Shown here: positions 1 to 64,000 of the stretch, piece after piece | Layout of the letters: each line of letters begins with the position of its first letter | Numbering within the stretch: the first letter of the stretch is position 1 | Source of the DNA: Octopus vulgaris | Lineage: Eukaryota | NCBI GenBank assembly: GCA_951406725.2 | Contig: OX597820.1 | Span: 87,110,001-87,174,000 of the forward strand | DNA: 64,000 nt | Direction of reading: 5' to 3' | The notes under the pieces: model-generated | Told to the model about the DNA's origin: nothing | What the model saw: only the letters and a program-made list of their open reading frames with translations | Database searches by the model: none | Position numbers and translations under genes: made by a program

Positions 1-13429: not shown

Positions 13430-14256
13430 CAGTGGAATACCCACATTCGAATGGTTATCTAAACGAACAAGTTGAATTAAGGACGATTTTTCTGAAGAAG
13501 AGTAAACTCGCATAACGAGCAAATATTTAATCAACGAATCACAAGCTGACTATTCACGTGCAAGTAACTGGGAGCTCATTTGCTGAGCGACCTGAACTTC
13601 GTTGAAGAAATTATGAACAGTGCTCCGGAATGGATTATGTTCGTATATAGAGACACCACTGTATGAACTTTGTTGAACAAATTATGAACAGCTTAGCGAG
13701 CTAAAATTTGAAAAACAAGTAAGGGATAGACTACGCACATATATAAGTGCTGGGAAAGCACGTATGAACCATATGCTAAATGAACAAATTTTATAGCGAA
13801 CAGTTTTCTGAAGAAACTGAAGTTTGGACAATAACAAACGAGTACAATAACAGCATTAACGAACCATATAACTGTCTGGAAGAGCGGGTAGAAATGGTTT
13901 ATTAACATCCGTGGAGGTATTTCATGTTTGCAAATTTTCATATTTTATATAGAAAATAATATTTCTCATACTTTTTACTAAAAACGGCTATGAATTGACG
14001 AAAGCAAGACAAAGGAAAAAGCGCATGCGCATGTGTACGCGCCCTACGCATGCGCCCATACGCACGCATATTTAAGTATTTGCAATTAATGGATGGACAA
14101 ATAAAATATCGTTTCATACTTTTATGTAGAGTGTAGGTGTGGCTGGAAACGGATCATCTCAATTGCTAGGTGTTTCACTTACTCTTGCAACGAAAATTTT
14201 GTTTAACGAACAGTGCTCCGGAATGGATTATGTTTGTATATAGATACACCACTGTA
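13430..14256. mobile_element. Tigger/pogo-like non-autonomous remnant with a duplicated terminus
   Basis: Begins cagtggaataccc. The ~48-bp end aacagtgctccggaatggattatgtt...caccactg|ta occurs at ~13617-13663 and again at ~14208-14256. Confidence 0.55.
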
Positions 14257-14449
14257 TGTATATGCATACTGGGTTTCTAAATAACTGAGGGCCCATTCGT
14301 TTAGCGGATGGGCTCCCAGTAACTGTTAATTGTTAGTGTTATAGAATCTTTATGCACGTTTTCTCTTCGAAGCCCATAATATACAACATACTGATCGCTA
14401 AATCTACAAGTTTTTAAAAAATTCTCTCTCTGTATTTTTCCTCATGCTC

Positions 14450-14485
14450 CTTTCTGTTGAAGAGTGTAGGCTCGAAACGTAAAAG
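14450..14485 (+). ncRNA. Minimal type I hammerhead motif (CUGUUGA core, GUA site)
   Basis: CTTT-CTGTTGA-A-GAGT-gtag-GCTC-GAAAC-GT-A-AAAG. Confidence 0.7.
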
Positions 14486-15075
14486 ACTTTCTCACTTAAC
14501 TGAGCATCAAACTAATACACCTGTCTTCGTCTTTTGTTTTCTTTTTGTTTTTCTGTAAATTTCAACTATATGTGTGAGTGTGTGTCCCACATACCTCATC
14601 CCTACCCCTTACACTAACCCTTACCAGCATCCTCCACCCTCGCATCACCCACACCCCAACACCAGCACACCACACCACACCACACACCAGCACACCACAT
14701 CATGCCACACCGCCCCACACAACACCACATCACACCGTACAACACCACACCACATCACACATCACCACACCACACCACCACACCACATCACACCACCCCG
14801 CACCAATGCACAGACCACTTCCCAGCATCTACACCACCATCCACACACCTACACATTCACACGCCCACACGTCAAGGTCACCAATCCCTATCCACACACA
14901 CACACACGTTCTCATACACACACATGCGCATCTTCGTATTGGGATCACCACTACTTTATTATCTCCCATTATTCCTAGCTCTCCTGTTTGATCACCTCTC
15001 TTCGGCCATCACCATGATTGATCGCTAGCCACTAAACCCTTTTTTAATTATCTCTCTGTTTATTTTCTCGTGTTC

Positions 15076-15111
15076 CTTTCTGTTGAAGAGCGTAGGCTCG
15101 AAACGTGAAAG
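15076..15111 (+). ncRNA. Minimal type I hammerhead motif (CUGUUGA core, GUG site)
   Basis: CTTT-CTGTTGA-A-GAGC-gtag-GCTC-GAAAC-GT-G-AAAG. Confidence 0.7.
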
Positions 15112-15206
15112 ACTTTCTCACCTTCCCGAGCGTGAAACTAATACACCTGTTTGTTGTTTACACACCCGTTTTCGTCTTTTGTTGTTTTTTTTTGGTAAAT
15201 TCCAAC

Positions 15207-15376
<170 letters not shown>

Positions 15377-15757
15377 CACACACACACACACACATATATA
15401 TATAGGCAATTATGCAGATAAAAGGAATGGCAATTATTTGAGAGAAGTAAAGTGGCAGAGGTAGATTATTAAGGCATGTGGAAAGGTACGTGAGAAGATA
15501 GAGAGAAGCGGACAGGTACACCTCTGCATACTAACCATACCAACCCACATTCATTATTCTACTAACCACTGCTACCTTGACCATCAACTCATCCCCCATC
15601 TCTTGTTCTCATTATCTCAACTTCCAATGATCCTTTAGCTATTATCCCTTTTGACAAATCTAACACAACTGACTACCATTCAAATACGATCTGCACTATA
15701 TTCCTATTCATCTCCCAAATCTCCACCCCCTCTCTCTCTCTCTCTCTCCCTCTCTCT

Positions 15758-15800
<43 letters not shown>

Positions 15801-18231
15801 GATCCGTTTTGAAACTGGCTGAACCTCACTTTAAGTTAAGATACTATAACACACACCGTAGGTCGAAAAGTTCTTTATTTTGAAAAAGGCACTAGATTTA
15901 TTCGTGAGTTCTCAGATGTACGAGGCCAGCGAATCTTCGTTAGAGTGTTGTGGTGTTTTAATGTGTTGGCATAACAGTAACGATACTACTCTTATTCTCA
16001 CACACTTATGAACCACACCATATGCATCGTACATCTGCAATTCAAGGATGAGTTTAGCTCATACATGCACACACACACTGATATATGTGTGTAAGATTTA
16101 TGCGAAAAGTGTGTTTTGTAAACCTTTGATAAATTTAGAATAAACTGCAGTTTCCAAGCCTTTCTTTGTGGAATTTTAATTTCTTGATATTTCCTTCATA
16201 CACTGAAAAATATAATCAATTTTACTTACATGTTTCTTGGTTCGTTGACGTCACATCAGAGTATGTAACCTTTTCTTTCTTCTGAATATGAAGAGAACTT
16301 ATAGTAATTAACGGTTTAAATCAAAGAGAAATTAGAACTTGGTTATAATGACAACACTAATTTTCATAACTCTGTGTGTGTGTTTGTTACCGACGTATGT
16401 AAGTAATATTTTTTTTCTAAAATACATTTTATTTTATAAAATCTAAAATAAATTCATTTCCCCTCAATTGTCTGCGTACGAAGATAATAACAATGTGTTC
16501 ACGTGCAGCTAGACATTTAAATATAGTGGAGAATAACACAGTCTCCACAATTAGATGTTGAAACAAATATCAATTTAAATTGTTCCAAGGCATCAATTAA
16601 TGATTTGCACAACTGCTACTCACTGAAGAAATGACGAAATGAAAATTACGCACATGCTATTTCATGTAGTCTGGATCGCTGGATCGCGCAAAGAGTCTCT
16701 ATGAACCAATGCCTTGATTAAACGAACTAAGATGTCTCACGTGTCGCTAGTTCCCACATAAATCTATCTCAAGTATTATTTCCCAATCGCACAATCTCCA
16801 GGTAAAGGCGCTCGCTTCGTTAACCTCGTATATTCTAGTTACTTTATATTCAATACATCCGTGACTGTCTGAAGAAACGGAAAGGCACACTTTTTATTGT
16901 CCTTATATGTTTATATTCAATATCTGGAATTTCGATTATTCAAATTGTGCCTTGTAACGTCTACTGAGTCTAGTTATAAAATAAATCGTTCTGGGGTATT
17001 TTAAGCTTTCTAGTTCAATAAGACAAAAAGGATGTTTTGACGAAATTTATAAGGGAGGAATTTTTCTGTTGTATATTAATTACCTCAATTCTCCACCCGT
17101 GTTCTTTACATGCATTATATATTCTTTTGCTTGGAGCCGATATCTGTTTGCAAGTCTTCACGGGAACTTTTCTCTTTAATAATTGTTTGAAGAGGCGAAA
17201 AGTAAAAAAAAACTTCTAGATGTCCCAGAAAGATTAATTCAGGCTAAATAATGCATATTTTCTTCAAAAGGCTATATTCAAGATACTTGCACATTGAACG
17301 TAACTCAGCTAACACTTACTTAACTGTGTATAAGTTTCAGTAAATAAACACACCGATTTGATGATTTGGTATGCACCTTGAGATTAGTTTGTTTAGTCAT
17401 ATGTTTGTGTGTATGTGTGTGTGTTTGTGTTTGCGCGCGCGCATATGTATGTGTGAGTGCGTATACGCGCGCGTGCGTGTGTATGAGTGATGGTATAGTG
17501 GTTAAAGCGTCAGTTATATTTGCAGATGTGGGTTCAAGTCCAAAGTCAGCCGTCAGCCTTTTTCACTCTTAAACTTCTTTCAACTCCAAATTCCATAAGC
17601 TATTGTTTATAGCTTTATCTACCTCGAGTTCGACATTAAAAAAGATTTACTTCAAAAATTCACACACGCACGTGAGTGGGTGTGTGGGTGTGTATGTGGT
17701 GTATGCATATTTATGTACGTAAATATTTATACGCAGGTATGAACTGGGCGTAGAAGATGGCCAGGTCTAACACTTAAATACAGCTCAGCAACTTAGGCTA
17801 TGATCTTGCTAACTGCAACTAGTACTGGAATGGGATACAGTAAGCTCCAGTGACAATTTTAAAATATGACCAATTACAGGAACATTTTGAGACCATATCA
17901 AAATAGTATTAGAACATATTCTAAGGTCAATATTAAGTACTTTATCCCATTAACTTATAATCCGATCACTAAAATAGTCTTAAGTTAATAACAAACACTT
18001 AGATCGAAAATAAAAACACAACTCCTCCAACATATAACTTAGAGAGAGAAATACACGAATTTGAAGAAAAGTCTTCAGAGTGCAAGTGAAAGTTAAAAGT
18101 TTAGCTGTCTTATATTTTGAGGTAACACTGGGCAGTCTGAATGAGTCCATTTGTTGTATTAAAAATTTCATTGGGTTTTACAATTATTTTTGTCAATCTC
18201 TGTAGTTATGAAGAATAGAATACTTATACAC

Positions 18232-18300
<69 letters not shown>

Positions 18301-18320
18301 CATATATATATATATGTATG

Positions 18321-18374
<54 letters not shown>

Positions 18375-18434
18375 TATATACATGCACATATATACATATA
18401 TGTATACATATGTACATATATGTATACATATATA

Positions 18435-18465
<31 letters not shown>

Positions 18466-20169
18466 AACAGAGTGAGATAAAGGGAGAGAGAAGAGATAGA
18501 GAGAGAAAAAGATTCTGTAATTATGAATAGAGTGAATCAAGTTGAAATGTTATTATGGTGACCTTATTAAATTAACTTGCTCCATATCAAAATAAAATGA
18601 GTGTCTGATTTTCCACGAAATTGAAATTATTAAGCAATAATAACTCAATTATTCTACAGGAGATGATATACATTTCATACGACGTGATAATATTTATTGA
18701 GGAAGGACGATGTTATATATAATATGCGGTTATTCAAATGAATGAATCAAATTTAACGTGTTTTTCTATGTTTAGGCTTAAACAAATACCTGCTGTTGAT
18801 ACAGAGTGTAATAATACAGTGTAAATAATATTGTTCCTTCCCGAAAAATGGTATAAGTATCTTTCATATTTTTCGTACCCTCCATGTACAAATTACTTTC
18901 ATGTTCTTTACTATTTGCAAGACATGCTGTGCAGTAAAGTAAATTATTAGATTTATTGTATGATAACCAATAACTCCAAAATCATTTTTCTCCGAAATAT
19001 ATGGAAAATAGGAGAGATCTATCACCTTTTAGTTATTTGGATTGCAATAGCAAAAGAATCTGTATAGTCTTTCTGTTGTTATATCAAATTTTCTTGTAGC
19101 CTCAGCTACAATGTCTGTCTTGTCACATTGATTCTATGCACATACAACCTCAGTAGTATCGGCATTAATTCCTTCTACTTTAGAATTATTATGAATCAAA
19201 GAAGGTTTAGTTATGGAGGTTTGAAATTCACCTCCTACATCGTAATACTCCAACACTGATGATGAAGTTGAAACATAACTTTGAATATGCCACTCAGCTT
19301 CGAATACTTTTTTGCTTCTTATAACAATACCTTATTTTCTTTCCATAGAGATTTTCTGAGCCTCTATTGTGTTTTAACATGAATAACTATATGTAACAAT
19401 TGTTTTTCTTTTGTCTATGGTCAGTAAGAGCTATTTCGTATTTGCTTCTATCTAGAAATCAAAGGAAATGACTACTGTTCCCTTCAAATTTTGCTTTTGT
19501 GTCCTGGACATCAATGTTTTGAAACTGACCTATTTTCCATTACATTTCTTCAGATTCAGTGCTGAGTTTCTGAAGCAGAATTTTCTAGAACTTTCTAGAA
19601 GTTTCAATAACTTTCGAGAAGTTTCTAAAAGTTTCAAGAGTTTCTGGAACGTTTTGGCAACATAGACTGCAGAATAAATACAGGAATCGTAAGTTCAACA
19701 GTTCAGTTTACTTCTAGCTGTCCAAGTGGAGACAAGTTTGAGGAAAGCAAAGTTTGAAGGAAACATTAACCATTTTTCATACCTTCTAAAGGTAAGAAAT
19801 TAGGAAATAACAGTTGCCCCCCAAGGACAAAAATCTTTGTTTCTATCGAAAACGCGGTTTGGTGAAAAAATTAGTCCAACATTTTGTTTACATATACCTT
19901 GAAAATCTTCCTGAAACCTTTTTTGAAATAAGGTTTTCAAGATATATTTAAAAAAAATTTTTGTTCATCAACTATTATTAGATATCAGCTATTACTTGAT
20001 TAGTCTTCTAGAACATTTTTAATGAAAATTTTTTAATAAAAATTTACAAATATTATCTAGTTTTATAGCTGATTTCAAACATATATCTTTTTGAGAAACT
20101 GTTAGAAAGCTTCAAAAATTTAGGAAAATAATAAAGTATATTAGCATTGACTGATTAAGGTGGTAATCT

Positions 20170-20500
20170 TTTGAGATCGGTAAAATAAGTACCATTTGAG
20201 TAGTGGAGTTGATTTAATCGATTCATCCCCTCCCCTGAAATTGCTGGCCTTATTCCAAAATTTGAAACCAGTATTAGTATTGACTGATTAAGAAATCAAG
20301 CTAGCAGAGTCGTTTGCACGCTAAGCAAAATGTTTAGCGACATTTCGTCCGCCTTTACGTTCTGAGTTCAAATTCCACCAGGGTCGACTTTGCTTTCGGG
20401 GTCGATAAAATAAGTACCATACCAGTTGTGCACTGGGGTTGATGTAATTGACTTACTCATTTACCTCGAATTTTCTGGTTTCGTGCCAAAATTTGAAATC
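20170..20500 (+). mobile_element. Tandem SINE family B pieces
   Basis: A 3' half followed by a near-complete copy; both end ccaaaatttgaaa. Confidence 0.8.
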
Positions 20501-21719
20501 AATACTGGCATTGATTTACAACTACTTACGTAGTTGGTTGTCTAAGTTCAAAATTAACACGAAAAGAGGCCTTGTGACAGGTAGTCATTGAATAAAAATT
20601 CTTTCTGAGTGGGAATCAGAAAATTAAAAATTAGAGGCATTTGTTAGTAACTCTCAAAAGTATTATTTTTTTTATTTTAGAAAGAAAAGTTGGTAATAAA
20701 AAAATTTATTGAGTTAATCGTATTTCAAAAAAGAAAACATAGACTGTGTGCTATTGTAAAATATGAGCGCAATATACTGTTTTGTTTTATGTGTGTCTAC
20801 GCTTCACTTGCTAGTCACTATTATAGAGCCAAAATTATAGTTTTTATAATCTTAAGTGCATCCTAATTAATTTCTCAAACAAAAAAAATAGAAAAATGTA
20901 AATTATTGCATAAAACTGTTAGATAAATTGGCTTTTATTAAAAAGGATAGAAATTACAATTTCATCAAATAAAACAAAACTTTATTGTTGAATTAATTAA
21001 AGTTTAAATACAAACTAGAGAGATGCAAATGCAGGATGCACAAAATGTGGTATATTTTAGTCGTTCAATCTGTTTGTGACTTGGTTTGCATCAAAATTTT
21101 CCATCTTTGTATTTTAAAATAAAGTAAGCCGGAAAACGCTTTAATTAGCATTAGTTAAGATAATACAGAAATAGGAATTACTCAGAAAATACATAGAAAT
21201 ATCAAAATCTGTTAAACAAAATGTGAGATTTAAATACTAACACTTTTAAATATAATTTTGGAAACTCAATGTTTTCTTAATAAGATTTTCAGGTTGTATC
21301 CTTCATGAACTCCATTAAATTTCTTATAAAGTTGCAATTAAATAACTGACTCTCCTTGGAACATAACTATGTTACAGCTAGTATAATAACTTTGGTTTCG
21401 ACTCACATTCTTGGTTAAGTTCTACATTAACATATTATTACATTCATGTGCTGGTTTTGCAAGTTAAATGTTGTATTCGGAAACAGATGTGTCCTAGGAG
21501 AATCCTTTTACCAATAGGGAAAGAAACGCACTGGTTATATCTTACTTGAAAGAAATTACCATTATCAAACATAACAGAAATAATTATTATTGGTCAATCA
21601 ACCAATTAACTAATCGATTGATTGATAAACCGTTCGACTAATCCACCAACTATTTGGGTTGTCAGAGACATTCCGTCTCTATTCACACCCTCATCAATAT
21701 ATATACTTATATATTTATA

Positions 21720-21865
21720 TACGTAATCTGATCAATAAGTATCCGGACTGTTGCCATTGTAACGAGGCTAAAGCATTTATAGTGAAGCCGCTAGGCACAA
21801 ATTGACCTTGAACTATCCTGCGCATGCGCACTAAGTTTTAATGTTCTAGCTCACTTCCGCCGTTG
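21720..21865 (+). mobile_element. Mariner-type terminal fragment
   Basis: tacgtaatctgatcaataagtatccggac resembles mariner TIRs (compare caataagta in the 49398 TIR). No partner end seen. Confidence 0.5.
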
Positions 21866-22244
21866 GAAATAACATGTGTATCGTAAGGTGCCCAGGTACT
21901 CTCATTTTGTTGATTACACTCAATTTGGTGGTTACACTCCTTGTGTGCATGCGCAGCATATTTGATAACTATGGAAACAGAGTTCTTTGCAATCAGCTAT
22001 GGAACACGTGGTACTTTTTTACTTGCTATGCTAACGAAACTTCACGGTGATGTGTAAAATACTCGCTTCTGATTGGCTGAAATACCCAAATTTTGCACAT
22101 TTTAAAGGTTAACTTTTTAATTATGAATTTATAGGAAAAGTGATTTTTATTTTCATAATTAGTATAAAAAACCAAACCATATACCAAATTTGAAAACAAT
22201 TAGAACAAAATTGTAAACAGTGACGATAACCACAAAGAATCGAG

Positions 22245-22511
22245 CATCGGGCTCACAAATATGTGGTAGCGAGTTCGATTCCCGGACCGAGGTGTGTGAC
22301 TTCTTCTTGTGCAAGACACTTCATTTCACGTTGCTCCTGTTCCCTCAGCTGTAGAAATGAGTTGCAATGTCACTGGTGTCAATTTGTATCGGTCTTTGCC
22401 TTTCCCTTGGGTAACATCGGTAGTGTGGAGGCTAGTATGCATAAGTGACTGCGAGTCTTCCATAAACCACCTTGTGCCTCAGAAGGTTACCATCTAGATG
22501 CAATCTCATGG

Positions 22512-22515
<4 letters not shown>
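22245..22515 (+). mobile_element. tRNA-derived SINE family C
   Basis: B box gagttcgattccc, then gcaagacacttcatttcacgttgctcc. Homologous to 23173-23400 and 32850-33170. Confidence 0.8.
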
Positions 22516-22544
<29 letters not shown>

Positions 22545-23172
22545 CATACATACGACGGGCATGCACACAGTTTCCGCCCTCTAAATCCACTCATAAGGCA
22601 TCGAGCGGTCTGGAGCTTGGGTAGAAAATACTTTTCCCAAAGTGCCGCCTTGTGCGACAGAACCCGAGGCCACGTGGTTGCAAAGCGAGCTTCTGAACCA
22701 TATAGCCATGCTTGAACCGTTTTACTGAGACAAATTAACGACTAATTCGAAACGATTTGGTGCTGTGACCAATATCTATTTAAAATAAAAAAAAGAAGAG
22801 AAAGAATTAATGTTGACTGTACAAATATAAAGAAGATGTACATGTATTTAATTTTAAGCTATGATTGTGAGATATTTTAATGATACTGACGACAATTTTC
22901 TTCGGCTTGTATAAAAGGAAAAAAGTCCCCAAGCAGCTTTACTTCAAATAGAAATCTGTTATAAGAGGTTGAATATGTAAATCGAATAGAACGTAAGCGA
23001 TCTGAATTCTGTTTCTTATCTACTAACGGTAAACCCACACAATGTATGTGCTGTGTGTATATTTATTCTATATTTGTATGTATATATATATGGTGTGTGT
23101 GTGTGTGCGTATGCATATATATGTATATGTGTACACACACACACACACACACACGGAGTATATCTTGCGCGT

Positions 23173-23400
23173 GGAGGTGCGTGGTTTAGCTGTTAGTGTA
23201 TTGCATTTATGATCGTAAGATTCCTGGAACGGGCGACACATCGTGTTCTTGAGCAAAACACTTCATTTCACATCACTCCAGTTCAAGCAACTGGCAAAAA
23301 TGGGTAATCATGCGACGGACCTGTGGCAGAGGTGATAGTGGGAAATACATACGCCACAACCTGGAAAATCTGCCATATGTTCCTATGGCTCGGGAGGTAC
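23173..23400 (+). mobile_element. SINE family C
   Basis: ggaggtgcgtggtttagctgttag...gtgttcttgagcaaaacacttcatttcac. Confidence 0.75.
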
Positions 23401-23504
23401 CTCTTATATCTTATCTTTCGTCTTTTTTGTCAGGCGCACCGCATTGAAGAATTTTTAGTCTATTGAAACGAACGCATTATATATATATATATATATATAT
23501 ATAT

Positions 23505-24313
23505 ACCAAAATCTCAGGCAATAACAAATATATACAAATATATACTGAGCCAAATAACATAAACTTAGATTCATCACCGTTTGCCATTTTTCTTGAGACC
23601 ACAACACATGTTCGGTTGCAAAGGTAAGACGACACTTTTTATTCTTGGAGCTGGTCAGTGGCTTCACTGCAGATGCTCTTGCTTGTAGGTCATGTTCAAC
23701 TGCTCATTTCCCGAGAAACAGCAGCAGCAGTTTTAAATCTGTCCTTTTTAACCAACTTTACCATAGCACGATCTTCTCTCTTGGTCGTTTTTCTTGGCCT
23801 ACCTGTAGACTTTCTTGCTTCACACGAACCACAATCATCGTAGACCTTAAGAATACCGTGTACAACACTTTTTGACTTGTTAACAATCTTTGCAATAGAT
23901 CCAATACTTAAATTATCCTTCCTTCGAAGCTTAATAATCTGCTGACGAATTGGTAACGGAGTAAGAGGCATTATATTAACAAAGTACACTGGAAATATTC
24001 TTACTAATGTTTAGTAAACGAACCGTCACGTAAACAAATACAAAACATTAGAGTTCGCCGGTTAAATATACTAAAACATGGAGTAAAAGCAACCGTTCTG
24101 ATCATTTTGGCCGCCATGGGTTTTGCAGTAAATCACTAATTCATCCATAACTTTTGTATTATCCTCTCAAATTACACCAAAATCTCAGGCAATAACAAAT
24201 AATATTGTGTTTATTGTCTGTAAAAATTATAGAATATAAAACAACTTTGATAAAAAATTATATCTACTTTTCTGACGAAAAAAATGCCGTTCTGAACATT
24301 TTGGCCGCAACTG
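23505..24313 (-). mobile_element. Truncated Tc1-family transposon (IR/DR-type end and N-terminal transposase)
   Basis: ORF MPLTPLPIRQQIIKL...KSTGRPRKTTKREDR (paired-like HTH, GRPR motif), then KPLTSSKNKKCRLTFATEH..W...W. Terminus ta|cagttgcggccaaaatg, with an inner direct repeat of the outer motif at ~24093-24114. Catalytic domain missing. Confidence 0.9.
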
Positions 24314-25251
24314 TATATATATATATATATGTATGTATGTATTATGTATGTATATAAGTAGCAAAGAGATACAGGTGTCATGTATATTTATACATAATAC
24401 ATATACATCTATATATATATTTACATTTATTTATTCTATCAGTCACTCGGTTACTTTTGCTGAACCCCTACGTTACGGACATGTAAACACCCCAACACTG
24501 GTTGTCAAACAGTGTTGGGAGACAAACACAGACACGCACAACAAACATGCACATATTTATATAAAGAGAGAGGGGGAGGAAGAGAGAGATGGGTAGATTG
24601 ATATATAGTTTAATATTTCCTTCCATGTGACCGGTGTTCAGCCAAGCATGATCTTTCTTTCTAGGCGTGACTGCCGGACGAGAAGCATCTCATATTTCTG
24701 TCTCATGACTTTCATCTGTTATGTTCATCAATGTTCCTGCCTCAAGGTTTTCACTCCACACACGCCGGCTCAATTTGATTCGTCCCTATTAGTCGAAAGA
24801 CGTCTGCTGTTATTTCTTTGTTGTTTATATTTGTAATTCCGTAACATTTTCTCCTTTTTTTCTGTCGAATATTTTGTCTTTGTTGTCGTACATATTTGCT
24901 TGCTTTCTCCTAAAATATTTAATGCTCTTAGCCTATATTTTGGGGGACAGACAGATTTGAACGGGCTCGTGTGTAACAGGCTGAAACTGTATGGATGATA
25001 TGGAATCTTGACTGACGAGAGAAGACTGTAAATGAGCCGACCTTGTTTTTTACTCTCCGTCTTTTCGTTGTTTTTCCTGTCCGTCTTTGTTTTTTATCAT
25101 CTGTTGCGTTCTTATTCCATTTTTTTATATATATGTGGTGTGTGAGTGTGTGTTTCTATGTGTGTCTGTGTGTGTGTTTATAGAGTATTTAAGTGGTGTA
25201 AAAATATTGTATATTAAGAAAAAGGAGGCAGTCAGAATTTTTGATTATTTT

Positions 25252-25294
25252 TTATGAACGCTTTCGTTCACTTAACCGAACTCTTCGAGATAAT
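25252..25294 (-). ncRNA. Degenerate type I hammerhead
   Basis: Minus strand TTAT-CTCGAAGA-GTTC-ggttaagt-GAAC-GAAA-gcgt-TC-ATAA. Stems I and II pair; the core has a one-base insertion. Confidence 0.6.
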
Positions 25295-26077
25295 ATCAAG
25301 TTAATAAACAGAGTTCCTTTTATATGAATTGAAGAGAAATTTTATATTTTGGAGAAAGGGAGGAAGAGAGGAAGATAGGGAGCAAAACAAGTGATAAAGA
25401 GAAAGAAAAGCAAAGAAGAAGGGAAGAGTGACAAAGAGAGAAAGATGTTTCTTTTCAATTATATTGTATCGATGTGGGCAACCCATTGAAATTTAATTAC
25501 AATTCAAGCTGGGGATCGTTTGTTCTAACCAAAAACTCGACTGAATCAAGAATAACACCATGAACTATAATTAAATTCGATTTTTACAATTCTGTAAATG
25601 ATAATAATAATAATAATAATAATATTTTATAAGCTTAAAGCTTATAATTGATCACCGTGTGTGAGAACCGTTACAAATTTTGTACGTAATATGATGCATC
25701 TGCAAAGTTTTATATGAATATGACGATTTAACATTACATGCACTGGCCTATGTGCCGGGAATCGCCCTTAATATACTGATTGAGGTATAGATGTAGATAG
25801 CTAGACACATACATAGATAGAAACAGAGAGAGAGAGACAGAGAGAGGGGGAGATTTAAAAGTTATCCACTAATCACAAATTGAATTATGGCGCTGGAGAT
25901 ATTATTATATGGAATGGTGAAAACGGTCAAAGTGCACAACATTAAGAAATGGTGCAATAATTGCAATCGTTTATACTTCCCAAAACATGCAAGACCAAAA
26001 TGTGATAGATTACGGGTTTTTCGAAAAGTATGCAAAATGCATCCATCTGTTTAACACGTGTGCATGTGTGTTATACG

Positions 26078-26268
26078 TATCAGGACAATTACCCCCTCCC
26101 CTAGGATAATTTCCTCCGATGACAACTGCCCCTTAGGACAATTACACCCCTTGGTTAATTACCCCCTCTCCAATATATCAAGAAGTTTTAAATCATCATC
26201 GGTTGTCCTCAGGGTGTTATTGTCCTGGGCGGGGTTATTGTCCATCTGGGGTAAATGTCTTAGACTCG
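26078..26268. mobile_element. MITE with subterminal repeats
   Basis: Left end has repeated ggacaatta(c)ccc motifs; right end has the complementary gggg/tgttattgtcc motifs. Confidence 0.6.
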
Positions 26269-26315
26269 TGTTATATGTGTTTGCTTACCAACCAAATAGT
26301 TCCGGGTTCAATCCG

Positions 26316-27485
26316 GGAGATAGCTACCGCCAGACTGCACTCAGCCACACCATTAAAAACTGTAGAAGTGGTGCTTCTGCCCGTATACATTGAGAGATGT
26401 GCTTCCAGCGTAAGGGTAGAAGACATACCCCCAGAGGTGAACGTAGCTGCCATACTGCTAGGCATGAAAGCAAAGGTGTTGGTCCTGCAGGCCACCAGAA
26501 CACCCTACAGAAACTGGCAAGGGCAGAGCCTGGACATGGTGGTACAGATTAATCCAAAAGATATTGAAAGTATGGTGGAGACAATCACGGTCGCAGTCGT
26601 GATGCTGAAAGTCAGAGTGGAAAGGAGGGTTCTGCAGTGTTACAAATGTGGCCTGGAAGGCCACATTAGAGCGGATTGTGCTCCACCACCTATGAAGGCT
26701 AGAGAAAGGCAGGAGAGTGAGAAGGTGGTTGGTGCTCCACTGCCCGTGGAGGCTGATTAGAAGACTAGTACCAGCATCGAGGAAGAGGAGGTAAACACCA
26801 GCTGGGAAACAGCGGGAAAAAGAGAAAGAAGAGGAGAAAGAGGACACACGTGGTAAAGTACAACCCCCAACCCACACCCACCGGCTCTCACCCACACCCA
26901 TTCTACCCCAACCACTCCTACAGACACCAACCCTCCCCATAAACAGAAGCACATACACACAGAAGCCCCAAATTTCTCCCATCCCGGCCCATGGATAAAT
27001 TTGTGACATTATATAACAGGAATAAAGAACTTTGCAACGAGATAAAGACAAGGGACAAAGCAATAGAAGTGAATATAACAAAAGGAGGAGGGTTGCCAGA
27101 GGACGTTTGCTATGCAGTGGCGAACCCGGAGTACCTCTCAAGATTGATAAAGTACGAAGAAAAAACTGATTTCGATTGGTGGGTTACGAAAATGGAAACC
27201 AGCAAAATACCTAAAAGGGCAAGTTATGCTTACATTTTAAGGTAACTGGACATAGGAATTTTCCAAAATAGTGGAAACTAGCTGTCACAAAGGCATTATC
27301 AATGGTAGTTTAAATTAATGTTTTCAAAAAAAGGGTTGTATTAACAGGTTCAATGAAATTGCTCGCTGGTGGGGGCCGAATGGTTTCATTCCATTTTGTC
27401 ATTATATTCAATCCATCTTTTCCATTCGTTTTGTTTCTTGTCCCCACCTTGTACTGTCCCCTCTATATACGGCCTTCATGGTTAA
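26316..27485 (+). mobile_element. Internally deleted LINE: ORF1 with CCHC zinc knuckle and probable 3' UTR
   Basis: ORF contains CYKCGLEGHIRADC (CX2CX4HX4C). The 3' part (tgtcccctctatatacggccttcatgg) loosely resembles the LINE 3' end at ~63505-63570 (minus). Confidence 0.7.
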
Positions 27486-27489
27486 TCTT

Positions 27490-27875
27490 TCAGTTCAGTC
27501 GTATTCCGTGGTACCTTCTACAATAGTCCCGGGTCAACTAAAGCCTTTTGAATAGATATTACTGACAGAAACTGAGAGCTAGTCACACACATATGTGTGT
27601 GTGGGAGCGTGTGTTTTTATGTGTATGTGTGTACGCGGGTGTATGTGTGAGTGCGTGTGTTCGTGTGTTTCTCTGTATGTGTCTTGGTGATTGTCCCTTT
27701 CCACTGCTTGGCAACTGGTGTTGGTATGTTTTCTTCAACGTAACAAAGCGGTTCAGCAAAGGTACAGATAGATGACGGACCAGGCTTAAGAATAAGGTTC
27801 GAATTGTTCGACTAAACCTTTCAAAACAATGTCCCAGCATGGCTGCAATCCAATGGATGAAACGAGCAAAAGAAA
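27490..27875 (+). mobile_element. Diverged SINE family A
   Basis: Colinear with family A body and tail (cccagcatggctgcaatccaat..gaaacgagcaaaag). Confidence 0.7.
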
Positions 27876-28027
27876 GGTAAAGATGTGTGTGTGTGTGTGT
27901 GTTCTTGTGTGTGCACAAATATACTTATATTCACACATACGCATATATATATATATAAGAGAAATTAAAAAAAGGAAAATACATACACTTTATATAGTTT
28001 TTTTATATAATTTATATAATTTTTTAT

Positions 28028-28062
28028 ATATCGACCGGTTTCGCTGTCGCTATTCAAGGTAT
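28028..28062 (-). ncRNA. Degenerate minimal hammerhead near the 3' end of the Neptune-like PLE
   Basis: Minus strand ATACC-TTGAATA-GC-gaca-GC-GAAAC-CG-GTC-GATAT. The 3' half GAAACCGGUC is canonical; the core has two substitutions. Confidence 0.6.
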
Positions 28063-28911
28063 TATGGTTTACTTATTTGAAAATGTATTTTCTTAAGAAG
28101 AAATATTTGTCCATGTTGTGTGTGATGATATTTACGAGTGAATGACTTCACAAGTAGAAAAATAAGGGGAGGTAATTGGTTATCGCTATTATTGTTGTTG
28201 TTGTGGGCAAGGGAGATAACTGTTCAGGGGAGGGAAATATATGTGTACACGCAAAAGAGGGGTTTCGAAAAACTTGTTTAGTGAGGGGATTTATGTACAG
28301 TGATGTAATCGTGAATTGAAAAATGTAAAAAGATAAAAGTTGGCTATGCTTGCATATTAAGACGGCTTCTGTTTTTTTCATTTAAACGTTCTTGTGGAGA
28401 GATTGTTTCTGAACTGGTAGAAGGGGAAGACTGTGAAATTTGGTTTGATGTTACCTGCACATATTTCTATATGTTCACTGAGAGGAATTTGCCTGTATTG
28501 CAGGAAACGGATTTGCTCTTTATGTAGAGTAGTTCTCCTCCTCAAGGTCATACTCGTCTCTCCAATATAGTTGTATCCGCAACCCGAGCAGGTTATTACA
28601 TAAAATAGGTTCTCAGAGGCACAAATGAAATCATATTAAAACTATGTAAAGTGTGTGTATTTTCCTTTTTTAATTTCTTATATATATTACAACTCACCAT
28701 GTGGGAATAATCAAAATTCCTCTTTTTCTGTTACTATATATATATATATGGAGAGAAGATTTTTTCTCAAAGAGTTAAGATTGAGAAAAGAACCTGTTTA
28801 GAAAGTCGAAAGGCACTAACCTTTGGAAAGAGATTTCACAAAATGTGTGTGGCTTTTACTTTTATAGACGCGCAAGCGCTTTCAGTTCATAACGTTTTTA
28901 AGCATGCGTAA

Positions 28912-30575
28912 TTAAATATAGTGACAGTTGTTTTCAGTAAAATAGTTGTTGAGTATTTCCGGTTTAGTCTTGGACACAGAAATCTTATGAAATATTCTTT
29001 CTTTTGCCTTCCGGAGAAGGTCGTTCTCTTCATTTATTTTATGAAGAATGAAAATTGTAAATTTTCCTTGTGCAAATGTCTCCAAATGATCGTTAAATAG
29101 TATGCATCTAAGTGAGGGATGTTTTATTTGATGTCTGTGCACATTTACCTGGTTGGTTAGTTTCGATTTTGTTTCCCCAATATAATATTCGTTGCATTAT
29201 GGGCATGTGATACAATATATCAGGTTTTTGCTTTTACAGTTCATGTTTGCATTCACCATTAATTCTTTTCCATCCTTGATTTTTTTGGCTGGTCCTTGTT
29301 CTATTAAATAACATGTCCCACATAGGAGATCTCCACATTTGGTAATTTGCATTATTTCTCCCTCAGATGCAAATCTTGCTTGGTTAGAAGTTTCTTAAGA
29401 TTTAGTGGTTGCCTTTGACTGTTGATTAATTGTTGTTCTTTGATTATTTATCGGAGGCATGAGGACTGGTGTAAAATTGGTAGAAGGTGTTTGGCTGTTT
29501 GTAGAATATTGTGGTTCCTGGGATTGTGAGTGATAATAAATGGGCTATTTTTACGTTAATTTTCCCGTTTATTCTCAGCGTGAGTGTTTTTTCTTCTTAG
29601 TGTAGAGATTGGGATATTTTTAACTTCAGTTATCGCTTGCTCTATTAGTTTGGTGGAGTATTTTTGTTTTTTAAGGAACAAGTTAAGCTCTGCAAGACGT
29701 CTTTCTCTTCTGTTTGTCTCCGAAACTACTGTACATATTCGTCTTGCCATATTAAAGGGTATGTACCTTTTTGTAAGGGAAGGATGGCAAGATCTGAAGT
29801 CTAAATATTGGTGTATGTGTCTGTGTTTTTGTAATAGAGGTCAGTTGTTATAATCTCATTCTCTTTAATTATTAAGATATCTAGGAAGGGGAGTTCCCTT
29901 TCATTCATTTCCATAGTGAATTGGATTGATTCATGGGCCTTGTTTATAATTTCAAATTTTTTTAAGGTCCTTAATTCTGTTCCAGAATATAAAGCAGTCG
30001 TCCAAGTATCTTTTCCAGTTTCCCACTAGGTACGAGTGGAAGTTTTGGCCAAAAGAAATCTGAAATAAGCAGTAGATTATTTTCTTCCTAATTACCCATT
30101 ATTAGTGTGGCAAGTGTAGGTGCTACCATGGTACTCATTGCAGTCCCATGTAAGTGTAGGTAGTATTGATTGTCAAAAAAGTAGCTATTTTCTAGTACTA
30201 GCTGTAACCCTTCAAGTATTAATTCCTTGGAGAATCTTTCTTGGATTCATTGTGGGTGTTTGTGCTCATCCTAAGTAATGGGGGATATTGATGTAGAGGC
30301 TGACTACATCAAAGCTGACTAATATGGTTTCTTTGTTCACTCTTTTTGGAATGTGGTTTAGGAAATTCATATTATCTCTAATAAAACTAGGGATCAATTT
30401 ACATAAAGGTTTTAGAATTGTGTCAGGCAAGTTGCTTTCTCTTTCTGTGCTTGATGCTGGTCCTGCTACAATTGGTCTTAATCTAAGATCAGATGGTCTG
30501 GGAATCTTTATATAGGGAGTCTGAATGTCCTTCAAACAGTCCTTGATTTCTTTAGATTTGTGGATTTTCAGATAT
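28912..30575 (-). mobile_element. Penelope-like element (probably Neptune clade): disrupted RT and GIY-YIG endonuclease
   Basis: Motifs in order across stops and frameshifts: LKIHK, LRPIVAG, SFDVVSLYINIP, GTAMSTMVAP, WKRYLDDCFIFW, IQFTME..LPFLDI, YLDFRSCHP, linker CGDLLCGTC, LIYCITC..CNEYYIGET. Confidence 0.93.
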
Positions 30576-30808
30576 CGTTACTATTATGCAAAAGTGTCGT
30601 AAGTTCAAAAATTTGCTTTTTCAGGAAATGAAAAATAGCTTCACCATTCCATAACAAAATTGGTGTACTACACGTTGACAATTTTTGATATCTTGGCATC
30701 CGAAGCAGCTGGAGATACGATAGAACCGGTTGTTGCAAGCAAAAATGAATATTGCAAAAAAATGCATTTGGCCAAATTTGAACATACGACAGTTTAACAT
30801 AATAGCAA

Positions 30809-30880
<72 letters not shown>

Positions 30881-30956
30881 CTATGTATGTATGTATGTAT
30901 GTATGTATGTATGTATGTATGTATGTTTGTATATATATATATATATATATATATAC

Positions 30957-31168
30957 TCTTTTACTTGTTTCAGTCATTTGACTGCGGCCATGTTGGCGCA
31001 ACGCCTTTAGTCGAGCAAATCACCCCAGGACTTATTCTTTGTAAGCCTAGTATTTATTCTATCGGTTTCTTTTGCTGAACCGCTAAGTTACGGGTACGCA
31101 AACACACCAGCATCGGTTGTCAAGCGATGTTGGGGGGACAAACACAGACACACAAACACATACACACG

Positions 31169-31200
<32 letters not shown>

Positions 31201-31369
31201 CATATATACGACGGGCTTCTTTCAGTTTCCGTCTTCCAAATCCACTCACAAGGCTTTGGTCGGTCCGAGGCTATAGTAGAAGACATTTGCCCAAGGTGCC
31301 ACGCAATGGGACTGAACCCGGAACCATGTGGTTGGTAAGCAAGCTACCTACTACACAGCCACTCCTACG

Positions 31370-31372
<3 letters not shown>
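30957..31372 (-). mobile_element. Full-length SINE family A
   Basis: Head aggcgtaggagtggctgtgtagtaggtagcttgc...ggttcagtccc, internal (TA/TG)n tract, tail gaaacaagtaaaagag. Inserted in a TA microsatellite. Confidence 0.92.
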
Positions 31373-31411
<39 letters not shown>

Positions 31412-31644
31412 TTTTTGAATAAACACCTGTATATCCTGGTTTGCATATATCATAGTGACAAGATTTATATAGTAAAGTCTTCATCAGATAATTTCTTGTA
31501 TAAATGCAATCCGTTCTTAAAATAACTTGGCTAGAAGGAATCGGAAGTTTTCTTATTCGTGCGCTTCCGACGCATATTAATGACGTTGTAAAAGGACATG
31601 GACAAAATGAGGATAGAAAGTAGGTCACATACTTTCTTTCGTCT

Positions 31645-31985
31645 CTTTTCTTTCACTTGTTTCAGTCATTTGACTAAGACCATGCTACAGCACTGTCTTG
31701 AAGGATTTTAGTTGAACAAATCGATCGCGGGACTTATTTTTGTTAAAGCCTTGTACATATTCTGTCGATTCTCTTATTGGCAAACCGCTGAGTTGCGAGG
31801 AAGTAAACAACCAGCACTGGCTGTAAAGCGCTGGGGGACAAACACAAACACAAAGTTACACACACACGCACACACACGTCATGCTTCAGTTTTCGTCCAC
31901 ACCCCGGGCTGTAGTAGAGGACATTTGCCCAAGCATATGGCTTTGGATTGAGTCCCACCAAAAATTATTGGCCATACATGCGCCA
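31645..31985 (-). mobile_element. Diverged SINE family A
   Basis: Colinear with 30957-31372, with deletions. Confidence 0.75.
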
Positions 31986-32145
31986 ATAAAAATTGTGATA
32001 CTAGATTCCAGATGGATTCGAACCCAAGACCACGAAATAATGTTGACATTTTTGCTTTTTGGAGAAAGTTTCGTTCCTCCCCTAATATTGCCAGATAATT
32101 AATAATGGTCACTTAGGTCAGTTATTGAAGAAATGAAACATAACA

Positions 32146-32296
32146 CAGTTCTATATTTAAGAGATGTACTTTATTTACATTTGACGGATATTTGTCCTCA
32201 TCTTGTTTGTTGTTAACACAACGTTTCGTTTGATATACCCCTCAGCCTTCATCAGATGTCTTGGGAAATTTCGAACCTGGCTTCTCATTCCTAAGA

Positions 32297-32336
<40 letters not shown>

Positions 32337-32358
32337 ACTATTATCATCATCATCATCA

Positions 32359-32434
<76 letters not shown>

Positions 32435-32476
32435 TCGGAACCTTGGGGTTAGTAGCCCGCGCTCTTAAACACTACG
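32146..32476 (-). mobile_element. tRNA-headed, hammerhead-containing short element
   Basis: Minus strand: tRNA-like head gtagtgtttaagagcgcgggctactaaccccaaggttccgagt, then an (AAT)/(GAT)/(AAC) tract, then body with GACAT-CTGATGA-A-GGCTG..CAAAC-GAAAC-GT-T-GTGTT (32215-32260). Homologous to 50973-51174. Confidence 0.8.
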
Positions 32477-32849
32477 GGTTTCAGTTGCACAAGATTGTAT
32501 CGAGAACGATGAAAACTTTTTGAGAACTTTGCGTAGGCCTCTGAGCAGGTATCACCAAGCTTTTGGCAAAATTTGAAGCAGATTCTCTGCTCAACTTTAT
32601 GTCATAATCAGTTTTTGTTTGATTTGAATATAAAAACGTAATCAAGCATTTTAAGATTTATTAAAGCTTTCCAAATATAGTTATACCCCAGCAAAATACG
32701 ATTGTAGACAAAGTGTCATCGACTTCCTTTCATGCCTGGTTTTACTTAACAGACTTACCCCTCCCTTCAAAACAGCTGGCTTTGTTCTTAAATCTTTATC
32801 ATCATCATCATAAACACCATCATTATTACTATAATTTTATTTGTGGTAA

Positions 32850-33170
32850 ATGACCCCTTCGATCATGAATGACCATGGAATTGCACCAAGAAAGTTTCCC
32901 TCCGATCCAGAAGTCCGGACAAGGTTGTCTATGGAAGACAAACAACCGCTCATGCATACCAACCTCCTCTCTCCACGCCAATGATATCATCTAAGGGAAA
33001 GGCAAACCCGATACAGCTTAGCACCAGTGACGTCGAAATTCATTTCTACAGCTGAGTGAACTGGAGCAACGTGAAATAAAGTGTATTGCTCAAGAACACA
33101 ACACGCAGCCCGGTCCGGGAATCGAACTCACTACCTGATGATTGTGAGTCCCACACTCTAACCACAGAGC
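32850..33170 (-). mobile_element. SINE family C
   Basis: Minus-strand A box tggctctgtggttag and B box gagttcgattccc; body homologous to 22245-22515. Confidence 0.85.
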
Positions 33171-35944
33171 CAGTATTGTAAGGCAAAGCTAACTTCGATG
33201 GGATTCGAATATAAAACGGAAACCACCAGAACAAATACCTTAAAATATAAATACCGACGCTTTAGTAATTCAGCTATTTGTGGGTAGAAAGGAATATTAA
33301 CGAGCAATGTATTAGAGCTTCAGTCTCAATAAAACCTTAGTTTCAATCATCTATACTTTGATTTGAAACAACGCTTTATATTAACGTTGCATTTCATTCC
33401 ACTGAAGACGGGTGATAAAATAATTACCAGTAATTTACAGTCTCATTCAGTCATTTACAAGCGAAAAATACACGTGCACTCTCTTCCTCTTGTCAAATAA
33501 AAATACTCTGTGTGCTTAATCGGTAGAATCTAAGGAACAAACTTAAAACCCTCAGCATACTCAAGTAAAGTAGGTTTCAGTTTCCAGTTCAGTTTAGTTC
33601 AACTTCAATTACACAGCTAATGCCTTCAAAACATGCATGATAGCTATACTAATATTGGTATCTTTCTCTATACGTATGTGACTCTGTGATTTCACTGTAA
33701 GGTGAAGAAGTTTACTTCAAGGATACGTCGTTCCGAACTGGACCCCACTGTATGGTAGTTTGGGTAAGTGACATCTATCGTAGCCTCGGATCGGTCAATT
33801 CTCTGCGAAGAAAATTTGGTTGAGGTAATTTGCATGGCATGTTCTCAGAGAGACCGACTGCAGTATTGAGTTCGGATTGGTTCAAACCCCTGGGGCTTGG
33901 GTACCTGAAGCAGAGTCCATTGACTCTGGGTAATTATACATGTTAGGTTCTTGGTCTGAGGAAACTTCCTTCCACGAAGATCCTGAAATAGGTGATGGAT
34001 GTCACCGTTCAACCTATGACTAAACCATGCTCCAAAGTATTCCCATAATCCATCACTAGCAATTCTTACTACAAATTCTAGAAATGGTGGTGGAATCTTC
34101 CACAAACCACAAACAACAGTATCAAAAAATAGTAAGTCACACTGAAAAATGTCATCTTATCGATATGCTCTGACGTAAACGGTTGGGACATTAGCAAGAT
34201 CAAGAACAACAATAACACTAGCCACAACAATAACAGCGGTAATAGTTAAGACGATGTTGACAACAATAATAACACCTACAACACAACAACAACAACAAGG
34301 ACACCATCAACAACAACAAATTTCTCTAGATTTAGAATATTCTTATCTCCTTACTCTACATAAAAATTAACACGTAGCGTTTCTTCAGCTTCTTCTAATC
34401 TTCAACAAAGAACAAAATGGTGGCCTGTTAGCAGAAAACCGGTCTGAACTATAACTTACCAGTTGTTTGGTGAATTATCTTTACGGTATGGATGCTGGTT
34501 GATATGGATACAGCTAAACCAATGTTTCTCTAAGTTTTTAAAAACATCAAGCGGGGTGTATCACCTCTATATTTTTGCATTAAAGATTAATACAATTCCA
34601 AGATCAAACGGCGGCGTTTGAGCAATAATGATTGAGAATCACCGAGCCGAATCATTAATAAATACATATGTTTAGCAGTTCTAGTGCTATTAGCAAGAAT
34701 ATCACTATTCTTCTCCCCACTGCTAATTCTTTGAATGAAGAGCTTCCTCTCAAAACCTCAAATTCACTTCTTCTCGTGGAACAACAACTTAGAGCATTTA
34801 TATATTTTATTATTTGTTTTCGTTGTTTGTTACTGACACTGTGTATCACTAGTTTCTTAGGATTCTAGTTTGCATTTCCTTAACAATTAATCCATGTGGG
34901 ACGAACTGTCAGATAGGAGGAAATGACAGAGAGACGGAGAATGTATTGTGGTTTTGAAAAGCATTTAACAAAAAGTTGTTGGCCGTTCCATACTTTTTCT
35001 TTCCATTATATTATACATCAGAAAGTAATGTACACGAGTGCTGGATTTGAAGATTTTATTTGATGAGTTACGGCAAAAATACGCAATTTGAGTTTTGCGT
35101 AAGCGAAAATTTAATTTAATTTAAATGAAGGGGAATCAGTTTACAACGGTTTACTTATGTGTAACAATGCGTGTTGGTCGAGTTATGAACAACTATTTGT
35201 TCAGTTTGTTGAAAATTTGATGACACACACTCTCACACACGGAAACACACGCACATGCGCGCACACGCACACACATACACATACACGCACATACACATAC
35301 ACGCACACGCACACACATACACACACACAAACATGTATGTATGCCATAGAACCTCCCAAAACTATACACCGATATCTAAGCACTACCCAGTCCTAATTAG
35401 GTTACTTATGAAGGAAACCAAACGATTCCCATCATCAGCTGCCCAAACGGATATCACTATGGTATCGACATCTAAGTAAGTACCATTCAGTCTAGTGGTA
35501 CCTACAGCATTAAAATTATAATCTCTGTCTGGGAACCGACAAGTAACAACGTAAGAGAGAACGAATAGGGATAACTTATAGGTGCAAAATAGTACTTGCA
35601 ACAAAGAACTGATTCCAAAGATGATATTTAGACAATACAACAAACATACCTAACTAAATACTGTGTTTCTCAGACAACATCAAGTCATGGACATGATATC
35701 ACACCCGAAACAAGCTTAACAACGATTACTGGAAGTGTACATCTCGTAAACAACGTTCTCGAACTATGTACAAGTCAAAGGACAAGCTTATATCAATATA
35801 TATGAAACAAGTTCAACATTATAAAATATAGTAACCAAATAATCTGATTATTAAAAATAAAACAATAAAAAAGGAAACAAATATAAATCAAACCAAAGCT
35901 AAATCATCCATTAAAGATAAACGCATATGCATATATATATATAT

Positions 35945-36015
<71 letters not shown>

Positions 36016-36348
36016 CATATATAGGTATATAAATGTGTGTATATATATTTATATATATATATGTGTTTGTATTTATACATGTGCACATATACATGTATAT
36101 ATATGTGCTTATATATACACACATCAATAAAAACAATTAATAATGCTTCTTAACTACAATGAAACTAAACCCATTATAGATAAACGCGTATGTATGTATA
36201 TGTGTATGCCTGTGGTTCTATGTGTGTATGTGTATATATGTATATATACATATATATCTATATATATATCTATATATACATATATATGTGTGTGTATATA
36301 TATATGCATATACGTACATATATAAATGTACACATATGTATATGTGTG

Positions 36349-36415
<67 letters not shown>

Positions 36416-36424
36416 ATTAGGGTA

Positions 36425-36844
36425 TCTACGAGATACCACCATGCTAAAAATAGCAGCCATGATCTGACTCTAAAGCCACCTTAATTGTCCATATATTAAC
36501 ACGGAGAGAAAACCAAGAGACAAGATGAGACTAGTAAAAAAGTACTGGATAATTCTAGATCCTGGATTTCTGATTTGCATTTAGTAATGCTTTGCCTCGT
36601 CAGTAGAATACACACAGAAGAGAAACATAAATTCATATATATATACAAGGATAACATACGAATACTTACATATACGAACGTATACCAACATATATATGCA
36701 CGTATGCATCATGGCCAGTTCAAAATGCCCGCTGTTTAATTCCATGTGAGATATGTTTTCTCTCCGTGTTGATATATGGACAATCAAGGTGGTTTTTGAG
36801 TCAGATCATGGCTGCTATTTTCATAATGGTGGTATTTCATAGAT
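36425..36844. repeat. Fold-back element with ~90-bp inverted arms enclosing a hammerhead
   Basis: 36425-36513 is reverse-complementary to 36755-36844 (e.g. tagcagccatgatctgactc / gagtcagatcatggctgcta). Confidence 0.88.
36552..36609 (-). ncRNA. Type I hammerhead with intact core
   Basis: Minus strand ATTCTA-CTGACGA-G..GCATT/AATGC hairpin..A-GAAA-TCCAGGA-TC-TAGAAT. Perfect 6-bp stem I, near-palindromic helix III, AUC site. Base of stem II is imperfect. Confidence 0.75.
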
Positions 36845-37092
36845 TTTAAACCTCTATAATTTTTTAAAAGAACTCCAGCAATTTAGCTTGGAAAGGTACA
36901 TTAACGTGCCAAATTCAAAAATGTTCAATAAACTTTAATGTTTGAAATACTGGCAGCCAAACGAACTAGATACGTATTTGCTCGTGCAAAGTCGTGTCAT
37001 CTGACTCTGCTCTGTTGACTTCTATTTGGGAATACCATACTGCCTTTCTAACGCCGTCTGTAGAAATTCGTTTTCAAATTTTCACTTTACTG

Positions 37093-38900
37093 ATGCCTCC
37101 AGTCAAGAAAATTTGTTGAGAATTCAGTAGTGATTATTTATCGTTTGGATTTATTCTCTCTCCTCAGAACTGTCAGTTACCAATGTGCCTTCTTTGTCAT
37201 CAAACATTGACCAGCGAAGCAATGAAATCTTTATGCTTGAAATGTCACTTTGATGCAAAGCAGTCTGAGAAGAGGGACTAGCCGTTATCATACTTTGCAA
37301 CTATGCTCCTCTTTCAAAAAGCAAATACAAACATTCAACATGCTACTCCAGGAAACTAGTAAACAGGAGAATGACGGGTTGATTGCATCGTACAATATTG
37401 CATTGTTTGTTGCTAACTCTGGGAAGTCTCACACAACTGGAGAAACATTACTTCGTCCAGTTAGTGAAGAGGTTTTGTCAACTGTTATGCACGAAAAACC
37501 CGATAACATTATGAAGAAGATCCCACTTAGTAATAACACAATTTCTCGACGCGTCGATGGAATGGCCAACGATGTCAAACATCAGCTCATTAATATTCTC
37601 CAGCGTTCTAAATTTTCTACACAAGTGGATGAGTAAACTGTTGTGGACAATCAATGTTTGAAGATGGTATTGGTATTGCAGCGAAGACCTTCAACCTTGT
37701 GAGGAAATGCTTTTCACAGAGAAATTGCCGCTTGATTCAAAAGGTGCAACTATTTTTCACATTCTCAAGTCTTTCCTTTTTAACATAATATTCCACTCAG
37801 TAATACTATTACCTGTGCGTCTGATGGAGCCCCTTCGATGATAGGAAGACACAGAGGTTTTTCCTCTCTTCTAAAGCGTGAAATTTCACACCAGATACTA
37901 ACTGTTCATTGCTTGGCACAACGGCAACATTTAGAGGTAAAAAAAAATATGAACAGTAGATTGAATGATGTGCTACAGTTAGTTATCAAGATTGTGAACA
38001 AATTGAAGTCCAGCCCCTTGTCTGATCGAATTTTCCGTCAATTCTGTCTGAGAAATGATGAGGACCATACTAAACTCTTATACCATACCGAAGTGCGGTA
38101 GCTGTCAAAAGGAAACTGTTTTATGCTTTGTTAAACTGTTTTATATAATATATTTTTCTTTGAAGATACTCCACTATCCGCTTCATTGATGGCTGAAAGA
38201 TGCAATTTCTTTTTTCCTTGTGTCTATCTAATTTATAGAAGACGAATTAACTTCTTTGAATTTAGTAAACAGATTTTTGCAACGATTTATTGCAGAATTC
38301 ATCAAGAAAAGGTATTTTCTAAGTCTGTAAAATTTGAAAATGTTATGGGCATAATTGTTCCAACCGTAAAGTTTGCTAAATTCCCAAACTCTTAACCATA
38401 GCAGTTTAAAGAGTTCTTAGAACTTGAATCGGAGTAAGGTGATGTGGTTTGCAACTGTGCAGTTCAGTGAGAAGTAAATGAAAGGCGCTATACGCCTTCT
38501 TAGAAATGAAAGATAAATTTCTCCCTGAGTAGAAATATGAAAACTGAATTCGTGACCTTGCACGTATCATTACTCTTTTGAATGATTTCAATCTCAAATG
38601 CTGAAAAAGTAAAATCAGTTGATTCATAAGACGTGTTCTCATATCAAAGATTTTGAAAATTATTTTCGAGTTTTGGGAAACTAATTCAAAACTGATGACA
38701 CTTTCCATTTCCCAACACTAGTCAAGCAGAGGGAGTCTGGATGTAGTGACTTTAATGTGGAGTTAAATTAGCTGAAAAAGGAACTGAATACCATATATAA
38801 GGACTCTAACTCAATACCAGATTTAAGGACTTTTTATTTCCCTAAAGATATAAAAATTAAATTTTCCCTATTTCTAAGGCAAATGCTTAGGTATCTCGCA
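37093..38900 (+). mobile_element. Decayed hAT transposase of the Buster/Charlie group
   Basis: SYNIALFVANSGKSHTTGETL, IPLSNNTISRRV, FSTQVDE, ASDGAPSMIG, VHCLAQRQHL, LLYHTEVR*LSKG. Many stops and frameshifts; 3' boundary approximate. Confidence 0.9.
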
Positions 38901-40315
38901 CTCTGTAGTGAAAATGATTGAGCAACCTCCAACGAAATATTAATCTGATCTATTTCTTGTGCAGCTCGCTTTACGATGAACTTATGGCCCATTGCTCGAA
39001 AGAGACAGTCATGCCTGGACTAGCCAGTTGTAAAGAAATATCAAAGAAAAATTCACACAAACATGTATGTATGCGGGTTTTTATCTTTAGTTCTTCTTTA
39101 CAATTAGCCAGTAATACCCACTTGAAAAAATATGTGTAAACTTATATGTATATATTTCTTTATAACTGCATGCATGTAATATATGCATGTATGCATTGTA
39201 AGTATATTCTTTACTGTTTTTAATCATTTAAATTATCCCACTGAAGAAGGAGCTGGTTTCTAACAAAGATACAAAAATCCATCGTCGGAATGTAGATAAC
39301 GAAAACAATGTCATATTTCAAACCTGAAAAAAGTCTTGCATAGCTTTACTGTTCCGCTTACACATTGTATTTGTAATGTGCGAGTAGGTTGGTTAGCTTC
39401 TAAGTTTGTATGTATGTATGTATGTATGTATGTATGTATCTATGTATGTATGTATGTATGTATGTATGTGTGTGTGTATGTTTCTGCTCAATGCAGAAAA
39501 CGGAATATGAAATGATCATTTGCTCATCCAGTTATCACTTCGCATCAGCAGACATTATATTAAACCAATTCATGAAAATAGACTGACATCGTGAAAGTCA
39601 GAGATACATTAGTATGACAAAATAACAACTAAAATAACCTGTCATCTGATTCTTCAACATTGCAATCAATAATGTTCAGTTAAGCTATAACATCTTCGAC
39701 CTAAACATAAATATGTTACACGAGGGAAGTGCATGTATTGTATTCGTAGTAAGAAACTAATATAATACGTGAAATGTTGTGAAAATGCTGTAAACGACAA
39801 CGTCGTTATAATCTCACTAGATACTTGTATGAAATAAAAACTGAATAGGAATATTTATCTTGAGGAAAGAAAATAAACAAACTTCATATAAAATGTTTTG
39901 CATAAAATATTCACAATAGAGTAACACACACACACATATACACACATACATATATCTGTTCATACACACACATGCACGCACGCACAAATACATGTAGATA
40001 GATATATACTTATATATATATATATATATATATATATAGATAGATAGATAGATAGATAGATACATACATACATACATACATACATAGATACATACATACA
40101 TACACTACATGCATACATATATATATAATATACTTTTATATAATGAATTAGTGTGTATACATAAATACAAATACATATATTCGTATATACATGTACACAT
40201 ATTCATATCTCGTTGTAAATATATATATATATATATGTATATATACACATATATATTTAGGAATATAAATGAAAATATATCCATGTGTTTATATCTATGT
40301 ATGCAGATACCTGTA

Positions 40316-40441
40316 TACGTATACATACATATATTTAAATGATAATTATAGGTGTGTATATGTGTGTATAGACTCTTTTACGTATACATACATATATCTA
40401 AATGATAATTATAGGTGTGTATGTGTGTATAGACTCTTTTA
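40316..40441. repeat. Tandem duplication of a ~63-bp unit
   Basis: tacgtatacatacatatat.taaatgataattataggtgtgtat..gtgtatagactctttta occurs twice, abutting a SINE tail. Confidence 0.85.
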
Positions 40442-40625
40442 CTCTTTTACTTGTTTCAGTAATTTGACTGCGGCCCTGCTGGAGCATCGCCTTTAGCCGA
40501 GCAAATCAACCCCAGGACTTATTCTTTGTAAGCCTAGGCCTCTTTTGCCGAACCGCTAGGTTACGCGGACGTAAACACATCAACATCGGTTGTCTGGCGA
40601 TGATGAGGGGACAAACACAGGCACA
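40441..40625 (-). mobile_element. SINE family A, 3' half
   Basis: ctcttttacttgtttcagtaatttgactgcggcc...ggggacaaacacag. Confidence 0.88.
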
Positions 40626-40693
40626 CAAACATACACGCGCGCGCTCACACACACTCACAAGCAGACACACATATATATGTATATATAGATATT

Positions 40694-40746
<53 letters not shown>

Positions 40747-40936
40747 CCCAAAACCAAACATATATATATATATATATAACATTTAACTTAGGAATTACGA
40801 TACTAACTTGTAGAACTCAATGAAGTTCATAAGATAATGGACTATTTCTTTGTCATCTCAATTTCTTAAACACACGCACAGAGAGAGACAGACAGACAGA
40901 CACATACATACATACATACATACATACATACATACA

Positions 40937-40972
<36 letters not shown>

Positions 40973-41008
40973 TGCATTAGAAAGTATCGGTCACTTAACA
41001 CAACACGA

Positions 41009-41078
<70 letters not shown>

Positions 41079-41134
41079 GCAGAGACAGAGAGAGAGAGAG
41101 AAAGAGAAAGAGACAGACAGACAGAGAGAGAGAA

Positions 41135-41172
<38 letters not shown>

Positions 41173-42014
41173 TGAGGGGTATTCGAAAGTGTTGGTCACG
41201 TAACGCTGTAGAAGAAGAAAACTAGGCGCTTAATGAAATGGTTCAAAGCCAGAATTGCCTCAGTTCACTGTTGAACTTTGTCAAAACATTTCTCACGCGT
41301 TAGTATAAATGCAATTGTTACTGCCATTTATATTCTCCGATTGGTTCGAGCTGTTCAGGGAATGAATGACGATATTGAATTGTGATTATATGGACAATGA
41401 AAATAAGACGGCCATGTTACGAGCAAGATTTGAATTCATATAACATTGACGAGCGTCTGTGGTCTATGAATTCAAATAAATGTATTACTAAATGATGCTT
41501 AGAAAACATTTGGTTAGGATATATACATGTATATTCAGAGAGGGATAGAGAGAGAGAGAGAGAGAGAGTAAGAGTGAGAAAAAGAGGAGAGAGAGGGAGA
41601 GAAAGGAGAGAGAGGGAGAGAGAAAGAGGGAGAGATGCAAATAAATACGCTTGGGCTTGATATATAAACTATATACACGTACATATATACACGTAAGTAT
41701 ATACAGGGATATATTGAGAAAGAAACAAATACTGAAAATATCCAGAAGATCAACATTTGTGCATAAACATATAAATATTTATATATTTACAGAACAAATT
41801 TACATGGAGTACAAAGCGTATAGAAAACTAATGGGAAAAGGTATGCTATTTCAGGTCCGACAACTCTTTCTGGGGCTCAGAGTTATGTAACAGTTGTAAT
41901 GTCGGCAGATGGAGTATGCAAAAAGTCAAGGAAATGCAACCATTTTTGGATGAGTATATGTTGCTGTGCTAGCAACATATCCCTTCTACTTATCCTTCCC
42001 TTTCAATAATAATA

Positions 42015-42494
42015 AAGGGTAAAATTAATTGATTAATTAATTAATAATTAATAATTCTACAAATTAGTTCGGTATGTTAAAAGAACCATTATCGGTAACC
42101 TTATACAAAAATTCTATAACTATAAGCATAATTATAATTAAGGTTCAGCAAAAATTGCTTCACCACATACCGAAATTTAGAAATAGCAGTTAAATACTAT
42201 TTCACTACCATAAGATATCTCCCAGACAGTAATCCTCTCAACTCACGCAGGTAAAGAGAAAAAAAAAAAACGAATCCACCCGGCTTTGATTAACTATATA
42301 CGCGTTTCTGGGTTAAAGAGATGTAAAAAGATGTAAAATCATATTTTTTTCTCTTTACCTGCGTGAGTTGAGAGGATTATTGTCTGGGAGATATGTTATG
42401 GTAGTGGAACAGTATTTAACTGCTATATCTAAATTTCTGCATGTTGTGAAGCAATTTTTGCTGAACCCTAATTATAATTATAGAATTTTTGTAT
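42015..42494. mobile_element. Fold-back pseudo-LTR-like element (~150-bp inverted arms) of the 10595 family
   Basis: Arms 42103-42268 and 42343-42494. The spacer holds the hammerhead 3' half GAAACGCGTA on the minus strand (~42299-42308). Confidence 0.85.
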
Positions 42495-42529
42495 CCCTCC
42501 CTTTCTATATATAATTTTTTTATCGTTTA

Positions 42530-42855
42530 TCTTTTACTTGTTTCAGTCATTAGACTGTGGCCATGCTGGGGCACCGTCCTGAAGAATTTTTAATTGAATG
42601 AAATCGACCCCAATATTTTTATTATTTTTTAAAGCCTGATACTTATTCTATCGATCTCTCTTGTAGAACCGCTATGTTATGGAGGCGTAAACACACCAAT
42701 ACCAGTTATCAAGTGGTTGTGTGGGACAAACACAGACACAACGACACACACACACATACAACGAGCTTTTTTAAGTTTCCGTATAGCAAATCCCCTCACA
42801 CTGAACCCGGAACCATGTGGTTGGGAAGCAATTTTTTTATTAAACAGCCACGCCT
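42530..42855 (-). mobile_element. SINE family A
   Basis: Tail and head motifs present, with an internal deletion. Confidence 0.8.
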
Positions 42856-43557
42856 CGATTACCTTCGCACTCTGCTCCTTACCTAGCATATCCTTTATAC
42901 CACTACCCTGCCCCCATCCTTCGAATTTCTTCCCATCTCCTGGTCTCATCCTCATCGAGAACCACTTATCACTACTTAACCCTTGCTATTGCTATTAACC
43001 TGTCCTTCCCTTTCTCTCTCTCTCTCCCTCTCTCTCTCTACTTCCCTGTATTTACTTTCATGCATTTCTCCCTACTTTGGTATTCTTTCTCTATTCGCAA
43101 CCCACCTTCATTCTTTAAATTTACCCCTCGCCTCCCTGCCGGCACCTTCTCATTTCAATAGCTGCCCCTCCCTTTTCTCTTTGTACGTGCCTTCCTTCCT
43201 CAGTAACCCTTCGAGTCTTGGTAACCCAACCCCACTCCCTAATCATTCACCGCTTCTTCTACTTGTATAACCTCCACCATCACTGACTAATTACATCTAT
43301 TTTCAAGACACTCAAGAACGACGCCACTTTTCACAATACTACCCATCCCAATTCATTTCTCGACTCACCACTTCTACTCCTACTCCTTGCTATTCCTCTC
43401 CTATTTCTTCATGCCTTTCCTCTGCTTCAACACCCCCCTCCTTCTTGAACCACCTATATACCCCTTTCAACCTATTTCTATTTGGCCTTTTTCTTTACCC
43501 ATTCTATCCTCAAATTCTCTTGCATTGCGATCTGAACTGCTAGTTGATACTCTTTCC

Positions 43558-43679
43558 GCTCTGAAGACGGGGTGCAGGTGTACGGTAATATTTATAAGCA
43601 TTTCCTTAACTTTCTACACATTCCATCTGTTAACATTAAAACTATTACGTAATTCCAAGCTCCAGAAACAGCTGTCGGC
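43558..43679 (+). ncRNA. Candidate type I hammerhead with a long loop II
   Basis: GCT-CTGAAGA-C-GGGG-(~87 nt)-CTCC-A-GAAAC-AGCT-GTC-GGC. Palindromic ACAGCTGT helix III; stem I only 3 bp. Confidence 0.55.
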
Positions 43680-45077
43680 CCCGAAATACCATATTGTCTC
43701 CCCTTATTAATTGCCAGGAATGTGCTTATCCAGTAAATTTAGTAATATGATACAATTGAATAAACCACTTTACATATTAAACGCATTCCTGGCAATTGGT
43801 ATGTACATATCAATTGCTAGTTAGGACACTATTTCGTTGTGTAGCAGAACATACTAATTATATTAAAGGTTTACAGGATCTTTTCTGTTTGGTTGCCAGC
43901 AGCTGCTAGCGTCATTTTTCTGTTCGAATTGATTTCATATTCAGTGTATTGATACACTTTTATAAGCTAATGAAAGTAATTTTCGCTATAAATCAATAAA
44001 TGAAGAGCTATTATCAATTAAAGTTTGAAAATTTTGGTAATTTTAGCCAATCGTAAGCCACAGACACATTCATGGCTGTTTCGATAGTAAGAACTCTTTT
44101 GTCTCTCAACGTGCCTGTTGTCATAGTCACAAGTGAATCCGAGCAGTCTTTTATTTGTGAGGAAACACGTGTTGACAAAATTGACGCTGTGTTCTGCGTG
44201 ATTATGGCAGCAAGCTCCAGTAACTTCGCTTCTATTATAGAAACACTAAAAACAGAGGAGGATATTTTTAAAATTAAAACTAAAAGTTAAATGTTTGTTT
44301 TTAAGCATATCTAAATTGTAATTCAACATATATAAATTGCATGTTTAATTTTTATTTCTCTTTGTCATTGAGCATTGAGATGGATGTGAAATGTGCTAAA
44401 AATAACAGCTAAATAAGATTTTTTTGGATACATTTTTTAAATTAAAGTCAATTTGCCGACATCTCGCTCAGGGATTTAAAACTAACTCTTTTTTTTTTCA
44501 TTTAAATTAACATGAACATTTATTTACATGAAAGAAAATTACCGGGGTACTTTAATCCAATTCTTCTTAATATTTCTGTTAAAAATTGTAATGTGTTCAT
44601 CGCATGTAACGTGTTGTTTATCGCATTTGCATTAAACACTGGTGGTTGTGAGGTGTGCTAAAAATAACAGCTAAATAAGATTCATTTACGTGAAAGAAAA
44701 TTACCGTAGACATAACAGATGTTGCTTACAAATATCGACAACACGTGCTATTTAGAGGATGTTGACGACAAAATGTGCAGTCACGCACATAAGGACAGCT
44801 TCCAAATCCTGTTTCCTGACTAGGTGAGAATAATCAAACTTTAAGTCTCTATAACTTATTAAAACATTTGTCTGGAATAAAATGAAATAACTCGAACAAT
44901 TCAGTTTTGGCAAGTGTATTATTCTGCCAAATTTTAAAATGTTCGGTGAAATCTAATTTTGGGAGCTGCTGGCTCCAAAATGTGCTTTACTGGTTGCTTA
45001 AATAGCAGAAAAGATTAGATAACAAAATATATTTAAAAATATATATATATAAAAAAAATATAGAAGCATATGTGTAG

Positions 45078-45203
45078 AAGAAGAGGAGGAGGAGGAGGAA
45101 GAAGAAGAAGAAGAAGAAGAAGAAGAAGAAGAAGAAGAAGAAGAAGAAGAAGAAGAAAGAAGAAGAAGAAGAAGAAGAAGAAGAAGAAGAAGAAGAAGAA
45201 GAA
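45078..45203. repeat. (AGA)n/(GGA)n microsatellite
   Basis: Seen directly. Confidence 0.95.
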
Positions 45204-45292
45204 GGCTAAAATAGAAATAAAGATAAGAATGATAGTAATTGAGAACAGAAAGGGAAGGAGAGTTAAGTACATCAATGGAATATTTTGGAGTG

Positions 45293-45930
45293 AAGGCGGT
45301 GAGCTGGCAGAAACGTTAGCACGCCGGGCGAAATGCGTAGCCGTATTACGTCTGCCGTTACGTTCTGAGTTCAAATTCCGCCGAGGTCGACTTTGCCTTT
45401 CATCCTTTTGGGGGTCGATAAATTAAGTACCAGTTAAGCACTGAGGTCAATGTAGTCGACTTAATCCGTTTGTCTGTCCTTGTTTGTCCTCTCTGTGTTT
45501 AGCCCCTTGTGGGTAGTAAAGAAATAGGTATTTCGTGTCTTTACGTTCTGAATTCAAATTCCACCGAGGTCGACTTTGTCTTTCGGTGTCGGTAAATTAA
45601 GTACCTATTTCTTTACTACCCACAAGGGGCTAAACACAGAGGGGACAAACAAGGACAGACATAGGTATTAAGTCGATTACATCGACCCCAGTACGTAACT
45701 GGTACTTAATTTATCGACCCCGAAAGGATGAAAGGCAAAGTCGACCTCGGCGGAATTTGAACTCAAAACGTAGCGGCAGACGAAATACCGCTAAGCATTT
45801 CGCCCAGCGTGCTAACGTTTCTGCTAGCTCGCTGCCTTGTAAATTAAGTACCACTTGCGTACTGGGGTCGATATGCTCGACTGGACCCCTCCCCCAAATA
45901 TTTCGGGTCTTGTGCCTAGAATAGAAAAGG
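45293..45930. mobile_element. Nested, oppositely oriented SINE family B copies
   Basis: A plus copy from 45293 is interrupted by a minus copy (~45604-45838). gtaaattaagtacc flanks the insertion on both sides. Confidence 0.88.
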
Positions 45931-46085
45931 AATATTTTGGAGTGGTCTTGTCAAAAGATGACCAGTGGGGTGCCTACTGATTTGAGGTCACTTATTCAGT
46001 TCTCACACATGGTATGGTGTAGATATATATATATATATGCATACACACACACATAATATATACATAATATATACCTATACATATG

Positions 46086-46126
<41 letters not shown>

Positions 46127-46359
46127 ATACATATTTACACACATGCATACATATACATATACACACACATACATACATATATATTCACATACTTACATAC
46201 ATATGTGTGTGTGCATATATGTTATAAATGTGTGTATGTGGATTATGAATATATAACATTTAAGTTTATAGCTATAGCCAGCAGTGCAAGTTACGACGTT
46301 TTGTATACAAATACGTCTACGTAAGCAATGCGATCGAAGATAGGAAAAATAGGTAATGT

Positions 46360-46402
46360 TTGTATATGCATATTTCTAGAGTTATTGCTCTTTCATCAGC
46401 GC
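46360..46402 (-). ncRNA. Type I hammerhead, copy 1 of a tandem pair
   Basis: Minus strand GCG-CTGATGA-A-AGAG-caataa-CTCT-A-GAAA-TATGCATA-TA. Helix III is palindromic; the 3' strand of stem I has decayed. Confidence 0.75.
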
Positions 46403-46760
46403 TACATTCAACCCAACAAGTATCTACGAACGCGTTGCTTAAATATCCACTAAGTTTAGTAGTGTAATACATTTGGATAAACTACTTTACATATTAAACG
46501 CATTCCTGGCAATTGGTATGTACATATCAATTGCTAGTTAGGGCACTATTTCGTTGTGTAGCATAACATACCAAGTATATTATAGGTTTACAAGTCAATA
46601 TTGTGTCTTACTTTTGAGATAGCAGGGCGAGATTTTCACTTTTGAGTTTAGCTCTAAAGATATTCTATTGACTTCAGGGCCAGGACTGCAAGTTATGACG
46701 TCTCCCATACAAATACGTCTAAGTACATAATGCGATCGAAGATAGATGAATAGGTAAAAG

Positions 46761-46803
46761 GCGTATATGCATATTTCTAGGGTTCTTGCTCTTTCATCAG
46801 CAC
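46761..46803 (-). ncRNA. Type I hammerhead, copy 2 of a tandem pair
   Basis: Minus strand GTG-CTGATGA-A-AGAG-caagaa-CCCT-A-GAAA-TATGCATA-TA-CGC. Confidence 0.75.
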
Positions 46804-47149
46804 TACATCCAATCCATCAACTATCCACGAACGCATTACTTTATATGGAGAGATAAACTTTATAGAGATGAACTTCATAGAGATAAAAGCGAGAACATCG
46901 CCCTGCTAACACAAACGTAAGATAATATTGACTTGTAAATCTTTAATATAATTGGCAGTATATTATGGTTGCAAAATGAAATATTATGTCCTTACAAGCA
47001 ATTAACACACATACACATATATATTAATATGTATATATAGCCGCACATACACATATATACGTACATTGGTAAATATAAATGTGTGTGCATTTGTGTGTGT
47101 ATGTGTGTGTGTGTGCGCGCGTGCGTGTGTGTACGTATAATTTGGTGGT

Positions 47150-47540
47150 CGATAAAGAAGAACCGGTCCATTGCAGTGGATTGCCGGATCTGCTTGGGCG
47201 TTGAACGGGATGCTATACAGTATAAGTTTCAGCTCTTTGTGACTGTTATACTGTACGGAATGCAGTCAATTAAACCCCTTATCAAACACAAAAAAATCCG
47301 TAGAAGAATGATCTTTCCCTGTAGTAAATGTAGTAACTGCGATGTTTATTGAGGAATCACCTCACAAAACGATTTTGAGAGCACAACATTCGACAACTGC
47401 ATATAAGTGCTCTTCTCATATTTCGCATCTCACATGCGATCATAAAATTTCAGACACGCAACCTTCTTTAGAGTTAAGATATTCAGTGACACCAATACAT
47501 CAGTCTTTGATTCTGGTTTTTGTTAGACAGTGTTAACTGT
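47150..47540 (+). mobile_element. Probable highly decayed PLE GIY-YIG region
   Basis: KCSNCDVY*GITSQ followed by RAQH resembles CxxC..YxGxT..R..H. The rest is barely recognisable. Confidence 0.4.
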
Positions 47541-47978
47541 ATCAATTTGCTGTTATTCCCCAAATGTGAATCATAAGAAAATAGCCGAAAATATTAATTA
47601 CTCTTTGTGATAAATGCCCGAAAAGAATCTCAACAGAAGCTCCGCATTTTTGCACTCGACCAAAATCCAACTGTAGACGAGCACACCTTTGGACATGGAG
47701 GACAGCAGTAAACGGGTAAAACTATGTAAACTGTATGCACCCGCACTTCAAGTAATGTACAAAAGAAAAATCGAATTAATCAAATATTTATGTCATTCGC
47801 TTTGAGAGATCCTCTCACGTAAACGCAAGTATAGATATGTATCGTAGCAGATATGTAATCGTCTTGCATGGTTACCAGAACTGCCAGATCATATGACTTC
47901 AATGTACTTCATTTCTTCAGTGGCAGGCATCCAGCGTTTGCACACTGTTCTGTACCAGTCGATTCGATTAGTATATAT

Positions 47979-48009
47979 ATAATTTCTTATAAAGATTTTA
48001 TCCTATTTT

Positions 48010-48053
<44 letters not shown>

Positions 48054-48084
48054 AAAATAGGATAAAATCTTTATAAGAAATTAT
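47979..48084. repeat. Perfect 106-bp palindrome centred on (TA)n
   Basis: ataatttcttataaagattttatcctattttaaaat-(TA)n-attttaaaataggataaaatctttataagaaattat. Confidence 0.95.
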
Positions 48085-48181
48085 CAAGTAGTTAGCGTGA
48101 AAAACCGCATGAGGTTAACATTTATTAATTATTCCCTTTAAATATATTTAATATAAATATAAATATAAATATATATATGCG

Positions 48182-48216
<35 letters not shown>

Positions 48217-48316
48217 TTGTATTATAGTTATCAACTCACAATTTGAATTCCCGGTCAGAGTGATCGTAAGCAGGTTCAAGACCCGTGTTTTAATATGTGT
48301 GTGTGAGAGAGAGAGA

Positions 48317-48348
<32 letters not shown>

Positions 48349-49397
48349 ATACAACACACACACAATGCCTGCTTCCCTCTCCATGAACATGCGCATCACA
48401 CACTTGTATACATTTATATACATGCACACACACGCACATATTGTTTATGATTTGTCTGCATGGGACACAAAAGCGTATAAGAAAATAAAAAAGAAATAAT
48501 AATCAGTAAGTGGAATAACAAGTAACGGGTGTGATAATAACAGCAGGTGACAGAGAATAGCATGTAAAATAAGGTAGCGGTAGTGGTAACGATGGAAGTA
48601 ATGATGATGATGACGATGATGATGATGATAAATGGATTCGAAGTGTAATTTAACCACCTGTGGCTTCAGCGTCGAAAACATTTCAGTTTTTGACGTTAAA
48701 CACATTAGATATCTTCTGCCAAACTTGCAGCGGGAAAATCTCGTCCTCAAACTTAATTTTCCATCAGTCTTCCTTCCATTTTCAAATTAAGTATTACTTA
48801 TAGCAATAATAAATATATATCTTCCTTACTTACCTAAATATTTTCCACTGCAAACTTCAGCCATTTATTATGATATACTGAGCAACATTGAATTTCGCGT
48901 TTATTTTCTTCGGGGAAACTGGATTAGCTAAACCTATTGATACATTTTGCCCCGTTTACTTCGATTATATTTCTCTTTTCTGATCTACCTGTTATGTTAA
49001 CTGAAAATATTTTTCCTGAAAGCCTTGGATCGTCTAAATGTAATGATTGCTTTATATTGGCAGAAGGACAAACACTGCAAAAGATGAATTATAGTCCATT
49101 AAAATCACACCGTAAACGACAAGCGCTTATTTTATCGACCCTGAATAATTGTAAAGTGAGCCAACAAAAATTCATAACATCCTTAAACGAAATAAAATTT
49201 TTAATTCTGAAAAAGAAAATATTTTTTTCACCATTTTTTCACTTACAATAGCAGAGATTACAATATTACTGTGTACATGAGGCAAATTACATCAAAACAC
49301 CGGTGTCTGGCAGATCACTGAGGTTATTTAGAGCATGTTGCATTTTAATCTTAGGAGTTGTTCGCTGAAGCAAAATCCCGCAGTTTGTTTATACATA

Positions 49398-50662
49398 TGA
49401 GGGGCGTTCAATAAGTAATGCCCCTGACCCACTTGCATGTGCAATTATCTATATCTCTATAGATTAAGTGGCAAATTACAGCTCTGAACTAATTGTGGTT
49501 TCCGATTTACAGGTGTTTGAACTGAGTCAAGTGTGAAATGGAGCATGTTGAGTGTCGAGCAGTGATCCGGTTTTTGTATTTGAAAGGACGCACACCACGG
49601 GAGACTTTTGATGAAATGAAAGTAACTTATGGTGATGATGCCCCATCATATGACCTTGTAAAACGCTGGCATCGTGAATTCAAACATGGTCGGAACTCTG
49701 TGGAAACAGCTCCCAGATCTGGTCGCCCCCTTCTGCCATTGATGAGGCATCTGTCTGTCAAGTTGAGGCTGCCATTTTGGAAGATCGACGCATAACTATT
49801 CGCCAAATAGCCCATGAGGTCAAGATTAGTACCGGGTCTGTGGAAACTATCATTCATGACCATTTGCATATGCAAAAGGTGTCTGCCAGATGGATTCCCA
49901 AGTTGCTCACACCTTTCCAGAAGCAAGAACGCGTCGATTGCTCGAGGATGAATTTGGAGATGTGCCAAGAAGATGAGTCAAAATTTTTCAAAAGTCTGAT
50001 TGCATAGGATAAAACCTGGGTCCATCACTATGATCCAGAGACCAAAGCCCAGTCAATGCAGTGGAAGCACCGTGACTCAACTCCTCCAAAGAAGGCAAGG
50101 GTGCAGCCCTCCGCTGGCAAGGTCATGCTTACAGTCTTCTGGGACCAGGACGGAGTAGTGAAGACAGATTTCTTGGCAAAGGGTACCACAATTACAGGAG
50201 TCTATTATGCTTCACTTTTGAGGAAATTAAGAGAAGCTATCAAAATCAAGAGGCGGGGCAAGACCAGCAAAGGCATCCTCCTCCTGCAGGACAACGCTCC
50301 GATCCACAACTCGCGTGTCGCCAGATCAGAAGCACAGGCGTGCGGCTATGAACTCATCCCCCATTCCCCCTACTCTCCTGACCTTGCACCATCTGATTTT
50401 CACCTCTTCCCAGCCATGAAGTTGTTTTTGAAAGGAAAGCGTTTCCCAGATGATGCAGCCTTGATTTCTGAAGTCAGGTCGTGGTTGGAGGACCAAGCTG
50501 GGGTCTTCTCCAAAAACGGTCTTCAGAGCTGCATCAAACGATGGGAGAAATGCGTAACTCTGGGTAGTTCCTATGTAGAAAAAGACTAATAACTGTTCCA
50601 AGTTTCGTTGCTCTACTTCTATGGGAAGTGGGTCAGGGGAATTACTTATTGAACGCCCCTCG
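49398..50662 (+). mobile_element. Near-complete mariner element (DD34D) with TA target-site duplication
   Basis: 37-bp TIRs (t/c)gaggggcgttcaataagtaat.cccctgacccactt with 2 mismatches; TA on both sides. Confidence 0.97.
49538..50589 (+). pseudogene. Mariner transposase, inactivated
   Basis: MEHVECRAVIRFL..., RWIPKLLT, DKTW, QDNAPIH and YSPDLAPSD with 34-residue D-D spacing. One frameshift near 49730 and an in-frame TAG at 50005-50007. Confidence 0.95.
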
Positions 50663-50972
50663 TATACGAGATATAAATAATGTACACATAATTTTTGTTC
50701 TATCACCCACTAACAACTCTTAACACACATCACTTAATCTGTAAATGACTTAAACAGCAGTAATAACAACCAGCCACTAAGTAATATAACAGCGTGTACA
50801 TTCCAGGTTAAAAGGGAATGTAAACAAGCGTTGTAACATAGCTATTGTCTTAATGATATCTGTCCAATATTTAGGCATTTTACGAACTAGAAAGTAAGCA
50901 CAACGCTGTGTCTCTGTAGACAATGTAGGCATGTTTACTGTAAAGAATGCGTTCAATATCTATCTCTAAGCC

Positions 50973-51174
50973 CTAACACCAAGATTTCGTGTTCGATTCC
51001 GGGCAGTGACCTGAATAATGATAACATCGAAAAATACCTTAGGAATGAGAACCCAGGTTCGAAATTTCCCTAAGATACCTGATGAAGGCTGTGTTAAAAA
51101 CAAACAAGATGACGACAAATATCCGTCAAATGTAAATAATATACATAATTCCTCATCTCTTAAATATAGAACTG
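50973..51174 (+). mobile_element. Second tRNA-headed hammerhead element (ribozyme internally deleted)
   Basis: B box gttcgattcc at 50991-51000; body matches 32146-32300. CTGATGA-AGGCT joins directly to GTGTT. Confidence 0.8.
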
Positions 51175-51181
51175 TATTATG

Positions 51182-51248
<67 letters not shown>

Positions 51249-51276
51249 GGAGGAGTAAATAAATAAATAGCTAGCT

Positions 51277-52095
51277 AGGTCACTTCCTGGAATCGAACTC
51301 GGAATCTTGGAGTTAGTAGCGTGGGCAATTATGGAGTGAATTTTAGGGCTTATATATCTAATATTTTCCTATCCTTCCTTAATATCGGTTCCCATATGCT
51401 ATTCATATCTGCACTCGGTCTGCTTAGGAGGTTGTTGTGTCCTAGCATATGGTGTTCTCTGTCTATTATTTTGACTTCCCACAGGGGGATGGGTCTCCAT
51501 TTTTCCACACATGATCAGCTGTACCCGATTTATCAATATCTCCCCGGGTCACAGCTTTGCGATGTTCGTCTACCCTTATTTTGAGGGGCGGCATGTTTCA
51601 CCTTTGTACAACCTACCACAGATGCATTGGATGGAGTACACGCAGTTTTTGGTCATATTTTCTTCTATTGGTGGTTTTACTCGAAGGAGATATTTGCGAA
51701 ATGTTGTATTACTCTTCAATACTGTCCTGATGTCATATGAACCGCATATCTTTGGTATCTTTTCAGAGAGGACTTTCACATAGGTGAGACAGACTGTGGA
51801 CAGTTTATTGGTTTCATCCCATTTTTTCTTTATAATTGGAGTGGATAGTAAGTTTTTGGGGTAGTTGTTGCTTAATAGATTGTTACTGAGCTTGATCATT
51901 TCTTCGTGGTATCACGATCGCTATTTGTATTCTTTGCTCGATATTTTAGGCACTGAGCAATCCCTCTCTTTACACTGTATGGATGGTGGAGTTGAAGCTG
52001 AGGTCCCGTCCACTGAAGGTCGGCTTGCGGTATACGGATGTCTTATACCTTGTCTTATTTTCCTTATACATATCATCTCGTGTGTTCCTTTTCAA
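51277..52095 (-). mobile_element. Penelope/Poseidon-type PLE 3' fragment (RT thumb and GIY-YIG) followed by a tRNA-like segment
   Basis: YKTSVYRKPTFSG; VCLTYVKVLSEKI; NCVYSIQCICGRLYKGETCR; no cysteine linker seen. Downstream gctactaactccaagattccgagttcgattccagg. Confidence 0.9.
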
Positions 52096-53371
52096 CTTTC
52101 TACACACACACACACACACAGATAGGTAGATGTGTGTGTGTGTGTGTGTGTGTGCACGCTTGTGCACGCGCGTATGTATGTGTTGAAATGTATAAAAAAT
52201 GAAAACTAATCCAGCAAAATCCAGAAACAAGATGAAGTAAAAGATGAAATTCTGTAACTGTAGGTAACAATTCTTCGAAGGATTCTGAAACATGAAATAT
52301 CATCAAAATTGGTTTCAAACTTTGGCACATAGCCAACAGATTCGGGGTAGATCCAGCATGCTAACGATTCTGCTAGCTCTCCGACTTTTTTATTATCATT
52401 AATATTATTAAGACGATGAAAGGTGTTAGATCGAAGAAACTGTTACACCGTTGGACAAAATGCCTTGCAGCATTTGTTTCGAGTCTTTATTTATTGAGTT
52501 CCGATCCCGTCGAGGACATACGTAGCCTTGCATCCTATCAGGACTGGTAGAATGAAACACCAGTCAACTGCGTGTTCTCAAATTCGATCCTGCTGTACAG
52601 CACTTTGCCCAGGAGTCTGCGTCCAAAACATTTGAACCCCTACAACTTGGTGGGCGAAGTTTGGTGGGAAGAAACCGAGTGGTAGTCTGTCGTTGTGTTT
52701 TAAGTTGCTCCTTACCTGGTTCTCAGGTGCCTCTAATGGAGTCTGTTACAATTATTTACAACAAGGTCCCTCTCTAAGGACCACTTCGCTCCCTTCCAGC
52801 AAGGACTAAAATCCTGAAAAGTGGATGGATTGTGGGTGGTACCCTTCTTCTTAACGAAACAGTAATACCTAACACCATTGCCAAAAGAAAGAAATGACGC
52901 ATCGTTAAAACTGTTTCCCAATCTGAAATTATTTTCAAGAAATGAACGAAAGTTCAAATGTCCGCTTGTGAAACTTTACTTCATCTGATCAAATTTTAAA
53001 TGAATATATATCTGTTTACATCCGACATTGATTTAAAGTGTCTGAAACTTTTATTTATATTTGTTTTATATATCTTAGAATAAATGGAACAATTGACGTT
53101 TCACTTATAAGTAAATAGAAATCGTTTCAATTATTTCCTCTGTTTTATACTTATCAGATATCAAGTTTGGGAAATAAACATAGAAATATAAACACTGTAT
53201 CTATAACTTAAATACAGATGTATATATATATATACATGCATATATTGTTAACCCTGACACTACAACTACCAAAACCATCACCACCACCACTCCTCCTCCT
53301 CCTCCTCCTCCTACTACTACTACTACTAGTAGTAGTAGTATTAGAAGCAGCAGCAGCAGTAGTAGTAGTAT

Positions 53372-53421
<50 letters not shown>

Positions 53422-54568
53422 AAGCCGGATCGTATCTCGTTATTTCAACTAAGACATTGAGTCTTAAAACTGGACACACACAAACATGCACGTATGTATA
53501 TTATTATTTGAAGGACTTGTTTATATTGCAGCACACTTATTCTTCAACCTGATGCTCGCATGTTCTGTGTGCACATGGCCAAAGATGAAATAAATACATT
53601 TTCCTCGAGTGAAATAAAAATCGAATAACTTTTAGCGAAGCTAAATGTCTTTACTGAGACCACTTTGCTTTATAGATAATCATATATAGAATTTACACTG
53701 CAAGTTATAGTAGCAAAGTCACTGCACACAGGAAATAATACGAGATTGAATTCAAGAAACCATTATGGCCAACACTTCTGTAATTATTCAAAGACATAAA
53801 TACAACTTTTAATTCATTTTCCACAGCTTTAGTGCCGAAATTTCACAACCTAAAGATTTATTAGTTTTGTAAGATTGATAAAAGAATGCATTTGATATTG
53901 TTAATGTTGAAATATAAAATTCGTTGGTGACGCGGGAGATTGGAAGATAAAATAGCTTCAAAGTTTTAGCGTTACCAGCGGGCTGCTATGACTATCAGTT
54001 GGCAAACCTTTGTGGTTAGTCAAGATATGCAGCGTATGTGATGAATTCACCACCTCCACTAGTTCCATCTCCAACTCTACCAGTTAGCCAGCCAGCCAGC
54101 AAGCCTGCCAGACACAATATGGAATCTATGCATCAATGAGAAAATCGTCATATGATCGCTCGACATGTTCATTTGAACTGCTAGAAATAGTAGACAATCG
54201 TCCATAAAGTCATATTATATCGCCTTTGGAAATAGAAAACTCACATTGAGCCATATAGTCCGAGATATACTATTCCTGAAAAAGTATACGGTTTGGTTAT
54301 GACTGGAACACTTTTGATCATAGACCTGGAGTTCAACAACTACAACAACAATAAGAACAACAACTACGTTAATAACAGAACACGTATCCAGACCTAGAGC
54401 CAGGATACAGTAGCTAAGAAGATCAAAACAATTGGTGGATTTTTGTTTAAGGATGAAAGATTGATGACATAAGTCTTATTGCAGAAGTTTAGATGAACTG
54501 ACTTCATGTAGAATAAAGTGTTCTACAGAGAAACAGGATATTTGAGTCCCACATATAAATCAAAAATA

Positions 54569-56721
54569 CAATGGTACCTCGCTGTACGGGTTTAATTCGC
54601 TCCATGACCAAGCTTGTTTTACGATTTACTCGTTATACAAACCATTGAAATTAATCAAAATATAATTAATCCGTTCCAATCCCTCAAAACCGCCCAAAAA
54701 TATTTTTTTATGGGTTTTAAAACAGAAAAGATGCAGTTACAAGGAAAATGACACCTATTATTTGGAAGAATCTCCTTCCATTAAGACTTTAGGAAGAACA
54801 ATTTCTGACGTTTTCTGTCTCATTTCACTTAGGTTAGGCTTTTTGGACACACGGTGTTCACTTTTCACACTTGCAGGCACTTTCATTAGAAATATATCAA
54901 GAGAAATCTGCATTTTATTGCCTTTTAAAATGTTGCGAAAATGCACCAAGTAGCTGCACTACCTGTAGATACTTTTTCAGGATGATTTTTTTTACAAATT
55001 CAGAAACATACTGCCACTTTGACAACACTGCCTTCTCTGCTACACTGTCCTCCTCCGGGGAACCAACCTCTTCCACCGCATCTGATGCTGCAGGAGTTCA
55101 TCTGTCGTCAGCTCTTCTGGGTGTTCCACGACGAGATCATTAATGTTCCTATCATCAATCTCGAGGTCAATGGACTTGCCAAGAAACACTATCTCCTCGA
55201 CTGCAGGTGACTCAGACTCAAACCCTTTGAATTCTCTTTCGGATATGCAGTCAGGCCACAGTATCCTCTATGCAGAATTCAGCGTTCTCCGCGTTACACC
55301 CTGCCAGGCCATATCAATGATTTTCAGGAAGTTAACAATGTTGTAGCGCTCCTTCCAAAACTCACGAAGGTTTAGATTTGTATCTTCGGTGACTTCAAAG
55401 CACCGACGAAATAGGTATTTGGTGTACAATTTCTTAAAATGGTTCATGGGCTGTAATACAGGGGTGGTATTGCGTTGAAGGTATAGAACTTTTATGAATT
55501 CAAATTCGTCCAGCTTTTTCATCTTCAAAGTTAGGAGGATAAGCAGGAGCGTTGTCGAAGTTGAGGAGGGCCTTGATAGGAAGATCGTTGTCTAGAAGGA
55601 CATCTTCTCTGTTGGTCCGAAGATAAGATTGACCAACTCGGTGAAGAATTGCCAGGTGACCCAGGCTTTAACGTTCGCTCTTCACATGACATGCAGCTTC
55701 TAATTCAGGATATTATGCGACTTGAATGCTCGTGGGTTTTCGGAATGGTAGACAAGGAGCGGTTTAATTTTCAAGTCTCCACTCGCATTGGCACAAAGAG
55801 CGAGAGTTAGCCTATATTTCATAGGCTTGTGTCCTGGAATTTTCTTCTTCTCTGCAGTTATGTAGGTTCTTCTAGGCATTTGTTTTTCAAAAAGTCCAGG
55901 TTCATAACAGTTGAATACCTTTCGTGCAATGTGCTCCTCGGCTGCGATGAGCTGACAGAATTCACGCACGAAATCCTCAGCTGCTTTCGTGTCAAAACTC
56001 ACTGCTGCTCCATACCTGACGACGCTTTGAACACTAGTCTTCATCGTGAAATTATAGAACCAGCCGTGTTGGTCCACATGATCCACAGCTTCTCGTTGAT
56101 CACATGAGAAGCAATTTTCCCTCTCTTCGTGGACTGATGTGCGTTGCTTAGAGAGCCTGGAGACACTCTTTGCTGTTGTAACGGCCTTGATATTGTCCTG
56201 TTCCTTCAGGATGGTGCAGATCGCTAACCTGCTTCGGTCGTGTATTGACGTGCTATGTCCACTACACGCACTTCTCTCTCATGTTTATCAATGATTTCCT
56301 TCTTCAGTTCTTTTGTAATAAGCTTTTTCTTCTTTTCAGCACTGTCCTTTGCACTAACCTTCTTAGGACTCATGGCTAATTATTATAAAATAATAGCAAA
56401 AAATGTACAAAGCTAAAAAAAGAAAAGCACTGGGAAAAACACAACAGGGTTGCTGCCACAACGAGATAAACACGTGAACTGAGCGAGAGGAAGCTGAACT
56501 TGTTGGGAGAGTGTGCAAGCTCAGAGCCGACTAGCGGTCGCTTGTATGAAACTCGCTTGTATTGCGAATTTCCACTCGTACTACGGATTTCCACTCATAC
56601 TGCAGGTTTCCACTCATACTGCAGGTTTCCACTCGTACTTCAAGACAAAAATTCCCACTAGGCTCGGCTCGTACAGCAAATCACTCGTACAATGGTGCAG
56701 TCTTACTGCAAGGTTCTACTG
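54569..56721 (-). mobile_element. Near-full-length decayed Tigger (pogo family) transposon
   Basis: Ends ta|caatggtacctcg and gcaaggttctactg|ta. Transposase starts at 56373 MSPKKVSAKDSAEKKKKLITKELKKEII, then VFNCYEPGLF..MPRRTYIT, RLTLALCANASGD.KIKPLLVYHSENPRAFK, DNAPAYP, NTTPVLQPM. Confidence 0.93.
56568..56639. repeat. 19-bp subterminal tandem repeat (~3.7 copies) in the Tigger 5' end
   Basis: tttccactc(a/g)tact(gcagg/acgga) repeated. Confidence 0.85.
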
Positions 56722-57129
56722 TACAAATAGCTACTTTTATTTTAATTCTTGAGACTAATATATGCTTACGAACACGAACTGAATTATTCCTTTTCGCTAT
56801 GTTGTATATATTGAAAATGGTGAGTTTCTTAACGTTGTGAGTTCTCAGAAATGCAGTTGAAAATTATGTCTTTAAGTAGTATATCTAGAACAAGTAATTT
56901 TGATTGAATTCATTCCTACTTAAAATTCTTATCTTCTTTTTATTACAGTTACAAGGGCTAAAATTTGGAGAGAGAATGAGTCGATTACATCAATCTCAAC
57001 TCGTACTTCTTCATCCGAAAGCATGAAAGGTAAGGTCGAATTTGAACTCAGAAAGTAAGCCGGAAGAAATGTCGCCAATCATTTTGTCTAGCGTGCTAAC
57101 GATTCTGTTAGCTTACCGCCTGTTCTATA

Positions 57130-58100
57130 CAGAATTGCTACAACTACCGATCCTTATTGACATGTACGGATATTTACGCTCCCTACAGACAACTAGGTAC
57201 ATTTACTGATTCCTACTGACAAATAAATACATTCACAACTAGGTATTGTCATATAGGTAGGTTCATTGGTACATACTGACAACTAGACACATTTACTGGT
57301 CCGAACTAACAAGTAGATACTTCCGATGATACCTACTGATATCCGGGTACATTCGATGTTGCAAATTGTCTGCAACTTACTATTAAGTATCTGACAACTA
57401 GGTATATTTACTTGTGCTTATTGAAAACTAGGTATCTACCGTCAGCCAAATTCATTCCCTGTAACACTGACAATTAGGTAGGAGCACTCCTTCGGTTACG
57501 ACGACGAGGGTCCCAGCTGATACTATTAACGGAACAGCTTGCTCGTGAAATTAACGTGCAAGTGGCTGTGTACTCCACAGACACGTGTACCCTTAACGTA
57601 GTTCAGCGTGACACAGAGTGTGACAAGGCTGGCCCTTTTGAAATACAGGTACTACTCATTTTTGCCAAGTGAGTGGACTGGAGCAACTTGAAATAAAGTG
57701 TCTTGCCCAAGAACACAACGCGTCGCCGGGAATCGAACTCACAACCTTACGATCATGAGTCGAATGCCCTAACCACGCGCCTTCACAATTAGGTACTTCC
57801 ACTCATATCTACAGATGTCTCATTACAGTTACTGGTACCCGCATCTAAGTTTATTTAGTATTGTCTACTGACAACTAGCAATGTTTACTGGTGCCTACTG
57901 ACATCTTAATACAATCATTGATACCTACAGACAGCTATGTACATTCACAATTATCCTTCGACGTTTAAGTATAATCACTGGTACCTAGTACAGCAGAATA
58001 CATTCACTGTTTTCTTTTGACTATTTACCTACCAATTGGCAAATGCATTCAGCGGTGTCTAGTTAATCCTAGTTGTATTTACTGGTACATATTTACGCCT
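57130..58100. repeat. Degenerate ~30-bp minisatellite
   Basis: Recurring unit of about cctactgacaactaggtacatttactg(g/a)t on both sides of a SINE insertion. Confidence 0.75.
57481..57784 (-). mobile_element. SINE with family C head and 11-bp target-site duplication
   Basis: acaattaggta at 57470-57480 and 57785-57795. Minus-strand B box gagttcgattccc. Confidence 0.9.
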
Positions 58101-59387
58101 AAAGAAATTGTAAGCTAAATGTTATTGTGAGCTAAATGTTTTGACTGTAGACAGGGGTCACTTTTGATAACAGAATATTATCCTCTGGTCACTATAGCCA
58201 ATTCCCAACTATATAAAATTTGTGAATATGTTTGGATGAATTGTATTAATCAACTGTTTTTTTTTTTTTTGTTTTTTGTCTTAGCTTTATATTACAATTT
58301 CTTAGTGGGACGAGTAAGGGCAAAACTGGCCATTCTTTTCAGGAATTGCAAAATTGTTGGGTGGAAGTGAGGAAGCGATTCTCAGAGAAGAGATGAAAAT
58401 TGAACATTTGCAACAGAATGGACTCCGCTAAGGTCACGGTATGCGAAGATGTCAACCTGACTAGAGTTAAGCTCAAAGCCCAAAAGCAAATTTCTAAATT
58501 GTTTTGGTGGAACAAATGTCACGTACAACTCTTTGGTCGACTCGACACTCTGGTAAAACATATTTGCAAAAGGTGCCATGCAGTGAGCGAGAAACAGAAC
58601 CTACATTGTTGCAATGCAACATATTAACCTTTTTATTGCTGCCTGAGAAAAATACATCGCACGTCGAAATCCCAGTATAATCGACTTTCGTTTCACCACG
58701 GCAGTAGTGATAAAATACCAGTAATAAATAACATTACTTATATATTCCTTCCTTAGAAAATCTGTGCTAGTGTGCCAATATAAGAAATATATAAACTCTT
58801 TTAAATTAATACTAAGATTTATTCAAAAGTCGTAGACATGTAGTTAAAACATGACATTCTGTTGTACGCATTAAGTTTTATAAAAGAAAAAAATGATTCC
58901 CTATCATTTTCCCGAAGCGCCGTTCGGAACAAATGGCGTTCAAAACCACCAGTCGGTTGTGTCTAACGAAATACGGATCGACACTCCACATCCGACAACA
59001 TTTTCATCATTTATGCTTCTTTGTTTTTGTTGTTGTTTTACTTGCTTAAGGTATTCCAACGTTCTTTGTTCACACCAAACAACAGTGATTATCACGATCT
59101 CTTCTTTCAATCTTCACACACATACCATTGCACATATTGTATTGTGAAACAACCGATTGTTCGAATGGCGCTTGTTTCTCAGAAATTCAAGCCGCACCGT
59201 CTTTGTGATTATTATTGCTAATAGTAAAATGAAAGCAAAAACAAGCTAAAACATTAACTATACTGATTCACATACTACACGCACACATATCTACGTATCC
59301 ACACATGCACACACACACACACATATATATATATAAATGAAATTATCGTTTAATGTTATTTCCACATACATGCATATATATATATAT

Positions 59388-59462
<75 letters not shown>

Positions 59463-59784
59463 TATGTATGTATAGGAATAACTGTATGTATATCTGTGTG
59501 CATATTCACAGAAAAATTGCCCATTATATCTTAGAAGTTAAAGAAGTGATTTGCTCGGCTCTTACGGAGAAAGATGTTATTTTCAATTTGCTGATGTAAA
59601 ATACAAGAGGTGAATACCTATAGTATATGAAATACCTCCTGGAAATTGGTTGAAGGAAACAATGGTAAAAAAGATCTATAGCAATATCACACATACACAC
59701 ATATATATATATTTAAATACATATATATATATATATATATATATATGTATACATAGACACACACACACACATATATATATATAC

Positions 59785-59841
<57 letters not shown>

Positions 59842-60003
59842 CCACATCATCCCAGCCTATACAAATAAATGGAAGATTGTTTAAGTTTTAGATTCTTAGA
59901 TGGAACGATAAATAATGGAAAATATGTTTGTGTATGTATGTATGTATGTATGTTTGTATGCATGTATGTATGTATGTATGTATGCATGCATGTAAGTATG
60001 CAT

Positions 60004-60042
<39 letters not shown>

Positions 60043-60185
60043 GAGAGAGAGATATACATGCTAACACATACACGCATATATTTATTTCTATAAGGGATGG
60101 GTAAGAATGACTTTAACCATCTATATAGATAGATAGATAGATAGATAGATAAATAGATAAATAGATAGATAACACGGTTACGGTG

Positions 60186-60230
<45 letters not shown>

Positions 60231-60423
60231 ATATATGCATTATGCATCATACAACCACGTTATCTATCTATCTCTCTGTCTTTCTATGTAACCTATCTAT
60301 TGATTTGTTTGTCTACATGTCTGTCTATCTATTTATCTATCTAGACGCATGCATGTGTATGCATGAGCTCGTGCGTATATACATATATATATATGTATAT
60401 GTATTTCTCCTCCTCTCCCTCAC

Positions 60424-60510
<87 letters not shown>

Positions 60511-61155
60511 GCATATATTTGTACATACGAACATACACATGTATGTGTGTCTGTGTGTGTTCTCAGCAGGTCGGGTACTTGACAAATGTTATCACTATAT
60601 ATATATATATATATGATCACATGTTACTATTTTCACAAAACTACTTTTCATTGAAATCTTATTAACAATAGTTATCCTTGGTTAGCTTCTCCCAGGCTAT
60701 ATCATCCACCCTGGACAACTGAGCTAGTTGATTATATAGGTTTGATGAACTCAGTTACTGTCACCGCATTCATCAATACACACCATATTTCATTGAAATG
60801 ATGTACTGCGACTATTATTTTTTCGGAAATAAGAAACGAGTTACCCTCCCACCACTGTATACACTCCTCTCACATGCACATGCAAGTACACGTACCACAC
60901 ACATACATATATGTAAGCATGTACATGCATACTTCACACACACATATATACATATATATATATATATATATAGACACATACATGCGTACACATATATGGA
61001 TACGGATGTATATGTGATAGATAACTTTAGATACATAGGTATATACATGCGTATATATCTACATATACACTTATATAGGTAGATTGATAGGGCTGGATTG
61101 ATAAATATACATATAGATGTAGATATAGGTATGTATGTATGTATGCATATATATA

Positions 61156-61193
<38 letters not shown>

Positions 61194-61246
61194 CAAACAC
61201 ACTTACACATATATATGTATATACTCATATATACTTATATAAGTAT

Positions 61247-61291
<45 letters not shown>

Positions 61292-62759
61292 CATACATAC
61301 ATACATACATACATACATACATACATACCTATATTTACATATGTATATTTATAAATCCAGCCATATCTAGCTATCTATAATTTTCGCTTAACGATTATAA
61401 ATATAGATGTGTGTTCGTGTAAACATATGTATGTATGCATGCATGTATGTATGTATGTATGTATGTATGTATGTATGTATGTATGTATGTATGGATGGAT
61501 GGATGGATGGATGGATGGATGGATGGATGGATGGATGGATGGATGGATGCGCAACTTACCCGTTCTTAGCTTTATTAGTTTATTTTTACGTCAACTAGAC
61601 GGCAACAACCAGATGAAATCAGGATAACAAGATATAGCAATACTGATTTGAAATCCTTCATTGCTCTGTACAATATTCGTTATTCGTTTCATCAATTCGT
61701 TTTAAACGAGAACTAATATCAAAATAGTGTATTAGCAAGTAGAGGTTAAAGAGTTATTTCAGATTCATAATAATGGTGGTTTTCACTTAAAATAGCAAAC
61801 AAATATAAATGGAGAGACACAAAATCGGTCTTTTTATTTCTACAATATTTTACTGGAGGGTTTACTTATTTTAGTTTTGTTCTGTTAACTTTTTGCTTCG
61901 AGGTGGGTTTATGATACGAAAGTATATTGTGCTTGAGAATGTGGAGAAAAAAGAAAATAAATGAGAAGTATGAAAGTATAAAATGTTTTTTTTTTATATA
62001 TATTGCCACAGATGAATTGCATTTATCGAAAAATTTAAATGATGAAGGTTTTATACTTGATTGTAAAATCAATAAGAATTAACTGATTATATGGTCAGTT
62101 GTCCTTCAAGCTACAGCAGCGAAAACTTCCTCAAGTTTCACTAGGTCGGTTTTTAAGAAAAGGATGCATTAGATAAGGAGTTCCCAATCAGTGGGACGCG
62201 GACCTGTACTGTGCCGCACAAAATGAATAAATTTTTCAATTCTCTTTCTATATTATTCTCTATCGCAATCAGTAGGGTGTTTTTGTATTGTGTCGTTTGA
62301 TCCTTCGGTCCGAGGAAAATTCTTGCAAGAAGCCGATCCGTGAGGTAAAAGTTTTTGGGAACCGTTATATTAGCTAATGTGGTACAAGATACGAGCATCA
62401 TGTTTGGAATAGATTTGACCATGCATGTACTCTAGACTGATTGGAAACTAAATAACAAAAGCACCAACAATAAAATTATAATTTTTCGGTCTATTAACCA
62501 CATCTTTAGAGAGATAGAGGAAAAAAAAAAACAACTTATTTACATCTATCAGCGTGTAGATCAGCGTTTTGATCGGGAAGCAAAACGTAATGTAGATTTA
62601 AATATTACATTTTTTTTTCATCTCTAAAAAATGAAGCTAACAGACCGAAAAAACTGTAATCTTATTTACGAGCTACTCATTATAGATATTTAGACATTGT
62701 GAAAATAGATTCAAGAAAATTTTCACTATCATAATGATAATAATGATTTCATATTTTTT

Positions 62760-63358
62760 CAACAAGGGCAGCTTGGGTGAGGGGATTAAAGGGATTATTT
62801 CGACCGCAGTGCGTAACTGGTACTTATTTAATCGACCCTGAAAGGATGAAGGGCAAAGTCGACCTCAGCAGAATTTGAACTCAGAACGTAGCGACGGGCG
62901 AAATACCTATTTCTTTACTACCCACAAGGGGCTAAACACAGACGAGACAAACAAGGACAGACAGACGGATTAAGTCGATTATATCGACCCCAGTGCGTAA
63001 CTGGTACCTAATTTATTGACCCCGAAATGATGAAAGGCAAAGTCGACCTCGGCGGAATTTGAACTCAGAACGTAATGGCAGACGAAATACGGCTACGCAT
63101 TTCGCCCGGCGTGCTAACGTTTCTGCCAACTCGCCGTCTTATCATAATAATAATAATCCTTTCTGCTTGAAGCACAAGGCCTGAAATTTGGTGGAGGAGG
63201 ATAGTCGATCATGTCGACCCCAGCACTTAACTGATACTTAATTTATCGACCCCGAAAGGATGAAAGGCGAAGACGAACTCGAAGGAATTTGAACTCAGAA
63301 CGTGGCGACGGGCCGCTAAGTATTTTGCCTGGCGTGTTAATGATTCTGCCATTTCGCC

Positions 63359-63360
<2 letters not shown>
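62760..63360 (-). mobile_element. Tandem SINE family B copies
   Basis: Three successive cgaccc.gaaa.gatgaa.ggc.aag...gaatttgaactcagaacgt blocks. Confidence 0.88.
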
Positions 63361-63401
<41 letters not shown>

Positions 63402-63421
63402 TAATAATAATAATAATAATG

Positions 63422-63502
<81 letters not shown>

Positions 63503-64000
63503 TTTCCTTCTTTATTGGCCACCAGGGCCGAACACAAAACATAGAGGACGATACAGAGACAAAGGACAGTAAGTATAAACGTGTAAACAGCCAACAAACA
63601 CAACGATTAACAAAGATATTAAATCTACAATATGCTTCCTCAATAGAGGGGAGTTCTACCGTCAGTGAGAGCCTAGCGATATCCTAGATTACAAGGCTCC
63701 AATTCTCGGTCTTTGCGTCATCTACAACTACAAGTCAATGGTAACAACATACCCACGCTCATTTACTATCTAGTGACGCAACCGCAACATGTGTCTGTAC
63801 ATCAGCAGCCACGGTGACATCGCGCGGTATGCCAACATGGACCTCCTACACCCCATTCTGAAAGAAATGCTCCTCAACTGTTCCAACTTCCGCAGAGTGG
63901 CTCCAGAACCAACGCATGCAGAAGAGGCGAGAGTGGATAGCCCTGATGGACCGAGCGTGCAAGGCGAATAGTTCTGAGTAGTGACCGTTTTCAGGACGGC
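63361..64000 (-). mobile_element. Tx1/L1-like LINE fragment: RT motifs, 3' UTR and (TTA)n tail
   Basis: Minus strand RSVHQGYPLSPLLHALVLEPL (QGCPLSP motif), a decayed AYxDDV, and PWLLMYRHMLRLRH. Ends aataaagaaggaaata followed by (TTA)n. Confidence 0.8.

Follow-up and report, generated by a model that had tools for sequence, protein, structure and literature searches.

Metazoan non-LTR retrozymes are known from coral, mussel (350-390 bp) and axolotl (PMC7229834; bioRxiv 10.64898/2026.07.22.740005). As presented in the main texts of these sources, they are non-coding, tandem and low in GC, carry one canonical type I hammerhead in each unit, are flanked by target site duplications (TSDs) longer than 4 bp, and give a predicted circle that is strongly self-paired. 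The endonuclease-bearing (EN+) Penelope-like elements (PLEs) possess their own published insertion signature, which consists of an inverted pseudo-LTR (pLTR) arm, a tail of 30-40 bp at one of the ends, and a TSD of 8-10 bp (PMC3846280; PMC8557442). According to the account of the Anolis element PAc, its protein cuts and extends both strands in vitro, initiates at a pair of internal sites delimiting the tail, does not depend on ribozyme cleavage and has a predicted dimeric form (PMC11167929). In the papers cited here, PLEs have been proposed as the mobilisers of retrozymes on three grounds only, namely ribozymes in common, co-occurrence and similarity to pLTRs (PMC7229834; PMC7761336; bioRxiv 10.64898/2026.07.22.740005).

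Here we describe a locus in the genome of Octopus vulgaris that, judged from its sequence, is one insertion, two-armed and decayed, of a 403-nt repeat that is non-coding, carries a type I hammerhead and is of the non-LTR retrozyme type. All of the retrozyme features listed above recur in this unit. Unlike the metazoan retrozymes described in those main texts, it occurs as dispersed short insertions (median below one unit, at most 2.1) rather than as long arrays, it is old and decayed, an A10.1-U11.1 pair replaces the usual G-C, and its insertions have two fixed 3' ends and are two-armed. The main texts of PMC7229834 and bioRxiv 10.64898/2026.07.22.740005 make no mention of two-armed or inverted retrozyme insertions. 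We found no description of fixed ends, of two-armed retrozyme insertions or of an octopus retrozyme in the literature searched, where supplements may list cephalopod retrozymes or end maps.

The comparison with EN+ PLE insertions, as these are described for A. vaga Pen2a (PMC3846280; PMC8557442) and Anolis PAc (PMC11167929), extends to head-to-head arms, an extension on one arm, TSDs some 8-12 bp long, targets rich in AT, ends that lie downstream of the hammerhead and 5' truncation. The unit differs from them in that it has no RT/GIY-YIG ORF, unit follows unit, and its ribozyme is canonical rather than minimal. We consider it probable that a borrowed Penelope-type RT-endonuclease primed both ends of one staggered cut at two fixed sites on the repeat's RNA. 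The offset between these sites, about 117 nt, is threefold the published PLE tail of 30-40 nt, which counts against this explanation. The class of element is known; what is new is the strict two-start footprint on a retrozyme, together with the 117-nt offset.

A two-armed insertion of a hammerhead repeat

The window, by which we mean the whole 64,000-nt stretch of DNA that was analysed, contains the features collected in Table 1. The original prediction for this locus was a tandem 401-nt hammerhead repeat followed by an inverted partial copy. That layout was recovered, with the amendment that the main arm comprises one and a half units rather than two full ones. Its direct repeats (46277-46440 and 46679-46841) share 82% identity across 164 columns, in ungapped pieces spaced 401 and 402, and each holds a minus-strand hammerhead, with CUGAUGA...GAAA cores that start at 46399 and 46800. 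The A before each predicted cut lies at 46363 and 46764, giving the anticipated spacing of 401 nt, and the segment 46529-46643 does return in inverted form at 46885-47003 (93/121 identical, E 5e-21).

Aligned to the family consensus, the main arm runs from +326 to +403, through one full unit, and then from +1 to +126. It reaches its left limit across a 20-nt deletion (between 46278 and 46277), and its 3' end at 46256 coincides with the first of two fixed sites described below, site A (consensus +126). The inverted arm, which begins ahead of the previously noted start at about 46886, is short, is joined to the main arm 5' to 5' (head to head), and has its 3' end at 47005, at fixed site B (consensus +239). 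Automatic scoring had placed this locus in the B+other class after the 20-nt deletion cut its alignment; because pairwise alignment puts its ends at +126 and +239, it is A+B. On this alignment, the inverted partial copy is the short B arm of a family-wide layout. A stutter at the arm junction, in which a 15-mer is repeated, is found in 1/224 loci only, namely this one, and is possibly an RT stutter. No target duplication was scored at the window locus, whose flanks are microsatellite-like.

Table 1. Positions of repeat, ribozyme and Penelope features in the 64,000-nt window
Feature	Position	Strand	Details and basis
Main arm, ~1.5 units of the 403-nt repeat	46256..46841	-	Alignment to family consensus and sequence
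Inverted arm, consensus about +100 to +239	46846..47005	+	Alignment
Monomer between both predicted hammerhead cuts	46363..46763	-	401 nt, non-coding
Downstream type I hammerhead	46345..46420	-	Core segments 46399-46393 and 46376-46373; predicted to cut at 46363/46362
Upstream type I hammerhead	46746..46821	-	Core segments 46800-46794 and 46777-46774; predicted to cut at 46764/46763
15-mer derived from immediately upstream of site A, at arm junction	46849..46887	+	2.6 copies; TRF
Separate unit fragment, consensus about +170 to +330	43703..43877	-	91% identical to 46444-46592
Penelope/Poseidon-type remnant	51020..52040	-	Inverted piece at about 51020-51080

The predicted ribozyme

The consensus ribozyme is a canonical type I hammerhead with a 5-bp stem II closed by A10.1-U11.1, an extended stem I and a predicted cut after AUA. 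Stem I, on whose pairing the original prediction had been staked, pairs in the consensus. Both copies in the window are damaged: the downstream one retains 1/3 of the core-proximal stem I pairs and 4/5 of the stem II pairs, the upstream one 3/3 and 3/5. Across the family, the core columns are 89-96% conserved, N7 excepted, and the stems pair in the consensus; all ten core-proximal pairs are retained in 19/119 ribozymes with an intact core, and in neither window copy. The strongest compensatory pair among all column pairs falls in stem II (A-U 93, G-C 19, p 1e-12). This signal and a second one at 156-226 each mark a single subfamily split rather than repeated events. Covariation over the structure as a whole is weak (243 double changes vs 210 expected) because the copies decayed after insertion. 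No Rfam hammerhead family is among the best 150 of the 227 matches listed for the whole window; likewise, no hammerhead was matched in 46250-47010 at E<=10, or at the gathering score in four well-kept loci.

Helix III consists of two pairs and A15.1-U16.1 beneath a palindromic tetraloop, and as a whole is a 10-nt palindrome. In the energy model its hairpin stands at +3.6 kcal/mol, compared with -9.5 kcal/mol when the palindrome pairs with that of a second copy, values from which dimeric cutting of the hammerhead is predicted. PMC4209133 describes such cutting for most metazoan type I hammerheads, and a small palindromic helix III as the usual state of the canonical ones. The palindromic helix III had been put forward as the mark of a distinct family. 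It does separate the unit from the minimal Penelope hammerhead at position 32255 (minus strand), which is another ribozyme of the Poseidon-type family treated below, while by the account of PMC4209133 it is not an unusual feature. The active monomer fold lies 8 kcal/mol above the minimum in the energy model, which counts against the explanation we prefer.

An old family of 403-nt units

Searching the genome with the window locus gave 2067 first-look candidates, 40 of which were scored, and the first 30 loci yielded a family consensus of 403 nt. The tandem consensus is non-coding, with a longest stop-free frame of 65 aa, and the unit has a GC content of 34%. Folded as a circle, the consensus has an energy of -110 kcal/mol (z -5.9 relative to 60 dinucleotide shuffles), its reverse strand reaches z -4.8, and the window monomer only z -1.3. 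Hallmarks of a retrozyme that are present here are a short (150-450 bp) tandem unit, the absence of coding, GC below 50% and TSDs longer than 4 bp; a strongly self-paired predicted circle is found for the consensus, with the window monomer at the z-score just given. The earlier assignment to the retrozymes is supported by this 403-nt non-coding tandem unit with one type I hammerhead in each. Tandem copies, as anticipated, do occur elsewhere: among 358 arms, 59 exceed one unit and 2 exceed two, the longest measuring 2.12 units. No long tandem arrays were seen among the 224 loci examined, and no LTR layout was seen in any of them.

Several observations speak to the age of the family. Arms of at least 150 nt have a median identity of 81% to the consensus and a maximum of 90% (n=250), the CpG columns have decayed, the genome contains 22 matches to an exact pattern of 35 nt from the ribozyme, all within decayed copies, and no young members were found. 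From these sequences, the 403-nt family is most likely extinct. Sequence words of the stretch occur in sequencing runs labelled with four different organisms, as would be expected of an old insertion; none of the runs listed is given as RNA. A ~400-nt RNA from the window locus is unlikely because there is neither a long tandem array nor a young element. One run, possibly of RNA but maybe of DNA, contains 39 contigs that resemble the family and one of 226 nt that matches the locus exactly; these contigs show no ends or circles. At a single locus (L175) the tandem units have 96% mutual identity and 20 non-consensus letters in common, marking a recent local duplication or conversion inside an old copy.

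Two fixed 3' ends, one of each in inverted pairs

Our counts cover 224 distinct loci of the same genome, collected by eight queries over different parts of the unit together with listed hits; 30 Penelope loci and 3 ORF regions are left out of them. These loci are the best BLAST hits and not a random sample, which counts against the preferred explanation. The family is dispersed over many chromosomes. Two arms joined 5' to 5' make up 88/224 loci, 125/224 are single-armed, and 11/224 fit neither rule.

When 3' ends are numbered in RNA sense from the predicted cut, 142/358 arms end at +100..136 (site A, median 124) and 110/358 at +228..250 (site B, median 241), the median ends lying 117 nt apart. 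Together, windows that span 15% of the unit hold 252/358 of the 3' ends; the 106/358 that end elsewhere, likely through later deletions, count against our explanation. These windows were set on the first 117 loci (129/184 arms within) and held in 107 later loci (123/174 arms within). The 5' ends, by comparison, spread across the unit, with 12/358 at the predicted cut, and in the first set their number there was 6/184 vs 5.9 expected. A cleaved linear monomer as the main template was rejected, as there is no 5' pile-up at the cut. In this respect the unit resembles PAc, for which uncleaved RNA is the main substrate.

The two sites are not combined freely. Inverted loci comprise 48 A+B, 1 A+A, 0 B+B, 18 A+other, 15 B+other and 6 other+other, which means that inverted insertions with both ends at fixed sites have one of each in 48/49 cases (p 9e-14), and in 24/25 among the held-out loci alone (p 8e-7). 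The PLE layout, in which an inverted arm is 5'-truncated and just one end is extended, is found here too (88/224 loci inverted, 48/49 with differing ends). Two loci that are nearly A+A, with an end just outside the site window (L007, 127/143; L019, 149/128), count against our explanation.

Both arms of one locus share a subfamily in 42/46 callable cases (4 discordant vs 14.5 expected, p 2.5e-4), and they have more non-consensus letters in common than arms of other loci do (+1.4, n=69, p 3e-8). The same concordance would arise from subfamilies with different periods of activity, so that one RNA molecule is not implied. In 22/41 simple A+B loci part of the template is covered by both arms (lengths summing to more than 420 nt), 31/41 B arms run past site A, and 13/41 A arms run past site B. 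A single circle as template would need strand displacement, because the arms overlap and mostly run past the other start site. Collision of both cDNAs on one circle is not supported: 5/41 stop near each site, vs 2/34 and 3/51 in single arms, and an early impression of a pile-up near the other start site vanished with more loci. Many arm junctions overlap by a few bases.

Flanking duplications with a score of at least 8 are present in 19/48 A+B loci, compared with 7% of mismatched flank pairs, and measure 8-18 bp (median 12). Three aspects of the target sites count against our explanation, namely that 4/19 of these TSDs lie within microsatellites, that 29/48 A+B loci, the window locus included, have no scored TSD, and that single-armed loci have few (8/85 vs 4.4%). 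The flanks are 72-73% AT, vs 64% for the loci themselves, and contain no poly(A) or simple-repeat tail that belongs to arm ends.

A Penelope family in the same genome

A Penelope remnant in the window (51080-52000, minus strand), in which 51579-51911 comprises a linker and the start of a GIY-YIG domain, led to an abundant family that we take to be of the Penelope/Poseidon type, with an RT-to-endonuclease frame of 569 aa at one locus (L318). Its 3' repeat (loci L143-L172) comprises a tRNA-like stretch with A- and B-box-like motifs, an (AAT)n run and a minimal hammerhead; ARAGORN found no tRNA in four PLE loci. Over 30 loci, members of this family end at +48..60 or +91..96 after the cut of their own minimal hammerhead, giving the classical tail of ~38 nt. 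Of eight loci with both ends, six combine a short and a long end, one is 52/80 and one is long/long.

Like the 403-nt unit, the Poseidon-type family has two end classes and one-of-each inverted pairing and is both old and abundant. Unlike the unit, it encodes RT and GIY-YIG domains, has a minimal hammerhead of other sequence, and ends at about +55 and +95. There is no DNA similarity between the two. The family displays the same footprint as the unit and is not a proven partner; with one Penelope family compared, no partner element was found for the unit, which counts against our explanation. At one locus (L259:327-1402), an A+B two-armed insertion stands next to a Penelope RT remnant, apparently inside or beside it.

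How the insertions may have arisen

A Penelope-type insertion, which had been suggested from the layout of this locus, is supported by the two fixed ends, the presence of one of each in inverted pairs, and the target duplications. The unit itself is likely a non-autonomous passenger of Penelope machinery and not an autonomous PLE, to judge by its sequence and that of its relatives. Priming of both target ends by a borrowed Penelope-type enzyme would proceed as follows. A source copy would be transcribed to multi-unit or circular RNA, as in known retrozymes, in which the hammerhead with its weak palindromic helix III is predicted to cut as a dimer. The presumed enzyme would make a cut staggered by about 12 bp in AT-rich DNA, in keeping with the observed target duplications. 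cDNA synthesis would then begin near +124 from one DNA end and near +241 from the other; the priming is presumed, and the fixed ends and the one-of-each pairing are observed. Both cDNAs would run for variable lengths through uncleaved ribozymes and be joined head to head, which is the geometry observed, after which the copy would decay neutrally, as reflected in the loss of CpG and a divergence of 10-20%.

It is conceivable, if rather doubtful, that one retrozyme RNA circle is clasped by a dimer of the Penelope RT-endonuclease, which would begin a pair of cDNAs at a set structural spacing. Between the start sites, the 117 nt include a rod of 79 nt predicted at +152 to +230 (pair probabilities 0.8-0.99), with one subfamily-level compensatory pair at its base. 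Looping out this rod would leave about 38 nt, the length of the classical Penelope tail, in which case the tail could act as a ruler set by the enzyme together with the RNA fold. If such a reading were true, the 403-nt family would be a natural insertion mutant that reveals the Penelope tail ruler.

Among the alternatives, the one that fares best holds that the unit is the pLTR of a yet-unfound autonomous PLE, the loci being its 5'-truncated copies and the 117-nt offset a long tail. We judge this unlikely. All insertion features match those of PLEs, Xenopus retrozymes are reported to match pLTRs (bioRxiv 10.64898/2026.07.22.740005), and our ORF test used Poseidon-type proteins only. Within that scope, no PLE ORF was found in the pLTR position in 224 loci, and the arrangement that defines autonomous EN+ PLEs in the accounts cited above, an RT and GIY-YIG ORF between pLTRs, was found neither in the unit nor in these loci. 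The Poseidon-type proteins match 1/224 loci, where the RT remains face the arm's 3' end rather than occupy the pLTR position. Moreover, the 125 upstream flanks have no common body, the 59/358 arms longer than one unit join unit to unit with no ORF between, and the ribozyme is canonical and not of the minimal PLE type, all of which speaks against a pLTR.

It is less probable still that insertion was PLE-mediated and the inversion arose by self-priming on the antisense template or by endonuclease resolution of an intermediate, routes put forward earlier to explain the inverted repeats of Penelope (PMC3846280) and the tail (PMC8557442). The junction overlaps of a few bases would suit such a process; the tail ends of PAc, as reported, instead match RT start sites in vitro (PMC11167929). 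In most of our loci, furthermore, the two junction positions correspond to unrelated consensus positions and not to a fold-back point.

Insertions inverted head to head and flanked by TSDs typify L1 twin priming, and LINEs are abundant near the loci. A LINE mechanism would leave one fixed 3' end and a second primer annealed at a chance internal site, and the existence of two fixed sites had already disfavoured it: the second end is fixed and not random. The ends have no poly(A) or simple-repeat tail, and twin priming gives two non-overlapping parts of the template, not the overlapping arms seen in 22/41 loci, which makes this origin very improbable. That a satellite or inverted duplication arose at the DNA level and resembles a ribozyme by chance, already disfavoured, is hardly credible: the lack of an Rfam hammerhead match and a window monomer that folds no better than shuffles speak for it, and dispersal over many chromosomes, fixed 3' and variable 5' ends, TSDs, the folding of the consensus circle and a strongest compensatory pair in stem II speak against it.

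What remains best described as two-site priming by a borrowed Penelope enzyme presents a protein-free element that displays the full Penelope insertion footprint and strictly pairs one end of each kind; an ORF-bearing Penelope family alongside it behaves likewise. The finding bears on which enzyme moves animal retrozymes and on how Penelope elements form inverted, one-tailed insertions. The family's age and the missing partner enzyme limit its value in this regard. To the existing in vitro PLE assay it offers two exact predicted start sites, 117 nt apart.

Other features of the window

The separate fragment of the unit (Table 1) is far closer to the main arm than to other copies (about 77%), and is probably a later local duplication that followed the insertion; it holds a short inverted piece at 43711-43739. 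Nested inverted copies of a common SINE-like repeat, with arms of 121-127 nt that are 91-92% complementary, occupy 45293-45882 and explain a below-threshold MIR2646 match. A Mariner-type transposase remnant (PF01359, E 1e-24) lies on the plus strand at 50008-50589.
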